Shown here: positions 1 to 64,000 of the stretch, piece after piece
How the letters are laid out: the number at the start of each line of letters is the position of its first letter
How positions within the stretch are numbered: the stretch's first letter is position 1
Origin: an uncultured virus (IMG/VR IMGVR_UViG_3300020047_006293)
Taxonomy: Duplodnaviria; Heunggongvirae; Uroviricota; Caudoviricetes
DNA length: 64,000 nt
Virus record (IMG/VR): IMGVR_UViG_3300020047_006293
Reading direction: 5' to 3' (one strand)
Position numbers and translations under genes: made by a program
Notes under the pieces: generated by a model
The model's input: only the letters and a program-made list of their open reading frames with translations
Database searches by the model: none
Told to the model about the DNA's origin: nothing

Positions 1-345
1 CACTTACCAACCATGCGGCTAAAAGGTGAGGACGGTGAGTTCGACGTTACACCGGAAAATGGAGTGTTGTACCGTCACTTAGGCGAGCGAGCGATCTTCG
101 ACAATATCTTTATGGTGACTGGACTGAAGGATGACGGGTCGCGTGAAGGCTCACCAGTATTTCTCAGAGGCTTTGTAGACGACGCCACTATGCAGCAGAT
201 AACGCACTTTATGATCACGAGAGGGTACGAGTGCCACCTGAACCTTCCGGACGTCATGGACGCGTTCGTGGATGTCCACAGCAAGTTTTTAGCACGTGAA
301 TCTAGTGATGTTGGTGATACGGTACCGGAAGACTGGCTAGCTTGA
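1..345 (+). CDS. Hypothetical phage protein, 5'-truncated by the window edge; near-identical homolog at 40161..40523
   Basis: Base 1 onward matches 40179 onward (cacttaccaaccatgcggct...); the two translations are almost identical. Confidence 0.8.
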   Translation, partial: HLPTMRLKGEDGEFDVTPENGVLYRHLGERAIFDNIFMVTGLKDDGSREGSPVFLRGFVDDATMQQITHFMITRGYECHLNLPDVMDAFVDVHSKFLARESSDVGDTVPEDWLA

Positions 346-370
346 CAAACTGCACTTGATTTGCTATGAT
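342..370 (+). promoter_or_regulatory. Sigma70-type promoter
   Basis: TTGACA-17 nt-TATGAT with extended -10 TG. Confidence 0.6.
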
Positions 371-1000
371 GAAGACTCAGCCAGATAACTGATCGCTCCT
401 GCAAGGGAGCAAAAACAATCAAGCTCTCTTCACCCATTCGGGTAAGGGAGCTTGTGTTATTATTGCCTCTTTTTACAGATAACCACGTATCACGCTACCT
501 ATGTGTCAATAGGTCTCTTCTCGTGCATAAATAGTTTTTGGTGCTTTCTAATCAAAAAAGCGCCCGACCCGATTTGTGCAGGAGGGTAGAAAGAGGAGAT
601 AAGTGATACTCAGCAAGGGAAAGAAGACCGTTGTTTGCTACTCAGGTGTTGTACGATCACCACTCAAAAAAGACGTAGAGAGCAAGGAATAGATGGGCGG
701 CTGAGGAAGACGTTGCTTTTGATATGTGGTTCGTTTACTTGCCTGATTCTATATATCGGGGAGAGAGGTAATGGGAAAAATAAACTAGTTATAGGGGTAT
801 ATTGTGGAAAAGAAAAGGATAGACCATTTTGGAGTGGTACTGCATAATCATAAACAACATCGAGCCTAGAGCAAGACGTTTCACAAAGCATACAAACGAT
901 CCCCCTAGTTGCTAGTTAGTAGGTAGATAGCAAGCAAGGTTCGTACACTCCAAAATCCTACAGATTCATTAGCGGCAGTAATGACGAGGAGTGTTCGCAT

Positions 1001-1861
1001 ATGGGCGAGAGGCTTTGTATCTCTAGAGCTATAGAGCAATACTGCTCAGATTATTGCTGGCAAAAAGGATACTCTAAAGCGACGGTAAATAACTATCTCT
1101 GGGCGCGTGACTCTTTCGTCAAGGCGGTCGGAGATAAGTATTTAGATGAGCTGACAGTAGATGACATACGAACCTGGCGACGATTTATGGATAAAGGTCA
1201 GTGGTCTATAAACAGCGTCAACGCCTATCTCTATAAGTTTAGAAGGATAATCAACCACTACTCTACTGTTTGTACCCTCTCACCCAAAGACATCATCATC
1301 CCTAAAAAAGAACAGAAGCAGCCTAAATTTCTCCAGTTTGAGGAAGTACAAGCCATGATAAATGCCGACATCATACTCAGAGACAAAGCCATCATCTCTC
1401 TTTTTTACTCTACTGGTATGCGTGTTGGTGAGATGGCAGTAGCACGCAAAAAAGACCTACTCGGCACAGATATGATCTCTATACACGGAAAAGGGAAGAT
1501 CGAGCGTAAAGGCTTTATAGATGATACTGCTCGCCACTACTTGTTTAACTATCTTATGGGTCGTACAGATGGTTCTCCATGCCTTTTTAGATCACGTAAA
1601 GGAGACGGACTCAACAAGTCGGGTCTAGAGAAGATAGTGAAGGACGCAGGTATAGCGGCCGGTATAGATAGACCAGTCCACCCTCACATGCTTCGACACT
1701 CCTTAGCTACCCACTTAGTACAGAATGGGATAGGGCAGTTTCACCTAAAAGATATACTTGGCCATGCAGATATTTCAACTACTCAAATGTACGTTCACCT
1801 CGGGACAAAAGACCTCAGAGACTCCTATACTGAGTGCCACAAAACACCAGATTTAGCATAA
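1001..1861 (+). CDS. Tyrosine recombinase/integrase (XerC/D-like)
   Basis: TGMRVGE, HPHMLRHSLATHL and LGHADISTTQMY catalytic motifs; N-terminal SAM-like domain. Confidence 0.93.
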   Translation: MGERLCISRAIEQYCSDYCWQKGYSKATVNNYLWARDSFVKAVGDKYLDELTVDDIRTWRRFMDKGQWSINSVNAYLYKFRRIINHYSTVCTLSPKDIIIPKKEQKQPKFLQFEEVQAMINADIILRDKAIISLFYSTGMRVGEMAVARKKDLLGTDMISIHGKGKIERKGFIDDTARHYLFNYLMGRTDGSPCLFRSRKGDGLNKSGLEKIVKDAGIAAGIDRPVHPHMLRHSLATHLVQNGIGQFHLKDILGHADISTTQMYVHLGTKDLRDSYTECHKTPDLA

Positions 1862-1867
1862 AGGGTA

Positions 1868-1896
1868 TTGACAAAGTGCTTTCCGTTTGGTACCAT
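1868..1896 (+). promoter_or_regulatory. Sigma70-type promoter for the structured leader and early operon
   Basis: TTGACA-17 nt-TACCAT with upstream TG. Confidence 0.65.
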
Positions 1897-1925
1897 AGGG
1901 GTACAGTACTTTCACAGACAAAACT

Positions 1926-2616
1926 CTTACAAACGAGTTACCCTCTGTCTAAGTTAAACCGCCTTTCATATAGAAAGCAGTTTTAACAGAGACAATCATT
2001 ACCTAAATTATAGCACGTTTGTAAGCTCGCAGTAGATCGGCAGCTACACACGTAACTCACCCCTCTACGCGAGGGGTCTTTTGTTACTCGGTGGAGCGAT
2101 TAGCTATCTGGCTGACCATTCCACGCAGGTCACACAACACCCCCTGCGAACGTTGCGACCACACGCCAGCTTTAAGCATCAGGGCGCATGTCACTAGCAA
2201 CCAGTTAGTATTTTGACAATTCGGGATAGAGATTGAGTGTAGGGTGCCGGTAGTAACCGACTCGGATGACACTGCTTGTAAGGCGCCACGGCTTTGAATT
2301 ATGGCCGAGCCACGCAGATTGCTACTAGCACCCTACACCCAATCAACCTCGGGGGCGGACTGCGAGCCGTCCTCGGGGGATAAGTAGATAGATCATGGGG
2401 GAATGCTGGCAGTGCACATGTTCAGTAGTAGCAGAAGTGCTACCGAAGCCGCAGGAGTCCATTCTAGAACGGGCAGTAGACGTTGTGAGCCAAACTGCTG
2501 GAGCTCACCCCCCACGACCTGTCTACTTATCAAACTTATAGACCGTTTACTGCTAAGTAGGCGGGTGGGTATCGCGTTGACGCAAGATGAGATAACCCGC
2601 CTACCTAGCAGTAAAC
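1926..2616 (+). ncRNA. Array of putative structured RNA units with long closing stems
   Basis: Inverted-repeat-closed units at 1926-2025, 2231-2344, 2379-2531 and 2545-2616; several mismatches read as G-U pairs on the + strand; no credible ORF. Confidence 0.6.
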
Positions 2617-2633
2617 CCAAAAGGAGATAACTT

Positions 2634-2777
2634 ATGAAAACAATACGCAAGATACACGTGGTAGATGAATCAAAAGTCTATCGCCTCTGTATAAACCCAT
2701 TTGGTGAACTCGTCTTTGAAGACGAAGCCACCATAAAGAAAGTAAAAGAACTCGGTTTGAGTTTGAGGGCGTTATGA
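2634..2777 (+). CDS. Small hypothetical protein (47 aa)
   Basis: AGGAG RBS; MKTIRKIHVV...LRAL; stop overlaps the next ATG (ATGA). Confidence 0.6.
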   Translation: MKTIRKIHVVDESKVYRLCINPFGELVFEDEATIKKVKELGLSLRAL

Positions 2778-3409
2778 CAAGTAACGATATAGCAAAACGA
2801 GACGAGTTTGTACAACTAAGCTCACCAAAAGAAGTACAGAAGTTTGCAATCGAACTGAAGAAGTACGTTGTTGAGCAAGGTTTGTTCACACCAATACAAG
2901 GTAAGAACTATGTGAATGTCGAGGGTTGGCAGTATGCAGGAGCGAGCATGGGTATGTTACCGATGGTCGTGTCTTGCGATGACATATCAACTGAAGGTGA
3001 GATCAAGTACAAAGCTACAGTCGAGATTGTAAGCGTAAAGAACGGAAACAAGGTAGCAAGCGGCGTTGCGATCTGTAGCAGTAAAGAAGCTAAACGCAAA
3101 AATGCCGACGAGTACGTGATTGCTTCAATGGCTCAGACACGAGCAGTTGGTAAAGCCTTTCGACTGTCTATCGGCTGGATTATGAAGTTAGCAGGGTATG
3201 AATCAACCCCTACAGAAGAGATCGAGTATATAGACCCAAACGATAATACTTCAACCTCCACGGCAGACGTTGGTGCAGTACTTGAGAAGATCAAAAGCGC
3301 CACAACCACTGATGAGCTACGGGCTATACGCCAAGGTCTAGACCCACAACTCAGGTTGAGTGTCACTCCGGCTATAGACAACCGACTCAAGGAATTATCC
3401 GGTGAGTAA
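2774..3409 (+). CDS. Single-strand annealing recombinase (RecT/Rad52 superfamily-like)
   Basis: GKNYVNVEGW and SMAQTRAVGKAFR motifs; adjacent to a YqaJ exonuclease. Confidence 0.65.
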   Translation: MTSNDIAKRDEFVQLSSPKEVQKFAIELKKYVVEQGLFTPIQGKNYVNVEGWQYAGASMGMLPMVVSCDDISTEGEIKYKATVEIVSVKNGNKVASGVAICSSKEAKRKNADEYVIASMAQTRAVGKAFRLSIGWIMKLAGYESTPTEEIEYIDPNDNTSTSTADVGAVLEKIKSATTTDELRAIRQGLDPQLRLSVTPAIDNRLKELSGE

Positions 3410-4010
3410 CCTTTACGTCGAACAAGGCACAGAAGAATGGCACGAACTACGCATGGGGCGGGCAACCGCCTCAAAGTTCGGCGTCATCATGTCGGGCGAG
3501 AAATATGCCCAGTACAAAAACTACCGTGCCGAGATCGTCTCTGAAACACTAACCGGACATCGCACAGACCTATACAAGACTAAAGAAATGCAGTGGGGGA
3601 ATGACTACGAAGCCGTAGCAGCCCAGGAGTACTTCTTTAGAGAAGGTCGAGCAACAGAAGAATGTGGGTTTTTCGCCCACGACACTCTGATGGCCGGTGC
3701 GAGTCCAGATAGGTTAGTCGGTGACGATGGACTACTTGAAATAAAGTGTCCGAACACAGCAACGCATATAGAAACACTCCGCAAGCAGAAAGTACCTAAC
3801 CAGTACGCCTGGCAGGTCATGGGTCAACTCTGGATAACGGGCAGGAAATGGTGTGACTTTGTTAGTTACGACCCCCGCCTTCCAGAAAATGCTCAGTACT
3901 TCTGCACACGAGTTGAACGCGACGAGGAAAAGATCAGACAGCTTGAAATGGAGGTTACTAACTTCCTAGAGAGCGTAGAGTCCGAAATCGCGTTTATAAG
4001 GAACTATTAG
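3402..4010 (+). CDS. YqaJ/lambda-type exonuclease
   Basis: QGTEEWHELR, TAS, GASPD, LEIKCP and QVMGQLW motifs. Confidence 0.92.
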   Translation: MSNLYVEQGTEEWHELRMGRATASKFGVIMSGEKYAQYKNYRAEIVSETLTGHRTDLYKTKEMQWGNDYEAVAAQEYFFREGRATEECGFFAHDTLMAGASPDRLVGDDGLLEIKCPNTATHIETLRKQKVPNQYAWQVMGQLWITGRKWCDFVSYDPRLPENAQYFCTRVERDEEKIRQLEMEVTNFLESVESEIAFIRNY

Positions 4011-4019
4011 GGGGCAACA

Positions 4020-4274
4020 ATGGCTAAACCTAAACAGTCCGTCATGGACGAAATAAGACAAGGAACTAAAAGAAACAAGGAAACTAAAATGACTACTTTC
4101 AAGAACATCGACTGGAACAAAGTATGGACTATCACTAAAACACTACTCTTCGTAGCGTGGACAGCGGCAGCCGTACTAGCAGGTATGAACTACAACCAAA
4201 GCATTAACAACAGGATTCATGCTGAGGCCAAAACTCTTACACAAGTATCAGTTGCTACAGAGTCAAAAAACTAG
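4020..4274 (+). CDS. Small membrane-anchored protein; N-terminal part of a probable -1 frameshift fusion
   Basis: Hydrophobic segment LLFVAWTAAAVLAG; ends at A AAA AAC TAG. Confidence 0.7.
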   Translation: MAKPKQSVMDEIRQGTKRNKETKMTTFKNIDWNKVWTITKTLLFVAWTAAAVLAGMNYNQSINNRIHAEAKTLTQVSVATESKN

Positions 4275-4735
4275 CTGAGGCTTCGCAGCCACCTCAGCAG
4301 ACAATCAGTGCTGCAACAGTAGAAATAGCACCAGTAGCAGTAGTAGAAACGGTCAAAGACAACGAGACAATAGCCTGGGATTTTCTTATCTCACAAGGCT
4401 TCACTCGGAATCAGACAGCGGGAATCATGGGCAACCTAAGACAAGAGCACAGCTTTAACACAAGTGACGTTGCAGGAGGCTTAGGTATCGCCCAGTGGAT
4501 AGGAAATCGCCGAGAGCTACTACTAGCACGACCAAACTACACAGACATCACAGTACAGCTCAACTACCTCATGGAAGAACTAAATGGCGTCGAGTCAGAA
4601 GCAAAGGCTTTGATACTCAACTCCACTTCCATCGAGGCAGCTACACTCGCTTTTTCGAGCAAGTTTGAGAGATGTGGGGTTTGTATGGATGACAAAAGAA
4701 TAACGTACGCCTATGAAATCATGGGGCGTCACTAA
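4265..4735 (+). CDS. Phage tail lysozyme-like domain, probably reached by -1 frameshift
   Basis: AWDFLISQGFTRNQTAGIMGNLRQE, GLGIAQW and FERCG motifs; the domain begins upstream of the first start codon (4427). Confidence 0.75.
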   Translation, partial: KKLAEASQPPQQTISAATVEIAPVAVVETVKDNETIAWDFLISQGFTRNQTAGIMGNLRQEHSFNTSDVAGGLGIAQWIGNRRELLLARPNYTDITVQLNYLMEELNGVESEAKALILNSTSIEAATLAFSSKFERCGVCMDDKRITYAYEIMGRH

Positions 4736-4746
4736 AAGGAGGACAC

Positions 4747-4995
4747 ATGTCAGGAAGTGCAGCCGGAGGAAAGAAAGCGGCGATAACTAACAAACTCAGA
4801 CACGGTAAAGACTTTTACGCGAACATCGGACGTAAAGGCGGTATGAACGGTCACACAGGTGGCTTTGCGTTTCCCCTACTCTGTGACTGCGAGTACACAG
4901 AAGACCTCCATAAAAAAGCAGAGTGTGCAGGGGCTAAGGGCGGCGCAATCAGCCGACGCGGAAAAGCTAAGAAAAAAGAAGTAGTGTTTTACTAA
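4747..4995 (+). CDS. KGG-repeat (stress-induced-like) protein
   Basis: GGKKAAITNKLRHGKDFYANIGRKGG...AGAKGG. Confidence 0.75.
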   Translation: MSGSAAGGKKAAITNKLRHGKDFYANIGRKGGMNGHTGGFAFPLLCDCEYTEDLHKKAECAGAKGGAISRRGKAKKKEVVFY

Positions 4996-5003
4996 ACGGT
5001 TTC

Positions 5004-5351
5004 ATGGACGAAAAGAAATACCCACAGCGGACACTTCGTCAAAATAGAGCACTTCACAAGTACTTCACACAAATTTCAGATGATCTAAACGACCACGGCC
5101 TCAACATAATGAAAACTCTCCGGAGTGACGCTGAGATACCGTGGTCGCCCCTACTCGTGAAAGAGATCATGTGGCGCCCTCTGATGAAAGCGAAGCTACT
5201 GAAATCATCCACCACTCAACTAAATACTAAAGAGATAGATGAAATACTCGACATACTCACTAAATATCTTGGCGAGCAACACGGGCTCACAGTAGAGTTC
5301 CCATCCATCGAGACAATCATCCGAAACGAACAAGCAAAGGAGCAGGTATGA
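5004..5351 (+). CDS. NinB/Orf-like recombination accessory protein
   Basis: RTLRQNRALHKY N-terminus; STTQLNTKE near the C-terminus. Confidence 0.6.
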   Translation: MDEKKYPQRTLRQNRALHKYFTQISDDLNDHGLNIMKTLRSDAEIPWSPLLVKEIMWRPLMKAKLLKSSTTQLNTKEIDEILDILTKYLGEQHGLTVEFPSIETIIRNEQAKEQV

Positions 5352-5530
5352 GGGCAGTTATCAGGCTCTACCGGAAGATCAACGAAAAACCGCACCTGTA
5401 TGAGTTCAAAGCAAACTTCAACCACGAAGATGAGCTCGACATACGGCAGATCGTGGAAGACATAGAAGCATTTTTGGAAGAGAGTTCAGCAGACTACATA
5501 GAAAACACTGATGAGGCGACTGGGTAGATC

Positions 5531-5839
5531 ATGAGTGTAGCAGATACAAGTCTAGGGGCTTACCGTACGAAGGTAGTCCCAAAGATGACTAAAAAAGAAG
5601 AGATCGTATACCAGGCAGTTGAACTACTGCAACCATGTACAAACGACGACATCTCCGCCTATCTTCGCTGGCCTATAAACTGCGTCACCGGACGTACAAA
5701 CGGCCTAGAAAAGAAGTCGCTGGTGAAACGTCTCGATAAGAACGGTAAAACTATCATGGGAAACCGAGCCTACAGATGGGTAGCAATTCACCCCTCCGAC
5801 AGACAGCTTAGTTTTCTCACTGAGGATTGCGAGGACTAG
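5531..5839 (+). CDS. Winged-helix DNA-binding protein
   Basis: PCTNDDISAYLRWPINCVTGRTNGLEKKSLV HTH-like pattern. Confidence 0.6.
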   Translation: MSVADTSLGAYRTKVVPKMTKKEEIVYQAVELLQPCTNDDISAYLRWPINCVTGRTNGLEKKSLVKRLDKNGKTIMGNRAYRWVAIHPSDRQLSFLTEDCED

Positions 5840-5900
5840 TGCGTAAACAATCAGCCCTAGATAAATTCAAACTTCACTATGAACTAACGGAGGAAAAGAA

Positions 5901-6104
5901 ATGTCGGTCGAAAAGCTAAAAAGCGGTAACTACCAGGTGCGAGCCTGGCAGAATGGTAAACGGTTTTCACTCGGCACTTTTACCAGCTACGATCTAGCCC
6001 GCAAAGTAGACAACGATTTTCGCAAGACGCGCAAAGTCAGCTACTACACCGGAAACTCTGACCGTACACTCTGGCAAAAGATAAAGTCGCTGTTCGGTAA
6101 GTAG
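5901..6104 (+). CDS. AP2/integrase-N-like DNA-binding protein
   Basis: GNYQVRAWQNGKRFSLGTFTSYDLA motif. Confidence 0.5.
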   Translation: MSVEKLKSGNYQVRAWQNGKRFSLGTFTSYDLARKVDNDFRKTRKVSYYTGNSDRTLWQKIKSLFGK

Positions 6105-6261
6105 TATGTAACTCACAGGCTACAGAAGGTTCCAAATAGCCCTCGTCTGGTTAAAGAAGGGGCGCATAGGAGACCAAGAACAGTTCATAAAGAAAGTTTG
6201 TGAAGCCAAGGGTATGCAGTATAGCCCGCCCAAGGTGAGGAAAGCACCTGAACAATTCACG

Positions 6262-7235
6262 ATAGAGAGTAGCCGGGGGGAGTGAATCGCTACCTAAGAA
6301 GTAACCCCGTACTAGTCGGGATAGCTCAAGTAAGATAGCTGCCCCCGCGTACTCTCTATAACAGATAAGACGTATAGCGCTGGGAGTAAAGAGGGTGCTA
6401 GTCACTGAAAACCTATAAATGTGCCGTAAAACCGGTTGGTGGACAAACTAGTGTTTATCGAACTTTCTGCCAGCGCCTTGCGTCTTATCACAAAGTATCA
6501 GTGGCTTTTCCAGCCATCAAAGCCCCACTTGAACGTAGTAGCTTGAATGTAACACGCTATGAAATCAACGGATATAACGTAGGATGCGACCCGATGGCTG
6601 GCGTAGCNNNNNNNNNNNNNNNNNNNNNNNNNNNNNNNNNNNNNNNNNNNNNNNNNNNNNNNNNNNNNNNNNNNNNNNNNNNNNNNNNNNNNNNNNNNNN
6701 NNNNNNTATCACAAAGTATCAGTGGCTTTTCCAGCCATCAAAGCCCCACTTGAACGTAGTAGCTTGAATGTAACACGCTATGAAATCAACGGATATAACG
6801 TAGGATGCGACCCGATGGCTGGCGTAGCTACTGATACATAAAGCGCTGGGGAGCTGGCAGTAATGCCCGTCCTGCAGGCGTGGTTGGCTACTCGGTTCGA
6901 ACCCGACTTGCTGCCAGCTCTCCCACGCTTTAACACATATACGACTCACGCATGGTAGTGAGTGGCGGAAATAGGTAGACGCTTATAAACACTAAGAAGA
7001 ACGATGTATCTGACTAATTCTGACTTATGCCAAAACGTGAAATGAAGGGGTGATACTCAACTAAGTAGCGTACGGTAGCAGATGCCTAACGTGTTTCGAT
7101 GTTTCTTCATGCAGGGTGACAATACGAGTATCGGCAGGTGGCGACTGCAAGTTACGGAGGGCTTCGGCTTTTACGTAGAACATACGCTTCACACTCGTCA
7201 AATCCCTGCCTCACTACCATTCGCGAGCCGTATAT
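6262..7235 (+). ncRNA. Second array of stem-closed RNA units, including tRNA-like elements
   Basis: Units at 6262-6359, 6364-6489, 6716-6837, 6839-6932 and 6937-7235, separated by short A/C-rich linkers (one junction spans the N-gap). Confidence 0.6.
6608..6706. other. Scaffold gap (N run) with duplicated flanks
   Basis: 6486-6607 is repeated at 6707-6828. Confidence 0.95.
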
Positions 7236-8562
7236 ACAACAAACTAACCAAAGGAGGGGACATGTACAGGACTACCAAAGAAAAGTCACTGACGACAAAT
7301 GCTACCTGTCCGGAGTGCGGCTCTAAAACCGTGCTCTACCGTGGCGGCACTCTCACGTGCACTAACTGTGCTCATATCCTATCCTCTCCAAAAGTCAAAA
7401 AGAACAAATACAATGCCGTCCGTACTGTCGCCAAAGATGGTCTAAAACGAGACAGCAAGTTTGAAGCCTCTGTAGCAGATGAACTCTACCTAAGAAAACA
7501 AGCCGGAGACATCAAAGACTACGAGAGCCAGTTCAAAGTAACTATCCCGATCTACAGCCATGACGGTGAAATAGTCCACACGGTTTCTCACAAGATTGAT
7601 TTTAGAATTCATAAGGACGACGGAAGTTTCACACTTTATGAAGCCAAGGGAAAAGAGACGCCTGACTACATATGGCGCAGAAAGCTTCTAGAGGTCGTCT
7701 GGCTACCTGAACACCCCGACCATGAGTATGAGGTCAGGTATCAACATAACAGGAGGAGAGCACGATGAAAGAGCTTGAAGAAGTCACGTTCCCTAAGATC
7801 GTATCTGCTATAAAGCGAGGCGATTTTACCTACACTAGCCAAAAAACTATGACGGTAGACCTTCTGGATAACGTAGTAGCCAACGACTACTCGCGTGATG
7901 GAGAAGAAGTTAAGCCAACACTTATAGCGGTCGAAGTTTCATGGAAACCACTACTATACGAAACCTTTGGCGCAGAAAGATCAGGAGATTAGTAAATGAA
8001 ACTCACCGACATACTCCAACTCCTCACCATCTGGACTATAGGAGCAGGAATCATAGTTTACATAATCAAAGGCGAAATAGACTACCAGAAGTGGACAAAG
8101 AAAACTAAGGAAGGAGACGAGTGATGAACAGCGGAAAAGAGACGACAAACTATAGGTACTTAGTGGTAGAGGAAGGTTCAATTTTGTTTTGCACTGACAG
8201 CAAGAGTCAGCTAGAAACATTCTTGCAAAGTGTGCCAGCAAATAAAGTAGCCGTATATCAAAAACGCTATGGCTCGGAATCACTACTTTGCGAGGTTGAA
8301 TATGAAGACGACAACGAAGAAGGAAAGAGCGATGTCTGATACCCCCAACCAACCAAAGACAGACTGGCTCGATAACTTTGTCAAGGACGACCTCACGTTC
8401 CTAACAGACGGGGAGAAGCAAGCCATCCGTACCCAACTCAAAGAGAGACTACTAGAACACAAAAAGACTTATATAACTGAGCTAAGGTGGAAATACTCTA
8501 GAGCGGAGGAAGCTGTCCCTATATCAGCCCTAACCCAAGTACTAGGAGAAGATGTATGAGTA
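6707..8562 (+). repeat. Direct repeat copy 1 (about 1.86 kb); copy 2 at 47224-49079
   Basis: Identical ORF translations and matching ends at an offset of 40,517. Confidence 0.95.
7262..7768 (+). CDS. Zn-ribbon plus DUF1064-like PD-(D/E)XK nuclease
   Basis: CPECG/CTNC, NKYNA, DSKFEA, IDF and EAKG motifs; GGAGG RBS before ATG 7262. Confidence 0.7.
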   Translation: MYRTTKEKSLTTNATCPECGSKTVLYRGGTLTCTNCAHILSSPKVKKNKYNAVRTVAKDGLKRDSKFEASVADELYLRKQAGDIKDYESQFKVTIPIYSHDGEIVHTVSHKIDFRIHKDDGSFTLYEAKGKETPDYIWRRKLLEVVWLPEHPDHEYEVRYQHNRRRAR

Positions 8563-10457
8563 GACTATCATTCAAAACAGTTATGACGCGCTTCGACAAG
8601 TTTAGCGAAAGAAAGTATCGCTGGCTATTGGTTAACCGTAAACCTCGCTACTTGGATAGTGCTGGCTGGTTGCAAACTAGGCGTGAGTTTCATCCACTTG
8701 AATACTTCAGGACAAAGGCAGAAGCCCTACGGTACATCGAAAACGAAGTGCCTAAGTCAGAGCGCAAAGATTGGATGCTTTATGAAGGTCGAACTGTTAC
8801 TACCCATCCAAAGGAGACCCCATGAGTACCGACAAAGATGAGCTGATCAAGATACTTTCACCCTTACTCGAAGACGGCATTACGGCTGGAGAGATGAGAA
8901 AAAAGATACTTGAAGTTTCCGCCCTCATATCCCAAAGAGAGCAAGCAGCCAGGGTGGATGAGATTATGGCTATGAAAAAGTATATGATAAGTAACTCGCC
9001 ATTCATTTCAGAAATAATCGAGCCTCGCCTAGCCGAACTCAAAGCCCTTACACCCCCTAAAGAAAGCGAGAAGAGCCATGAGTAAACCAACCACCGACAT
9101 CATCCAAAAGCTATACGACATCACCCCGAGTATCAGTGTCGATGAGTTTAGGGCTGTCATAGAGCTTTATGCTGAGACTGCCTATGAGCGCGGAAAACGT
9201 ATCGGCGCTCTGCAATTACAAGTCGAGAATATGGATAGAGAGCTGCTTACCCCTAAACGAAAGGATAAAGTATGAGTAAACTACCAAAATCACTCATCGT
9301 TGACGAGCGAACAGATACGCACTTCTTTGGTCACTATAAGGGAGCGGCCATCCAGGTTGATCTAAATGACGATGAAGACAACTATTACATCCTCGTGTGG
9401 GACAAGTCCGGCGTGCTCAATTATGACGGATGGGCTGGCGATAACATCCAAACTATGGACGAGGCAATACTAGAGGCGATCTCTGGGGCAATGCTATGAC
9501 TAACCTACTGTGCAAACTAGGACTCCATAAACTAGAGACGAGCTATGGATGGCATGACAGTCCAAACTTCTGTACTCGCTGTGGGGTCGGCCATGACTAA
9601 CGCACCAGACAAAGAGCTCATCAGCTTCTTTGAAAGTATCGGGTTTCGGTACAACGACTACAAATACTATAAAAACTTCACTATGAATGAGGGTACTTGT
9701 GAGCTGACTGTTGATGGAGCTATAAGGGTGAAACAAGCCCTCACAACCCTCTCAGAAAAGCGAGCAAGTGAAGCAGTCCAAGCCTTCGGGGAGAAGGTGC
9801 TGAAAGAGCAGGAAGAGGTAACGAGAGGTGTTCCTGGCAAGAAATACGCTGGATATAGAGATTCGGCCGTTCCTGTATCAGCTATAACCTCACTTATGGA
9901 GAAGGAACTATGAGCTATATAGTATGGGATAATGGCGAGCCAAGAAGCTTCAGAACCGCAAAGGCGGCGTGGGGGTATATTATGCCAGTTTTGAGAGAAA
10001 ACCCTGTATTGAAGTTCATGGGTTTTCGAGACACCAAGGTAAACGCCATAAATAACAAGGTCGGCATTCTAAGAGATTTCGACACCATAAAACCTTGGGT
10101 AAATGCGCCTCCATATATGCAACCAGGAGACTCAAAATGACTAACGATAACCAAACACTCAGGGAGCTAAAGCGTATCGTCCGTCCCTACATCCTTGATG
10201 CAGCACAGCCACGGGAGGTTGACCTTGACTACCCCGTAGACGGAAAAACGCACATGCTCTCAGAAGAACTCATGCAAGCCATCACCGCTGATCGAGAAAG
10301 GGCAGTGAGGGAAGCGTACGAAGAGGGCGTGCAACATGAACGTGGTCGATTCATGAAAGCTATGCACAATAAGGGAGTACTAAACAAAAAGGGCGAGGCC
10401 GTGTATCAGAGAGATTTTTCTGAGCTTCAGTCTAAAGAGGAACAGAAACACGTATGA
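7765..10457 (+). other. Cluster of about ten small, translationally coupled hypothetical early genes
   Basis: Consecutive + strand ORFs with ATGA overlaps and RBSs. Confidence 0.75.
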
Positions 10458-10810
10458 AAGAGGTGACTATAGCTTTCGACTGTGACGGAACGCTACTCAA
10501 CAATACAAAGCAGCAAATGGTTGCCAACGAACGCATACGCTCACTGCTGATCGGCCTATCTAGTTTCAAGAACACGAAGATTGTTGTTTGGAGCGGGGGT
10601 GGCGAGGTTTACGCCCACCAGGTCGCGGCTGCACTAGGTATCAGCTCGTACGTGGACGAATACGCGGGTAAGAACCCCCAACGCACCGTAGGCGTTACTG
10701 AGACAGCCACACGACATGTATTTAAGCCAGACATCGAGCCAGACATAGCTATCGACGACATCCAAGATTGTGACCTCGGCAAACTAAATCTGATCGTGCG
10801 TGAGAAGTAG
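10454..10810 (+). CDS. HAD-superfamily phosphatase-like protein
   Basis: IAFDCDGTL motif I, VWSGGG, KPD and IDD. Confidence 0.75.
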   Translation: MKEVTIAFDCDGTLLNNTKQQMVANERIRSLLIGLSSFKNTKIVVWSGGGEVYAHQVAAALGISSYVDEYAGKNPQRTVGVTETATRHVFKPDIEPDIAIDDIQDCDLGKLNLIVREK

Positions 10811-10812
10811 TC

Positions 10813-10959
10813 ATGACCTCTGAGCTACCCGAAGGCGTCTTTGATGCAGAAGCCTACTGGCAGCATCAGCTAGAGGTAGCAGAGAGAGCCGCTGAGGTGG
10901 CGAGACGGAACTTGGCGGCGTTGGCGATGAGGGTAACAGAGGTAAAATCTAAGGATTAG
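10813..10959 (+). CDS. Small conserved helical protein (48 aa); homolog at 53852..53986
   Basis: Shared YWQxxLExAExAAxxAR motif. Confidence 0.6.
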   Translation: MTSELPEGVFDAEAYWQHQLEVAERAAEVARRNLAALAMRVTEVKSKD

Positions 10960-10999
10960 TTGTATAGAACATTACAACGCTACATGATATTATTAGAAC

Positions 11000-11413
11000 A
11001 TGAATGAACAGCGTCAACCGCTAACTCCTAAAGAGATAAAACTCGTCAAAGGGATTGCAGAGGGCAAGACGAAACAAGCCGCTGCCATGGCTGCCTACGA
11101 TGCTAGTACTCCTGAGTCTGCCTCATCGATAGCTAGCCAGACATTAAAAAAACTAAATGTGCAAGAGGCACTAGCTGAGGCATTTGCTGCACACGGCATA
11201 ACAATAGATGCTGCAACTAAGCCGATAGCCGATGGGTTAAAAGCTACTCGTAACACTGGTGGCGAAGATGGATTTGAGGTAGCAGATCATTCCGTTCGTC
11301 TCAAAGCATCTGGCATGGCGTTTAATCTTATGGGAGTAGGTAGGCAAACAGGTGATGTTACGATCAACTTTGTCAATCAGGCCGTGCAGCAACGCGGGGA
11401 GTATGAGATATGA
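11000..11413 (+). CDS. terS: Terminase small subunit
   Basis: LTPKE...AAMAAY...ASQTL HTH pattern; position upstream of TerL. Confidence 0.7.
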   Translation: MNEQRQPLTPKEIKLVKGIAEGKTKQAAAMAAYDASTPESASSIASQTLKKLNVQEALAEAFAAHGITIDAATKPIADGLKATRNTGGEDGFEVADHSVRLKASGMAFNLMGVGRQTGDVTINFVNQAVQQRGEYEI

Positions 11414-11522
11414 TAGTTAACAGGGGTGACTATGGTATAACATGTTTTTTGTCAAATACCTCTGTTGATGGAGTCTTTTTAGTGCCAGATTTTTCGACTT
11501 TATACATACTAGGACATAATTC

Positions 11523-12410
11523 GTGTCAAATCTAGCCCAATACCCCAACCCGCTCATGAACGCTCCGATACGCGTTGACACTGGTTTCAAGTCAGACAAC
11601 TATGAGCGCTTCATGTCCGAGAATCTAAAGATTATCGACAAAGACAAACAGCCAGTCCCATTCAACGTCAACCCAGCACAACAATCACTCAATGACTACA
11701 TGGAAATGTGCTACGACATCCTCGTTCTCAAAGCACGCAAGATGGGGTTCAGCTCGGACGCGTTAGGGATAGCAGTTACTAAGTTCCTACTCGGCCGCAA
11801 CGAGAAGTGTGTGTCTATGTCATTTGACCAGACTGCATCGGAAAAACAACTCAACCGTGCCAAGTACTACATCAAGAGCTACGAGGCTATAAACAACGTC
11901 AAAGTCCCACTAAAATACAACTCAAAGAATCAGATGGTATGGGAGGGCGTAGATGAGAATGGTGAGCACTTTACTAACATCCTCCAGGTTGGGTCAGCGC
12001 GTAATACCTCATTTGGCCGTGGTGATGACATCACGTTCCTCCACTTGACTGAGGTATCACTCGCCGATGTATACGAACTGATGGCTGGTGTTGGTGAGGC
12101 ATGTCTCCCGGGGGCGCATAAGATCCTAGAGACAACCGCTGCTGGGTTCAACACCTACAAGTCATACTGGGATGAGTCTATGCTCGGGATCACTGGATTT
12201 GCTAACCTGTTCTACTCTCCGCTGTGGGAATATACCCAAGAGTACGTTGATGAAAAACTAGGCAAACTAGGCCGTCTGGGCATGCAAGAGTACCCAATGA
12301 CGCCAGAGGAGGCATTCGTTACCAGTGGTCTGACATTCTTCGAGAACTACTCATTGATCAAGATGCTCAATGGCGTTAAGGCATGGGAGGCCAACCATGC
12401 TACCGTCTAA
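11523..12410 (+). CDS. Terminase large subunit, ATPase half
   Basis: LKARKMGFS Walker A, LHLTE Walker B, ETTA motif. Confidence 0.85.
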   Translation: MSNLAQYPNPLMNAPIRVDTGFKSDNYERFMSENLKIIDKDKQPVPFNVNPAQQSLNDYMEMCYDILVLKARKMGFSSDALGIAVTKFLLGRNEKCVSMSFDQTASEKQLNRAKYYIKSYEAINNVKVPLKYNSKNQMVWEGVDENGEHFTNILQVGSARNTSFGRGDDITFLHLTEVSLADVYELMAGVGEACLPGAHKILETTAAGFNTYKSYWDESMLGITGFANLFYSPLWEYTQEYVDEKLGKLGRLGMQEYPMTPEEAFVTSGLTFFENYSLIKMLNGVKAWEANHATV

Positions 12411-13071
12411 GGACTTTAAAACATTCAGGGCGTTGCGGCGCGGTGAGTTCTTCGTTGCTGGGGTAGACCCATCACACGGCGGCGGAGATAATACGGCCGG
12501 TCAGTTCATATCCCAGAAGTGGCTCGATGTACCGATGGTGTATCACTCACCCATGACGATCACTCACGCTACCCCTATGCTCGACAAAGCCATGAACTAC
12601 ATATCTACCGAGACTGGTGTCACGCCTGTGATTAGCTATGAGACTAATAATGGTGGTGACTTCGAGCTAGAGCGCCTAGGTAGACTAAATAGGTACGGGA
12701 TGTATCGTATAGCCACGGAGAAGCGAATTGACCCAACTGGTCGGCTGGTTGATACTGGTAAGATAGGCTGGAATACTAACACGGGTACACGGCCGAAGAT
12801 GCTCCGTGAGCTAAAAGAGGCCGTCGAGGGTGAGCTGATTCATATATACCATCGCCAGACGATAGATGAGATGTTCAGCTTTATCATTAACCAGGCAACA
12901 GGTAAGCCAGAAGCCGAGACCAACGCACATGATGATCTAGTCATGAGCCTCGCTATAGCTTGGCAGATGCAACAAACAGAAACCCCAATGATCGAACAAG
13001 GAGGTGGAGTAGTGGAAACAGACGAAGGACAACAGTTCTATAAAGACCCAGGCGTGGTGGTGGTTGGGTGA
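12397..13071 (+). CDS. Terminase large subunit, RNase H-like nuclease half
   Basis: GVDPSHGGGD, YETNNGG and HDDLVMSLAIA; own GGAGG RBS. Confidence 0.85.
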   Translation: MLPSKDFKTFRALRRGEFFVAGVDPSHGGGDNTAGQFISQKWLDVPMVYHSPMTITHATPMLDKAMNYISTETGVTPVISYETNNGGDFELERLGRLNRYGMYRIATEKRIDPTGRLVDTGKIGWNTNTGTRPKMLRELKEAVEGELIHIYHRQTIDEMFSFIINQATGKPEAETNAHDDLVMSLAIAWQMQQTETPMIEQGGGVVETDEGQQFYKDPGVVVVG

Positions 13072-13325
13072 TGAACGACAATACCCAGATACGAACGCCA
13101 TATCATACGATGCCGATCACGATGGCGTTGAAGTCGATTGACCGGAAAGTATACCGCGATGTGTACTGCATTGAGTGTGGCCACCCATTCCTATCTATGT
13201 CAGATAAGTACGTGTCAATTATCGACGCTGCAATCTCTGTCCAGATTCTAAGAGGTGGTGAGCGTATGCTAGGTGTTCGTTGCAATTCTCACTACTGCAA
13301 ACAGAGATACAACGTCTACGTGTGA
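13068..13325 (+). CDS. Zinc-finger protein
   Basis: CIECG and CNSHYC. Confidence 0.55.
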   Translation: MMNDNTQIRTPYHTMPITMALKSIDRKVYRDVYCIECGHPFLSMSDKYVSIIDAAISVQILRGGERMLGVRCNSHYCKQRYNVYV

Positions 13326-13360
13326 TAAAATAAGAGTAACTAAATAAGGAGATACAGCGC

Positions 13361-13684
13361 ATGCCGCTAAAGACCAAACCCCTCAACAACAACGTGTTAA
13401 TCGAGGTCATGAGAGATGACGATGGGGTGTCTCGCAGTGACGCAAATGAGTCTATGAAGTTCGGAAAACTTATAGCTGCATCGGTCAGTTCATACCACCT
13501 AACAGCCTCTGCATTTGGTGAAATTGAACAACCCTTCCGTGAGTTCCTACAAACAGTTCTGACAGCAGGCTCTGTCGTTCGCTGGGAAGAGTACGCCGAA
13601 GGTGGCCAAACATTTCAAGAGGACGGCAAGACATACGCACTCATACCATGGTGGAGACTAATATCAATTGAGAAGGCAAAGTAA
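13361..13684 (+). CDS. GroES-like co-chaperonin
   Basis: KPLNNNVLIE N-terminus, DGKTYALI C-terminus; lies upstream of GroEL. Confidence 0.65.
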   Translation: MPLKTKPLNNNVLIEVMRDDDGVSRSDANESMKFGKLIAASVSSYHLTASAFGEIEQPFREFLQTVLTAGSVVRWEEYAEGGQTFQEDGKTYALIPWWRLISIEKAK

Positions 13685-13920
13685 TGGCTAAGGATACAAA
13701 ACCAACCGAGAAGCAGTTTTCGCTCAAGAATACTGAACTAAACCTGATCGGTAACATCAACCGACGACGGGATCAAGCTATCCTAGACGTATTTAGCTAC
13801 ATTGCTATCGAACGCCTAGCATATAACGTTACTGAACACACTCAGTTCCGCACTGACGAGAAGGGTGATCTATATATCTCTGAAATAGAGCCTACCCCTG
13901 AAGAAGTGGAGGTAGCGTAA
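13684..13920 (+). CDS. Hypothetical protein between groES and groEL
   Basis: Coupled ORF with TAATG overlaps at both ends. Confidence 0.6.
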   Translation: MAKDTKPTEKQFSLKNTELNLIGNINRRRDQAILDVFSYIAIERLAYNVTEHTQFRTDEKGDLYISEIEPTPEEVEVA

Positions 13921-15482
13921 TGAACCTACCAAAACGTGAGATCAAAAACATTACCTCTGGTGATGAGGCACGAACTAAGCTACTACACGGTGTAGAGACG
14001 ATCTACGCTGCAGTTAGCTCAACGTATGGGCCAGCTGGTAACAACGTAATACTCGGCATGCCTTATGGTGACTCAACCCTCACGCGTGACGGCGTAACCG
14101 TCGCTAAAAGGGTTATTCTCAAAGATCGTGCCGAGGACAATGCAGTCCAGATCATTCGTCAGGCTAGTGAGAAGACCAACAAGACAGCGGGTGATGGTAC
14201 AACCGCGACTGTCGTCCTGGCTCGTAACCTAGTTAAAGATGGCTACCGACTGATCGCAGCTGGTGAAAATGGTATGTTGCTCAAGAAGCAGATCGCGGCC
14301 GATAGCATAAAGGTGATCGACTTCCTCAAGGATAAATCAGAGGACGCAGAGGGCCACCTGCTAGACGTTGCTACCGTATCAGCTGGCGACCCTGCCATTG
14401 GTGCGCTTGTCAAAGACACCCTGGAGGACATCGGGCAGAACGGTGGTATTACCATTCGTGAGCAAGACTACCCGACTGTTGACGTCGAGAAGATCGGTGG
14501 CTACTACTTCGACAAGGGCTTCTTTGCCCTCAACCAGAAGATAGACCTACCTAACCCACTGATATTCGTCGCTGGCAAGAACATAGCTAGCAACGATGAA
14601 ATGATCCCCCTCCTCAGCCATGTCATTAACAGTGACAACAAGAACCTTGTCATCATTGGTGATGTACGCATGAACTCAGATGCCATGAACACCCTACTTC
14701 GTAACGTCCTAGAGGGTAAGCTGAACGCTGCAGTCGTACCACCACCAGCATTCAACAACGAGGGGCTTCTGTTTATGCAGGACATTGCGACCTACGTTGG
14801 CGCAAAGCTATTTACTGAAGGTGATGATCCAAAGGCTATCAAGGGCGGGCTTGAGTACTTTGGTACGGCAGAACGTGTTGTGGTTACCCAGGACGACGCT
14901 ATCATATTCAAAGGTGCTGGCTCTACTGAGGACATTGAAGTTCGTATCGCTGAGATCGAAGCACAGATCAAGGCTGAGAAGAGCGCACACCGCAAAGACC
15001 AGCTAGAGCAGCGTCTCGCCAAACTAACCGGCAAGATTGCTATCATCAACGTCGGTGGTTCAACCCCTACCGAGATGGAGGAGCTGCGCTACCGCGTCGA
15101 GGACTCTATAGAGGCTACTAAGTCAGCTATGGCAGATGGTGTGCTCCCTGGTGGTGCTACCATGTTGGTTAAAGCTGCAGCCCTCGACATATCACCGATG
15201 TTCAAGAACGCCCTCCTAGATACATTCCGCAAACTGATGTCTAACGCTGCCGAGAACGCTGAGAAGCGCCTAGGACAAGTGCAAGACGCTGAGTATGGGT
15301 TTGGGTTCAACCTACGTGCGATGACTGACCAGCCTATCGATCTACGTGAGTCTGGGGTATGGGACGCGACACGCGCTGTTACGCAGACCGTAGAGAATGC
15401 TACGAGTGCCGCAGGATCACTATTAACTGTTGGGGTGATCGTTGACCCTATCGACCAGGAGGAAGACGATGAGAACTCCTAA
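13920..15482 (+). CDS. groEL: Chaperonin GroEL (Cpn60), phage-encoded
   Basis: TYGPAG, TRDGVTVAK, AGDGTTAT, RVEDSIEATKSA and GVLPGG. Confidence 0.95.
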   Translation: MNLPKREIKNITSGDEARTKLLHGVETIYAAVSSTYGPAGNNVILGMPYGDSTLTRDGVTVAKRVILKDRAEDNAVQIIRQASEKTNKTAGDGTTATVVLARNLVKDGYRLIAAGENGMLLKKQIAADSIKVIDFLKDKSEDAEGHLLDVATVSAGDPAIGALVKDTLEDIGQNGGITIREQDYPTVDVEKIGGYYFDKGFFALNQKIDLPNPLIFVAGKNIASNDEMIPLLSHVINSDNKNLVIIGDVRMNSDAMNTLLRNVLEGKLNAAVVPPPAFNNEGLLFMQDIATYVGAKLFTEGDDPKAIKGGLEYFGTAERVVVTQDDAIIFKGAGSTEDIEVRIAEIEAQIKAEKSAHRKDQLEQRLAKLTGKIAIINVGGSTPTEMEELRYRVEDSIEATKSAMADGVLPGGATMLVKAAALDISPMFKNALLDTFRKLMSNAAENAEKRLGQVQDAEYGFGFNLRAMTDQPIDLRESGVWDATRAVTQTVENATSAAGSLLTVGVIVDPIDQEEDDENS

Positions 15483-15824
15483 GAAATGGCTTCAGGACTG
15501 GTTGGGACTCACGTCTCTCGCCAAGAAGGTAGCAGAGATAGACGCATGGCGACACCCTATGTCGTATAAAAGCGATTCACTTAAAGGTGTATCTATAGAA
15601 GTGCGTAATGAAGTTCCAGAGGGTGAAGCGTATCTTATAAGTGAAAAAGACCTGATGATAGTGAAGGGTTATGACAAGCCTTAACGAGGAACTGCTATCG
15701 GACGACCCCGACTCACTGGCTATCGAGGCCGATGAGGACAGTTACTATACTCCATCGCCCGACGAGGACAGCGGGGTCGTCACCATAGAACCAGACATAA
15801 TAACTATAGGTAGGAAAATGCGCC

Positions 15825-16109
15825 GTGACTCTTTGCGAGATATGCAACAAAAATCAAGCTAGTATGGGTGCTATCCTCAAAGGCATTTTCTACAAGAACA
15901 TTTGTGGTGATTGTATGAACACTAACTCGTTCGTCAGCTCGGGCCATGCCAGGTGGTCTAGGACGCTCGACGGTGAAGACAACGAGGCAGCTATCCAGCA
16001 ACCATATCAGTCGGACGGAACACCCAACCCGAAGTTCACTAAACTGTACCCAAAGCAAGCTGCAGAACTATTTACACCTAAACAGATACGCGACGCAAAT
16101 CGTAACTGA
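15825..16109 (+). CDS. Zn-binding hypothetical protein
   Basis: CEIC and CGDC. Confidence 0.45.
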   Translation: MTLCEICNKNQASMGAILKGIFYKNICGDCMNTNSFVSSGHARWSRTLDGEDNEAAIQQPYQSDGTPNPKFTKLYPKQAAELFTPKQIRDANRN

Positions 16110-16201
16110 CATCTGGTATATCTAACCAAATGGGTGTTATACTGTAGGTAACAGCTCCACAGCTCACTTCTATTAAAGTGTGTAAGGAGCTTTTTTGAAT
16201 T

Positions 16202-18181
16202 ATGAATAAAGACGACACTATATTTTACGGCGGAATCGATGACAGCGTGTTTCTTAGCGCGGTCAAGCGCCGTCATGAGGAAGCTGAAAGTCACTGGAAC
16301 ACTAAGCCATATGACTTAAAGAAAGTCCGTGAACGCAACAACCGTGAGTACCTAGGCACCTACCTAGATGACAAGCTGATCGATGAACGCTACCAAGAGT
16401 ACTACCAGGACAACCGCCAGTTCACCTCAGTTCGCAGCATTGTGCCATTCCTGACAGCTCGCGTAACAGCCCCAGAGGTTACCCCATCTAACGGTAATGA
16501 CCTTAGTATCCAGTTTGCTCATGACTTTGAGGAGGTGCTACTGAGGCACGCCGAGGATCAACAAGCTAAATCCCTTGTCCGCCTCGCCGTGCAAGACGTT
16601 CTACGTGGTGAGCGCGTCGGTATACTCAAGTGGCGCTACGATGCCTCCCTAGATGACGTCATACTAGAGCATGTACCGGCTGACTCAGTAATCATCGGTA
16701 AACGTGCTCGTCAATTCGAGGAGCCTGATTACGTCTGTCACACAATAGAAAAGTCTGTTGCTGACATACTGCGTATGTTCCCTGACAATGCCGACAAGAT
16801 TAAAAAGGTATTTGGTATTAGTCGAGGTACACCGTCACAGCTTGAAAAAGTCTACAAGATACGTGAAGAGTGGCTATGGATGGACGCCGAGGGGAAGCGC
16901 CAGCTATGTGTAGGCTGGAGATGGCAGAACTGTTTGTTTGGTAAGATCACCGATCCTAACTGGAGCGAAAAGGGGAAGAACGTCATCAAACGACAGATGA
17001 TACCGTTCGTGTTCTTTAACTTCTTAAATGATGGCTCAGGCTGGGTAGACCAGACAGCTTTCATAGAACAGGCACACTGGCTTCAGTCTAACTACAATAA
17101 ACGTGGTCAGACAATCGCCGAGAACGCAAAATATGGTGGTACTGGTGTTCCTATCTTCGCTAAAGGTGCAATTGCTCAGAAGGATGTTGCTAAGATACGG
17201 TTCAGCCCTATCCAGCGTGTTCTTCTTGATTCCCCTGATGTCAGCAAGGCATTTACCGTCTGGCAGTCAACGCCGTTGCCACAGTACATCGTTGAAGACA
17301 AGTACGATGACCGCAACTCTATAGATAACGTATGGGGAACGCCAAACATCTTCCGCGGCGAGCAGTCAAAGAACAACACTCTAGGGCAGGACGTTATAGT
17401 CCGCGACCAGGCTGAGGGCCGTCTCGGTGACCCTGTAGACTGTATCGACGCATCAATGACTCGCTTCTACCAACTAGAGGCACAGATGCTCTACCGCTAC
17501 TTCGACGAGAAGAAATACTACAACTACATCGGTAACGATGGTAAGTTTGTATCTGTTGCTATCGACCAGGCTGATATAGCCAAAAACCTTGGCATAAAGA
17601 TCAACGTCAAAGCTGGTACATCGCTACCAATCGACCGTGCTCAAAAACGTGCGACCATTATGGAGCTTCTAAAGATAGGTAAGGTTGGAACACTCGCAGC
17701 CTACAAAGAACTTGGTGTATTTGAAGACCCAGAGGCAGCCTACAAAGAGTTTGTACTTGAACAACTCGACCCGATCAAGTCTCTGCAAGATGTCGATAAA
17801 CAAGTATTCAGCCGTGAAGCTAACGAGGATCTGCAACTGGTTATCGGCGGTAAAGTACCTGAAGAACGCGAAGACATTGGCCCTGAGTACATCGCCTACC
17901 TGAATGAGTGGCTACTGACTGACAAATATATGCTACTCCAGACTGATAAGCCTGAAGCTGCTGCACGCGTATCTGTGTTCATTGACGACGTGATCGCTAA
18001 AGCAGACCGCAAGGCCGCTAAACTGCAAATGCAGCCAGCCCCTGATGCCGGTTCAATCCCACCTGAAGTTCAGCAAATGGTAGACGCCCAGTCTGGCGCT
18101 ACACCTGGACAGCCAGGCGCACCAGCTCAGGCTCCTATGGCACCTCCACCTAGCGCTCCACCAGCTCCCGTAGTACAATAG
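16202..18181 (+). CDS. Portal protein
   Basis: 659 aa, between terminase and scaffold, Pro/Gln-rich tail, P22-like portal patterns. Confidence 0.8.
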   Translation: MNKDDTIFYGGIDDSVFLSAVKRRHEEAESHWNTKPYDLKKVRERNNREYLGTYLDDKLIDERYQEYYQDNRQFTSVRSIVPFLTARVTAPEVTPSNGNDLSIQFAHDFEEVLLRHAEDQQAKSLVRLAVQDVLRGERVGILKWRYDASLDDVILEHVPADSVIIGKRARQFEEPDYVCHTIEKSVADILRMFPDNADKIKKVFGISRGTPSQLEKVYKIREEWLWMDAEGKRQLCVGWRWQNCLFGKITDPNWSEKGKNVIKRQMIPFVFFNFLNDGSGWVDQTAFIEQAHWLQSNYNKRGQTIAENAKYGGTGVPIFAKGAIAQKDVAKIRFSPIQRVLLDSPDVSKAFTVWQSTPLPQYIVEDKYDDRNSIDNVWGTPNIFRGEQSKNNTLGQDVIVRDQAEGRLGDPVDCIDASMTRFYQLEAQMLYRYFDEKKYYNYIGNDGKFVSVAIDQADIAKNLGIKINVKAGTSLPIDRAQKRATIMELLKIGKVGTLAAYKELGVFEDPEAAYKEFVLEQLDPIKSLQDVDKQVFSREANEDLQLVIGGKVPEEREDIGPEYIAYLNEWLLTDKYMLLQTDKPEAAARVSVFIDDVIAKADRKAAKLQMQPAPDAGSIPPEVQQMVDAQSGATPGQPGAPAQAPMAPPPSAPPAPVVQ

Positions 18182-18204
18182 TAGTAACTAATTAAAGGAC
18201 TCAT

Positions 18205-19164
18205 ATGGAAAAAGACGGCTTACCAGCTACACCAGATGACACTGCTGCACCAGCAGACGACAAACCAACGTATGCAACTGAGAATGATCTCGACTTCGAG
18301 ATGACACCTGAACAGGAACAATCATTTATCAACGAACAGTTAGGAATTATAGATGAGCCTATACAAGCAGAAACACCTAAAGCGGATGAACAAGCTACAC
18401 CAGCCGGGGATAACGATGCCGCCGATGATGAAGAACCTGAAAAAGAGGCTCCTGCGCCAGTTCCAGAAGCGAAAGCGACAGATGAAGAAGATAAGCCAAA
18501 GGCTCCAGAGGTAGCAGAACCCGAGACACCTGACGAGATCAAGACTGATGACCTATTTATAGAGGTTGATAAGGTAACTGTAGATGATGATGGGGTCGCT
18601 ACTACTGAGAAGATCAAGCTAGTATTTAATCCTAACGATCCAAAGTCGTTCATACCAGACGATTTCAAGTTCAAGAATGATAAGCAACTGGCTGACATCC
18701 TAGAGGCCAAACAGGAAATGGTTGACCTATATAAGACGCGTCAGGGTGAACTAGAAACAAAACAGGCTGAGAAGGCCAAGCAGGACGCTGAGACGCAGCA
18801 GATAGCTACTTGGAATGCTGAGGTGCAGGATCTAGTAGACGCTGGGGTTATCGAAGCTCCAAAAGGTAAAGAGGGTGACCCTGGGTATGACCTGATCGAC
18901 TCAGTCTACAAGTTTATGACCGAAGAGAACAAAGCTCGTATCGAATCAGGCAAACCAGTTATACAGTCATTTGGTACAGCATTTACTATGTTCTCTAAAA
19001 TAGAGGCTGACAAAGCTGCTGCAGACGAAGTGAAGAAGGACAACGACGACGCTAAGAAGAAGGGCGCGTTAGTTGGCGGATCAAGTGCGGCATCAGCAAC
19101 AGCAGACACGTCATATGTTGCTGGTTCTCACGGTAATATCTGGGACATACCTATAGAAGATTAG
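18205..19164 (+). CDS. Scaffolding protein
   Basis: Acidic low-complexity N-terminus and coiled coil; directly before the capsid gene. Confidence 0.7.
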   Translation: MEKDGLPATPDDTAAPADDKPTYATENDLDFEMTPEQEQSFINEQLGIIDEPIQAETPKADEQATPAGDNDAADDEEPEKEAPAPVPEAKATDEEDKPKAPEVAEPETPDEIKTDDLFIEVDKVTVDDDGVATTEKIKLVFNPNDPKSFIPDDFKFKNDKQLADILEAKQEMVDLYKTRQGELETKQAEKAKQDAETQQIATWNAEVQDLVDAGVIEAPKGKEGDPGYDLIDSVYKFMTEENKARIESGKPVIQSFGTAFTMFSKIEADKAAADEVKKDNDDAKKKGALVGGSSAASATADTSYVAGSHGNIWDIPIED

Positions 19165-19260
19165 TCTTGATTTTTAGCACAAAACGTGATTAAATCCTAG
19201 CAATAGCTCTTCGGCTTTCCGAGGGGCTTTTTGTTTTATAAAAAGTAAGGAGATAAAGTC

Positions 19261-20331
19261 TTGGATTACTCTCGACTAGTGACCACCACATCACAATCAG
19301 TCGCGCCATACGTGGTCGACGCAATTCACGGTAGCTCAGTCCTCGTCGGACGTGTTACCGGTGGTAAGAACATGAAACCATGGGACATGGGTATCTACGA
19401 ACGACAGCCAATACAGGTGTCTGAAGTATCGACTGCCGTTGACTTCCAGGGTATCGGTAACTTTAACACCGCTGACAACACGACAGATGTCAACTTGCAG
19501 TGGGAAGCAAAAGGTCTCGGTGACTCAGTCATCATCGGTTACGCAGAACTTGGTCTGAACCAAACTAAGGCTCAGGTCATCAACTTGGTTAAACGCAAAT
19601 TTGACGTCGTCAAAAACTCGTTGATCGCAGCAGCTGGTACTCGTCTTTACGGACTCGGTGCCGGTAGCGCAATCGACGGTCTGCAGTTAATGACGGACGC
19701 TGGTACTTACTCAAGCTCATACGGTGGCCTAAGCCGTACAACTTACGGTACAGCTATCAACGGACAGGTTACACCTGCATCAGCTGGTGTCATCTCATTC
19801 AACAGCCTCGCAGCACAGATCGACCTGTGTAGCGCAGCTGCATCTGGCATGGAAGCAACAAACCTCGTACTGACAACTAAGAGTGTCTGGGCGCTGGTTG
19901 AGAAGCTGGTAGAGTCTAAGAGTCGCGGTAACTACGACACAAGCCGTGGTAACCTCCGTGTTTCACCATACACACCAATGGGTGTTGCGGTTGACGCAAG
20001 TGACGCTGGACGTGCTGGTTACGAAGCTATCTACTTCCGTGGTATCCCAGTTGTGAAAGACGACCAGTGTTCTACTGGCTTGGTCTACACACTGAACGAG
20101 AACTACCTACAGTTCGTAAGCTCGAAGGTTGCTTACTGTGAATCTATCAAGATGAAGCAGACAGTTACCAAGGGTGCGCTTGAAGAAGTTAACACGACTG
20201 CATGGCAAGTATCAACAGAGGCAAAGCCTACCAACGGCCTCGGTGATGTCCGTCAAATCCTCGCTTACGGAAACTTCGTTAACCGAAGCCCATTCCGCAG
20301 CGGTGTTATAACAGGTGTAACAACAACCTAA
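19261..20331 (+). CDS. Major capsid protein
   Basis: 356 aa after the scaffold; YGGLSR and FRGIPVVKD patterns; strong RBS. Confidence 0.8.
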   Translation: MDYSRLVTTTSQSVAPYVVDAIHGSSVLVGRVTGGKNMKPWDMGIYERQPIQVSEVSTAVDFQGIGNFNTADNTTDVNLQWEAKGLGDSVIIGYAELGLNQTKAQVINLVKRKFDVVKNSLIAAAGTRLYGLGAGSAIDGLQLMTDAGTYSSSYGGLSRTTYGTAINGQVTPASAGVISFNSLAAQIDLCSAAASGMEATNLVLTTKSVWALVEKLVESKSRGNYDTSRGNLRVSPYTPMGVAVDASDAGRAGYEAIYFRGIPVVKDDQCSTGLVYTLNENYLQFVSSKVAYCESIKMKQTVTKGALEEVNTTAWQVSTEAKPTNGLGDVRQILAYGNFVNRSPFRSGVITGVTTT

Positions 20332-20356
20332 TCGAAAGGAAAAGAAAGGACATATC

Positions 20357-21091
20357 ATGATCGCAGGATACTCACAAATAAGCCCTACTGACGCTCGCAC
20401 CACGTCTCCAACGAAGAACGGTGTGCTAGTCGGTTCTAAAGCTGTCACCCGTGACGGTAAAGTCTACCGATGGTCACTCAACGGTGCTGTCGCACTTGCA
20501 GAAGGTAAAACTACCACAGGTGTCGCTCGTGTTGCTAACCACACTAACCTAGCGCTCGCATCGACAAGCAACATCGCTGTCGGCTCGACTAAGATTAGTG
20601 TCACCCTTGGTGGTACTGCAGCAACCGCTGACCAGTACGCTGACGGTTACGCAACAGTCATGGACGGTACAGGCGTTGGCCAAAGCTACCTGATCGTTGG
20701 AAACAGCGCTCAGACTAGCACCTCTGGTACGGTAGACCTCTACCTGGCAGAACCAGTCACTGTTGCACTTGTTATCGCTAACACTAAGGTTACGCTTACG
20801 CCTAACCCTAACGCCAACGTGGTTGTTACTCCAGCAGTCGTCACCAACCCAATCGTCGGTGTACCAAACGTACCAGTTGCAGCCGCAAGCTACTTCTGGG
20901 CGCAGACTCGCGGACACGCTAGCGTACTAAGCGATGGTGTCATCACCCGCGGTGCTGGTGCTATCCCATCTGATGCAGTCATCGGTGCAGTAGAGATCGA
21001 AGTTGCAGCTACGGTTACACAGCGAGTCGCTGTTGCCTACGATGCAACGGTTGATACCAAATACTACGGCCTCCAACTATTGGTAGACTAG
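20357..21091 (+). CDS. Capsid cement/decoration-type protein
   Basis: DGKVYRW and YFWAQTRG; position after the capsid gene. Confidence 0.55.
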   Translation: MIAGYSQISPTDARTTSPTKNGVLVGSKAVTRDGKVYRWSLNGAVALAEGKTTTGVARVANHTNLALASTSNIAVGSTKISVTLGGTAATADQYADGYATVMDGTGVGQSYLIVGNSAQTSTSGTVDLYLAEPVTVALVIANTKVTLTPNPNANVVVTPAVVTNPIVGVPNVPVAAASYFWAQTRGHASVLSDGVITRGAGAIPSDAVIGAVEIEVAATVTQRVAVAYDATVDTKYYGLQLLVD

Positions 21092-21092
21092 T

Positions 21093-21560
21093 ATGACCCA
21101 GTTTCAGGAAGATACTAACCCATCTATCAACATCGCTGGTGGACTCTACACCAACAAACCAGCGTCGTTTGGTAGCACAGTAGCTTTTACTGCAGCACCG
21201 ACCGGGCCAACGGTCAGGACTGTTACACAAAGCGCACTTGTTGGTGCAACAGTTGTCCTCACGGCAGCAGATTCAGGTTCAGTACTTGTGAACCGTGCAA
21301 CAAGCGGAAGCCCATCATGGACGCTACCGACTGCTGCTAACGGTCTATGGTTTACCTGGGTCGTTGCTAGTACAACAGCTGGCTTTACGGTCACTGGTGG
21401 TACTATCAAGGCTAAGACAAACGCAGCTGGTACGGCTATTAGCGGTACAACCCTGACGAACACTCAAGGAACAGCAGTTGTCGGTGATACGATCACCCTA
21501 GTATGTGATGGTACAAACTGGCTGATGACAGCACAATCCGGTATCTTTGCGGCTGCCTAG
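21093..21560 (+). CDS. Virion decoration protein; similar to 63108..63527
   Basis: LTAADSG...TLP and VGD shared with the unit 2 gene. Confidence 0.55.
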   Translation: MTQFQEDTNPSINIAGGLYTNKPASFGSTVAFTAAPTGPTVRTVTQSALVGATVVLTAADSGSVLVNRATSGSPSWTLPTAANGLWFTWVVASTTAGFTVTGGTIKAKTNAAGTAISGTTLTNTQGTAVVGDTITLVCDGTNWLMTAQSGIFAAA

Positions 21561-21578
21561 TCGTAACGATTCACGCAG

Positions 21579-21600
21579 AAGACGCCCTATGGCGTCTTTT
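21579..21600 (+). terminator. Intrinsic terminator after the capsid operon
   Basis: aagacgcc-ctat-ggcgtctt followed by a T tract. Confidence 0.7.
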
Positions 21601-21654
21601 GTGTTTGTGGTAAAATAAATCTATCATATAACAGCTACACAGCTAAGGAATCTC

Positions 21655-22287
21655 ATGGAACAACCAGCACGGGTTACGCCAACAACAAGGGACGAGTTCT
21701 ACAAAATATACTGGTTCACGCCACTTCAGATGGTCACACTGATCAATCCAAAGGAAACAGACTATCCTTTCATGGTTGAGATGCGTAACTACGTCGTCAA
21801 GGCTGGTGCGAAAGAGAAGATGCCTGGTACGGTTGCCAACGTATACCTCTCTCAGATGACACGTATTCTCGCACAGGATGAGGACAAGATGCAGTTTTTG
21901 TCTGACTATGCGCTGATGACCCAGTTCTATGACCGTTTGATCGTGAGTGTCGAAAACCTGATCGAGGAGACTAACTCACAGCCAGCCTATATGTCACATG
22001 TACCACCTACAATCGTAGGTGAAGCTCCTGACGTACCACCATGGCAGGAACCAGTAGCAAGCAGTATCCCCCAGACTAACTCGAACATGTCGAATGAGTA
22101 CACGCCAAAAGAAAAAGAGGTAGAGACAGCGCCTACACCACCTGCAGCCGAACCTGGCGAAAAAGAGTTTGAATTAAATGGTGAGAAATATAGGATGCTC
22201 ATCACCAAAGATGACAAGCGCATGTACTACAAAGACGGCAAGCTCACTACCGCCGCTGAATATAACAAAGCCGTGTCAATGCTATGA
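21655..22287 (+). CDS. Hypothetical protein
   Basis: 210 aa ORF with RBS. Confidence 0.65.
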   Translation: MEQPARVTPTTRDEFYKIYWFTPLQMVTLINPKETDYPFMVEMRNYVVKAGAKEKMPGTVANVYLSQMTRILAQDEDKMQFLSDYALMTQFYDRLIVSVENLIEETNSQPAYMSHVPPTIVGEAPDVPPWQEPVASSIPQTNSNMSNEYTPKEKEVETAPTPPAAEPGEKEFELNGEKYRMLITKDDKRMYYKDGKLTTAAEYNKAVSML

Positions 22288-22742
22288 ATGTCAGGGACGA
22301 TGTAGACCAACACATTGGTGCAATCGTTACTATCATTGATAATTTGGACTATCAGGTAGCATCCAAAGAGGTAGAGCTAGAGAAAGTTCAGAATGACATC
22401 ACTAAGGCGCAAGAAGCACATGACAGCCTAGTAAAACAGCTAGCTGAGGAAAAAAAGCACCTGCAAAGTGAGAAATTGATCCTGGAAGACGGCGTAAAAC
22501 CCCTTAGAGCCGAAGTTTTACGCCTGAGAGATGAGATTAACGAGGGTGTAGCTACTAAATCACAGCTCAAAGTTGAAAATGCACGTCTCCACACTAAAAA
22601 CACAGAGTTTAGGGCGTACGAGGCACAGGCTATGAAGATTCTAAAGGCTAAAGAGACCTCTCTGATCGAACGGGAGAACAGCATCCGCCAGCAGGAGAGT
22701 CTTAGGCCACAAAATACTGGCATACTGCCACCTAGGGGCTAA
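22284..22742 (+). CDS. Coiled-coil hypothetical protein
   Basis: Heptad-rich 152 aa ORF. Confidence 0.6.
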   Translation: MNVRDDVDQHIGAIVTIIDNLDYQVASKEVELEKVQNDITKAQEAHDSLVKQLAEEKKHLQSEKLILEDGVKPLRAEVLRLRDEINEGVATKSQLKVENARLHTKNTEFRAYEAQAMKILKAKETSLIERENSIRQQESLRPQNTGILPPRG

Positions 22743-22797
22743 CGGTGGTATACTGTGAGTACCAGCTACACAGCTAATTGTGTAGCCTTTTATTTTT

Positions 22798-23664
22798 ATG
22801 ACAACCAATAAATACACGAGTAACAATACCCCTATACTAGTCGCCGCTAGCAATGCTGATGGTGAAACACCGGTCTATCTTTATGCCGACCCCACAACAC
22901 ACGGCCTCGTTGTTAGCGCTACTATCAGCGCCGCTGGCCTAGCTACCTCTACTATCCAGACTGACGGCACACAGAAGACCCAAATTGTCGATGCTGGTGG
23001 CGAGGTAGCTACAGTCACAGGCGGGAAATTAGATGTCAATGCTACAGCCTCTCTAGCGGGTGTATCAGTTCCTATATCTGGCGCAACCACAGCAGTTGGT
23101 GTTGCCATAGTAGATGGAGCGGGGGATCAGATAACGTCATTTGGTGGCGGTACACAGTACGCGGATGGTGCAGCTAGAGGCACGGCCACAGGCACAATTG
23201 CTATGGGCGATGATGGTACGAATATACAGTCTATCCACGTAGATAGCTCTGGCGACCTACAGGTTGACGTTTTGTCAATGCCTACAACTGCAGTAACTGG
23301 TACCTTTTGGCAAGCAACCCAACCAGTATCACTGGCAAGTGTGCCGAGCCATGCGGTTACTAACGCTGGAACCTTTGCGGTGCAGAACACCGAAGTACAA
23401 GGCTCAACTGGCACTTCGGCCAATGTGACGATGACTGGAGCTGCTGTTACGCTTCAAGCTGCTAACTCAGCGCGTAAAAACGTCATGATCTTTAATGATA
23501 GCGGTGTAGTTGTCTATGTGAAACTTGGATCGTCTGCTACTGCCTCATCGTATACTGTCAAACTTGTAGATCAGGCGTACTATGAGCTTCCTACTCCGGT
23601 ATATACTGGGATAATCACTGCTTTCGGTGCGTCTGGAACCGTTCGAGTAACGGAGGTCGCCTAA
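22798..23664 (+). CDS. Virion structural/fibre-like protein
   Basis: Thr/Gly/Ala-rich; VTGTFWQATQPVS motif typical of phage fibres. Confidence 0.6.
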   Translation: MTTNKYTSNNTPILVAASNADGETPVYLYADPTTHGLVVSATISAAGLATSTIQTDGTQKTQIVDAGGEVATVTGGKLDVNATASLAGVSVPISGATTAVGVAIVDGAGDQITSFGGGTQYADGAARGTATGTIAMGDDGTNIQSIHVDSSGDLQVDVLSMPTTAVTGTFWQATQPVSLASVPSHAVTNAGTFAVQNTEVQGSTGTSANVTMTGAAVTLQAANSARKNVMIFNDSGVVVYVKLGSSATASSYTVKLVDQAYYELPTPVYTGIITAFGASGTVRVTEVA

Positions 23665-23990
23665 TGCCTTTATTCCCACCAGCCTCTAGCGGTAGTGGCA
23701 TCGATGTTACTGTTTCCGGATCGGCCCCATATGTAGGCATGACTGGCCTCGACATTGAGCCAGGTACAGCTGTTACTCTTGATCATAATGAGAGTCCAAC
23801 AGGCACGGCGCAAATAACTATCAACGCAGTGCCGGAAGCAATCGGCATACCTTACGACAACACAACCGTCGGTGTGCTTGCGTCCAATAGCGTGCAAAAT
23901 GCGATAGATGAGCTTGCTACCAAGATAACTGTCGGTACTACTGCCCCAGCTAGCCCAAACATAAACGACCTGTGGGTCGACACTAACTAA
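23664..23990 (+). CDS. Virion structural protein
   Basis: SVQNAIDEL and VGTTAPASPNINDLWVDT motifs. Confidence 0.55.
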   Translation: MPLFPPASSGSGIDVTVSGSAPYVGMTGLDIEPGTAVTLDHNESPTGTAQITINAVPEAIGIPYDNTTVGVLASNSVQNAIDELATKITVGTTAPASPNINDLWVDTN

Positions 23991-23998
23991 GGAGTACT

Positions 23999-25186
23999 AT
24001 GCTATTATTAACTTCAACCTCAGACATCCTAAGAATTACCACAGGGACAGCAACATCAACCATAGAGGTACATGCTTCGTATGTTGATAACAACGCGGGG
24101 ACTATCACTCCAGGACGTACGAACACTCGTATCACGACTGCTGCAACGACAACGATAGTAGCTTCTCCAGGTGCGTCAACACAGCGTAACGTCAAAGGTC
24201 TATATGTGACCAACAACTCTACTGGCACGACTTGTAATGTGGGTATTGAACACTACGACGGTACAAACTCGGTAGAGCTGATGCAGTTTAACCTCCTACC
24301 TGGTGAAAACATGACGTTTAACGAAGATGGCGGTTGGCGACACCGTGACGCGAACGGTGCTGAATACCCTGCTGTTGGGTCTGGTGCATACGATGGTAGA
24401 ACATCTGTGTTTATGAAAACAACTACGGCTTCTGACGCGGTAGGTTACTGGTACTGTTCTGCTAAAGACGCTGGTTTTCCTGGCGCATGGTCGGTTGGTA
24501 CTTCGGGTGTAAACGGACGAGTCACCGATGGCACAGCCGTAGCTGATAATGGCTGTCTTATGATTAAGAACCCTGCTACAGGGGCAAACTACGTCACCGA
24601 AGCTCTCTTAACAGGTAGCGTCAACCACACCCATGTATTTACTGATGTACTATGGGTAAACAACGGGCTTACTGTGACGACAACGACCGCTCAGGCTATT
24701 ACGACCCCTACCCTACCAGCGAGAGATATTAATGGTTCAACGGATGGTGAAGGCTGTATGATTGCGATGCTCTTCACCGCAGCATCTACAAACGCAGCCG
24801 TTATATCAAATACTACGGTTTCATATACTAACTCAGCTGGCACATCTGGGCGCACCGCAACCCTAACTGCGGCGGTTGGCTCACAAATACCAGCAACTCC
24901 TGTTATAGGAACTTTGATATGGTTTAACCTGGCAGCAGGTGATAAGGGAGTGCGCTCTATCCAGTCTGTCACACTTGGTACTTCGCTCGTCACCGGCTCT
25001 GTGTCTCTTATGATTACGAGGGATATATTCACTATCGGCACAACAATTGTCAACATACCAGCCTACAGAAAGATGTCAGACCCAGGTATCAGGATATACA
25101 ACGGGAGCTGTATCATACACACGATGGTTACAAGCGCGACAACTGCCACAGTCATAAATGGTGAAGTAGCCGTTACGGAGAAGTAG
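23999..25186 (+). CDS. Virion structural protein
   Basis: Thr-rich beta protein; YTNSAG...GDKGVRSIQSV pattern. Confidence 0.55.
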   Translation: MLLLTSTSDILRITTGTATSTIEVHASYVDNNAGTITPGRTNTRITTAATTTIVASPGASTQRNVKGLYVTNNSTGTTCNVGIEHYDGTNSVELMQFNLLPGENMTFNEDGGWRHRDANGAEYPAVGSGAYDGRTSVFMKTTTASDAVGYWYCSAKDAGFPGAWSVGTSGVNGRVTDGTAVADNGCLMIKNPATGANYVTEALLTGSVNHTHVFTDVLWVNNGLTVTTTTAQAITTPTLPARDINGSTDGEGCMIAMLFTAASTNAAVISNTTVSYTNSAGTSGRTATLTAAVGSQIPATPVIGTLIWFNLAAGDKGVRSIQSVTLGTSLVTGSVSLMITRDIFTIGTTIVNIPAYRKMSDPGIRIYNGSCIIHTMVTSATTATVINGEVAVTEK

Positions 25187-25188
25187 CC

Positions 25189-25440
25189 GTGGCTACTAAA
25201 ATACTCTATGAAGAAACCTACGATACCCGTGGTTGGTTTGATTCTAACCTTACTCCAAGCGGTTGGTTTGATAGAGACCTATCTGAGACATCAGGTGCCC
25301 CGCCTAGTGTTACGGGGCAGATAAAGGTATATGATGGATCATTTGTAGCAAAGCCAGTAAAGGTGTGGACAGGGGTCTCATGGGAGACGAAACCAGTAAA
25401 GTACTATAACGGGTCTACATGGATGACCACAAACTACTAA
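25189..25440 (+). CDS. Small virion protein
   Basis: KPVKVWTG/KPVKYYNG repeats. Confidence 0.5.
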   Translation: MATKILYEETYDTRGWFDSNLTPSGWFDRDLSETSGAPPSVTGQIKVYDGSFVAKPVKVWTGVSWETKPVKYYNGSTWMTTNY

Positions 25441-25582
25441 AGAGGGCGGGTGTTCACTGGACAGCTGACGCAGAGATCAAAGCCTAGCTATACAATCACT
25501 TCACACCATAGTATAATTACTAACAACGGCTCTCCGGCTAATAGGGGAGCTTTTTGTTTTATAAAAAAGGAGACAAAACTCG

Positions 25583-26181
25583 ATGATCTATATAACTACA
25601 GGTACGACAACGACACTGCCTCAAGCAAACGGCATTCTTGTCCAAGTCAATGCTGCCCTAACAGGTACAATAACAGTTAACGACGGCGGTAGCGCTAGGG
25701 CTGTAATCACAAACCCAACTGTAGGGAGCAGTTTTAGATACTATGGATTCACAGGTGTACCTACAGTAGTTACAAGCACTACTTGTGACGTGACGATAAG
25801 TGTACTGAATACGACGAGGTAATAATGGCAAAGTCCCCGACATTGTGGCTGGATAGGAGCGGTTACAGCACCGTTACCGACGACAATTCGGGTTTTTCGC
25901 TGTTGCTAGAGGATGGGTTCTCATTGCTGCTAGAGAGTGGATATGATCTGCTCCTACAAGACAATGTGGTAACCCCAAAGAACCCTGCAGCCTGGACAGA
26001 CCCAACAAAACTAGCGACCGCCTGGGAAGCCAGAGATGGATATAGCAGAGTTACTGTAGGCGTATCCACTGAACGCGTTACACAGCAAGGAACGACCCGA
26101 GTTACGCAACAGGGCACGACTAGGATCACCGAGGATTCTGAGTTCTCAGCTAAACCATCAACAGTCTGGATTGAATTATGA
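25583..26181 (+). CDS. Two small virion proteins (25583..25822 and 25825..26181)
   Basis: Coupled ORFs; LLLEDG and RVTQQG repeats in the second. Confidence 0.5.
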
Positions 26182-27107
26182 GTGATACTATAACTGACCT
26201 TACATCGCTAACCTCCGGTCAAGTTGACCGGGCTACTGACGTACTGGAAATAGCTGACGTTACAGCAAACCAGAGTAAGAAAATCACCCCAAATGCCCTC
26301 ATGGGTATATCTGGCGCTGCTGTTGGCGACACCGACTCACAGACCCTCACAAACAAAACACTTACTACTCCAACGATCTCTAACCCTGTGCTATCTGGTA
26401 CGGTTACAGGCACCTACACGATAGGTGGAACGCCGACATTTCCAGCAGCTGTGGTTACCTTAACTGGATCACAGACACTCACAAATAAAGTTCTGACTAG
26501 CCCTACGATTAACACGGCCACAATTAGCAACCCTACACTCAACACCGATACCGTTAACGAATTTACCAGTGCTAACGGCGTTACGGTAGATGGCCTAAAT
26601 ATCAAGGACTCAAAGCTCAACACCAACAACTCAGTAGTGACAGCAAACATAACTGATAGTGCAGTGACTACAGTGAAACTAGCGACTGGAGCAGGTGAGC
26701 CAGGCGGCGCGTGGGATACCTGGACTCCATCCTGGACAAATCTAACGGTTGGTAATGGCACGGTCGTTGCGTACTATAAAAAGGTTGGTAGGACAGTATA
26801 CTTTAGGTTAACGCTTACATGGGGGAATACGACCTCAATTAGTGGTCAGGTGACGGTATCCCTACCAGTCACATCTGCCACACTCGTCGCTCGTGACCTT
26901 ATCGCATATGGGGACGTATTTGATGCCTCTGCGACGCAACCTTACTCTATACGAGCGCTGTGGGCAACGACTACGACAATGCAGTGCTGGGTAGACGTAG
27001 CAAATGCGACCTTTGTTAGCCAGAGTGCGCTTAACGCAACGCAGCCTATAACGTGGACAACGAGTGATATATTCCAACTAACTGGATTCTACGAGGCTGC
27101 TTCATAA
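26178..27107 (+). CDS. Tail fibre/receptor-binding protein, paralog 1
   Basis: QTLTNKTLT.PTI repeats; C-terminal YKKVGRTVYFR head domain. Confidence 0.65.
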   Translation: MSDTITDLTSLTSGQVDRATDVLEIADVTANQSKKITPNALMGISGAAVGDTDSQTLTNKTLTTPTISNPVLSGTVTGTYTIGGTPTFPAAVVTLTGSQTLTNKVLTSPTINTATISNPTLNTDTVNEFTSANGVTVDGLNIKDSKLNTNNSVVTANITDSAVTTVKLATGAGEPGGAWDTWTPSWTNLTVGNGTVVAYYKKVGRTVYFRLTLTWGNTTSISGQVTVSLPVTSATLVARDLIAYGDVFDASATQPYSIRALWATTTTMQCWVDVANATFVSQSALNATQPITWTTSDIFQLTGFYEAAS

Positions 27108-28066
27108 TGGCTGATCAAAAACTCTCCGACCTTACATCGATCCCATCTGTTGATCGGGCTACTGGCCTGCTCTATATTGTCGACGCACCAGGAAATGCCT
27201 ACTATAAAGTTACACCGAATAGTCTCCTTGGGATTACAGGTGACCCAGTTGGCCACACCGATACCCAGACTCTGAGCAATAAGACAATTACAGCCCCCAC
27301 AATTTCTAGTCCAGTCCTCAGCGGCACAATCACCGGAACATACACTATTGGCGGTACGCCTACGTTCCCATCTAGCGTCGTGACTCTCACAGGCGCACAG
27401 ACTTTGACCAACAAGATACTAACTTCACCTACGATAAACACACCTACGATAAATAACCCTTCTCTAAATACTGACGCGATCAACGAGTTTACTGCAGCTA
27501 ATGGTGTAAATATCGACGGTTTGAGCATAAAAGACTCGAAACTAAACACCAACGATAGTGTCGTGACGGCGAATATTACAAACAGTGCAGTTACCTATGC
27601 AAAAGTAGCTACTGGATTTCCGGTACAGGTTGTATCAACAACATCATCGGCATTTTCATCAGGTACAACGATTATACCGCTAGATGATACCATCCCTCAG
27701 ATAACCGAGGGAGATGAATATATGACGCTGGCTATAACCCCAAAAAGCTCGACTAATACACTAGTTATACAAGTAGTGGCGGCCCTAGCAAATGCAACGG
27801 CTGGAGGCAATATGCAAGGCGCTATTTTCCAAGACTCAACAGCCAACGCTCTGGCAGCTACAAGTGTTCGATTTGTTGGTGCAAGCGATAGTATGGTTCT
27901 TCCGTTGACTCATTCAATGACTGCCGGTACAACCTCTGCTACCACATTTAGATTTAGGGCAGGAACAAATGTTGGCGGTACTACAACCTTTAACGGTCGA
28001 GCTGGTAGTAGGTTGTTTGGTGCCATAACAAAGTCAACCATAGTTATAACAGAGATAAAGGCGTAA
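27107..28066 (+). CDS. Tail fibre/receptor-binding protein, paralog 2
   Basis: N-terminal half highly similar to paralog 1; different C-terminus (ITPKSSTN...ITEI). Confidence 0.65.
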   Translation: MADQKLSDLTSIPSVDRATGLLYIVDAPGNAYYKVTPNSLLGITGDPVGHTDTQTLSNKTITAPTISSPVLSGTITGTYTIGGTPTFPSSVVTLTGAQTLTNKILTSPTINTPTINNPSLNTDAINEFTAANGVNIDGLSIKDSKLNTNDSVVTANITNSAVTYAKVATGFPVQVVSTTSSAFSSGTTIIPLDDTIPQITEGDEYMTLAITPKSSTNTLVIQVVAALANATAGGNMQGAIFQDSTANALAATSVRFVGASDSMVLPLTHSMTAGTTSATTFRFRAGTNVGGTTTFNGRAGSRLFGAITKSTIVITEIKA

Positions 28067-28068
28067 CA

Positions 28069-28965
28069 ATGAAAATCACATATACAGACATGCAAAACAT
28101 AGCTACCGAAGTCATCGGCCTTACTGACGCTGTTACACTGACAAAGATCAAGCGCGATCTAAACATCGGTGCGACTATGTTCCTAGCTGTCCTTGCTCGT
28201 GAATACAACCGTAAGTCCCGATTTACTGACCTCGTAGCTAACCAGCAGTTCTACCAGATGCCCGAAGACGCCCACAAACTAAAAGAAGTGGTAGCTAGTT
28301 CTGGTGGATGGGACATGCCGCTAGAGCAAATCCCTGATGAACACGCATGGCGTATGCTCAACATGACTAATAATGTTGGCCAACCAACTTACTATTTCCT
28401 CAAGGGTTACGACGAAATAGGACTCTACCCTATACCTGGGGCTGACATAACTAGCGGTCTAGAGTTAGTGTTCTCGCCAACGCACGTGCAGCTCACACAA
28501 GCAGATTACACCACAGGCACACTAACGGTCACAAATGCGTCACAAACTGTCACAGGAGCCTCTACGACGTTTACAGCGAATATGCAGGGTCAATGGCTGC
28601 AGGTGACTGATGGAACTGACGGCAACTGGTATCGTATATCAGAGGTGACTAGCGCCACTGTGTTGGTGTTAGAAAACTACTACCAAGGTTACAGCGGTTC
28701 AGGGAAAGCATATCGCATAGGCCAGGTTGTTGACGTACCAGAAGAATACCAAGAGGCACCATCAGACTACGCCTGTTATCGATACTACCTACGACGCGAC
28801 CCAAATAAGGCAGCCGTGTTCAAGACATTATTTGACAACGCTGTTCAAGAAGCTAGGGAAAAGTACGGCGAGACAACCGATAACTCGATTATCTTCGCCG
28901 AGACACAGTATCGACCATATAACCCATTCCGAGGAGATCCGCCTCCAGGAGGGATTAGCGCCTAA
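28069..28965 (+). CDS. Head-tail adaptor-like protein with an inserted beta domain
   Basis: NQQFYQMPED, GLYPIP and VPEEYQEA patterns; gene position. Confidence 0.55.
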   Translation: MKITYTDMQNIATEVIGLTDAVTLTKIKRDLNIGATMFLAVLAREYNRKSRFTDLVANQQFYQMPEDAHKLKEVVASSGGWDMPLEQIPDEHAWRMLNMTNNVGQPTYYFLKGYDEIGLYPIPGADITSGLELVFSPTHVQLTQADYTTGTLTVTNASQTVTGASTTFTANMQGQWLQVTDGTDGNWYRISEVTSATVLVLENYYQGYSGSGKAYRIGQVVDVPEEYQEAPSDYACYRYYLRRDPNKAAVFKTLFDNAVQEAREKYGETTDNSIIFAETQYRPYNPFRGDPPPGGISA

Positions 28966-30869
28966 TGGATAAATACGAACCAGTTGGGCTAGATCGATTC
29001 TACGCTGGCTGGGCTACAGATCGTGAGATCGGCTCACCTGGTCAGTTTTACTACTCAAAGCGTGTAGATTTTCGCAAGAATCCCTCTAGCTTCTCACTAC
29101 TACCAGGAACGGCCAACACTGATGGAGGTGTTGTAACTGATCTAGTACAGGCGATGGAGCAGGTCAACAGTGGCGTGAGGTATGCCCTAGGTGACGCGGG
29201 CAACTTCTACAAGATAACTACAGCTGGCGTATGGTCTGTCGCGTCAACAGTAGGACAAGCCGGTGGTGCTGGTTTGCTATACCGATCTGATGTAGACCAT
29301 CTATACATGACTGGACAGACTAAGGTGGCTAGACTACCGCGCGTGACAGCGGGTGCAGCCTACCAGCAGAACTGGTTTGAACGCGGTGTAAGTACCTGTT
29401 CAACCTGTACTAAAACTGGAGGTGCTAACACCTACACTCCACCTACTGCTATAGATGAGAACTTTAAACGTAGCTTCACATCGGATATAGAACCCCTATA
29501 CCAGATAGGCATAAAGCCTGTTTCCAAAGGTTCAGGTGACTGGACTCTAACTCTACATGACGACGCAAATAACTCACTTGGGACGGTGACTATCACCAAC
29601 GCTAACCTCAACAACAATGTTATTAACTACTTTGTTTTCTCATCACCTATCAGTATCCAGAGGGGTAACAACGGTGCTGGATCTGCGCTAACCTACCACT
29701 ACCACATTACCTCGTCTGTAGCCGATGGCACGATGGCCACCACCACTTCTGGTGCCTTATCAGACTGTGACATGGAGCTATGGGCGAATGCCCTTACAGA
29801 GACACGCAATGGCCTACACCCGATGGCACAGGCTGGCAACCTTACTCTGATCGGTAATGGGCGCTACGTGGCTTCATATGAGCCTTTGCAGGATAACCCC
29901 ACCACTGCCGACTTTAACCGTCATAGAATTACCCTACCACCAGGGTTTGAAGTATGTGGATTCGCACAAAAGAACCTCATGACAGTTATCGGGGCTGAAA
30001 AACGCAGTACAACTGGTGAGTTTCAAGAGGGTTATCTGTTTTTCTGGGATGCCGTCGCTGATACCTATAATGACTACTGGCCAGTGCCAGAAGGAAGCCC
30101 TGAGTCGCTATTTTCACACAAGAACGTCGTCTACTTCGTGGCTGGTGGAGCACTCTACCGCATGCGTGGTGGCGATGAGCCTATAAAGATAAAGACATTC
30201 CGCAACACTGATAGTGAATATTCAAGCATAGCTGACTCAACCCATCTCTACCCGAATATGATGACTGTTAGGCGCGGCATACTGTTGATGGGCTATCCAG
30301 GCACAACAACAAACCGATCACTTGAACATGGTATATATTCGCTTGGGGCGATCACCAACGAATACCCAGAGAGTTTTGGCTATAGCTATACGACATCGAA
30401 CGATAGCATACTAAACACCGGCAGTAACAACCTGAAGATTGGTATGGTCAAATCATACGGTGATACCCTATACATATCTTGGAGAGATGACGCAGCTACT
30501 CCGCAGAAGTACAGTGTTGATATAATCAACAACTCCTCGACTCCAGCTGCATCGGGTGAACTAACTAGCCTTATGTTTACGGACGGACGGCCGTACTCCT
30601 ATAAAAAAGCGGGGTATATCATGGCAACATTTGACTCGCTGCCAGCTAACACCTCAGTTACATTGAAATATAAGATTGATGGTGCGACGAGCTGGACGTT
30701 AGGAGAGACAGTTACGTCAGGATACTTCGCTAAAATTCCTATAGATGCCCGATACCTAACGATTGAGTTTGGTGTAGATGTTACTTGTTCTGGTACGACA
30801 TCACCAACAATATCTGGTATGTATCTGTTTACCGATCTACTTCGAAGCGAACAACCGATTGGGGGATAA
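28965..30869 (+). CDS. Tail nozzle/stabilisation protein (podovirus-type)
   Basis: 634 aa beta-rich protein after the adaptor; no tape-measure gene in the module. Confidence 0.5.
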   Translation: MDKYEPVGLDRFYAGWATDREIGSPGQFYYSKRVDFRKNPSSFSLLPGTANTDGGVVTDLVQAMEQVNSGVRYALGDAGNFYKITTAGVWSVASTVGQAGGAGLLYRSDVDHLYMTGQTKVARLPRVTAGAAYQQNWFERGVSTCSTCTKTGGANTYTPPTAIDENFKRSFTSDIEPLYQIGIKPVSKGSGDWTLTLHDDANNSLGTVTITNANLNNNVINYFVFSSPISIQRGNNGAGSALTYHYHITSSVADGTMATTTSGALSDCDMELWANALTETRNGLHPMAQAGNLTLIGNGRYVASYEPLQDNPTTADFNRHRITLPPGFEVCGFAQKNLMTVIGAEKRSTTGEFQEGYLFFWDAVADTYNDYWPVPEGSPESLFSHKNVVYFVAGGALYRMRGGDEPIKIKTFRNTDSEYSSIADSTHLYPNMMTVRRGILLMGYPGTTTNRSLEHGIYSLGAITNEYPESFGYSYTTSNDSILNTGSNNLKIGMVKSYGDTLYISWRDDAATPQKYSVDIINNSSTPAASGELTSLMFTDGRPYSYKKAGYIMATFDSLPANTSVTLKYKIDGATSWTLGETVTSGYFAKIPIDARYLTIEFGVDVTCSGTTSPTISGMYLFTDLLRSEQPIGG

Positions 30870-32385
30870 ATGGCAGACTTTGCACGGATAAATAAGAACG
30901 ATGAAACCTACCCGAAGCGTAGCTATGACGGTGGTGAAAATCAGTCATATGGGTTCAATCCCGCATTCAAATTGCAGACTGGTAACACTCGCGGTACACA
31001 GTCAGTTGGTTATGGTGGCGCAAAGATTGATGGCGCAAACAATAGAATAGTCGTTACTAACCCTATGGATGGGACATCACTTGGTATGGGAACTATACCT
31101 GGCTCAGACGAGTTTGGATTCTTTGCACTAGATGCCAATGGGGTACTTATATATAAGAATGTAAACGGTACGCAATCGTACTATAACCCCGTGGATAGCT
31201 TCAACAACTCTATCCTTATCGGTGCAGCACCTGACGACGGACGTACCGGCATATGGACTGGGGAAATAGGCCAGGATGTAAACGAACTACTGGGGGGCTA
31301 GATGCCAGCTAGTATAACCGCAGCCCCTAGTTTTCTACTAGATACTGATTACCCACTCGATAAAGCTATATTCCTAGGTAGTGGATCATTTACTATGGGA
31401 GCTAGTACCACTGGGTCTGAGTTCGTAAACCATGGCCTCCCTTTCATACCGTTAATCGCTGGTTACTGGTCTTTGACGTCAGATTTTTCACTAAACTATG
31501 AGTTTGGAAATGGCGTGTTTCCATCGGGCAACCCAGGTTATCTGTTTCAGCGAGAGATCGGCTACGTGCAAGCGACTATAACTCAAGTGAAAATGGACTG
31601 GGTTAACATATCGACGGCCACAACAGCGTACTATCGACTCTACGCCTTCGAGCCTAGCAACCTGACAACCGACATAGCATCAGTATCAGCGACGAGCGAT
31701 GGCTTTGTGCTAAACACAGACTATAACTATCTAAAGCTTCTCTCTGCCGATACTGCGTCTCCTGGTACAGCCACGACATACACTGTAACGCACGGGCTAG
31801 GCTATAAGCCACAGGTACTAGCATGGTTTGAGTATGCGGCTGTTCCTGGTTTTGTAGCGCCCGTTACCACTGAGTCTACAGTGGCACTCGAAGTAAATGA
31901 TACTGCGATAGTATTTCAAAACCCTTTCGCAGATAATGTGTCGGCTGTTCACTGGAGGATATACCTAGATGGCTAGTCCTAACAAGTTTATTTCTAACAC
32001 TGATTTTCCAACACTAAAGAATGACAACTTTGGCGAGGTGAGCGTTACTGTCCCAGGTAGCCTCTCTATACCTGGGTCATCTAGCACTTTTTACAGTGGT
32101 GATCTCACAATTGGGGTGCAGGGTTCAATCTCCCGTGCTAGATTCAAATCAACAGTTACGGATACAGCCTGGCACAGTGGCACGCAAAGAGAATTCATAC
32201 GCACTGGTACAGAAAGCGGTTTCCCTGCCACCTACAGCATCTACGCGTTTACTTACCGACTCAGCCCTACAGTGCTTAGATGCCAGGCGTCGATCCCAAA
32301 TCCTTACGCCGGAACTTTGACTGGTGCCGTTACTGGCGAGACGATCAGCTTCTACGTTAACACCTTTATACCTCCTTTTATTTGA
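30870..32385 (+). CDS. Three tail-associated proteins (30870..31301, 31302..31976, 31969..32385)
   Basis: Contiguous ORFs; HGLPFIP/HGLGYKP and TD(Y/F)P repeats. Confidence 0.55.
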
Positions 32386-32411
32386 CAATCGTATGCGTAT
32401 AGTGGTATCAT

Positions 32412-32906
32412 ATGCACATGAAGAAAAGAGTCGTTATCGTCGGTTTGTCAGTCGCCGTACCACTCATGGTCGGCCTGGCAACGCTCAACAAGGAAGAGAC
32501 TATGAATAAAACGCCTACAAATAGCACTAAAATAGATACTCCAGTGACTGAAGCAAAGACTACTCCGAGTACCGTCACTCCAGCAGAACAACCTACCGCT
32601 GTAGCTCCTGAGATAGCGGCAACTCCAGCCCCAACTCCCGATCCAGTAGTTAGAAGCTCAGAGGCTATAATCCTAGACTATGCAAACCTATCTGGAGATG
32701 ATGAGTTGTTAAAGTGTACGCGAATGATCATCGCTCAGTTCCCTCAGCGATTCATGGAAAATAACCGAGAGGTCAACATAAAGTTGCTATCTGACAGGTT
32801 TGCAAGCTCGCGTTCTGCGCTATTACCCGTCCCAGACAACACGCATTTTGAATACCTACGAGACAATGGCCAGGGTGACTTTTGGCAGCGATCTGGAGGG
32901 TTATAA
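32412..32906 (+). CDS. Membrane-anchored/exported moron-like protein
   Basis: KKR plus hydrophobic signal, Pro/Thr linker; own TTGACA...TATCAT promoter at about 32382-32411. Confidence 0.55.
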   Translation: MHMKKRVVIVGLSVAVPLMVGLATLNKEETMNKTPTNSTKIDTPVTEAKTTPSTVTPAEQPTAVAPEIAATPAPTPDPVVRSSEAIILDYANLSGDDELLKCTRMIIAQFPQRFMENNREVNIKLLSDRFASSRSALLPVPDNTHFEYLRDNGQGDFWQRSGGL

Positions 32907-32997
32907 AGTATCCCAATAAAGGTAGATATGTGCTAATATATAGTCAACAGTCCCACGACTTCCAGTGGGTCTTTTTTGTTTAAAAAAGGAATCAATC

Positions 32998-33759
32998 ATG
33001 CCACCTAGCAGCGCAGCAGCATACCAGAGTCTCACAGCCTTCAAGCCTCGTTCATCAACGGACGTTATGGCTGAGTCTAACAAACAGTACGACGTTGAGG
33101 GTTCTCAGGGTCGTTTGAGTGCGCTCAAAGGGCTGGTAGGCAACCTACAAAGCTCTGTTGAGGCTGTTGATCCATCAGTCACTGGGCGGACATCAGGGAC
33201 GTTTACGACAGAGGGTCAGCGTCAAGCGCTTGTATCTAAAGAACGTGCGCCAATCCTTAGTGACCTATCTAAACAGCAAGGTGCATTCTCCAACGAACAA
33301 CAGAATCTGAACACATCACAGAGTCTAGCTGCTCAGATGGCCTCTGCGCTGCTTTCTGATGACCAGAAGACATACCAACGTCTCCTAGACCAATACAACG
33401 CCGCTACAGCTGCTGAACAGGCTGCACAGCAGAAGTTACAGTGGGAACAACAGCAAGCTGAGTCAAAACGCCAGTTTGATGCACAATTACAGGTATCAAA
33501 GGCTAATGCGGGCGGCGGTTCGAGTGGCGCACAGGTTAACCCTGGGCAAGAGTTCCTGAACTATATCGCTAGCCAGTTCAAAGCTAATGGTGGTGCAGGT
33601 AACAACAAAGTATCGCGCCAAACACAAGATGCATGGGCTAACGCATGGTTCGCACAAAACGGGGTATCTAAAGAAAACAGGCAACAGTACTGGAACCTCT
33701 ACAACTCGACATACAAGCGATCTTCTGACCCGACTAAGGACTGGCGTTGGGCTAAGTAG
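32998..33759 (+). CDS. Putative DNA ejection (pilot) protein
   Basis: Gln/Ala-rich helical protein after the tail genes; AAGGA RBS. Confidence 0.5.
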   Translation: MPPSSAAAYQSLTAFKPRSSTDVMAESNKQYDVEGSQGRLSALKGLVGNLQSSVEAVDPSVTGRTSGTFTTEGQRQALVSKERAPILSDLSKQQGAFSNEQQNLNTSQSLAAQMASALLSDDQKTYQRLLDQYNAATAAEQAAQQKLQWEQQQAESKRQFDAQLQVSKANAGGGSSGAQVNPGQEFLNYIASQFKANGGAGNNKVSRQTQDAWANAWFAQNGVSKENRQQYWNLYNSTYKRSSDPTKDWRWAK

Positions 33760-33767
33760 GTAGCCTA

Positions 33768-35615
33768 ATGGCAAACCCTTACAACAACCCAAGTGCTGTC
33801 TCCGGTGCTGGCCTTACCACTTATTCTAAGAAAGACCAGAAGAATGGCCTTAATGTCTACGATCAATTTGGCGCTGACTCACGTAGTCAAGCTGAACAGG
33901 AAAATGAGGATCGTAAAAAAAGACTAGCTGAGGCCGACGCTAAAAGAGCTGCGGAACTGGCGAAACAGCCAAAGAAGGCACCCGAACCACCAAAGCGGGG
34001 GCTTGTTGATAATATACTGACAAAAGTCAGTGATTTTGCGAGCAAGGTCAACAATGCAACATACGGAACAGCGTATGACATGGTAAAGAGTTCTATAGAT
34101 GGAGCTAAAACAACTGGAGAAGTGTTGAATATGGCTACCGGCAATGACCCAGGTAAAATGAAGAACCTGATAGCCGATGACCGTCGTAAAACTCTGCAAG
34201 AGGCGTATGATTCAGGGAAAATAACCAAAGAGCGCTACCTACAGGGTATGGAGAAGGTACGGAAAATATACTCTAGCGTTAAAACTGATGCCGCAAAGAC
34301 CAACATTGCTAAAAAAGACCAGGCCCAAGCAGCTGGTGATGTAGCCGGGACGTTCCTCGATGTAGCTACCCTTGGATTGGGTGGCAAGGTGCTGAGACAG
34401 GGAGCGAAGGCTGGTACTGAAGGTGCAAAAAAGATGGGAGGGGCGGTAGTTGACGATTTCCTGAAAGGCGCTCCAGTAGGTGCAGCTTATGGTGCTAATG
34501 ACACGGTGAGACAAAAAGGGAACGCTACAACTGCAAGTGATTTGGGCGACGGCGCTGCAGTCGGTGGACTAGTCGGTGGACTAGTCGGAGCTGCTGCACC
34601 TTTTGTCGGTCGTGTACTACCTGAAGTTCAGACACGCATGAGTGCCCTAAAAAACAAGCTCAAAAAAGGAGAGCCTGTCGATATGCCACCGCCAAATGAT
34701 GTGCCAGTGACACCAGTCACGCCAGATACCACAGTGACTAAAACTGTTAGCGAAGCTCCGAAGTCGTTTGCTCCTCTTGACGAATCGACCATGCATAAAA
34801 CATCTATACTCAAAGCTGAATCCGATGCTACGCCAGTACCAGCCGGACATACACGCCTTTACCAGACGAATGATGTTGGGCCTAGTGGTATAAAATCAGA
34901 CCAGTACTTCAAGACTCCTGAAGAAGTTGGTAATTTTATCAATGGCCGATCTGACAAATCAGAACTGAAGTTTGTAGACGTACCTGATAGCCAAGTCAAA
35001 GATGTTCCTGGAAAGCCGACCGTATTTAAAATAGAAGATGCACCGGCAATTCAAGAACCAAAGATCATACCAACCGTCATAACCCCTAAGTTGGCTCAAC
35101 GCGTTCGCACTGATGCTATAAAAAAGAAAATGATATATGGCTTCGACAAGACGTTCAATGATATGCCAGAGATGGACAGGATAAATCGAAAGGAACAGTT
35201 TAGCAAGGCCACTGAACTAGTCTTAAACGATCCAGAGACAGCTATGAAAGTGGCTATGGGTCAACAAGCGGCACCTGATGGTATTCTAAATAACAGTGTA
35301 TGGATGGCGGCCAAAGAGTATGCAGAGAATACCGGAGACGTTGATCTAATGCGTAAACTAGGCCAGTCTGAACTTACCAGCCGGGCAACTGGTATGGGCC
35401 AGGAGCTTAGTATGCTCGCCGAAAAAGATCCAACCTCAGCGGTCACAAAGATAAAAGAGCTAGCTGATGCGCGTCGTGCAGCTGTAGATAAGCGACTAGG
35501 GAAGAACAAAACCGTTGCCAAACTGGAACAAGCTGACCACAAGGCTGTCAAAGCTGCTACACCAAAGATCGACAAATATGACTGGCATTCATTTGTGGAG
35601 TCTATAAAATGTTAG
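33768..35615 (+). CDS. Putative ejection/internal virion protein
   Basis: 615 aa with Gly-rich hydrophobic helices (GGLVGGLVG). Confidence 0.5.
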   Translation: MANPYNNPSAVSGAGLTTYSKKDQKNGLNVYDQFGADSRSQAEQENEDRKKRLAEADAKRAAELAKQPKKAPEPPKRGLVDNILTKVSDFASKVNNATYGTAYDMVKSSIDGAKTTGEVLNMATGNDPGKMKNLIADDRRKTLQEAYDSGKITKERYLQGMEKVRKIYSSVKTDAAKTNIAKKDQAQAAGDVAGTFLDVATLGLGGKVLRQGAKAGTEGAKKMGGAVVDDFLKGAPVGAAYGANDTVRQKGNATTASDLGDGAAVGGLVGGLVGAAAPFVGRVLPEVQTRMSALKNKLKKGEPVDMPPPNDVPVTPVTPDTTVTKTVSEAPKSFAPLDESTMHKTSILKAESDATPVPAGHTRLYQTNDVGPSGIKSDQYFKTPEEVGNFINGRSDKSELKFVDVPDSQVKDVPGKPTVFKIEDAPAIQEPKIIPTVITPKLAQRVRTDAIKKKMIYGFDKTFNDMPEMDRINRKEQFSKATELVLNDPETAMKVAMGQQAAPDGILNNSVWMAAKEYAENTGDVDLMRKLGQSELTSRATGMGQELSMLAEKDPTSAVTKIKELADARRAAVDKRLGKNKTVAKLEQADHKAVKAATPKIDKYDWHSFVESIKC

Positions 35616-35624
35616 GGGTATACC

Positions 35625-37592
35625 ATGGCTAATTTTTGCCTCATGCCAGAGACTATAACCAAGTTCAAACAGGGTCTTGTTAGTGGTGAGATCGATCCAG
35701 CTAAGTTATCACAGATGAGTTCCCAGGAACGCAATGATCTGTTTAGCAAGTACGTCGGTTCGTCAAACGCTAAAGCGGTAAACGCTGCGTTTGAATCTAA
35801 ACTACTTCTTAAGAATCAAAAGCAGGGTATGATCACATGGGCGAAACAGGTGTCTGGAATCAACCCAGCTGCACGTAGAGACATCATAAAGCGTATCGAG
35901 AATATGCAGACCATACTCGACCCTGTAGACGAAAAACAGTTCATGCGTGATCTCACTCAGACTCGACTAGGTATCAACGTATCTGAGCAAGAAGCAAAAA
36001 AGATAGCCGACCTGTCCAAAAAAGTATCCGACCTAGAGGCTATGAGGAAAGCTGACAAAACATTCGAGTCTAATGATATACGTCTTGAATATGGTCGAGC
36101 CGTAGAAGATTTGACAAGCTATGTTAGCGACCTGAAGATAAACTCCGAGAAGGTAAAACTTGGCGACATCAAAAACCCTGGGCCATTACTAGGCAGGGTA
36201 GTGGATAAGACAGCGGGTAACTTGAAATCTCTAAGTGCCTCACTAGATAACAGCTCAATCTTCCGACAGGGGTGGAAGACTCTTATAACTAACCCGAATA
36301 TTTGGCGCAAAAATGCTGCACAAACATTTATAACTGCCGCAAAGACTGTCGGTGGGAAAAATGTTATGCGCGAAGTTAACGCCGACATCATATCGCGTCC
36401 AACCTACGACAAGATGGTAAAAGCGAAACTAGCTATAAAGAACCCTGAAGAAGCGTTCCCAGAGTCACTCGCCGAAAAAGTCCCCGCAATCGGCAGACTC
36501 TACAAAGCAAGTGAGAGCGCCTACACAGGATTCGTGTATAAAACTCGTGCCGATGTTTTTGACAAGTATCTTAAAGTTGCAGAGAAGGCTGGTGTCGACA
36601 TTGAAAGTAAGGAGCAGCTTGAGGCTATAGGAAAGCTAGTTAACTCTCTAACTGGTCGAGGAAACGTTGGAAAACTAGAGCCTATCAGCACTACCCTGAA
36701 CAACGTATTTTTCTCACCTCGGTTTCTCAAGTCGAACATAGATACGCTCACCGCCCATGCACTAGATAAAGGGATAACGCCGTTTGCTCGTAAACAGGCA
36801 GCTATTAACCTAGCAAAAATCATTTCGGCAACAGCGGGTATACTAGCAACAGCTGACGCTGTGTTACCTGGTAGTGTTGAATGGGATCCCCGCAGCACAG
36901 ACTTTGGAAAGATTCGAGTCAAAGACACTAGGTATGATGTTACTGGGGGCATGGGTTCGATAGCAGTACTCGCAGCACGGCTGATCAAACAGGAGTCCAA
37001 GAGTTCATCATCTGGCAAAATAACAAAGATTGACAGTGGTGAGATAGGGTCAAAGAGCAGCAGCGATACTGTCTTCGACTTCTTTATGAACAAACTATCA
37101 CCTGCCTCATCTCTCATAGTAAAACTAAAAGAGGGTCGAGACTTTAGGGGTGAGGAAATAAGCCCACTCAAGGCTGCTGGCCAGGTCGTCACTCCTATAG
37201 GCTTACAGAATGCTCAAGAAAACTTCACCAACCCAAATGCAGCTAACCCCATGGTAAGCCTCATCCTCGATGGTCTAGGAATTTCAGCGAGCACCTACTC
37301 GCCATCCGGCGGGTCAGAGTCTAGTTGGCAAAAAAGTGACGCTAAAAAGATAAAGGCGTTTAAAGAGGCTGTCGGGGAGGACAAGTTCAAAGAGGCGGGT
37401 GATTTGTTTGATAGTAAATACAATGAGTGGATCGGCCGTATGGTAAAAGATCAAAGGTACAAGGCTTTATCTGACGACGCCAAAGCCTCGCTTATATCTA
37501 AGAAGAAGGCGGCTATAGAGAAGGAAATCTTTAGTAACAATAATTTCAAGTATAAGGCAGCGAAGAAGGCGTCAAACGATGAACTTCTGTAG
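35625..37592 (+). CDS. Putative large ejection/internal virion protein
   Basis: 655 aa; FFSPRF and DPRSTDFGKI motifs reminiscent of large polyvalent/ejection proteins. Confidence 0.5.
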   Translation: MANFCLMPETITKFKQGLVSGEIDPAKLSQMSSQERNDLFSKYVGSSNAKAVNAAFESKLLLKNQKQGMITWAKQVSGINPAARRDIIKRIENMQTILDPVDEKQFMRDLTQTRLGINVSEQEAKKIADLSKKVSDLEAMRKADKTFESNDIRLEYGRAVEDLTSYVSDLKINSEKVKLGDIKNPGPLLGRVVDKTAGNLKSLSASLDNSSIFRQGWKTLITNPNIWRKNAAQTFITAAKTVGGKNVMREVNADIISRPTYDKMVKAKLAIKNPEEAFPESLAEKVPAIGRLYKASESAYTGFVYKTRADVFDKYLKVAEKAGVDIESKEQLEAIGKLVNSLTGRGNVGKLEPISTTLNNVFFSPRFLKSNIDTLTAHALDKGITPFARKQAAINLAKIISATAGILATADAVLPGSVEWDPRSTDFGKIRVKDTRYDVTGGMGSIAVLAARLIKQESKSSSSGKITKIDSGEIGSKSSSDTVFDFFMNKLSPASSLIVKLKEGRDFRGEEISPLKAAGQVVTPIGLQNAQENFTNPNAANPMVSLILDGLGISASTYSPSGGSESSWQKSDAKKIKAFKEAVGEDKFKEAGDLFDSKYNEWIGRMVKDQRYKALSDDAKASLISKKKAAIEKEIFSNNNFKYKAAKKASNDELL

Positions 37593-37707
37593 TATGGGTT
37601 TATATTCAAATATATGTTAGACTATACCTAATAGCTCTACAGCTTCTGTAGAGCCTTTTTGTATCAAATCAAATAGGAACGCTGCAATCTAATGGAAAAA
37701 ACGTCAT

Positions 37708-38133
37708 ATGCTCGATAAAATAAGTGATGTTTCGGTCATTGTAGGTATCGGCGAAGTAATCGCGATAGTCTTTATCGCCTATATTTATGCAAAATCTAAG
37801 ATACCAAAAGAGACCATAGCTCAACAGGCAACCCTGATCGATGCCTTAGAGAAACGCATCAAGGCGATGGAAGATGACAACCGAGATCAGCTAAAAAAGC
37901 ACATTGAGAATGAAAAGGCTATCGCCGATCTCCAGGGGCAAATCAAGGTATATAAAGAACTCCCACTTAGGGAGATCTCTAAGAGCCTCAAAGCACTAGA
38001 GGACTTACCGTCTCAATTCGAGAAGATCAGTAACAGTAGCGCTGAGAAGATTATATCTAGCGTTACACATGTAAAGTCTCAGCATGTCGATACCCAGACA
38101 GTGAGAAATGAAACCGTAGAAAATAAGCAGTAG
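37708..38133 (+). CDS. Transmembrane plus coiled-coil lysis-module protein
   Basis: N-terminal TM helix; directly upstream of the endolysin. Confidence 0.55.
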   Translation: MLDKISDVSVIVGIGEVIAIVFIAYIYAKSKIPKETIAQQATLIDALEKRIKAMEDDNRDQLKKHIENEKAIADLQGQIKVYKELPLREISKSLKALEDLPSQFEKISNSSAEKIISSVTHVKSQHVDTQTVRNETVENKQ

Positions 38134-38141
38134 GAGGTGAT

Positions 38142-38915
38142 ATGTCAGCACGAGACTATTCAGTAACCTTCCCATACGGAGCCACTGACGCCCCGTACTC
38201 AGTTTCTAAACCTCATAGGGGTAACGACCGCCCGTGTCCTACCGGAACCCCAGTAGTTATAGGCGAGACGACAATAGGTTGGACTGGCTCGACAGGGTGG
38301 GCTACAGGGCCACACCTCCATACACAGGCAGGGAGCGATCTCTGGTGCCAGCAGACATTCAACCCAACAGGTTTAGAATTTCGTGGCGGAACTGTCGCAG
38401 CGAAAGGCTGGGCTGACCAGTGGGGAAACTACGTGATCATTAACACTGGGGCAGGTTATATCTGCTACGCGCATCTTTCCCAAACCAACGCAACAGTTGG
38501 ACAAATAATTAACGGAGTATCGACAGGAGGTACAGCAGTGGACACAATCAAATCTATGTACTGGCGTCTTCTCGGACGAGAGGCAGACCAGGATGGTATC
38601 AACACCTACGTCAAAGCGGCAGCAGAACGAGGCTGGGAGTTTGTTTACACAGACCTCAAAAACTCACCAGAAGGTCAAACTGACTGGGATAGGCGTAACC
38701 CTACCCGAGTCGCAGCCCTCGAAAAGCAGCTCGCTGATGTAAAAGCAGCCCTTGTAACCGCCGAGAACAAGCCACCAGTCGAAGTCATAAAAGTCGTGGA
38801 GAAGATCGTCGAGAAACCTGTAGGGGGTATCGACGAGGCTACCAAAGCTCAGATTAACGAAACCAATGCTATCGCCAAGTGGCTACAGTCAGCGTGGAAC
38901 AAGGTTTTCAAGTAA
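38142..38915 (+). CDS. M23-family peptidase endolysin
   Basis: HRGND, TGPHLH, GNYVII and YAHL; C-terminal LLGREAD cell-binding-like domain. Confidence 0.8.
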   Translation: MSARDYSVTFPYGATDAPYSVSKPHRGNDRPCPTGTPVVIGETTIGWTGSTGWATGPHLHTQAGSDLWCQQTFNPTGLEFRGGTVAAKGWADQWGNYVIINTGAGYICYAHLSQTNATVGQIINGVSTGGTAVDTIKSMYWRLLGREADQDGINTYVKAAAERGWEFVYTDLKNSPEGQTDWDRRNPTRVAALEKQLADVKAALVTAENKPPVEVIKVVEKIVEKPVGGIDEATKAQINETNAIAKWLQSAWNKVFK

Positions 38916-38925
38916 AGGAGTAATC

Positions 38926-39156
38926 ATGTTTACTAAACTATTTTGGATGGACACCCTAGAACGTGCTATACGCACCTTCGCACAAGGGTTTCTCTCTGTC
39001 ACCACACTAGCCTCAACAGGTTGGCTAGAAGCTAACTGGGACGCAGCTTTAATGACTGGTGCTGTTGCAGCATTTCTATCAGTTGTGACCAGCCTCGTGA
39101 GTTCTGGTAGTGGCAACTCTGCCTCATTCGTCGTTGACGCAAAGAAAATGAAGTAG
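38926..39156 (+). CDS. Holin (r1t-like)
   Basis: FWMDTLERAIRTFAQ motif and two TM segments; AGGAG RBS. Confidence 0.8.
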   Translation: MFTKLFWMDTLERAIRTFAQGFLSVTTLASTGWLEANWDAALMTGAVAAFLSVVTSLVSSGSGNSASFVVDAKKMK

Positions 39157-39405
39157 CCATGGAAATGCGGGATGAACACGAACGATTCGTCGAAGGTGCC
39201 ATCCCCCACGACATCGACCCTGAATCAATCGCTACTCTTATAGCCTTCCAAAAAGCTATAGAAGACAACAAGCGAGCAGAAACTTTACCGGACATCTGGG
39301 ACTGACCTAGCAAGCCTTGACGGCCGGAAAATCAAGCGCATACTAAGAGCAGCACCTTCACATCTCATATGCACGGCCAAGTTAAGTTTAGAAAAGAGTT
39401 TAGTT

Positions 39406-39738
39406 ATGAAAGAAGTTAAAGCCCTGAGAGGTAGGTCATATAGGACCCTCCTTAAAGTTGATTACAATGACGCCCCAACTGGGTTCGCAGTGTTTGTGGC
39501 GCACGATGACCTAGATAGCCTTATAGGGCGTCTGATGCAGATGTGCGACCTCATAGGCGACCAAGAACAGCGCAAAGCGCTCAAGGACACGATTAAGGGT
39601 ATTTCGAGAGAATGGCTCGACGGTATCTACAGTGATTCAGGATACGAAAAATGGACGGGTATAGCTGGCGGGGTTAGACCCGTCGTTATACAGGAAACTG
39701 TGTTTGTCAAACTAAGCGAAGACAAACCAGTCGAATAA
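39406..39738 (+). CDS. Hypothetical protein enclosed by an inverted repeat; homolog at 52758..53105
   Basis: Shared LDxLIxR...LK...ISRxWLDxxYxDxGY motif. Confidence 0.75.
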   Translation: MKEVKALRGRSYRTLLKVDYNDAPTGFAVFVAHDDLDSLIGRLMQMCDLIGDQEQRKALKDTIKGISREWLDGIYSDSGYEKWTGIAGGVRPVVIQETVFVKLSEDKPVE

Positions 39739-39809
39739 TAATCACTTGGCCGTGGTTACGAGATGTGAGATAATGTGCACATACCGCTTCGCAGGTAGCA
39801 CGTATCAGC

Positions 39810-39919
39810 TGTGAGCAGTACGGAGCGAAAGCTCTATCGCTAAACAAGCGGAGGAGCCAATTGATCTTCACCCTATATGGGTAGTTGTCCAGCCGATCAA
39901 CTCCTCCGTACTGCTCATA
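39810..39919 (+). ncRNA. Putative four-way-junction ncRNA, copy 1
   Basis: tgagcagtacgg/ccgtactgctca stem, GAGC-GAAA-GCTC hairpin; covaries with 52573-52701. Confidence 0.65.
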
Positions 39920-40013
39920 CACGCGTGCGACAGGCCCACCATTGACGGTGGGCTGATTGTTTGGTTAAATAGAGGCATACGAGGGTCTAAACTTGTATGC
40001 TTAGGAGCACTAG

Positions 40014-40040
40014 AAGACGCCTCTACCCAGGCGTCTTTTT
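40014..40040 (+). terminator. Intrinsic terminator
   Basis: aagacgcct-ctaccc-aggcgtctt followed by a T tract. Confidence 0.7.
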
Positions 40041-40160
40041 GTTGTATAATGGCAATGACGCCTACCAAGCGCGTATTACATCCGAGAGCGAGGCCGCACA
40101 ATGCGGCCTTTTGCTATATACTGAAAAATAATATGAAATATAGAGAAGGAATTTACCAAA

Positions 40161-40523
40161 ATGTCGGAGTTTGAAGGCCACTTACCAACCATGCGGCTAA
40201 AAGGTGAGGACGGTGAGTTCGACGTCACACCGGAAAATGGGGTGTTGTATCGTCACCTAGGCGAGCGAGCAATCTTTGACAATATCTTTATGGTGACTGG
40301 CCTAAAAGACGATGGCTCGCGTGAGGGTACACCAGTATTTCTCAGAGGCTTTGTAGACGACGCCACTACAGCCCAGATAACGCACTTTATGATCACGAGA
40401 GGGTACGAGTGCCACCTGAACCTTCCGGACGTCATGGAGGCGTTCGTGGATGTCCACAGCAAGTTTTTGGCGCGTGAGACTGCTGATGTTGGTGATACAG
40501 TACCCGATGATTGGCTCGCATAA
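40161..40523 (+). CDS. Hypothetical protein; homolog of 1..345
   Basis: Near-identical translation. Confidence 0.8.
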   Translation: MSEFEGHLPTMRLKGEDGEFDVTPENGVLYRHLGERAIFDNIFMVTGLKDDGSREGTPVFLRGFVDDATTAQITHFMITRGYECHLNLPDVMEAFVDVHSKFLARETADVGDTVPDDWLA

Positions 40524-41236
40524 CACATTGTTGACATAAATATAAGCAAGTGCTAAAATGACGTCGTGTAGAAATGCACCTGAATTCAGCAACTATCGAT
40601 ATGAACCCTAGCGCGCGCTAGGGTCATTTTCGTTATTGTACTTATGCCTTGTTGGTAGTATGCTGAACACATAGTCAAGCATGGACTCGCAACTTACTTG
40701 TTGGTTAGCACAATCTATCTTTAAAACTTTTGTTTTTGTAACATAAAAAACGTCTCTCACTGACCGCCGACATGCTATAACGGCGGTATTCTTTTTGTCT
40801 TGAAATAACAGTGGTATTTTTATTCCCACTAGCTGCCCCTTCCCTGTAGCTATAGTAGCTAAGGGCTAGGGTTTCGATTTACAAGTTCTAGGCAGTGAGA
40901 GTGGTTCATGTGCATTGCAGTGACCTGGTTGACGTACAGACAACCTTACGGTTGTCGCTTAGGGCTATATTATCAGAGCCAGGTATTATGCATTGAACAC
41001 GATCTACCTATCATCACTCGTGCCTACAGTTTTTTGCTAGAGCTGCGAACTAGATTATTGTAAATATTTTTGCACATTTAGACATAACTGTTATAATGAA
41101 AACAGCGTTAGAGGTCGCCCCGATGTAAAAGTCGGGGTTATTCTTTTGTCTAATTTATACCCCCTACTAGGATTTCTGCGTTAGAGATCTTTTCAGTTAC
41201 TCTACATCATAGCGCATAGCTTACTTTTGTTCAACC

Positions 41237-41300
41237 AAAACAAAATAGACCGGGTGAAAGGATTGTATACATTTGAAACGTAAGAATCCCCGGTCTATTT
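41237..41300 (-). ncRNA. Putative antisense sRNA
   Basis: Minus-strand promoter (TTTATA-17-TATAAT with extended TG, 41335-41307), 12 bp stem, U tail; loop complementary to GAAAGGATT leaders. Confidence 0.55.
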
Positions 41301-41340
41301 GTGACTATTATATCATCAGAGGTGTTTTATATAAAGACCG

Positions 41341-41369
41341 TTGACCTACTCAACCGCTTGTGCTACAAT
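41341..41369 (+). promoter_or_regulatory. Promoter with AACCGCTTGTGCTA spacer motif
   Basis: TTGACC-17-TACAAT; motif repeated at 45120-45149 and 46110-46138. Confidence 0.7.
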
Positions 41370-41395
41370 GGAAGTAAATCAACGAAAGGATTTGT

Positions 41396-41959
41396 ATGAC
41401 AAAGAAGTTGTCGGATATTGTCAAAAAGAACGAGTTAGCTAAGTTCAACAGGGCTGACGAGTTCCTTGAGTTCGTAAACCAAGAGCCACCTGCAATATTC
41501 ATTGAGAAACATCCGATGGCTAAGGGTGTAGACTATATCCCTATCGGCAACACCGAGCTTACTATGGATAAGATATTCCAGTACTGGGGAGTCGAAGTGT
41601 TGAAAACGGAAGTAATGTTTAACGCTATAGCAGTCACGGTCAGGGTGAACTATAAACACCCTATATCTGGAGAGTGGATGCACCAGGACGGAGTTGGCGC
41701 AGTAGGTGTTCAGACTGATAAAGGATTCACGGCTGCTGATCTAGCTCATATAAAGCAAGATGCCGTGATGAAAGCCTTACCAGCTGCAAAGTCGTTCGCT
41801 ATCAAGGACGCAGTTGATCACATTGGTAAGATATTTGGCCGTGACCTCAACAGAAAGAACACCTTTGACTTTACCCCCTCATACGGAACCCAAGCCGTCA
41901 AGGACGAGTTAGAGATAAAGAAAGAGAAACTAAGGAACATAGTTAGGAAACCTCAATGA
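41396..41959 (+). CDS. Rad52/Sak/ERF-like single-strand annealing protein
   Basis: YIPIG, DGVGA and KIFGRDL motifs; next to an exonuclease. Confidence 0.65.
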   Translation: MTKKLSDIVKKNELAKFNRADEFLEFVNQEPPAIFIEKHPMAKGVDYIPIGNTELTMDKIFQYWGVEVLKTEVMFNAIAVTVRVNYKHPISGEWMHQDGVGAVGVQTDKGFTAADLAHIKQDAVMKALPAAKSFAIKDAVDHIGKIFGRDLNRKNTFDFTPSYGTQAVKDELEIKKEKLRNIVRKPQ

Positions 41960-42648
41960 AAGTAATCAAAGACCTCGAACAGAACAGCGAAGAATGGTTT
42001 GACTTTAGGCGCGGTAAGATCGGCGGCTCAAAAGTTGCTGGTATAAAACCACTAAAGACAGGTAAGAAAAAGGGTATCGTAGAGGGCGCTGTTGGTGTCT
42101 GGAAGATCATCGCTGAACGTCTATCTATCGCCAAAGGAGTTGAGCTAGACCGAGATCGCGGACATCGACTCGAAGAGACGGCAATGGATAGGGTTAACGA
42201 TGAGTACGACCTAAATCTTATCAGAGGGCGTGTCTGGCAGTCCGATGTGAACGATAGCATGTACATATCACCAGACGCAGAGGAAGACAGCGACCAGCCT
42301 ACATATGCCCAGGAAGACAAGGCTTTCGACACCCACAAACACCTGGAGACTATTTACCAAGACATTCGGGCTAAGAAGCTGAACGACTATAACCCTGTAC
42401 TAAGCATCCCAAGCGATAACGTAGATCAGTTAGTTGACTACTTTGTTATTAACGAACGCCTTGAGAGACTGTACTTTACGCTTATCAATGATATGGTAGC
42501 GTTCCCTGAACTAGAGTGCTATGTAATTGTGATTGAGCGTCATCATGTTGAAGGGCTTATCCAAGAGCAGCAAGACATTCAATTGAGAGCGCTCAAAAGA
42601 GCAGATGAAATTGTAGAAGAGCTATTAAAGGAACTAGGAGTAAAGTAA
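41956..42648 (+). CDS. YqaJ-like exonuclease
   Basis: QNSEEWFDFRRGKIGGS, RGHRLE, ISPD and EDK. Confidence 0.8.
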   Translation: MKVIKDLEQNSEEWFDFRRGKIGGSKVAGIKPLKTGKKKGIVEGAVGVWKIIAERLSIAKGVELDRDRGHRLEETAMDRVNDEYDLNLIRGRVWQSDVNDSMYISPDAEEDSDQPTYAQEDKAFDTHKHLETIYQDIRAKKLNDYNPVLSIPSDNVDQLVDYFVINERLERLYFTLINDMVAFPELECYVIVIERHHVEGLIQEQQDIQLRALKRADEIVEELLKELGVK

Positions 42649-42649
42649 T

Positions 42650-43645
42650 ATGACAGACCAACTACAAGTAATACTGGACGAGCAGAATGTAGCTCAAGAA
42701 AATGCCAAACAGCTTATAGAGGCATTTGGTGCGCCATTTACCGAAGCTGGTGAGATTCTATCCACCTACAAGGACATTGCGGTTACAGATGAGAGCCAAA
42801 AAGACCTGATGGCTGAGGCGAGAGAAAAACGCCTGATACTCAAAAAGATTCGTACTGGCGTCGAAGCAAAACGTAAGGAGTTAAAAGAGAATTCACTAAG
42901 GACTGGGAAGGCGATCGATGGTGTGGCACGCTACATCAAAGAGAATATCGAACCAGCCGAGGAGTATCTAGAACTACAAGAAAAGTTTGCAGAGATAAAA
43001 GAGGCTGAACGAGCAGCTGTTGTCAAAGCAGAACGTATCGAGAGGCTTTCAAAGTATACCGATGATTTATCTGTATACAACCTAGACATCATGCAGGAAG
43101 AGACATTCGATAAGCTACTGGCTGATCTAAAAGCAGCTTATGACGCTAGAGTAGCTAAGGAAAAAGAAGAGGCAGAGGCCGTCGAAAAAGCCCGTCTAGC
43201 TGAGGTTGAACGACAGAAAGCTATCGAGGCTGAGAATGCAAAACTGAAGGCTGACGCTGAAGAGCGTGAGAAAGCACTTGAGGCTGAACGTAAAGAAGCT
43301 GCTGCAAAGCAAGCCGAGGCTGATGCTATCCGTGATAAAGAGTTGCAAGCAGAGCGTGATAAAGTTGAGGCTGAACGGAAGAAGCGTGAAGAGATCGAGG
43401 CCGAGCAAAAGGAAGCACTTGCTAAAGCTGAAGCTGAACGTCAAGCAGCAGAAGAGGCTGAACGTCAATCGCTACTCGCTCCTGATAAAGAGAAACTACT
43501 CACTTTCAGCGATGCCCTAGAGATTATCAGGAGAGAGAAGTTACCAGCTGTCAAGACAAAACAGGCACAGGATGTAGTCAATCTCATCGATGAAATGCTC
43601 ATCAAGATGCAGGGGATCATTACATCAAAGGCGAAAGACCTGTAG
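42650..43645 (+). CDS. Long coiled-coil protein (DUF1351-like recombination accessory)
   Basis: E/A/K/R-rich heptads. Confidence 0.55.
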   Translation: MTDQLQVILDEQNVAQENAKQLIEAFGAPFTEAGEILSTYKDIAVTDESQKDLMAEAREKRLILKKIRTGVEAKRKELKENSLRTGKAIDGVARYIKENIEPAEEYLELQEKFAEIKEAERAAVVKAERIERLSKYTDDLSVYNLDIMQEETFDKLLADLKAAYDARVAKEKEEAEAVEKARLAEVERQKAIEAENAKLKADAEEREKALEAERKEAAAKQAEADAIRDKELQAERDKVEAERKKREEIEAEQKEALAKAEAERQAAEEAERQSLLAPDKEKLLTFSDALEIIRREKLPAVKTKQAQDVVNLIDEMLIKMQGIITSKAKDL

Positions 43646-43648
43646 TCT

Positions 43649-44056
43649 GTGAAGTATAACCTCACAGATTCCAAAGACTTCTTTGCAGCTCGCGCCTATC
43701 TTGGCAAACTCCGAGAAAAGAAAGTCCTCATCGAACTCAAAGAAGTGAAAGCGCAGCGGAGTCTCAAGTCCAACGCCTATCTCCACCTCCTGCTGCAGAT
43801 ATGCGCTAGTGAATGGGGTTATAGCCTTGAGGAAATGAAGATCCTGTGGAAACGTCAGGCAGCAAGCATTTTTGTCTACCATAAGCACGACATTCCGTTC
43901 ACTCGTTCAAGTGCTGATCTCGATTCAAAGGAAATGGCTGACGCTATCGAGGCGCTAAAGAAGTATGCGGCAGAACAGGGGCTGGATCTACCTGATCCAG
44001 ACGACCAGGAGAAGATGGCGTATTATGAGAATCAGATAGATAAACGATATTTATGA
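43649..44056 (+). CDS. NinB-like protein
   Basis: RSLKSNAYLH and RSSADLDSKEM. Confidence 0.65.
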   Translation: MKYNLTDSKDFFAARAYLGKLREKKVLIELKEVKAQRSLKSNAYLHLLLQICASEWGYSLEEMKILWKRQAASIFVYHKHDIPFTRSSADLDSKEMADAIEALKKYAAEQGLDLPDPDDQEKMAYYENQIDKRYL

Positions 44057-44694
44057 AAATACTCAACCTCTACGCTGGTATTGGCGGCAACCGTAAACTT
44101 TGGGGTGATGAACACGAGATCACTGCTGTTGAGAGTGAACAGTATATAGCTGACGTCTATGGAGAACTCTACCCTAACGATACTGTTGTAGTTAGTGATG
44201 CCCATCAGTACATACTTGATCACTTCAAGGAGTTCGACTTTATATGGTCTAGTCCACCTTGTCCTACGCACTCAAAACTGAGTACGGGTCTTGCCGGTTG
44301 GGGTATTTATCGTTTTCCAAACATGATGTTGTATGAGGAAATTATATTTCTGCAGACTTTCTTTGAGGGAGATTGGGTTATAGAAAACGTTGTGCCATAT
44401 TATGATCCGTTGATACTCCCTGTAGCACGATTAGATCGGCATCTGTTCTGGAGCAATCGTCACATACCTAAAACATTGAGTGGTCGAAATTTCCAAGGTC
44501 AGCTAAGCAACGCTACTAAAGAGGCGCTGCAGAACTCTCACGGTATCAAGTTACCGGCTGGAACAAAGAATGCTAGAAAACTACTTAGAAACGCAGTAGA
44601 CCCTAAGCTAGGACTGCACATATTTGAAGCAGTAGCTTACCAGCGCGTGAACCCGAGTGCTGGCGATAATATGATGTTCGAGTTAGGGCTGTGA
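44053..44694 (+). CDS. Short C5-cytosine DNA methyltransferase
   Basis: ILNLYAGIGG, SPPCPTHS, ENV and LRNAV. Confidence 0.85.
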   Translation: MKILNLYAGIGGNRKLWGDEHEITAVESEQYIADVYGELYPNDTVVVSDAHQYILDHFKEFDFIWSSPPCPTHSKLSTGLAGWGIYRFPNMMLYEEIIFLQTFFEGDWVIENVVPYYDPLILPVARLDRHLFWSNRHIPKTLSGRNFQGQLSNATKEALQNSHGIKLPAGTKNARKLLRNAVDPKLGLHIFEAVAYQRVNPSAGDNMMFELGL

Positions 44695-44761
44695 CCATTG
44701 AGCGTATATGCCTCGTCTGTAACAAACCCCAAAAGAAAACTAAACGAAGAGTATCCACTAT

Positions 44762-45133
44762 ATGCAATTGCAACCTAAAAAGCCCTGTAAATGGTGCGGA
44801 GAGTTCCCCGCCCGGCACTTTGCCTACCAGTGCAGGGAAAACCCCAAAGTAAAATCCTACAGAATCCCACAAATAGGCAAAGAAACAATCGAGTATAATA
44901 AATGGCGTGACACTGTAGCAAAACCGTACTTAGATAAAAAGTATGGTCGTGTCTGCCAGGCGTGTTTTGGGGCTAGATGTGGTAACAAGCAACTAGATGT
45001 TGAACATACGAAGAGTAGAGGCGGTCACCACGAGCTAAAAAAGGTACTGAGCAACGTAACTTATATGGGTCGTTACCCCTGTCACTTTGAGAAAACTAAC
45101 AATATCAAGCACGAAAGTCTTGACAAAACATAA
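44762..45133 (+). CDS. HNH/NinG-like nuclease
   Basis: CKWC, CQAC and H...N...CH arrangement. Confidence 0.55.
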   Translation: MQLQPKKPCKWCGEFPARHFAYQCRENPKVKSYRIPQIGKETIEYNKWRDTVAKPYLDKKYGRVCQACFGARCGNKQLDVEHTKSRGGHHELKKVLSNVTYMGRYPCHFEKTNNIKHESLDKT

Positions 45134-45149
45134 CCGCTTGTGCTATACT
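45120..45149 (+). promoter_or_regulatory. Promoter with AACCGCTTGTGCTA motif
   Basis: TTGACA-18-TATACT. Confidence 0.65.
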
Positions 45150-45331
45150 TCCAGTACAGTCATGAAAGGATTGTATAAGCCTCGGGGATGTAGATAGCCC
45201 CACGCCATAAACGCTACAAGGCACGAAGCTTAGGAACACAAATCGGCTAGTCTCCGCTGGACTGGTGATGCCCACCCTTACCAGCCCAGCGGAGACTAGC
45301 CGATACATACCAACTAACAGGAGAAATCCAA

Positions 45332-45526
45332 ATGGTTAAAACACCAACAACCAAAACAACAAAAGAGCCACGAACCGTCAAACTGACAACTGTTGGCATC
45401 ACGGTACTAGTACTCGCATTCATGGCACTGTCCTTTGCGGCAGGTTGGGTAGCAAGGACTGACGACCAAATCAGAGTTTCTAGCGAAGCGTCAGCGCTCG
45501 TAGAAAAGTTAAAATCGCGGAACTAG
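45332..45526 (+). CDS. Small membrane-anchored protein; N-terminal part of a probable -1 fusion
   Basis: TM segment VGITVLVLAFMALSFAAGWVA. Confidence 0.7.
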   Translation: MVKTPTTKTTKEPRTVKLTTVGITVLVLAFMALSFAAGWVARTDDQIRVSSEASALVEKLKSRN

Positions 45527-45936
45527 ATTCAACGTCCGAACCTAGTACGAAAGTCGAGGACGTAGCACCGATTGTAAGCGTTCCAGAGCCACAACCTGAA
45601 CAGGTAGCCACTCCAGCGCCTACAATCGCATACAGCGCCCCACAAGGCGCAGGACAGTGTGAACAATGGCTCATTGCAGCCGGTGTCACCGACCTAGTGA
45701 ACGCTCGTGAGCTTATGCGCCGAGAAAACGCAGGTTGTGACCCACAGCTTTACAACCAAGGAGGCTCGAATGCCTGTGGTGTAGCTCAAGAGCTACCATG
45801 CGGCAAGTCAGGGTGTGGCAAACCACCAAACGCTGACGGAGCTTGTCAAGTACGTTGGATGGCTTCTTACGTTGCTCAACGGTACGGATCGTGGGCTAGT
45901 GCTATACAATGGCATAATGTAAACAACTGGTATTAG
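45484..45936 (+). CDS. Lytic transglycosylase-like domain in the -1 frame
   Basis: RRENAGCDP, NACGVAQELPC and YVAQRYGSW...WY; open Pro-rich linker upstream of the first start codon (45697). Confidence 0.65.
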   Translation, partial: RSVSARRKVKIAELDSTSEPSTKVEDVAPIVSVPEPQPEQVATPAPTIAYSAPQGAGQCEQWLIAAGVTDLVNARELMRRENAGCDPQLYNQGGSNACGVAQELPCGKSGCGKPPNADGACQVRWMASYVAQRYGSWASAIQWHNVNNWY

Positions 45937-46109
45937 GAGTGCAGCATGAATGACCTATCCCCAACAAACCTACTTGAAGAGTTCTCTATAGACTGGGCAG
46001 CCTTTAGCCTCAGACACCGAGTCTGGGTCGATAGGGAACAACTCTGGAAAAAGTTTATCCGATCAGTATAGTAAAAAGCCGTCTGCGGGGCGGCTTTTTA
46101 CATTCTCTC

Positions 46110-46138
46110 TTGCATGATTCAACCGCTTGTGCTACAAT
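46110..46138 (+). promoter_or_regulatory. Promoter with AACCGCTTGTGCTA motif
   Basis: TTGCAT-17-TACAAT, just after a terminator hairpin (aaaagccg...cggctttt). Confidence 0.65.
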
Positions 46139-46164
46139 GAGTACATATCAATGAAAGGATTAGT

Positions 46165-46706
46165 ATGAAAGACCTACAAATATACTGCAAGCGAGTGATA
46201 GTTGAGGCCGACAGTGCAGATAGTAACCTAGTAACGCTAGAAGGATTCGATCTTAGTGAAGTCACTTCAAATTTCACCGTAGCTGAGATACTAGACAACA
46301 TGGAACTTTCCGACATTCACGAGTACGTCACTAGCAAAGTAGAAGATGGAGAGATGGACTCATGAACCTCACCAAACTACAGAAGGTGGTCTACAATGCC
46401 TACCTCGAAGATAGCCGGGTAGTTGACGACGACGCGCTGCTACAGGCTACCGTGTGGAGTAAATACTGGGACGACCGAAAGAGCCTCTACGAAAACCTCA
46501 AGATATGTCCACGTGCCGAGAGTCTTTCACGCCGTCGCCGAGAACTTTACATCATGGGGCTTATCACCTACTCGGATTCCAAGCTCAAAGAGCGTACGGA
46601 CGCATTCAAAAACGAACGTGACATGCACAGCGACAATTGGTTCACCGCATGGATGAATGAGACAACAGGCCAACTAGAAAAACTTACAGTAAGGACAAAA
46701 CCATGA
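46165..46706 (+). CDS. Two hypothetical proteins (46165..46365 and 46362..46706)
   Basis: Coupled ORFs with RBS. Confidence 0.6.
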
Positions 46707-46897
46707 GCGGCGAACAACTCAAAAAAACCATGATAGCCAAACACGGATCAGAAGAAGCATGGCGATCATATATGCGCGAGATAGCTTCACGAGGCGGCAA
46801 GAAAACGACTGGAGCGACCGGGTTTGCCCTGATGAGCGAAGACAAGCATAAGGCGATCTCAGCTAAGGGAGGTAAGCGTGGTAAACGAAAGAAATGA
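46703..46897 (+). CDS. KGG-repeat protein
   Basis: REIASRGG, GFA and ISAKGG. Confidence 0.7.
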   Translation: MSGEQLKKTMIAKHGSEEAWRSYMREIASRGGKKTTGATGFALMSEDKHKAISAKGGKRGKRKK

Positions 46898-47117
46898 GTA
46901 AATCTAAACTAGACAAATACAAGCTGCACTTTGAACTAACCGGAAAAATGAAGGGGGTCACAAAATGAGAGACCTAGAGATTGCCCTAGACTTACTCTGT
47001 ACGATCTGTGTACTGGCTCTCGTCTTCATGATATTTGTCTCACCCTTCGTATATCTATGGGTCGAAGAGCGGGCGTACCGGAAGAACAGAGAGAAGTAGA
47101 GTAACTTAACAATTCAC

Positions 47118-47227
47118 GATAGAGCGTAGTAGTGCTGGCCATGTAGCTCAGGAGAGAGCGGTAGGTCGCACCTACGGTCGGGGACGAGTTGCAACTACAC
47201 CCCATGGCTAGCACCATGCGCTCTATC
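47118..47227 (+). ncRNA. Degenerate tRNA-like RNA within an extended stem
   Basis: GGCCATG/CATGGCT acceptor, TAGCTCAG...GAGC D arm, GTAGG/CCTAC arm, non-canonical T arm. Confidence 0.55.
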
Positions 47228-49079
47228 ACAAAGTATCAGTGGCTTTTCCAGCCATCAAAGCCCCACTTGAACGTAGTAGCTTGAATGTAACACGCTATGA
47301 AATCAACGGATATAACGTAGGATGCGACCCGATGGCTGGCGTAGCTACTGATACATAAAGCGCTGGGGAGCTGGCAGTAATGCCCGTCCTGCAGGCGTGG
47401 TTGGCTACTCGGTTCGAACCCGACTTGCTGCCAGCTCTCCCACGCTTTAACACATATACGACTCACGCATGGTAGTGAGTGGCGGAAATAGGTAGACGCT
47501 TATAAACACTAAGAAGAACGATGTATCTGACTAATTCTGACTTATGCCAAAACGTGAAATGAAGGGGTGATACTCAACTAAGTAGCGTACGGTAGCAGAT
47601 GCCTAACGTGTTTCGATGTTTCTTCATGCAGGGTGACAATACGAGTATCGGCAGGTGGCGACTGCAAGTTACGGAGGGCTTCGGCTTTTACGTAGAACAT
47701 ACGCTTCACACTCGTCAAATCCCTGCCTCACTACCATTCGCGAGCCGTATATACAACAAACTAACCAAAGGAGGGGACATGTACAGGACTACCAAAGAAA
47801 AGTCACTGACGACAAATGCTACCTGTCCGGAGTGCGGCTCTAAAACCGTGCTCTACCGTGGCGGCACTCTCACGTGCACTAACTGTGCTCATATCCTATC
47901 CTCTCCAAAAGTCAAAAAGAACAAATACAATGCCGTCCGTACTGTCGCCAAAGATGGTCTAAAACGAGACAGCAAGTTTGAAGCCTCTGTAGCAGATGAA
48001 CTCTACCTAAGAAAACAAGCCGGAGACATCAAAGACTACGAGAGCCAGTTCAAAGTAACTATCCCGATCTACAGCCATGACGGTGAAATAGTCCACACGG
48101 TTTCTCACAAGATTGATTTTAGAATTCATAAGGACGACGGAAGTTTCACACTTTATGAAGCCAAGGGAAAAGAGACGCCTGACTACATATGGCGCAGAAA
48201 GCTTCTAGAGGTCGTCTGGCTACCTGAACACCCCGACCATGAGTATGAGGTCAGGTATCAACATAACAGGAGGAGAGCACGATGAAAGAGCTTGAAGAAG
48301 TCACGTTCCCTAAGATCGTATCTGCTATAAAGCGAGGCGATTTTACCTACACTAGCCAAAAAACTATGACGGTAGACCTTCTGGATAACGTAGTAGCCAA
48401 CGACTACTCGCGTGATGGAGAAGAAGTTAAGCCAACACTTATAGCGGTCGAAGTTTCATGGAAACCACTACTATACGAAACCTTTGGCGCAGAAAGATCA
48501 GGAGATTAGTAAATGAAACTCACCGACATACTCCAACTCCTCACCATCTGGACTATAGGAGCAGGAATCATAGTTTACATAATCAAAGGCGAAATAGACT
48601 ACCAGAAGTGGACAAAGAAAACTAAGGAAGGAGACGAGTGATGAACAGCGGAAAAGAGACGACAAACTATAGGTACTTAGTGGTAGAGGAAGGTTCAATT
48701 TTGTTTTGCACTGACAGCAAGAGTCAGCTAGAAACATTCTTGCAAAGTGTGCCAGCAAATAAAGTAGCCGTATATCAAAAACGCTATGGCTCGGAATCAC
48801 TACTTTGCGAGGTTGAATATGAAGACGACAACGAAGAAGGAAAGAGCGATGTCTGATACCCCCAACCAACCAAAGACAGACTGGCTCGATAACTTTGTCA
48901 AGGACGACCTCACGTTCCTAACAGACGGGGAGAAGCAAGCCATCCGTACCCAACTCAAAGAGAGACTACTAGAACACAAAAAGACTTATATAACTGAGCT
49001 AAGGTGGAAATACTCTAGAGCGGAGGAAGCTGTCCCTATATCAGCCCTAACCCAAGTACTAGGAGAAGATGTATGAGTA
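47224..49079 (+). repeat. Direct repeat copy 2 of 6707-8562 (RNA units, DUF1064-like gene at 47779..48285, small ORFs)
   Basis: Identical translations and matching ends. Confidence 0.95.
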
Positions 49080-49821
49080 AAATCGTTATGAACAACCTCA
49101 CGGTAGGCGGCTATTTGCTGAGGCTGGCACTTGCGTTTCTGTTTGGAGTGTATCTAGGGGTGACGCTATGAGTAAAGTGAAATGTAAGTGTGGCGGTGAT
49201 ATATGCAAAGGTGCCTTGTGGATGGAAGAAGACCGTTATCTATGGGTTAGGTTCTCGGACACACATGAGAACAACGAGGAGCGTGAGGTACAGATCTTCA
49301 ATGGCATGGATATATCCACCGTCATAGAAATGCGAGACATGTTGAACGATGTTATAAAGCGAAAGGCGGGTCTATGAGTACCGACAAAGATGAGCTAGAC
49401 AAGCAAATCGACTGGATTGTAGCCGACCAGCAAGAGACATTAAATAAAGTAGCGCTAAAGAAGCGTATAGCCGCCCTCATATCCCAAAGAGAGCAAGCAC
49501 TACTACTCAAAATAGGGAAGGGCGACCCACAAAACCCTCTCGTATACCAGGCAAGAATCAGCCAGGAACTAAGCCGCCTAGAAGCCCTTACACCCCCTAA
49601 ACGAAAGGACGATAAGTAATGGCTAACCTAGCGTCAATATGCTCTGACAAGATGGACGCAATACCAAAATGGCAGTTCTGGCGTAGATGGGAGCGAGAGT
49701 TTTGGCTTGGCGGTATTTTGGCTGAGTATGCCAAGATAACTGACAGCAAAGCAGTAAATGACATTGCAGAGGCTATCTTTGATAAATATGAAGGTCGTAT
49801 CAAAAGGCAACGAAAGGATAA

Positions 49822-50331
<510 letters not shown>

Positions 50332-50689
50332 CCACCCCCTCACAACCTACACCACAGAGCGATAGTGAGCTGTTAGAGATAGTTGAACGTATACGCAGGG
50401 GGAGAATGCTCGACGAAGGTAGCAAGGTACCTGCTGATGAGGCTGGTATAGACAGAGATAAAGCAGAACAATTGTTGCTTCAATGGGCCGACCGCAGAGC
50501 AGAGAAGCTTGTGGTGGAGGCAGATGATAAAGCTCATCTGATAGGTTTTAAGAATGGCAAATGGGCGATGACAAAACGAATGAACGACCTGTGGTTTACC
50601 TTGATGATTGACGAAGTTGGATACAAGAAAGCGAGTGCGTACAGAGACGCAGTGAACGCCGCCCTTACAGCTATTAAAGAGGAGAGAGT

Positions 50690-50911
50690 ATGAGCGAAGT
50701 TACCGATGAGCTATACAGAAGTGCGTGTACCATATCAACTCAGATGGGATATGCAGCAACCTCACTGTTCCAGCGAAGATTACGTATCGGCTATGCGTTA
50801 GCAGCAGAGATAGTTGATCTGATGGAGGAAAGGGGATTCTGTGAGATGTTCAACCCAAATCGTCGAGACTCTGGGAAACGCAGGTTACTTAAGGAGCCTA
50901 GCCATGACTAA
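50690..50911 (+). CDS. Stand-alone FtsK gamma domain protein
   Basis: DELY...A(T/S)SLFQRRLRIGYxxAAxIVDLMEERG signature. Confidence 0.8.
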   Translation: MSEVTDELYRSACTISTQMGYAATSLFQRRLRIGYALAAEIVDLMEERGFCEMFNPNRRDSGKRRLLKEPSHD

Positions 50912-52120
50912 ACATACACAACGAGAAGAGCTAGAGACCCGAGAAGAACTATGGGAAAGAGCATACAGAGCTGGAGCAGGCGTTGACACGCTCTTAGCTA
51001 CGTTAGACGATGCTAGGGAGCATCTCATAGACACGCTTTGTTTACTTCTGTGGTCAAAGCCCTGGGCCTTATTGAAGGCCGAGAATAGCACAGCTCGACT
51101 ACGAGCAATCGCTAGGTTCATGCGTTACATCGACGCCCTCTCAGAAAAGCGAGCAAGTGAAGCAGTCCAAGCCTTCGGGGAGAAGGTGCTGAAACTGAAA
51201 CGTACTGAATGGCAACAGCTACTCTCATACATCGAAGACCGTGAAAGAGATGGCTGGTACTACGGCAATAAAGCACAATTTGAGAAACGACACGAACACA
51301 TCAAATCAGTTATAACCTCACTGATGGAGAAGGAAGTATGAGCAAGCACGTCCACTACTGGTTAGACACTGGCATATCTAGCGTACTTGTATTTCTGGAC
51401 GGTAAGTGGCGTTTTGACTGTTCAGTTTGTGGCAAACAAATATGGAGGCGCAATCAACCAGTAAACCCCCTCGTGCCGTCCGCATGGGATGTATATGAAG
51501 CAAGTGATAAAGAGTACACGATGTCACCACCGTTAGTCGTAGGGAACGAGACACAATTCGCCGAGGGTATGCGTTACGCCAATCTAGTACGAGGAGGCTC
51601 AAAATGACTGACGATAACCAAACACTCAGGGAGCTAAAGCGTATCGTTCGCCCCTACATCCTCGACGCAGCGCAGCCACGGGAGGTCGACCTAGACTATC
51701 CAGTAGACGGAAAAACGCACATGCTCTCAGAAGAACTCATGCAAGCCGTCACCGCTGATCGAGAAAGGGCAGTGAGGGAGGCGGAGAAGCGAGCAAGGAT
51801 AGATGAAGTGCTAACTATGCCTCACGAGCGTCGCCCTGAGCAACATGAGTTCAAAGATGGAGAGTTCACGGGCAAGTGCGACTGCTATAAGAGTCGTAGG
51901 TTGAAAATACTGAGAGCGGAGCTTCAGTCTAAAGAGGAAAGCACTAACAAATGAATAACTGTATTTTATGCTACTACGCTCAGTTGGGTATAAGTATGCC
52001 AACAATATCACCATTCGATACAGTATGCGGGGATAACCGACATCCATACAGTTCATATATGGTAGCAATCCAGAGTACAAGCCAAATTGCTCACGCTGAG
52101 TCTAAAGAGGAACAGAAACA

Positions 52121-52345
52121 ATGCTAAACGTCTACACCACCGACACCTGCTCACAATGTGCCCTCGTCAAACGTTACCTCACTCTCAACAAAATACCCTT
52201 TGAGACTATCGACGTAACCAACGACGAGAATACCCGTGACATGCTATATAGCCTCACTGGATACAGGATAGTCCCTATCACCACAAATCAAGCGGGTGAC
52301 AGGTTTGTGGTAGGGTTTAAGTCCGCTGAACTCAAGGAATTGTAG
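52121..52345 (+). CDS. NrdH-like glutaredoxin
   Basis: VYTTDTCSQC, VP and VGF motifs. Confidence 0.85.
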   Translation: MLNVYTTDTCSQCALVKRYLTLNKIPFETIDVTNDENTRDMLYSLTGYRIVPITTNQAGDRFVVGFKSAELKEL

Positions 52346-52572
52346 TGTATTTACAAACTCAAATATGCTATAATGAAGGAGTCAACGTGATACTTCCACA
52401 CAAGTATCTCATTTCTTAACGCTTCTATTTGGTGTCCAAAAGGCACCTACCCTGGGTTTTTCATAAGACCCTCCTTTATTTTGGACAAGCGGCCCATATA
52501 ACAAGCTTCTGCCGAGGTCTTGCTATGGTTTATGTTCTAAACCCCGCTGTCCAAATAGGGGCGTTAAATTTC

Positions 52573-52701
52573 ATGTGAGTAGTACGGAGCGAAAGCTCTT
52601 GAGAATTTTTCTAAGGCGGAGGAGCCAGTTGATCTACCACTACCTATTTTGGTAAGTGGAGCGCGAGATTGATCGGATCAACTCCTCCGTACTACTCACA
52701 T
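52573..52701 (+). ncRNA. Putative four-way-junction ncRNA, copy 2
   Basis: tgagtagtacgg/ccgtactactca; compensatory change relative to copy 1. Confidence 0.65.
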
Positions 52702-52757
52702 ACTTCACAATTCACATCTCATATGCACGGCCAAGTACAAGAATAAGGAACATACAT

Positions 52758-53105
52758 ATGCTCAATACAGCACAAGAAAAAGAACGCGCAGAGCAACCGA
52801 TGCGCGCATACAATCCGTTGATAAACAACGGAGCGTATTTCGTATTGGTTAGCCATCGAGAGCTAGATACTCTCATCGCTAGGTTTATGCACCTAGCTGA
52901 ACTAGACAGTGACATAGAACACCGCAACGCCATGAAAGGCGAGCTGAAATCAATCTCGCGAAATTGGCTCGATAATCTATACGAAGACGCGGGGTACAAG
53001 AACCATTGCCTTGACAACACTGGACAAGTAGTTGACTTAGTTGGTATGTCGACAGCACCAGATCAGCCCACATCGACCAAATTGCGGCTCCGCACCGTAA
53101 TCTAA
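52758..53105 (+). CDS. Hypothetical protein enclosed by an inverted repeat; homolog of 39406..39738
   Basis: AAGGA RBS before ATG 52758; shared motif. Confidence 0.75.
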   Translation: MLNTAQEKERAEQPMRAYNPLINNGAYFVLVSHRELDTLIARFMHLAELDSDIEHRNAMKGELKSISRNWLDNLYEDAGYKNHCLDNTGQVVDLVGMSTAPDQPTSTKLRLRTVI

Positions 53106-53153
53106 ACGGAACTAACCGCCTTGGCCGTGGTTACGAGATGTGAACAATTAACA

Positions 53154-53340
53154 ATTTAGTACTTCAACGAGGCAACCCACGGGAGGCCTAGCACATGTTA
53201 GGCATACTGAGGCCGCCAAATACAATAACTACCCTCCTTTGTTTGGCATATGTTTGTGAAAGAAACCTCAAGGGAACGAGCCAGATTATATTATCTTCAT
53301 TCTCGCTTCTCTCTCAGTATGTCTCGTTGAGTTACTAAAT
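53154..53340 (+). ncRNA. Putative stem-closed structured RNA
   Basis: atttagtacttcaacgaggca/tgtctcgttgagttactaaat and catactgag/ctcagtatg pairings. Confidence 0.5.
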
Positions 53341-54366
53341 AATCTTATGGGTAAAAGGTAAAGGGGGAATATGGCAACAGAAGGGAAAACACCGAGCGAA
53401 CTAACGCTCACCTTGGAGTTACTTATCATGCCTGACGGTAGGCGTGCGTTCTTTGTGCCCCAAGGTTATAACATCCAGTACATTGAAGGTGGACAAGCTT
53501 TAGTGTACGAGTCGCAACTTTTTGAAATACAAAGTGCTACCAAACTATGACCCCCTCCCAGACCCTACAAAAAGCCATATTTAAACCTCTTAAAAAGAGG
53601 ATACAGAGGTGGCTAGATATAAAGGAGGCACCAGCACAACCTAAAACTGATAAAGATGATCTGCAAAAGGTAATAAAGAAATTAGAGAGTGAGCTATCCT
53701 TTTGGAAAAACACATTTAGAAAGTATAGCCGTGTACCTTGCGCACACTGCAAAAAAGAAATGCATGTATACCCATATGGTGGCGCTTATTACGAGCGTAA
53801 CGGACAGAAGGTTCATGCTGCATGCTATGACGACTACCTGGAGACACAGAAATGACCGAACAATCCCCAGAACAATACTGGCAAGACAAACTAGAAGCCG
53901 CTGAAAAGGCCGCTGCTTACGCCCGCAAAATGCTAGAAGCCACTCACCTTGTAGATGAACCTAAGTTGTTTGGAGAAGAAGAATGAAAACGACGATACTC
54001 ATTTCCGAAGGTAGAACTCAGCTAGTACTACACCCACAGAGTAAACACGATAAGTCTGTTCTTAATATGTTGTCACAACTCCCGAACACGCATAGACGGT
54101 CTCTTTATGATAGGGCCGGTGGCTTTACTATGTTTGATAGCCCGGGTAGGGACTTTGAAGGTAAAGAGTTAGGGACTGATCTAATGATCGTATTTGATAC
54201 ACAAGTTGACATGGACAAAACCGATGACTAGCCCCGAAATCAAATCCCCCCTCCACCTCCTTCACTGCACTAAAGAACTCATAGGCATGAAAGCTATGGA
54301 ACTCTACCGACAATTTGGGGAGTTTATGGACGACGCGTTGGATATATGGCCAGAAGGTGAAGATGA

Positions 54367-55257
54367 ATGATAACCCACTACGACTTGTTCGCTGGAATAG
54401 GCGGCTTTTCACTAGCACTAGACGAGGTATTTTATGACGAAGAAATCAAACACATCTTCTGTGAATGGGAGTCATTCCCAACTGCAGTCCTCAAAAAGCA
54501 CTGGCCAGAAGGAATATACTATGGCGACATCGCAGAGCTTGTTGCCGACCTCGTTACCCACACCAACGACAAGAGATTGGAAGGGGGCGAGCGGTCGAGC
54601 CTACAAGGGCGAGGCACAGGACTTGCCAGGAACTTTACTATCGTTACCGGCGGTTTCCCCTGCCAACCATTCAGCCACGCTGGACGAAGAAAAGGAACGG
54701 CAGACGACCGCTACCAGTGGCCGAACATGTTTGAGGTTATACGAAACGTCAAGCCCGACTGGGTCGTCGCTGAAAACGTGCGTGGCCTCGTTACTTGGAA
54801 CGACGGCCTGGTACTCGAAACAATCTGCACTGACTTGGAAAGCGAAGGCTACGAAGTACAACCGTTTATTATTCCAGCTGTCGCCGTCGGTGCGCCGCAC
54901 AGGAGGGATAGAGTCTGGATTGTTGCCAACCGCACGAACGTCAGACGCAAAGGGCGGAGTGAGGCCGAACGATGGCAGGGCGAGGATAAGCCTAGCAACG
55001 GGGCAAAGGTATGGCTTGAACCTAGCAGACAAAATACATGGCCCAACTGGTCAAGAAGCTGGCAAGAAGTTGCGTTTGCAACCTGCCATGACGGAGTGGA
55101 TGATGGGCTACCCCGATGGATGGACGGAGTTACCATATCCGCCGCACGACATCGAAAGGAGCGACTAAAGGCTATGGGAAATGCGATAGTGCCGCAGGTG
55201 GTGATGGAGATATTCGCAGCCATAAAGAATGTAGATTATGGAGATCAAGATGACTAA
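54367..55257 (+). CDS. C5-cytosine DNA methyltransferase, alpha-type subunit
   Basis: DLFAGIGGF, GGFPCQPFS, ENV, HRRDRVW and GNAIVPQ. Confidence 0.92.
   Translation: MITHYDLFAGIGGFSLALDEVFYDEEIKHIFCEWESFPTAVLKKHWPEGIYYGDIAELVADLVTHTNDKRLEGGERSSLQGRGTGLARNFTIVTGGFPCQPFSHAGRRKGTADDRYQWPNMFEVIRNVKPDWVVAENVRGLVTWNDGLVLETICTDLESEGYEVQPFIIPAVAVGAPHRRDRVWIVANRTNVRRKGRSEAERWQGEDKPSNGAKVWLEPSRQNTWPNWSRSWQEVAFATCHDGVDDGLPRWMDGVTISAARHRKERLKAMGNAIVPQVVMEIFAAIKNVDYGDQDD
54434..55168 (+). CDS. Overlapping-frame methyltransferase beta-type subunit
   Basis: Nested +1 frame ORF with LPTPTTRDWK and LQPAMTEWMMGYPDGWT (motif IX-like). Confidence 0.7.
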   Translation: MTKKSNTSSVNGSHSQLQSSKSTGQKEYTMATSQSLLPTSLPTPTTRDWKGASGRAYKGEAQDLPGTLLSLPAVSPANHSATLDEEKERQTTATSGRTCLRLYETSSPTGSSLKTCVASLLGTTAWYSKQSALTWKAKATKYNRLLFQLSPSVRRTGGIESGLLPTARTSDAKGGVRPNDGRARISLATGQRYGLNLADKIHGPTGQEAGKKLRLQPAMTEWMMGYPDGWTELPYPPHDIERSD

Positions 55258-55925
55258 CCTCACCCGCAAATACCTCCTCGGGAGTGAAGAGTAATGGCTA
55301 AACACTACATACACCGCAAACTCAGCAAGAAAGAGCTCCTAGATGTTGCAACCATGCAGTACTTCATACCCACTGGTTCTAAACGCCGTATATACCCGAA
55401 TGACAAAAAGAAGATGTCAGACCTTAGCTCACACGGGATTAAGCCAAAACGAGAGACCCCAGGCTACAAGCTACTCATCATAGGCAAGATGTACCGTGAC
55501 CTACAGATCACCAGCTACAAAGAAGACATAGAGCTAGGTTTTTTCACTAAATACGAGATTATATCCTCCTTCCCTAAGAAACTACAGCCATGGATAGAGT
55601 CAAAGATAAAGAAAGTCCCCTATGACAGCAATGGTGACACCTCACGTATGTTCATAGGGATGTATAAGATAGGGGATTACTAATGGCTAACCTACGATCA
55701 GAAGACATCACAGATGTGTTTACCCAGTCCGGTATAGCCAAACTCAAAAGAGGCCAGCTCCTCCGATTCAACATGGAAGGAAGTATCACTGAGTTCATCA
55801 TCACCTACATCAACAAGAAGACACCTAGAGTCATGGCGAAACGTGTAAAGACCCTTACCCCAGATCAAGTGACTGTGGTAGATAGGAAAGACAATGCCAA
55901 TTCCTAAAGACAAGAAAGAAAATCG

Positions 55926-56540
55926 GTGGTAGACAAAACAGGAAAACGCCAGAATCGTAAGCCTACGCCTCGTCAAGAAAAGGCAGCTAAACTTATGGCA
56001 GAAAATATCAGATCTGACAAGCCCAAGAGTAAGGGCGATATTTTGCGTGAAGCTGGATACTCAGAAGATATGGCCGTTGCTCCTAACAAAGTAATAGATA
56101 GCCCTACATTCCAAGAGTTACTCAATAGCTACCTCCCTGACGAGAAACTAACGCAGACCCATAAACGCCTACTCGAAACACGCAAGATTGAACACATGGT
56201 ATTTCCTTTAGAGCATCAGAACCCCGACCAATTGTATGAGCCCATGCCGATTGTCCCAGAACTCATCAAGAAAGAAATAGCCGAGCACCAAGTATCAGAC
56301 AATCTGACCGACCAAGACATCATAGATATGCTTGCAGAGATAAATTGCAAAGTAAAGCGCATTATGCACGGTGAGACAGCTCGACATGTATGGTACTGGT
56401 CACATGATGCAAACGCACAATCTAAGGCGCTTGAAATGGCCTACAAGATGAAGGGCGTTCTGCAACCAAAAGCTGGTGATAATACTATCAATAACTTTGG
56501 TCAGATGCTCATTCAGCAAAAGGGTAAGTATGACGACTAG
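55926..56540 (+). CDS. Terminase small subunit-like protein
   Basis: PTPRQ...ILREAGYS HTH pattern; position before TerL. Confidence 0.6.
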   Translation: MVDKTGKRQNRKPTPRQEKAAKLMAENIRSDKPKSKGDILREAGYSEDMAVAPNKVIDSPTFQELLNSYLPDEKLTQTHKRLLETRKIEHMVFPLEHQNPDQLYEPMPIVPELIKKEIAEHQVSDNLTDQDIIDMLAEINCKVKRIMHGETARHVWYWSHDANAQSKALEMAYKMKGVLQPKAGDNTINNFGQMLIQQKGKYDD

Positions 56541-56666
56541 TATCTCTATCTATTGTCTCTGTGAGTGGTGTGAGAGCTACTTTGAAGTTAAAAAACGCCG
56601 TAAATACTGTACTCGCAAGTGCCGAGATGCAGCATATTACGATAGAAAGTCCGAGTAGACACCTAA

Positions 56667-57452
56667 ATGTACGAAAAATCAGCCCTTTTCATAGAAGATC
56701 AGCTCACGATCATCGACAAGAATGGTAATGAGGTAGACTTTCAACTCAATGCTATGCAGCGTAAGTTCGTCGAGGAAGCAACGGGCAAAGACATTATCCT
56801 CAAAGGCCGCCAGATGGGGTTCTCATCATTCATACTTGGCGCCTTTACTAAGGACTTTATCTTCAAAGAGAACAGCCTATCAGTGGTCATCGCTGACATA
56901 GCAGACAACGCACAAGACCTCCTAGGACGTGTTAAACACTACATACGAGCCTACGAGCAAGCGAACAACGTCAAAGTCCCGCTCAAGTACAACTCAAAGT
57001 ACGAACTCCAGAACGCCTACAACAACGCACGTTACATTATCGGTACAGCTGAGAACACAGAGTTTGGGCGATCTAAGACGATCACCAACCTTCACATGTC
57101 CGAGGCTGCCTTTTACAAACACTTCCGCAAGCTTCACGCATCAGCCGGTACGGCACTCACCCCTACTGGACGGTTTGTTATAGAGACTACAGCCAACGGA
57201 TTTAACGAGTTCAAATCATTCTGGGACGAGTCAGTGAATGGTGAGACAGGGTTTAAGGCTCATTTCTACACATCACATGGTTTCTATCCTCCTGAGTACA
57301 TAGAGAGCGAGAGAAAGCGTCTAGGACGATTGTTTGACCAGGAGCACCCAGAGACGGCCGAGATAGCGTTTATCACGTCTGGTGAGCTTTATTTTGATAC
57401 TGAGTCCCTCCGAGACCTCCTCAAACTAACACGGGAGCCTATGAAGGTATGA
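56667..57452 (+). CDS. Terminase large subunit, ATPase half
   Basis: LKGRQMGFS, LHMSE and ETTANG; homologous to 11523..12410. Confidence 0.88.
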   Translation: MYEKSALFIEDQLTIIDKNGNEVDFQLNAMQRKFVEEATGKDIILKGRQMGFSSFILGAFTKDFIFKENSLSVVIADIADNAQDLLGRVKHYIRAYEQANNVKVPLKYNSKYELQNAYNNARYIIGTAENTEFGRSKTITNLHMSEAAFYKHFRKLHASAGTALTPTGRFVIETTANGFNEFKSFWDESVNGETGFKAHFYTSHGFYPPEYIESERKRLGRLFDQEHPETAEIAFITSGELYFDTESLRDLLKLTREPMKV

Positions 57453-57655
57453 ATGAGCAGAACTTAGCTGAGGCTATAAAATCTCTACGTGAAGCGGGAG
57501 AAGTACGAGAGCCACTATATCTGTATGCGCCTACTGACGCTATCGCTGAGTACTTAAGCTCTGTTTATCCTGGCGTTGATGTACGTGTCACACCAAAAGA
57601 AATGATGCCGAAAGACACTGTTTTTGTATTAACGGGCGGTGAACATGAACTTTAG
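57449..57655 (+). CDS. Small protein between the two terminase halves
   Basis: 68 aa ORF overlapping both neighbours. Confidence 0.55.
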   Translation: MNEQNLAEAIKSLREAGEVREPLYLYAPTDAIAEYLSSVYPGVDVRVTPKEMMPKDTVFVLTGGEHEL

Positions 57656-58289
57656 ACGCTACCGTGACTACAAACCTGGTGAGTTCCTAGTTGTTGGCGT
57701 AGACACGGCCTGGGGCGGCACCGACTATTGTAGCGCCCAATTTCTCAGTAAGACCGAACTAGATGTACCCACTGTGTATCACTCAAGGGTTCTAGCAAGT
57801 GAAATGACCCCGCACATCCACGCAGAATTAGAAAGGATTTATGATGTCACAAAGGTCAAGCCTGTGGTTGCGTTTGAAAGAAACAATGGCGGAGTTGCTG
57901 AAATTGAGCGGCTCGCAACGCTTAACCGTAACGGCAAATACCGAATCTATACCGAAAAGTCTAACGTTGGAACTACTGAAGCTACAGGCGAATCCGTCAC
58001 GCTTGGATGGACTACAAGCTCTGCATCTCGACCTACTATGCTCGCAATGCTCAAAGAAATGGTTGACGGAAAGCTTGTACGTATATACGACAAACCAACA
58101 ATTACCGAAATGTTCTCATTCATCGTCTCCCAAACCTCAAGCAGCTGGAAAGCCCAAGCAGAGTCAGGAGCCCACGACGACCTGATCATGGCCCTCGCTA
58201 TAGCTTGGCAGCTCTACCAGACAGAGAACCCACCACCAAAGCCACAGAAGCTTCCAGAATACAAACCAATGAACTTTATGACCAACTAG
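57645..58289 (+). CDS. Terminase large subunit, nuclease half
   Basis: GVDTAWGGTD, FERNNGG and HDDLIMALAIA. Confidence 0.88.
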   Translation: MNFRRYRDYKPGEFLVVGVDTAWGGTDYCSAQFLSKTELDVPTVYHSRVLASEMTPHIHAELERIYDVTKVKPVVAFERNNGGVAEIERLATLNRNGKYRIYTEKSNVGTTEATGESVTLGWTTSSASRPTMLAMLKEMVDGKLVRIYDKPTITEMFSFIVSQTSSSWKAQAESGAHDDLIMALAIAWQLYQTENPPPKPQKLPEYKPMNFMTN

Positions 58290-58623
58290 GGGGTAAACGT
58301 GGAGTACGGCAAAAAGATAACAACTGAGTCCTACTTTAAGGGACAGCTCAAATCGACAAAGGTAGAGTACCAAATACCTGAAATGGTGATGGACGACGCA
58401 CAAGCTCTCACCGAGTTCATGAAGGGTCTCACTCTCATACGCAACAAGGAGACTGCTAAACTGCACGTGACTGTAGACGCTGACCCTAAGACCTTCTTTC
58501 TCAAATCAGTTACTTGCCGCTATGAGGTTGATGATAACTGATTGTACTCGCACTCTCTAAGTGGTATAATAAACACATAAAAGACATGCCCCGTCGCGGA
58601 TTGTTTTGTAAGGAAACAATCGT

Positions 58624-60561
58624 GTGGCAGTCTATCTTGAACAGTCTGATCTAAAGAACGCCTATTTTGAAGCCGAGCGCGTCGCTAAAGATTGGTACGC
58701 CCCCTTTGCAGAGTACGAACGACTTGCTGGTAACAAGCTCTCAAAAGAACTCGCAAAACATATGCCAAAGGTCAATGATGGCTCTTTGGCTGCTTCTTTG
58801 CTCGAAACTCCAATGCAGGTGCTCCCTAGCATGCAGCCAGGCAAGTTTACCTCAACTACCTCTAAGACGGCATGGGTTAACGAGCTTGCTAACATCATCT
58901 GGAAGACGAAGATTGTCCCTAACGCCAATACCCAGGCGTCCTTTTTCGATAAGGAACAAATAGCTTTATACCGCGCTCTTAAATATGGCGCACAACCTCG
59001 CTACAACTTCTATGTTTCTAACGAGACCTACAGTGGCTCTGACTGGTCACTCCCATACATAAAGAACCTCAAACTAGAGCCGGGTAAGTTCTCATTAGAA
59101 GACTGTGACTATGTTTTTCTTGATGTTTACTACACAAAACTCCAACTAAAACGAATCATTGAGCAGGCTAAAAAGGACAACAAAGCCGCCAAAGCTGAGG
59201 GCCGCAAACCAGATAACACCTGGAATCTCAACAACCTCCAAAAACTCGCTGACATGTCCATGACCTCAAAGGAAATGGAAGAGCAGAACATCAACGAGCG
59301 TGAGAAGCAGATTAACGCCTCGGGTATCAAAACTACCATCTGCTTTAACCGTGGTATCGGCGCCCCATTCTTTCTCTTTTCTAAGCACCTTGAAGAAGGT
59401 GAGCTTTTGCGTGAGTGGAAAAACCCCGACCCAACAGGCGATCTTCCTATTACTATGCAGTACTGCTACGAGACACTTGAATCTCCATACGGAATCGGTC
59501 GTGTTGAGCTTGCTGGCCCAACCCAGAACGTACTCGACTACATGACCCAGGCTCACGTCCTCGCTACACAACTAGGCCTCCAACCGGCCAAGAAACTCAC
59601 TGGTGACATCTCAAACACTAACCTCAACTCAATCGTCAACCGACCTGACGCGCTCTGGCAGATGGGAAATGCAAACATCGAGACCGTTAACCCAGCTTCT
59701 GGTATGTACGGCCAGTTCCCTAACACCTTCGGACTCTACAAATCACAGCTCCAGACCCTCCAGGGACGTACTGATGGCTCAGTCTCTTCTACATCAGGTA
59801 ACCCAACCTTCTCGAAGACTCAGGCTGGCGTCAAGATGCAGGAAGACCGCACTAACTCTCAAGACAACTACCTCCGCAACAAAGCTGACTCGGCAAGCGC
59901 GAAGATGGCCCAGAAGATGATGAACGTCCATATGGCACAGATGCAGGGTGCAGACCTCCTGGACATCGCAGAGGACGACCGTGAGCGACTAGTTAAAGCT
60001 GGATACTTCGACGATAACCCAACAACCGAAGACATCCCATCTATCAACGAAATCCCAATCCTCTACGATGAACTCCGCGAGACTTTTGAGTTTGAATACG
60101 ACCCACGACCTGAATCAGACGACGATGAAAAGAACCGCTGGCTTGAACTGATCGACATCGCAACAAGCAACCCTAACGTTATCCCAGCCCTCCAAGCGTC
60201 AGGTTATGAGTTCAACCTCGGCGAAGCATTTAAGAAGGTCATCTCTGCTTCCGGTGCTGATGGATGGGACAAAGTACTCGTCAAACTCGACCCAGAACAA
60301 GCGCAAATGATCGACCCTACTACCGGACAGCCAATCGACCCAATGGCTCAGGGGCAGTCTATAGAGAACCCACAAGAGCAGGGTGTGGACATGGGCCCAG
60401 AACTCCCAGCAGAAGGACATGAACAAGTCAACCCTGACATTCAAGACGCTATGGACATGTACGGTGTTGACCAACAAGCCGCTGCTGCAATCGTCATGGC
60501 GAAGCAACAGGGGTTCAGTGACGCCGAGATTATTGAGTTCTTACAAGGAGGTAACCAGTAA
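58624..60561 (+). CDS. Portal protein
   Basis: 645 aa after the terminase; PYGIGRVE and KTQAGV motifs. Confidence 0.75.
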   Translation: MAVYLEQSDLKNAYFEAERVAKDWYAPFAEYERLAGNKLSKELAKHMPKVNDGSLAASLLETPMQVLPSMQPGKFTSTTSKTAWVNELANIIWKTKIVPNANTQASFFDKEQIALYRALKYGAQPRYNFYVSNETYSGSDWSLPYIKNLKLEPGKFSLEDCDYVFLDVYYTKLQLKRIIEQAKKDNKAAKAEGRKPDNTWNLNNLQKLADMSMTSKEMEEQNINEREKQINASGIKTTICFNRGIGAPFFLFSKHLEEGELLREWKNPDPTGDLPITMQYCYETLESPYGIGRVELAGPTQNVLDYMTQAHVLATQLGLQPAKKLTGDISNTNLNSIVNRPDALWQMGNANIETVNPASGMYGQFPNTFGLYKSQLQTLQGRTDGSVSSTSGNPTFSKTQAGVKMQEDRTNSQDNYLRNKADSASAKMAQKMMNVHMAQMQGADLLDIAEDDRERLVKAGYFDDNPTTEDIPSINEIPILYDELRETFEFEYDPRPESDDDEKNRWLELIDIATSNPNVIPALQASGYEFNLGEAFKKVISASGADGWDKVLVKLDPEQAQMIDPTTGQPIDPMAQGQSIENPQEQGVDMGPELPAEGHEQVNPDIQDAMDMYGVDQQAAAAIVMAKQQGFSDAEIIEFLQGGNQ

Positions 60562-61207
60562 TGAGCGCACTTGACGATTCAGCACTCTACACAGGAGTAG
60601 ATGGGGAACCAACAGGTGTATTTGGTAACGAAGTCATTGAGGACTCAACCAAAGAGATACTCCACGAGCAAGAACGAAAGCTTAAAGAACTCACCCCAAA
60701 ACTTGAGATCATCCTCAAGCTCATCGAAGACGAGCGCCAAACTGCACTAGAGTTTGTTGCTGGTTATGTAGACGAAAGCAAGGACGACGACGCCAACTAC
60801 CGTGCAGAGCTCAAAGCTGCCGGACGTTACCGACAATACCTCAACACTCTCAAGACGAAATTTGAGCTACAGCTCCGTGAGGCTAAAGGCGGTAAATCAT
60901 GAACGAAGAGCCCGAAATCAAGTTAGACGATCTAACACAGCTCGATGATACCGCCTCCCTAGTCTCGCTGCATCAAGAGGGTAACTTCCTCGTTGGCCTG
61001 ACAGATAAGGGCGTAAGGTTCCGACAACACATCCCCCAGGGAAAGATTCTTAACAAAAACAAGGAGGGCAACTGGGTATTACAACAGCTAGAGGTTATGT
61101 AGGGTAGTCCAAAACCGACTATCCTACATAGCCCCTCGCTATCGGACGCCCACGTTACGGGTAGAGGTTCGCGACCTACTAATAGCAGATTTAACGAGGA
61201 GAAACAT

Positions 61208-61966
61208 ATGGATGACGATAAGTCACCCGTCGTCAATGACGACACTACCGCTTCAGACGATATTTTGGACGTCTTGAGTGCCACAGAAGACGAAGTGGAA
61301 ACACCTAAAGTCGAGGAAACTCAGCAAGACGAGTCCCAGGAGGACGACCAAGCGGATGAAGACGAGACCGAATCAGAGGTTGAGCCCCCAGAGTCTACCG
61401 AAGATGAATCGCAAGAGGAATCAGAGGAATCAGAGGAACTAGACCCGAAGGAAGAAGCTCGCAGACGATACGAGGAAAGGCAACGCGCTAAGGACGAATC
61501 AAAGCAAAAGATTCTCGAACAAACCCAGGACTACATCCAGGGTACGGACGACGAAACTGAGCAGCGCCTACGCACTATAGAAGTTAACGACTATATGCGG
61601 ACAGTTGAGAGTAATCAAAACTCTCTCATCGGCGAATTTGAACGAGCCAAAGCGAATCCTGACCTGCAAATCTTTAACCCTGAGAACAAAGAACAGTTCA
61701 ACGAGCGCTTGTACAACAAGGCTATCCAGGACTACAACGCCGGGTACCTCGACTACGACCGTTTCGGGAACATACAAGGGGTTAAGGGCTCACTATATGA
61801 ACATTTAACCGAGATGGCAGCTCTCTACACAGATGCAGTCAAAGACGGGCAAGTTCAGCAGGTGAGAGCAACTCGTCGTATGCGCTCTAGCGCAGATACA
61901 AAACCAGCGGCTCCACCCAAAGAAGCCCAAAAAGACCCAATCATGGAGATTCTGTCGTCCGACTAA
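61208..61966 (+). CDS. Scaffolding protein
   Basis: Very acidic N-terminus; before the capsid gene. Confidence 0.7.
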   Translation: MDDDKSPVVNDDTTASDDILDVLSATEDEVETPKVEETQQDESQEDDQADEDETESEVEPPESTEDESQEESEESEELDPKEEARRRYEERQRAKDESKQKILEQTQDYIQGTDDETEQRLRTIEVNDYMRTVESNQNSLIGEFERAKANPDLQIFNPENKEQFNERLYNKAIQDYNAGYLDYDRFGNIQGVKGSLYEHLTEMAALYTDAVKDGQVQQVRATRRMRSSADTKPAAPPKEAQKDPIMEILSSD

Positions 61967-61981
61967 CAAAGGACGCTCACA

Positions 61982-62830
61982 ATGGCATCTGCACAAAACT
62001 ACGCCTCAGCGCACCTGAAACAAGTTGACGAGCGAGTTTACCTCGAATCGCTAACAATGGGTGTGTTCGACTCAAAAGATGTTCGCCTTGACTTCAATGG
62101 CAAGAACTCTGTCACGATCTATAACGTTGACACCGTAGCCGAGAACGACTACGTCCGAAGTGGCCTCAGCCGCTTTGGTGCTCTTATAGAACTTGGTACT
62201 GGTACTCAGACGATGACCCTTTCACAGGACAAGTCGTTCAGCTTCTCAATCGACCGCGGTAACTACGAGGACTCTCAAATGGTTACTGAGGCTGCAAAAG
62301 CTGTTAAACGACAGGTTCGTGAAGTTTCAGTCCCTGCAACTGACGTTTACAACCTAGGTATCTTGACTGCTTACGCAATCGCTAACAGCCAGGGTTCTAT
62401 CGGTTCTACCGCAGTAGCTAACACTACCGCTTACTCACTCATCCTTGCTCAGCAAGCAGCTCTTACAGAGCTCAAATACAGCAAGAAGGGTCGTACGCTT
62501 TGGGTTACTCCTACGGTTCTGAACCTCCTCAAGCGAGACCCAGAATTCAAGCTTGACTGTGACTTTGCTTACCGCGACGGAAAAGAAGGAACGGTTGGTA
62601 TGGTTGACGGTCTTGTGATCAAAGAAGTTCCTGCTTCTTACATGGTCGCTAAGTTCGAATTCATGATCACTTGTGAAGGCGTTGCTGTGGCTGTCAACAA
62701 ATTCAACATGGTACGTACTATCGATAACGATAAAGACGTAGACGGTTGGATTTGTCAGGGTCGTCGATACCACGACATGTTTGTCCTCGGACAAAAAGGT
62801 ACGGGTATCCGAATCAAGACATCACCATAG
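61982..62830 (+). CDS. Major capsid protein
   Basis: DYVR, TLSQDKSFSFSID, VGMVDG and GRRYHD patterns. Confidence 0.8.
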   Translation: MASAQNYASAHLKQVDERVYLESLTMGVFDSKDVRLDFNGKNSVTIYNVDTVAENDYVRSGLSRFGALIELGTGTQTMTLSQDKSFSFSIDRGNYEDSQMVTEAAKAVKRQVREVSVPATDVYNLGILTAYAIANSQGSIGSTAVANTTAYSLILAQQAALTELKYSKKGRTLWVTPTVLNLLKRDPEFKLDCDFAYRDGKEGTVGMVDGLVIKEVPASYMVAKFEFMITCEGVAVAVNKFNMVRTIDNDKDVDGWICQGRRYHDMFVLGQKGTGIRIKTSP

Positions 62831-63107
62831 TTAATTAACATCCCGCTGATTTAGAGAGCGGAGAAATGGAGACTCCTAATGTTCGAAAAACAAGAAGATG
62901 GTAACAGCAAGAGTGGCTGGTACAAACACGAAGAAACTGGCGCAGTTGTAGAACTCGTCAATGACTCAAAGTACGGTACACCACTCACTAACGCTTACAT
63001 CCGCGCCGGTTACGTCTATGTAGGCGATACTGACCCACGCGAAAAGGCTTCTAAAGAAGACAAAAAAGCCTCCGAGAAATAGCAATTTAAACCAAAGGAC
63101 TTAAGAA

Positions 63108-63527
63108 ATGGCAAACCCAGCATTTTCAACCCGCTACCGCCTTCCTGATGGTCGCTACGCTGTGAACGTCACAGAGGCTAAGACCCTGACGGCTGCTGAT
63201 AGCGGTCTGGTACAAAACGTAACTGCTGCAAGTGTTACCGTTACTCTTCCTGCAACCGCTACTCAGGGCGTATTTATCGTTCGTGACGGTGGTGTAAAGG
63301 GTACTAACGCTGCAACTGGTGCAATCGCTGCTGCTGCTGCTCCAAAGGTAGACCCAGACAACGCTGACACTGTACAAGGTTTCAACGTATCTGGTACGGC
63401 TGCTGACGGTAAATACCTCTACAGCACAAGCGCACGTGTCGGTGACGAACTTACTGTTATCAACACTGGTAACACCAACGGTGGAATCGTCGGCGCAAAC
63501 GTCGGTGACTGGAGCCGCGAGGCCTAG
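63108..63527 (+). CDS. Virion decoration protein
   Basis: TLTAADSG...TLPA; similar to 21093..21560. Confidence 0.55.
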   Translation: MANPAFSTRYRLPDGRYAVNVTEAKTLTAADSGLVQNVTAASVTVTLPATATQGVFIVRDGGVKGTNAATGAIAAAAAPKVDPDNADTVQGFNVSGTAADGKYLYSTSARVGDELTVINTGNTNGGIVGANVGDWSREA

Positions 63528-63619
63528 TTAACCAACCCGGGGTGGTATTTCCCACGAAAGATGTAGCCTCACCAGCCAGAACATCGAGGGACATATACCA
63601 CCCCACCAAAGGAACACAT

Positions 63620-64000
63620 ATGGATTTAAACAAACGAGCTCCAGTACGCAACCACTACAAAGCTCTAGAGGACTCTGCGCTTCTTACATCTCGACACACC
63701 GAGCAAGTGAAGCAACTCCAGTCCCTAGAAAATACTGTACTCACAGCGATAGCCTCGCTGGTTCGTTTTATGGACGGGAAGACTACTAAAACAGAGGTAG
63801 TTAACCAACTAAAATCCATCGCTACCCCAGATGTGGAAAAGGTAGTAAAGGCGGTAGAAAAGCTCGACCAATCTGTCCTCACCAACAAGATTGACCTCAA
63901 GCCCCTTGAAGACTTACTCAAAGGCGTACGTCGTGAAGTATCTCTGATACCTAAAGAGCACGCTAAACAGGAAAAGGTTGAGAGCGTTAAAGTATCTAAC
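63620..64000 (+). CDS. Hypothetical protein, truncated by the window end
   Basis: AAGGA RBS; frame open to the edge (MDLNKRAPVR...). Confidence 0.55.
   Translation, partial: MDLNKRAPVRNHYKALEDSALLTSRHTEQVKQLQSLENTVLTAIASLVRFMDGKTTKTEVVNQLKSIATPDVEKVVKAVEKLDQSVLTNKIDLKPLEDLLKGVRREVSLIPKEHAKQEKVESVKVSN

Follow-up and report, generated by a model that had tools for sequence, protein, structure and literature searches.

Why is one small gene enclosed, in two related phages, by inverted arms that agree letter for letter, when the proteins encoded between the arms have strongly diverged and the genes lie at different places in the two genomes? The question is raised by the window analysed here, a stretch of 64,000 nucleotides from the IMG/VR virus record IMGVR_UViG_3300020047_006293, which holds two related temperate-type phage genomes arranged head to tail: bases 1-300 recur with 92% identity at 40179-40478, and several further blocks are repeated within the window at a spacing of ~40.2-41.5 kb. 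The layout of the two units is given by the following genes, each recognized by a PHROG match:

1001-1858: integrase of unit 1
11523-13068: terminase pieces of unit 1
13920-15479: GroEL-like gene of unit 1
16202-18178: portal of unit 1
19261-20328: major head protein of unit 1
38866-39153: holin of unit 1
54367-55254: methyltransferase of unit 2
56667-58286: terminase pieces of unit 2

The module of unit 1 lies 3' of the holin gene, at the end of the 40,178-bp phage unit, and the module of unit 2 in an accessory region upstream of the methyltransferase and the terminase; the different genomic locations that the first-pass annotation had claimed for the two copies are thus real. Going by the portal protein, the closest GenBank phage is a TM7 phage with 30% identity; in GenBank phages, 39300-40000 has no counterpart as DNA, and the protein of unit 1 has none by tblastn. 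The parts of the two modules are:

39358..39381, plus strand: 5' arm of unit 1 (UCACAUCUC AUAUG CACGGCCAAG)
39382..39405, plus strand: leader UUAAGUUUAGAAAAGAGUUUAGUU with a ribosome-binding site, conserved and predicted to be mostly unpaired
39406..39738, plus strand: ORF P0001, 110 residues, of an unannotated family of small acidic phage proteins
39745..39768, plus strand: 3' arm of unit 1 (CUUGGCCGUG GUUAC GAGAUGUGA), 6 nt past the tandem stop codons
39810..39919, plus strand: junction RNA, copy 1, starting 41 nt past the 3' arm of unit 1
39933..39954, plus strand: terminator-like hairpin 3' of the junction RNA
40012-40039: second terminator-like hairpin
52574..52700, plus strand: junction RNA, copy 2, ending 11 nt upstream of the 5' arm of unit 2
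52712..52735, plus strand: 5' arm of unit 2, same letters as in unit 1
52736..52757, plus strand: leader of unit 2 (UACAAGAAUAAGGAACAUACAU), which departs from the family consensus
52758..53105, plus strand: ORF P0002, 115 residues, a diverged member of the family of P0001
53120..53143, plus strand: 3' arm of unit 2, same letters as in unit 1

In both units, the 5' arms read TCACATCTC-ATATG-CACGGCCAAG on the plus strand and the 3' arms TCACATCTC-GTAAC-CACGGCCAAG on the minus strand. This pattern has four matches in the window, where 0.02 are expected and none of 100 shuffles reached four, and the four 24-nt copies form two inverted pairs, each enclosing one of the two homologous ORFs, as had been described. 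Since P0001 and P0002 share 46% identity over a 57-residue core (E 2e-19) and the arms around them are identical, the arms point to sequence-specific recognition or to recombination.

The enclosed protein family, with 257 cluster representatives found by a five-member profile at E up to 1e-3 (50 of them at E up to 1e-10), is widespread and without any annotation; P0001 itself has 27 close relatives in metagenomes. Its members are almost all 70-170 residues long and acidic (median pI 5.3, with a pI below 6 in 85% of 172 members), diverge to ~25% identity, and share the core motif L-D-x-L-[IV]-G-[RK]-[LM]-x(6)-D-x(5)-[EQ]-Q-R-x-A-x-K-x(8)-W. Pfam gave no match of meaningful score among the 2 + 44 family proteins searched, nor did PHROGs among 2 + 23. 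The AlphaFold model (pLDDT 74.8, pTM 0.47) shows a β-hairpin followed by two helices that form a helical hairpin; searched with Foldseek, it has no match at E up to 1e-3 in the PDB or BFVD, and the ESM Atlas contains no named neighbor for the protein. The junction RNA, too, has no Rfam family; the first-pass annotation had not recognized the locus as a named system.

The arms occur in further phages, and there they are tied to the same gene. An exact-pattern scan yielded inverted arm pairs in five IMG/VR contigs, each enclosing a member of the P0001 family (in three of the five together with a second, Cys-rich ORF of 85 residues), and in metagenome contigs paired matches were found only in duplicates of these. 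Across 185,579 species genomes there are 25 single arm matches, which are read as chance because no inverted partner is properly placed for any of them; in IMG/VR, one solitary arm (L010) likewise lacks a partner at up to 4 mismatches. Approached from the protein, with family loci gathered by similarity (8 from the close subfamily, 28 from the distant one) and the 70 nt upstream of the start codon compared to the 65 nt downstream of the stop codon, an inverted match with a score of at least 12 is present at 23 of 37 distinct loci. The remaining 14, among them the G+C-rich-looking L074, L079, L082, and L085, have no clear flanking repeat, and the helix is thus not shared by the whole family. 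As a control, the window was scored in the same way: of its 117 ORFs, only the two in the modules reach this score (19.5 and 19.0); the next value is 10, and the median 6.5. Approached from the leader, a motif scan listed at least 120 loci, most of them chance, of which eight had a downstream partner with at least 19/24 pairs. In four of these the partner starts with CTTG, and each of the four encloses a family member (HMM E 8e-11 to 8e-19); the remaining four, with partners that start differently, contain no family-matching ORF, and in fact no ORF of at least 40 residues except for one of 43 residues that is unmatched by the family profiles.

The helix that the arms can form was aligned over 19 instances, which represent 18 distinct arm pairs, anchored on the nearly invariant CCAAG / CUUGG at its ORF-proximal end. 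Positions 1-24 are paired in most lineages, beyond which pairing falls to 9/18 and 8/18; the length is thus 24 bp, within the range of at least 20 bp (about two turns) of an RNase III processing stalk. On average, an arm pairs with its own partner at 19.9 of 24 positions. Shifting the partner by 1-3 nt lowers this value to 8.2-10.4, arms from other lineages give 15.1, and none of 5000 partner permutations reached the observed total; in this gapless count, four instances with a one-base bulge score low. Many positions carry three to four Watson-Crick pair types. In the outer half, the arms can be fully different between lineages and yet complementary within each (UCACAUCUC/GAGAUGUGA, AUCCGUAUCC/GGGUACGGAU, GCACCUUAACA/UGUUAGUGUGC), with own-partner pairing at 9.6/12 compared to 5.9/12 for the arms of other lineages.

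In the center of the window helix, the opposing bases are, from the outside inwards, A.C, U-A, A-U, U.U, and G.G. Of the 5 x 5 internal loop proposed for this region, the mismatches are there, but the loop is not fully open: the U-A and A-U can pair, and most of the positions pair in relatives. Across the alignment, position 12 is U.U in 9/18 and position 15 is A.C in 6/18 and A-U in 7/18, and the 3' strand keeps GGUU; the central region is fully paired in L008, and ordinary pairs replace the central mismatches in several lineages, for example in L008, L096, and L070.

The placement of the helix relative to the translation signals is narrowly set. The 5' arm ends 17-26 nt before the AUG, leaving room for a conserved, A/U-rich leader with a ribosome-binding site (family consensus GUUWAGUUUAGAARGAGUUUAGU), and the 3' arm follows the stop codon after 9-24 nt, often with a conserved UAAUUAACC motif. 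Full-length folds of nine cassettes (342-497 nt) form the helix in all nine cases, with a mean pair probability of 0.78-0.98, and leave positions -14 to +3, which surround the start codon, 0.48-0.80 unpaired. The helix lies upstream of the leader and does not occlude the Shine-Dalgarno sequence in the manner of icaR, and as the start region is largely open in the folds, it would not be a translational lock of either the icaR or the hok type. The pairing is conserved, covarying, and specific to the family of P0001, and it leaves the start site open; the proposal of a whole mRNA looped out by a conserved stem is supported by these compensatory changes and by a bias towards G.U on the sense strand, described next.

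Covarying inverted repeats are also expected of transposon ends that are recognized by one protein. The mismatches inside the helix comprise 42 G.U or U.G on the sense strand versus 15 A.C or C.A, and unbiased DNA alignments of the arms contain 46 transitions of the sense-wobble kind versus 17 of the antisense kind (binomial p 3e-4, which is not a strict probability, as the lineages are related). Upstream, a -10 hexamer of the form TANNNT is found 6-8 nt before the first paired base in 5/18 lineages, where 0.15 is the background. L100 is arranged as terminator, TGcTATAAT, helix, ORF, helix, TGcTATAAT, and next gene. The wobble bias, the fixed distance to the translation signals, and the placement of the -10 hexamer together favor a sense-strand RNA. 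In an unrestricted comparison of duplex energies with RNAduplex, the sense duplex was more stable in 23/37 cases, which is not significant (Wilcoxon p 0.07), and the two window copies had the better score as antisense duplexes; this comparison is superseded by the wobble counts, which are restricted to the arms. On this sequence evidence, pairing at the RNA level between the 5' UTR and the 3' UTR is likely. The arms are, at the same time, conserved in sequence to a much greater degree than a generic RNase III substrate would require.

Two promoter-like sites accompany the module of unit 1:

39317..39344, plus strand: promoter-like site (TTGACG, 16 nt, CATACT), a consensus match only
39746..39774, plus strand: promoter-like site that overlaps with the 3' arm (TTGGCC, 17 nt, TG-n-GATAAT), by consensus only

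From the end of the -10 element of the upstream site, it is 13 nt to the 5' arm and 8 nt to a GCAC/GUGC stretch that could extend the helix outwards. By consensus scan, promoter-like sites in the region are no more numerous than in shuffles, and the minus strand of the module has none. The downstream site could drive the folded element that follows it. A promoter as the main function of the 3' arm was rejected, because the site is not conserved in all relatives: it is present in the window copy W1 and, by eye, in L071 and L088.

The reading we prefer, with a probability of roughly 0.6, is that the arms form a 24-bp RNA helix connecting the 5' UTR with the 3' UTR and act as a clamp and a double-strand RNase stalk on a portable, moron-like cassette. 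The helix would join both UTRs of the mRNA of one small phage gene as an end-to-end clamp; a double-strand RNase, of the RNase III type, would cut it and free a monocistronic message from the transcript in which it is embedded; the paired 5' and 3' ends would shield this message from decay; and translation would be left unblocked. As the message would be freed with its ends paired, the gene would be independent of the place where it has landed. The gene would move together with the helix, the stop codons, and its A/U-rich leader, in which the ribosome-binding site is strong, as a self-contained cassette, for which the conserved arms would provide homologous DNA to exchange gene alleles between phages. 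Cutting of the helix would also release the junction RNA from the same transcript. The processing itself, in which the message is freed and the ends are left paired, is suggested by analogy and has roughly even odds, its nearest alternative being a pure clamp without cleavage, as in hbs.

The geometry would allow a further step, to a portable closed-loop message that combines insulation, an end clamp, and the hand-back of ribosomes, with the arms as crossover points between alleles of an accessory protein that evolves fast. Here, the 24-bp helix would start at or next to the first base of the transcript and would bring the stop codon, 9-24 nt from the helix, close to the ribosome-binding site, 17-26 nt from it, so that terminating ribosomes could be passed back to the start site, while cutting by the double-strand RNase would insulate the gene from any host transcript. 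We consider this extended version unlikely; if true, it would describe a mobile unit that is defined by an RNA structure and not by a recombinase.

The junction RNA, whose two copies are 82% identical by column, is the same folded element beside both modules, downstream in unit 1 and upstream in unit 2, as had been noticed from the outset. It folds with z-scores of -7.4 and -6.2, although the opposite strands fold about equally well (-4.9 and -7.1). The consensus is closed by a stem of 12 bp and contains a GGAGC-GAAA-GCUCU hairpin, a small hairpin of variable sequence, and a long arm of 7 + 6 bp (GGAGGAG..UUGAUC/GAUCAA..CUCCUCC). Between the copies, the stems are kept and the loops vary: the closing stem has one compensatory pair and one G.U/G-C change, and the small hairpin is replaced by a different hairpin in the same place. 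Rfam 15 gave 0 matches for the whole window at gathering scores, and around both modules and in three related loci, searched with E cut-offs of 10 or 1, only chance-level matches with E of at least 0.24. Run over the window and 42 related loci, 227 kb together, a covariance model built from the two copies matches these copies only, which means 0/42 for the related loci; a gapped motif has 0 matches in IMG/VR viral contigs, and an exact 17-mer is found at two loci, neither of which is matched by the model and one of which (L222) has it in a run that looks protein-coding. By these searches, the junction RNA appears to be a separate structured element peculiar to the two window phages and not a general partner of the protein. 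It could be a small RNA transcribed from the promoter-like site at 39746-39774 and ended at the hairpin 39933-39954, it could be set free as a fragment when the helix is processed, or it could be a palindromic DNA element of small size. Just 3' of the cassettes in L008 and L006 lie other long-stemmed elements, which are unrelated.

The cassette is found across many unrelated phages and in many transcriptional settings: 3' of endolysin or holin genes (W1, L069, L070, L087, and L088), between SSB and TerS directly behind a terminator (L006-L009 and L011), adjoining terminase genes (the window copy W2, L068, and L071), and among head genes (L066, L100, and L101). Its boundaries are seen in the comparison of L006 and L007, whose flanks are near-identical: the two sequences are alike exactly up to the end of CCAAG and again exactly from CTTGG onwards, and the cargo between the arms consists of unrelated-looking members of the P0001 family. 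Judged from these sequences, homologous exchange at the conserved arms would be the simplest account of the swap. Between L100 and unit 1, the neighboring head gene is homologous (36% identity) and the downstream gene is not, for which reason no precise empty site can be defined from this pair. The mobility that had been proposed is supported in part: gene, arms, and leader behave as a portable cassette, which occupies varied sites and swaps its cargo, but a joint unit of protein and RNA is not supported.

Several of these features would also fit an ultra-small DNA mobile element, MPME-like or a cargo-carrying MITE, in which the arms would serve as terminal inverted repeats and a transposase, possibly the enclosed protein, would bind them for cut-and-paste or copy-in. 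Related phages carry the cassette at different positions, the arms are identical in both window units around diverged ORFs, and the 5-nt string ACAAT occurs at both ends of the W2 cassette; a precedent exists in MPME1, a 439-bp element with inverted repeats that is described from varied sites in closely related phages (PMC3029335). The flanking duplication is, however, not consistent, being absent in W1, L006, and L008; the copies form a deeply diverged gene family (46% over 57 residues) and not a set of near-identical elements; and the protein, small and acidic, has no recombinase-like feature in a Pfam search and no transposase or nuclease signature in Pfam, PHROGs, the PDB, or BFVD. The bias of arm mismatches towards sense-strand G.U (42 vs 15 and 46 vs 17) and the fixed distances of the helix from start and stop codons, as well as from the -10 hexamer in the 5/18 lineages, further disfavor DNA ends, and we regard this explanation as distinctly unlikely.

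If the helix acts as RNA, it might instead be an operator for a sequence-specific factor, possibly the encoded protein, which would autoregulate translation or decay through the U.U / A.C center. Helix and protein co-occur across very distant family members, the arms are conserved beyond what pairing requires, the non-Watson-Crick positions recur (U.U at 12 in 9/18, A.C at 15 in 6/18, with GGUU kept), and the β-hairpin and helical hairpin of the predicted fold could be taken to agree with such a role; but the family is acidic (median pI 5.3, 85% below 6) and without a known RNA-binding domain or fold match, and the center becomes ordinary pairs in L008, L096, and L070, which makes an operator improbable. 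The original proposal went further and saw an obligatory pair of protein and junction RNA, a toxin-antitoxin-like or anti-defence ribonucleoprotein whose two parts move as one. Both window modules do abut a junction RNA copy, at two genomic sites, and the conserved stems with varying loops, the compensatory pair, and the hairpin replaced in place speak for this proposal. The arms accompany collected homologs at 23 of the 37 loci, as expected there, but the model of the junction RNA matches none of the 42 loci that carry the protein family, the gapped motif none of the viral contigs, and neither 17-mer locus is recovered by the model. With the RNA confined in these searches to the two window copies, the ribonucleoprotein reading is unsupported. 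RNA and gene, moreover, do not follow each other in the same order in the two copies; the protein is no small hydrophobic toxin, and repeats like those of type III antitoxins are absent from the RNA. As a general association, the two-part reading is largely refuted, and we hold it to be very improbable altogether.

For the preferred reading of a clamp and processing stalk, the comparison with known systems is instructive. End-to-end pairing of bacterial mRNAs is, to our knowledge, known from a handful of genes (hbs, icaR, and type I toxins) and well understood only in rRNA precursors. There, leader-trailer stalks around 16S and 23S rRNA, helices of about two turns, are cut by RNase III, which sets the RNA free with its ends paired; the RNase III sites in the early mRNAs of phage T7 typically contain a central internal loop. 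The 24-bp duplex of the cassette resembles the rRNA stalks in that it encloses an entire functional RNA, but where the stalks of rRNA and T7 flank rRNAs or are local intergenic hairpins, that of the cassette encloses a single protein-coding message. The staggered double cuts that RNase III makes in intramolecular stems follow general rules, as summarized in PMC6212723.

Among mRNAs, hbs of B. subtilis has an interaction between its 5' and 3' UTRs, a 14-bp helix in a single cellular gene that modulates an RNase Y site, in the account of Braun, Durand and Condon 2017 (PMC5737220); the helix of the cassette has 24 bp, encloses the entire message, covaries across a phage family at many sites, and may be cleaved. 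In icaR of S. aureus, the 3' UTR is described as pairing with the Shine-Dalgarno region and blocking initiation (Ruiz de los Mozos et al. 2013, PMC3868564), whereas in the cassette the helix encloses the ribosome-binding site at a distance of 10-20 nt, and this site is predicted to be open. With both, the cassette shares complementary segments in the 5' and 3' UTRs and a pairing that is kept in evolution, as judged from sequence and predicted folds. In the type I toxin mRNAs hok and aapA1, which encode peptides of ~30-50 residues and are accompanied by an antisense RNA, pairing of the 5' and 3' ends closes the whole mRNA into a translationally inert fold. The cassette mRNA is likewise predicted to be closed end to end, but its product is acidic and has ~100 residues, its start site is open, and a consensus scan found no antisense promoter; the ~70-170 residues and median pI of 5.3 of the family, together with a minus strand free of promoter-like sites, set it apart from type I toxin-antitoxin systems. 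As a DNA module, the cassette recalls MPME1/MPME2, which, as described in PMC3029335, are also modules of ~0.4 kb in which inverted repeats enclose a small ORF, found at varied sites in related phages, and whose copies are identical in sequence with a 6-bp insertion at one end. In the cassette, by contrast, divergence between the ORFs is deep, no consistent footprint is seen, and the repeats have the wobble bias of an RNA.

A limited literature search found no gene-enclosing helix that is conserved and travels with a phage protein family. The device known from these systems is here tied to one unannotated family of phage proteins and covaries where the proteins are barely similar. The cassette would thereby offer a compact model for the ways in which phages insulate and stabilize accessory genes dropped into foreign operons, and for conserved RNA arms that double as recombination boundaries; it might also inform how end-to-end pairing affects translation, and would supply a natural, portable mRNA clamp as a part.

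The first 300 nt of the window (1-300) recur at 40179-40478: a single 81-kb contig contains two related phages head to tail, each with a genome of about 40 kb (units 1 and 2). They are either two prophages in tandem or two strains concatenated by the assembly. Both units encode the large terminase as two ORFs, an arrangement for which a frameshift, an intron, an intein or a genuine split of the gene could account.

Large terminase ORFs in the window
11523-13068, unit 1: ORFs 11523-12407 and 12370-13068, overlapping
56667-58286, unit 2: ORFs 56667-57449 and 57639-58286, with a 68-aa ORF (57449-57652) in between

Between the terminase and portal genes of unit 1 lies a gene for a GroEL-like chaperonin of 520 aa (13920-15479), the product of which matches PHROG 5725 in the PHROG comparison (E 2e-106). 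In GenBank, the portal protein (16202-18178) has its closest relative, 30% identical, in a TM7 (Saccharibacteria) phage; because of this relationship, the host may be a candidate-phyla-radiation bacterium. In unit 2, early genes are preceded by a three-copy family of a 50-nt sequence that combines a promoter with a ribosome-binding site (TGTGCTACAAT ... AAAGGA).

Copies of the 50-nt sequence in the window
41350-41399
45130-45179
46119-46168

Around the cassettes, in which inverted 24-nt arms enclose the ORF of a small acidic protein, the 3' arm is often overlapped or followed by a promoter-like sequence of the extended -10 kind (TGnTATAAT or GATAAT); the arm may thus also form part of the promoter that comes next. 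This sequence lies at 39746-39774 in the window and just past the 3' arm in the related viral loci L071, L088 and L100, where for L071 and L088 it was judged by eye from the flanks.

In two further related loci, L008 and L006, unrelated, strongly folded elements, each matching no Rfam family, immediately follow the 3' arm. In three cassettes (L006, L009 and L011) the helix of the arms also encloses a second ORF, 85 aa long, that contains CxxC...H motifs and matches nothing in Pfam.

Elements in related loci (coordinates of each locus)
L008 2634-2827: folded element, 194 nt, closing stem of 17-21 bp
L006 2328-2481: folded element, 154 nt, closing stem of 10 bp
L006 2536-2790, minus strand: 85-aa CxxC...H ORF, with equivalents in L009 and L011

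Upstream of the cassette, the roughly 220 nt preceding the 5' arm in L006, L007, L008, L009 and L011 hold a promoter of sigma-70-like type, followed by a leader of about 170 nt and then by a strong terminator, which ends 8 nt before the arm. This block resembles a late leader of the lambda PR'-tR' type, a likeness by which the cassette in these five loci would be read only through read-through or antitermination.

Follow-up and report, generated by a model that had tools for sequence, protein, structure and literature searches.

To our knowledge, few phage RNAs are known to regulate genes of their own phage in trans, and the textbook cases, c4 of P1/P7 and CI of P4, are processed leader fragments of temperate elements. 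The c4 antisense RNA, whose family is included in Rfam, presents its complementary sequences in the loops a' and b', is processed from the leader of the operon that it controls, with RNA and target on one strand, and belongs to the immunity circuit of a plasmid-prophage, in which the C1 protein takes part too. P4 CI is an RNA-only regulator cut from the leader transcript itself; its seqB faces seqA and seqC, repeated short boxes in the leader transcripts of early promoters, and the outcome is premature transcription termination. In Gram-positive bacteria, C-rich-loop small RNAs of the RsaE/RoxS type use an unpaired pyrimidine-rich loop motif to pair with the Shine-Dalgarno (SD) sequences of several mRNAs, and an SD-like box near the 5' end that starts no open reading frame (ORF), known as STAB-SD, can stabilise an mRNA. 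Excerpts of the phage literature describe P1/P7 c4 as a trans-acting RNA whose loops pair around the ribosome-binding site (RBS) and block translation (PMC12197685; PMC8546580), and P22 sar and lambda OOP/aQ as short, terminator-hairpin-like phage RNAs that lower the expression of regulatory genes by pairing (PMC12197685). Among titles and the opening parts of abstracts on phage small RNAs that mask early-gene ribosome sites, and on small RNAs of Saccharibacteria phages, nothing resembles the unit described here.

This unit lies in a 64,000-nt stretch of phage DNA (the window, taken throughout at its full length), where the minus strand at 41232-41335 has a promoter with an extended -10, then a hairpin of 58 nt with a U tail, and where the plus-strand reading of the hairpin loop, TGAAAGGATTGTATA, recurs in the leaders of early promoters. 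The reading preferred here, to which a probability of about 0.6 is given, is that the hairpin would act in trans as an anti-Shine-Dalgarno RNA, shutting off early genes or gating them; these genes would probably be switched off by RNA and not by a repressor protein, and the RNA is probably a new variant of trans-acting antisense control. Its synthesis, its pairing in vivo and the repressive outcome are what we infer from the sequence. The elements of the unit and of its candidate targets are as follows.

41307..41335, minus strand: small-RNA promoter, with -35 TTTATA (41335-41330), a 17-nt spacer and the TG-extended -10 TGATATAAT (41315-41307)
41232..41300, minus strand: predicted small RNA of ~66-69 nt, from its fold, with the start placed by inference 7 nt past the -10 hexamer
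41255..41269, minus strand: anti-leader box UAUACAAUCCUUUCA in the 3' part of the loop, holding the anti-SD core
41341..41369, plus strand: early promoter P1, TTGACC-17-TACAAT with TG, divergent from the adjacent small-RNA promoter
41384..41399, plus strand: target 1, GAAAGGATTtGTAT, from the SD to the start codon of the annealing-protein gene
41396-41959, plus strand: Rad52/Sak-like annealing protein gene, first gene of the recombination operon
from 41956, plus strand: exonuclease gene of the recombination operon
from 43649, plus strand: NinB gene of the recombination operon
45120..45149, plus strand: early promoter P2, TTGACA-18-TATACT with TG
45163..45177, plus strand: target 2, a 15/15 match and SD-like box with no start codon after it
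46110..46138, plus strand: early promoter P3, TTGCAT-17-TACAAT with TG, just past a terminator at 46071-46101
46152..46168, plus strand: target 3, TGAAAGGATTaGTAT, from the SD to the start codon of ORF 46165-46365

Comparison with the known systems shows partial likeness to each. As in c4, so far as the excerpts describe it, a phage RNA of ~70 nt, predicted here to act in trans, presents its complement in a loop and would pair at ribosome-binding sites (PMC12197685; PMC8546580), and, as in the heteroimmunity of P1 and P7 outlined in the same excerpts, the RNA-target pairs differ between related phages (PMC12197685; PMC8546580). Unlike c4, the RNA has a divergent promoter and a terminator to itself, and three targets, one per promoter-leader module; it lies on the strand opposite to its targets instead of upstream on the same strand with processing, cmscan gave no c4-like covariance-model match, and the complementarity of the loop to phage ribosome-binding sites is a likeness of function only. 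The resemblance to P4 CI consists of an RNA regulator that faces repeated short boxes in early leaders; the boxes here differ in being ribosome sites, no Rfam match of the P4 CI/IsrK type was found, and there is no terminator between the P1 and P3 boxes and the start codon. The analogy to P1 c4 or P4 CI that had been drawn for this locus thus survives as a c4-like logic and lapses as membership of either family, given the lack of an Rfam match and the separate divergent promoter. Being short and made of a terminator-like hairpin, the RNA also recalls sar, OOP and aQ as excerpted (PMC12197685); unlike sar and OOP, whose genes overlap their targets on the opposite strand, the small-RNA gene overlaps none, with the RNA at 41232-41300 and the targets starting at 41384, 45163 and 46152 (~85 bp, 3.9 kb and 4.9 kb away). 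An anti-SD motif in a loop and, at P2, a 5' SD-like box without an ORF are features in common with RsaE/RoxS and STAB-SD; unlike RsaE/RoxS, which are chromosomal and act on metabolism, RNA and targets form a matched set in one phage, with copies of a single leader module as the targets. Features of a trans-encoded anti-SD small RNA are present, namely a separate promoter and intrinsic terminator (predicted, and conserved in three relatives) and a seed that is unpaired in four of four folds and pairs above background (ranks 1-3 of 121). In contrast to processed leader fragments, the RNA would come from a transcription unit of its own and is matched to three copies of one promoter-leader module; across four lineages, changes in the leaders are accompanied by changes in the matches. 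Searches with cmscan (40400-46500 at E <= 1, and the whole window at gathering scores) returned no Rfam family for the unit, and the matches obtained otherwise were sub-threshold, miRNA-like and confined to a 25-bp hairpin at 45242-45304.

Essentially all long ORFs of the window are on the plus strand, and two related phage genomes or genome variants lie in it in tandem (~346-40523, then 40524-64000). Positions 1-338 repeat 40179-40516 at 91% identity, 6707-8562 equals 47224-49079 exactly, and a 99-N gap at 6608-6706 has duplicated flanks (6486-6607 = 6707-6828); the tandem may reflect a genuine array, or two variants joined during assembly. The first unit opens with a tyrosine integrase at 1001-1861 (Pfam PF00589, E = 3.7e-35). 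The second, which starts at 40524, is preceded by a holin and endolysin region (37.7-39.2 kb) and opens with an 870-bp non-coding stretch between these lysis genes and the early recombination operon; this gap is the control region. Beyond NinB the operon continues with a methyltransferase fragment and an HNH nuclease. No tRNA genes were found, and the region had no match in the phage collection by megablast or blastn. The only named relative is the TM7 phage DolZOral124_53_65 (46% amino acid identity in the annealing protein, 30% in the portal), so a Saccharibacteria-type host is offered only as a lead. A gene for a 520-aa GroEL/Cpn60-type chaperonin lies amid phage late genes of the window (13920-15482); the TM7 phage has one too. 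Further relatives were found via the annealing (Sak-like) protein and comprise one IMG/VR contig (L002), 46 metagenome loci and one MAG contig; the small-RNA unit is present in three further lineages, L002, L123 and L124 (= L125), whose annealing proteins are 85%, 83% and 55-60% identical to that of the window.

The window hairpin extends over 41243-41300 and is closed by 12-bp arms, AAATAGACCGGG and CCCGGTCTATTT (41300-41289 with 41254-41243), with a small inner hairpin and an unpaired CUUUCA predicted between them and a U tail after them (41242-41232). The 69-nt minus-strand RNA 41300->41232 folds at -20.4 kcal/mol (z = -3.82; 0 of 200 shuffles as stable), and in the predicted fold its 5' end coincides with the base of the stem and the seed is unpaired; the hairpin RNA of about 64 nt with a U tail put forward in the original prediction is thus recovered, as a prediction, at 66-69 nt. 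Only on the minus strand does the stem run into the tail TTTTGTTTTGG; that of the plus strand is poor (4 T in 10), and no plus-strand promoter was found upstream of the hairpin. The minus-strand promoter, which had been proposed to stand back to back with the one at 41341, is present there at 41335-41307 (TTTATA-17-TATAAT with TG; 10/12 matches, the -35 being weak at 4/6), and its -35 sits 5 bp from that of P1. Promoter-like matches are not enriched in 40500-46500 (13, vs 8.9 +/- 2.9 in shuffles), so the call draws on position and conservation and not on the scan by itself. A small ORF behind the SD-like copy in the hairpin was considered as a candidate and rejected, as four lineages have no conserved start codon or ORF there.

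The non-coding stretch holds other small elements. A good plus-strand terminator lies at 41117-41148, 100 bp upstream of the hairpin, and ends a conserved plus-strand mini-unit (window 41069-41148, L123 114-190, L002 5519-5600) made up of a promoter TTTGCA-16/17-TGnTATAAT, ~20 nt, a GC hairpin terminator and then a conserved TACCCC(C)T element; the terminator stem changes compensatorily among window, L123 and L002. A second plus-strand promoter-to-terminator unit of the window is found at 40531-40634.

The 15-mer TGAAAGGATTGTATA occurs exactly at two places only, 41255 and 45163, so that the 15/15 complement of the loop expected at 45163-45177 is indeed an exact copy; with one bulge it recurs at the ribosome sites of genes 41396 and 46165, where matches to the RBS regions at 41384 and 46152 had likewise been noted from the sequence. 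All three leader boxes lie 8-22 nt downstream of three homologous early promoters. The 9-mer GAAAGGATT is found five times on the plus strand (41256, 41384, 45164, 46153 and 57831), against 0.43 copies expected and with 0 of 100 shuffles reaching five; four copies are those of the hairpin and the three leaders, and the fifth, at 57831, is without an early-type promoter module upstream. A promoter sequence common to the three targets, also part of the original prediction, is AACCGCTTGTGCTA, which is exact at 41352, 45132 and 46121 only, that is, at the three promoters; across the viral-contig collection this 14-mer gave chance matches only, among the matches listed (at least 120 stretches). The three promoter-leader modules constitute one 50-nt repeat family, the copies at 46119 and 45130 being 84% and 62% identical to that at 41350. 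P3 was missed by the promoter scan because its -35 matches at 3/6 positions, and was assigned from sequence and alignment; the ORF behind it, 46165-46365, encodes a 66-aa acidic protein conserved in L002.

Target 2 differs from the others in being the 5' end of a structured leader of ~175 nt (45156-45331; -72.3 kcal/mol, z = -7.6) ahead of ORF 45332-45526, and its box is predicted to lie in the loop of a 5' hairpin. In the window, L002 and L123, the three phages with P2 visible, no start codon comes after the P2 box, and translation initiation is therefore not enough by itself to explain why the box is conserved. No Rfam family was found for this leader. It contains a 25-bp near-perfect hairpin at 45242-45304, and the P2 leaders of the window and of L002 (7965-8195) have in common a block CCACGCCA..AACGCTA.AAGGCAC. 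In the spacer of the P2 promoter, the window has AACCGCTT (45132-45139) vs the reverse complement, AAGCGGTT, in L002 (7943-7950); the inverted octamer is either chance or an orientation-free protein site.

Pairing was scored using in-house scripts as the duplex energy of sub-windows plus the ensemble cost of opening both intervals, plain RNAcofold having been rejected because a closed loop cannot pair with a second strand in it and the U tail dominated. The 121 targets were the P2 leader and 120 predicted gene starts, left from the 122 of a crude ORF caller after those at 13 (without upstream sequence) and 6584 (upstream sequence running into the N gap) were dropped. In this accessibility-corrected scan the P2 leader ranks 1/121 at -11.7 kcal/mol, ORF 46165 (P3) 2/121 at -9.1 kcal/mol and the annealing-protein gene 41396 (P1) 3/121 at -7.6 kcal/mol, with P1 and P3 treated unequally to the other genes (50 nt from the predicted 5' end, vs -35..+15). 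The mean of the 121 start regions is -2.2 kcal/mol (sd 2.2), and gene 49825, ranking 4/121 at -7.2 kcal/mol, is nearly equal to P1. At the centre of all matches is GAAAGGA, the SD sequence, and it also serves several other genes in the window. When the RNAs of the four lineages were scored against nine leaders, the best partner was the cognate one for 4/4 RNAs (-11.7, -12.8, -13.3 and -16.5 kcal/mol). The specificity is not clean: the window RNA reaches -8.3 kcal/mol on the P3 leader of L002, better than on its own P1, and the L123 RNA only -3.5 kcal/mol on its own P2 leader.

In the relatives the unit is likewise on the opposite strand and back to back with the first early promoter. The operon of the annealing protein is the first transcription unit after the non-coding region in L002, L123 and L124 (= L125); the annealing-protein gene is itself first in L002 and L124/L125, and a short ORF precedes it in L123. 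As in the window, TGnTAWAAT precedes the stem by 5-8 nt in L002, L123 and L124, and all four RNAs have an inner hairpin, an unpaired CCUUUC beside the 3' arm and a U tail, which in L123 comes after a second, terminator hairpin (fold z-scores of the four RNAs, -3.8, -3.9, -3.9 and -4.7). The closing stems of 9-12 bp are unrelated in sequence among the four lineages (AAAUAGACCGGG, AACCACUCGC, AGUAGUGGG and ACCAGUAGG); this covariation comes from separate folds, with no formal count of pairs, because MAFFT alignments of the four RNAs left the stems out of register. The four lineages agree, but not independently, since they are related.

The loops, by comparison, follow the leaders of their own phage. 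Outside the SD core the loop flanks match those leaders in the window (ATTGTATA), in L002 (CAAGTA..ATTT), in L123 (GTA..T.TACAA) and in L124 (ACACT.TAT): the L002 loop CAAGTAGAAAAGGATTTTG faces CAAGTAGAAAGGATTT (twice) and CAAGTAGAAAAGATTTG, the L123 loop GTAGAAAGGTCTACAA faces TGAAAGGTTTACAA and GTAGAAAGGATT, and the L124 loop TGAAAGGACACTCTTAT faces GAAAGGACACTTAT, with single-base insertions between loop copy and leaders in L002 and L124. The covariation of small RNA and targets by which the original prediction could be checked is accordingly seen in three relatives, where loops match their own leaders and stems differ. Aligned together, nine promoter-leader modules of the four phages show a single architecture, in which the spacing from the -10 to the box is constant. 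In L002 a ~21-nt block, AAATCAAGTAGAAAGGATTT, is kept in all three leaders although their promoter spacers are different; the 34.5-kb L002 record has four copies of the box, all on the forward strand, namely the three leaders and the hairpin, and a plus-strand terminator in it ends directly against the hairpin. The L124 hairpin has a T-rich plus-strand tail and abuts a plus-strand stop codon, and judging by these sequences it may double as a terminator.

A heuristic scan of 50 sources for the signature gave 80 hairpins, eight of which passed the filters. The arrangement is seen in 4/8 (window, L002, L124 and L125); the others are the hairpins of L135/L136 and L161, and that of L154, in which CCTTTC lies inside the stem; no convincing case was found among the other loci scanned. 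A version requiring exact 10-mers gave 21 rows, with the window and L124/L125 only, and the L123 unit was found by reading the sequence. Two patterns taken from the P2 leader retrieved the L002 contig only from the viral-contig collection, a scan of genome contigs gave one Bacteroidetes-labelled contig (L169) with a different upstream region, and the early region of a more distant TM7 phage (L001, MG269973.1) has no such unit. The divergent early region of the latter (14100-14180) has the palindrome TTCTATATAGAAT twice, which looks like a protein operator. On the minus strand of L123, TGGTATAAT occurs three times within 417-636 (417-425, 521-529 and 628-636), and the locus has 5 TGnTAWAAT matches vs 0.54 expected. 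The units from 628 and 521 run to minus-strand terminators listed by the scan (560-539 and 458-434), and the motif at 417 is followed by a third hairpin with a T run, seen by reading the sequence only; this suggests that L123 has a cluster of three small minus-strand transcription units, with the anti-leader box in the first only.

These features can be assembled into the following mechanism. The small RNA (41300->~41235) would be read leftward from the TG-extended -10 promoter back to back with P1 and would fold into a single long hairpin with a U tail, the 3' side of its loop exposing UAUACAAUCCUUUCA, an anti-SD extended by phage-specific flanks. The exposed box would pair with the matching box 8-22 nt from the 5' end of three early transcripts: that of P1, for the operon of the Rad52/Sak-like annealing protein, exonuclease and NinB; that of P2, with its long structured leader followed by a small membrane protein; and that of P3, for the gene of the small acidic protein and those behind it. 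The duplex would extend over the SD to the start codon on P1 and P3 and so should block 30S binding, which is the simplest outcome; on P2, the effect of pairing would be to take away a ribosome-binding or stabilising element near the 5' end, or to remodel the leader. The small-RNA promoter and P1-P3 are all of the host sigma-70 type, and the RNA would thus accumulate alongside its targets, giving delayed shut-off of the early genes or a threshold for them. Co-infecting phages that have this leader might be affected as well. RNA-based repression or immunity had been proposed for this locus; the leader-pairing, divergent small RNA is supported by the relatives and by ranks 1-3/121, and the immunity half is unsupported, no integrase or repressor family having been found in 40.1-63.5 kb (where 46 of the 65 scanned ORFs lie), among 24 ORFs compared with PHROGs, or in the 34.5-kb record of L002.

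A different consequence of the same pairing, or a different main target, is unlikely and would take several forms: the RNA could protect or activate the transcripts (by blocking nuclease entry or remodelling the P2 leader), exclude co-infecting relatives, or use its anti-SD core against host mRNAs. Of the three leaders P2 pairs most strongly, and its box starts no ORF and sits in a predicted 5' hairpin loop of a highly structured leader (z = -7.6); loop-leader pairs are diversified among relatives, as expected of specificity groups; and an anti-SD core would match many SD sequences. What tells against this is that the duplex on P1 and P3 extends over the SD to the AUG, of which ribosome occlusion is the ordinary consequence. 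It is distinctly unlikely that the shared sequence acts at the level of DNA or not at all, whether as an operator with four sites for an unrecognised protein or as a relic of promoter-leader duplication. The whole 50-nt module is repeated in the window, spacer AACCGCTTGTGCTA included, which does look like a duplication or an operator, and the many small early ORFs without a family match could encode a regulator. However, the box is not palindromic, the single-base insertions between loop and leader in L002 and L124 are better tolerated by RNA pairing than by a protein site, the L002 spacers have diverged with the leader block kept, and each of four lineages has a copy at a constant position within a minus-strand unit of promoter, hairpin and U tail, an arrangement that a relic would not keep.

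That the hairpin is simply a terminator or insulator between the small plus-strand units upstream and the early operon, with a fortuitous minus-strand promoter match, is very improbable. It does lie between convergent or tandem units, promoter-like matches are common, and in L124 it comes right after a plus-strand stop codon and has T-rich tails on both sides; but the plus-strand tail of the window is poor and a good plus-strand terminator already exists at 41117-41148, a loop of 30-50 nt is atypical, and both the conserved TGnTAWAAT and the match of loop to leader would be left unexplained. The trans-acting anti-SD RNA, if confirmed, would be a compact, reprogrammable RNA switch for early genes, and would offer a way into gene control in a phage group with a single named relative, one that infects uncultivated TM7 (Saccharibacteria). 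A broader version of the same idea is doubtful: phages without a recognisable repressor or integrase, probably infecting uncultivated bacteria, might place the entire early programme under a single RNA 'key' that fits identical 5' leader 'locks', with pairs diversified into exclusion or heteroimmunity groups and RNA-only early control as a general trait of the group. On such a scheme, the integrase-bearing sister phage would use a different, co-oriented RNA pairing (377-416 with 2076-2115).

Several observations concern that integrase-bearing unit itself. It has a plus-strand promoter, TTGACA-17-TATGAT (342-370), that leads into a short RNA ending at a hairpin at ~421-470; the first 49 nt of this RNA can form a duplex of -51 kcal/mol with plus-strand 2068-2116 (background -19.2 +/- 4.6, 3985 windows). 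Alternatively, the two sequences may be a 40-nt inverted repeat on either side of the integrase gene (1001-1861). Positions 390-403 have 13/14 complementarity with tgcaggagcgagcATG, an SD/start region at 2935-2950. Behind the integrase gene, 1862-2635 is a long, non-coding and highly paired stretch, with inverted repeats at 2231-2344, 2379-2531 and 2545-2616; an Rfam search of it found nothing, and it has a short motif, cggggat[ag]gtagatag, in common with the P2 leader (45177-45192).

Follow-up and report, generated by a model that had tools for sequence, protein, structure and literature searches.

What is the compact, stably folding element that occurs once in each of two related phages, and to what is it related? 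The window, by which we mean the whole stretch of 64,000 nt analysed here, consists of two related TM7-like phage genomes in tandem that differ in their structural modules. Positions 1-347 and 40179-40525 are 90.5% identical, a block of 1,856 bp is fully identical between the phages (6707-8562 and 47224-49079), the portal protein has 30% identity to a TM7 phage portal, and phage 1 encodes a tyrosine-type integrase at 1001-1861. The junction between the two phages lies near 40179. There is a run of Ns at 6608-6706, and a 139-nt repeat across it (6469-6607 versus 6690-6828, 88% identity) looks like an assembly seam; both true tandem prophages and an assembly chimera are possible origins of the tandem arrangement. 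To our knowledge, almost no non-coding RNAs have been described from CPR bacteria and their phages.

Several other features of these genomes were observed along the way. The terminase large subunit is split in both phages, into two overlapping ORFs in phage 1 (11523-13071) and into two ORFs with a 68-aa ORF in between in phage 2 (56667-58289); a frameshift, an intron or intein, and a true split are all possible. Phage 1 also encodes a GroEL-like chaperonin (13920-15482; phrog_5725, E 2e-106). A repeated 50-nt motif containing TTGTGCTACAAT, which resembles an extended -10 promoter, stands ahead of early genes at 41350-41399, 45130-45179, and 46119-46168, and a family of terminator-like repeats is located at 19191, 25514, and 32935.

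Two copies of a structured element

Copy A of the element is located on the + strand at 39810-39919, at the right end of phage 1 past the lysis genes, and copy B, also on the + strand, at 52573-52701 in the variable region of phage 2. A preliminary description of this DNA had given these positions, which are correct for both copies, and had proposed that the element is a functional non-coding RNA. Each core is closed by a stem, P1, formed in copy A by pairing of 39810-39822 with 39907-39919. Within it lie block 1 (GGAGCGAAAGCTCT; 39822-39835 in copy A and 52586-52599 in copy B), which in both copies is identical to the consensus of a host chromosomal family described below, and block 2 (GCGGAGGAGCC at 39848-39858 in copy A; 52616-52626 in copy B). 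An invariant strand, GATCAACTCCTCCGTACT, follows on the 3' side (39895-39912 and, with the same sequence, 52676-52693) and supplies the 3' strands of both P4 and P1. The window contains exactly two occurrences of this 18-nt 3' motif and two of a 17-nt 5' motif, GTACGGAGCGAAAGCTC, all on the + strand; 0.09 and 0.19 occurrences, respectively, are expected when up to three mismatches are allowed.

Folded as RNA, the + strand of copy A reaches -50.6 kcal/mol (z -7.3) and that of copy B -55.2 kcal/mol (z -6.4), and for each copy none of 200 shuffled sequences was as stable. The - strand is nearly as stable, with z-scores of -7.2 and -4.7 for the two copies; G-U pairs and a GAAA loop are present on the + strand only, which is the strand of nearly all genes here.

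In a two-sequence alignment (A4), each copy forms all 29 of the modelled pairs (P1, P2, and the two halves of P4); one of these changes on both sides, from C-G to U-A, and another differs as G-U versus G-C. The compensatory C-G to U-A change had been reported for the closing stem and is indeed present between the two copies, as are the variable hairpins, which are unlike in sequence and length and keep their hairpin form. With no more than two full copies, covariation within the phage form carries no statistical weight, and the shuffle control on A4 is without power at n=2 (the observed value is reached by 250 of 500 shuffles). When the two copies are compared, the flanks have diverged to approximately chance level, the core stems are 100% kept, and the differences are concentrated at the hairpin tips. 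Parts of these phages are also found in two wastewater runs, which are not on record as RNA. A 256-nt contig from run X2 spans 52381-52635, and its listed differences from copy B all fall at 52599-52615, within the variable hairpin.

The search of Rfam that had been suggested as a check on the element was run, and no family matches either copy. With Rfam 15, there were no matches in the whole window at gathering score, and at E ≤10 no family matched the element itself in either copy; matches at this level were confined to neighbouring sequence, with CRISPR-DR32 beside copy B (E 0.29) and isrK after copy A (E 5.5). No match was obtained when the two regions were compared by blastn with 50,697 phage records. 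A first pattern scan of IMG/VR returned 7 stretches, none with the remainder of the element, and a second returned 45, none with GATCAACTCCTCC downstream and one (L043) with CTCCTCC only; the matches from both scans are only chance matches. The phage-form model, R1, had no match among 151 Saccharimonadales genomes at E ≤0.01, and a locus carrying a relative of the endolysin (L075) is also without the element. In the searches made there is thus no full-length relative of the phage form, and two copies and one partial variant are known; a full-text literature search, covering sources other than subscription journals, found no publication on such an RNA. The observation of a conserved, strand-specific structured element without a match in catalogued families is supported.

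Both copies are located close to a homologous gene. Gene X (110 aa; 39406-39738, + strand) lies upstream of copy A, and gene X' (115 aa; 52758-53105, + strand) is 56 nt downstream of copy B, such that the order is X then RNA in phage 1 and RNA then X' in phage 2. The two proteins have 46% identity over 57 residues. The leader of gene X contains a 26-nt motif (39357-39382, + strand) that is repeated identically just past copy B and ahead of gene X' (52711-52736, + strand). In a large protein collection there are three further relatives only; no Pfam family matched, and tblastn against the 50,697 phage records gave no match. The predicted fold is a strand followed by two helices (beta-alpha-alpha), at low confidence (pLDDT 55.7). 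This is an order of elements that we take to be that of ribbon-helix-helix regulators, and gene X may, as judged from the model, encode a regulator of this kind.

Three gene X-bearing loci elsewhere (L067, L068, which is on the same contig as L070, and L069) are all without the RNA element. We also note that a promoter-like motif past the gene X stop codon, CTTGGCCGTGGT, is conserved among the X-bearing loci (the window and these three), and that the cargo 3' of it varies by locus, being either the RNA, a different small hairpin RNA, or an ORF of 52 aa that looks membrane-like; at L069, a different small hairpin and a terminator come after the common motif. Within the window, a 24-nt stretch with the promoter-like site is found 3' of both genes, at 39745-39768 for X and at 53120-53143 for X'. 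In phage 1, this site (TTGGCC, 17 nt, GATAAT, with a TG; 39746-39774, + strand) lies upstream of copy A, and a terminator-like hairpin is located 14 nt past copy A (39933-39954, + strand), with a second one at 40012-40039. In phage 2, there is nothing resembling the copy A unit downstream of the 24-nt stretch at 53120-53143.

Competing folds of the core

The core had been drawn as a four-way junction that includes a GAGC-GAAA-GCUC hairpin, with the additional suggestion that CUCCUCCG can pair with either GUACGGAG or CGGAGGAG. This last point is borne out: the CTCCG of the invariant 3' strand has two possible pairing registers in both copies, and energies could be computed for each of them. The four-way junction, on the other hand, is not the predicted optimum. 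When enforced, it is possible in both copies at an energy cost, lying 2.9 kcal/mol (copy A) or 3.5 kcal/mol (copy B) above the minimum-energy fold, a three-way arrangement, and the fold energies likewise place the GAGC-GAAA-GCUC hairpin outside the predicted optimum. In the minimum-energy fold, P1 is extended by GGAG/CUCC, a GCUCU/GGAGC pairing encloses the variable hairpin, and P4 forms in its inner half only. This fold accounts for ~0.99 of the ensemble of copy A; that of copy B is mixed, at ~0.6 versus 0.4.

Since the three-way fold is favoured by only 2.9-3.5 kcal/mol, two conformers are plausible, and because the folds are close in energy and the ensemble of copy B is mixed, the alternative pairing is real in the energy model. 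Comparison of the copies favours neither fold because all of the segments concerned are identical in both. AGCUCU serves in the host family as the 5' strand of another hairpin, one that is supported by covariation, and in a second subtype of the family with GACAC at that site (e.g., L087 and L104), the GAAA hairpin cannot form. With its GNRA hairpin and a junction that can be drawn as four-way, the phage RNA is similar to twister-sister and other four-way-junction ribozymes or riboswitches, but it differs from them in that no covariance model matched and the four-way fold is non-optimal.

As an aside, a TTG located 4 nt past GGAGGAG opens short frames, of 7 and 8 codons (39858-39884 and 52627-52656). 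The corresponding peptides, MIFTLYG and MIYHYLFW, are aromatic-rich and mutually unrelated, and these frames probably arose by chance.

A related scaffold beside host tRNA genes

When one genome per species was scanned with a pattern, 12 stretches were obtained, including one (L059) in a Saccharimonadales genome; at this locus, Rfam matched only the adjoining tRNA. BLAST with a host element (L066) over 401 Saccharimonadales genomes gave matches in 117 (~29%), a count that takes in one genome flagged as unpublished (G308) and is 116 of 400 without it. A covariance model of the host family, R2, finds 8 copies in one genome and 7 in another, both of them 0.6-0.8 Mb in size. These two were the only genomes with a match when R2 was run over 151 Patescibacteria genomes, and both are also within the 401-genome Saccharimonadales sample.

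The family is characterized by a long hairpin (Stem B) of 12 pairs, in which 95.7% of 372 cells are paired and both-sided changes are seen at 9 of the 12 pairs (44 cells). None of 500 shuffles reached any of the observed measures, slid controls were at most 43% paired, and RNAalifold independently recovered the same helix. A C-A and a G-A mismatch break the helix, each with an invariant A.

The connection between this family and the phage copies is provided by two blocks. The consensus core of 31 host sequences reads GGTTCGG-T-GGAGCGAA-AGCTCTCGCAGAAGCTTGCTTCGAGAAAGCT-TGAGCGGAGGAG, and both the 14-nt block GGAGCGAAAGCUCU and the block GCGGAGGAG of the phage RNAs are the same as the host-family consensus and occur in the same order. 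In an alignment of two phage and two host sequences (A3), GGAGCGAAAGCTCT and GGAGGAGC are invariant, and the pair of blocks that defines the family, GGAGCGAA-AGCUCU and then GAGCGGAGGAG, is found in the phage copies just as it is in the A6 consensus. Model R1 scores 16.6 bits on the host element L066 (E 0.025). Conversely, R2 gives only 8.7 and 7.9 bits on the phage copies (E 2.2 and 3.3), low scores that are due to the phage form being without the long hairpin of the family: Stem B, with its conserved C-A and G-A mismatches, is absent in the phage copies, which have a short unrelated hairpin instead. As R2 is not significant on the phage copies, the kinship rests on the two short identical blocks. 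We take these common blocks of 14 nt and 9-11 nt as evidence for common descent or module exchange, short of proving that the phage form is a member of the family. The best R2 score in the window (8.9 bits, E 1.9, not significant) falls on an unrelated stretch past the first terminator-like hairpin of copy A, at 39954-40019, where a hairpin and its flanks are faintly reminiscent of the host scaffold.

Beyond the blocks, the phage form and the Saccharimonadales tRNA-linked family have in common the host clade, a setting in mobile DNA, and duplicated YGGAG segments. Unlike the host elements, the phage form is without the long covarying hairpin, a tRNA neighbour, a partial T-arm copy, and an 18-nt tRNA 3' repeat, and has instead a closing stem of 13-17 bp and a long P4 arm. 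Consistent with this, ARAGORN found no tRNA genes in the 64,000-nt window, so that the tRNA placement of the host type is absent there, and the T-loop-like pattern GTTCRANTC has 3 matches in the window versus 4.0 expected, none of them near the copies.

In the host genomes, a tRNA gene lies at most ~270 nt upstream of the element and on the same strand in 21 of 28 loci, and also at L059 and L066; at least 10 different tRNAs are represented among these upstream genes. Directly 3' of the scaffold, 19 of 31 units have an exact repeat, 10-20 nt long, of the 3' end of the upstream tRNA. The repeat usually begins at the last two bases of the T-loop and extends to the CCA (an 18-nt copy), and the spacing between the tRNA 3' end and its copy is 149-193 nt. 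The bases just 5' of the scaffold were compared with the cognate T-stem 5' strand plus TTCG, and 48 of 75 are identical versus 39.1 in shuffles, with 4 of 2000 shuffles as high and three rows mis-anchored. With a partial T-arm on its 5' side and a copy of the tRNA 3' end on the other, the scaffold therefore looks inserted at approximately position 58 of a duplicated T-arm.

Integrase target sites in tRNA genes reportedly fall into sublocation classes, the T-loop being one of them. The host-family repeat is like that of T-loop integration, as it starts in the T-loop and ends with CCA, a pattern known from elements that restore the 3' end of the tRNA. At ordinary attR sites, however, the T-arm is intact, whereas in the host family a structured scaffold of ~95 nt is located within the T-loop of the partial copy. 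The phage copies differ from T-loop integration sites in having no tRNA part.

Individual loci add to this picture. L091 (1449-1753) contains two tandem units of different subtype behind one tRNA-Arg, as expected for repeated integration; both units close with a tRNA 3' copy and a separate terminator-like hairpin. In genome G099 (L106, G099:C3:268500-273700), the distance from tRNA-Pro to the scaffold-plus-repeat is 4.65 kb. The cargo of this element consists of a 533-aa large serine recombinase beside the tRNA, an HTH protein, and a DUF4352 protein, and the element is closed by the scaffold and a 16-nt tRNA 3' repeat. The tRNA and repeat placement, the tandem units, and the G099 element together indicate that the family marks the far end of tRNA-integrated elements, which are of very different sizes, down to gene-less units of ~150 nt. 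An empty-site test for host insertion, in which relatives of the flank were sought at the DNA level in 10 family members, found none. A further arrangement is seen at L087 (~1600-1920), where a tRNA-Lys 3' copy lies ~70 nt upstream of the scaffold and a tRNA-Lys predicted by ARAGORN ~260 nt upstream; either an additional unit or an insertion into the tRNA region could account for this. A structured, covarying scaffold between the halves of a T-arm goes beyond ordinary attP/attB logic and is not explained by it.

A candidate RNA module of mobile DNA

As the conserved core is also present in multiple copies beside host tRNA genes, we think it probable that the phage element is a novel RNA module of mobile DNA. 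The blocks common to the phage RNA and to a host family that marks the ends of elements lead us to read the phage RNA as a phage-borne variant of such a mobile-element module, probably functioning as a trans-acting ligand RNA; to this reading as a whole we assign, tentatively, a probability of about 0.42. Structure, conservation, genomic context, and common blocks are direct observations. The initial proposal of a functional non-coding RNA is retained in part: the conserved structured element, the promoter- and terminator-like sites of copy A, and the covarying relatives speak for it, and the junction and GAAA hairpin as drawn do not.

In the mechanism that we propose, both elements would be RNA genes of the + strand, ~110-130 nt long and very stable, with one in each of the related Saccharibacteria (TM7-type) phages. 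The element of phage 1 would be a separate putative transcription unit comprising the promoter-like site, a leader of ~28 nt, the structured core, and the terminator-like hairpin. The RNA is envisaged as a long closing stem around a multi-helix junction, with hairpin tips that are free to vary; the stems would act as the scaffold, and the invariant purine-rich blocks (GGAGCGAA-AGCUCU and GCGGAGGAG) would be placed at the junction, where they may form a surface recognised by a protein or by the anti-Shine-Dalgarno end of the ribosome, common to the hosts. The duplicated CGGAG segments could give rise to two conformers that hide or expose GGAGGAG. This motif is Shine-Dalgarno-like, and the 3' strand GGAUCAACUCCUCC, its partner, presumably resembles the 16S 3' end; a 16S gene for comparison of the anti-Shine-Dalgarno was not found in either G001 or G252. 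The phage RNA would most likely act in trans, and a host factor is likelier than an element-specific partner because the blocks are common to elements with different recombinases. We infer transcription, action in trans, and the existence of a ligand. Several observations count against the trans-acting ligand RNA: covariation between two phage copies has no statistical weight, R2 scores these copies poorly, the covarying host hairpin is absent from them, and the - strand is nearly as stable as the + strand. In addition, the order of gene X and the RNA differs between the phages, the three other X-bearing loci are without the RNA, and the placement of the host family beside att sites also fits a role at the level of DNA.

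A role as DNA is unlikely in our estimation. The inverted repeats would then be an att-like or operator site, or the termini of a mobile unit that is small and non-autonomous, and the structure a by-product of dyad symmetry. This would fit the position of the related host elements exactly at the integration junction, between the partial T-arm copy and the 18-nt tRNA 3' repeat, as well as the large serine recombinase in one full-size host element, the near-perfect inverted repeat of 13-17 bp that constitutes P1, the different placement of the two phage copies relative to gene X, and the ability of the - strand to fold about as well as the + strand. However, the variable hairpins of the phage copies keep their pairing with unrelated sequences, and the host hairpin covaries at 9 of its 12 pairs, which is typical of single-stranded folding and not of protein half-sites. 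Furthermore, there are no target-site duplications, the likeness between phage 1 and phage 2 stopping 38 nt and 13 nt from the ends of the element (as judged by eye), the window is devoid of tRNA genes, and no recombinase gene is seen anywhere close to copy B. A cis-acting RNA switch, in which a ligand or protein would toggle CUCCG between GUACGGAG and CGGAGGAG and thereby control read-through or translation of the neighbour, is distinctly improbable. Two folds within ~3 kcal/mol of each other, the mixed ensemble of copy B, the duplicated YGGAG segments that are also seen in host elements, the location of copy B 56 nt upstream of gene X', and the terminator-like hairpin closely 3' of copy A are all consistent with a switch, but copy A is downstream of gene X rather than upstream, no element-terminator complementarity suitable for an anti-terminator was seen by eye, no riboswitch family matched, and the Shine-Dalgarno-like GGAGGAG with its TTG opens only the 7- and 8-codon frames, whose peptides are unrelated.

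By analogy with self-cleaving ribozymes, which are often near phage and integrase genes, the element might be a new class of these, although we consider this very unlikely. The compact multi-helix junction, the invariant junction nucleotides, the mobile-element setting, and the invariant non-canonical positions of the host hairpin (C-A and G-A, with the A invariant) would suit a ribozyme; against this, no Rfam ribozyme family matched at E ≤10, there is no sign of a cleavage site, and the long purine-rich invariant blocks look like a binding surface rather than a small catalytic core. Least probable of all the readings considered is that the element has no function, being a stable palindrome-rich sequence that was duplicated and exchanged between phages together with gene X. 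That there are two full copies only, with none in the 50,697 phage records, the IMG/VR scans, or the 151 genomes searched with R1, would agree with this, but core stems that are 100% kept between flanks at about chance likeness, differences that are confined largely to hairpin tips, and blocks of 14 nt and 9-11 nt identical to the consensus of a widespread family all speak against it.

Other candidates were tried and rejected. The position of the element is inconsistent for a riboswitch or cis leader class (B is upstream of X' and A downstream of X), and no anti-terminator pairing was apparent by eye. For a type III toxin-antitoxin RNA, a tandem array would be needed and there is a single unit per site, with two matches in the window only. 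For a MITE-like transposon, P1 could pass as terminal repeats, but there is neither a flanking duplication nor clean boundaries.

Returning to the preferred reading, an RNA module of mobile DNA, we compared it with known systems. GOLLD, ROOL, and HEARO are orphan structured non-coding RNA motifs of phages and mobile elements that came from comparative genomics. The phage RNA resembles them as a conserved multi-stem RNA of unknown function with variable hairpin tips; it is much smaller, and has no Rfam match. IS110 bridge RNAs and IS605 omega RNAs (reRNAs) are guide-type RNAs encoded at transposon ends. Similar to these, the host family has a conserved scaffold joined to a variable segment that is the integration target, in this case the tRNA 3' end; in contrast to them, no DEDD or TnpB gene is seen adjoining, and the full-size element has a large serine recombinase. 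The phage copies differ from guide-type RNAs in being without a target-like tail. Because the scaffold lies between T-arm halves and has a variable 3' tail identical to the target, it could specify or bridge that target: the scaffold RNA would participate in site-specific integration with the recombinase, and the phage form would be the module around a palindromic, non-tRNA site. We regard this as highly speculative, and as less probable still than a ribozyme. If true, it would allow easy retargeting among at least 10 different tRNAs and would be a novel form of recombination in which RNA assists serine or tyrosine recombinases.

The phage element is in itself a compact and very stable RNA candidate outside catalogued families, and it led to a multi-copy, covarying family on the tRNA side, with 7-8 copies in genomes of <1 Mb. 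From where this family sits, in a duplicated T-arm, one may suspect that RNA structure and tRNA-targeted integration are linked in a way that ordinary att-site logic does not cover. If the host element is RNA, these reduced genomes and the mobile DNA in them would contain a major, hitherto uncharacterised class of RNA.
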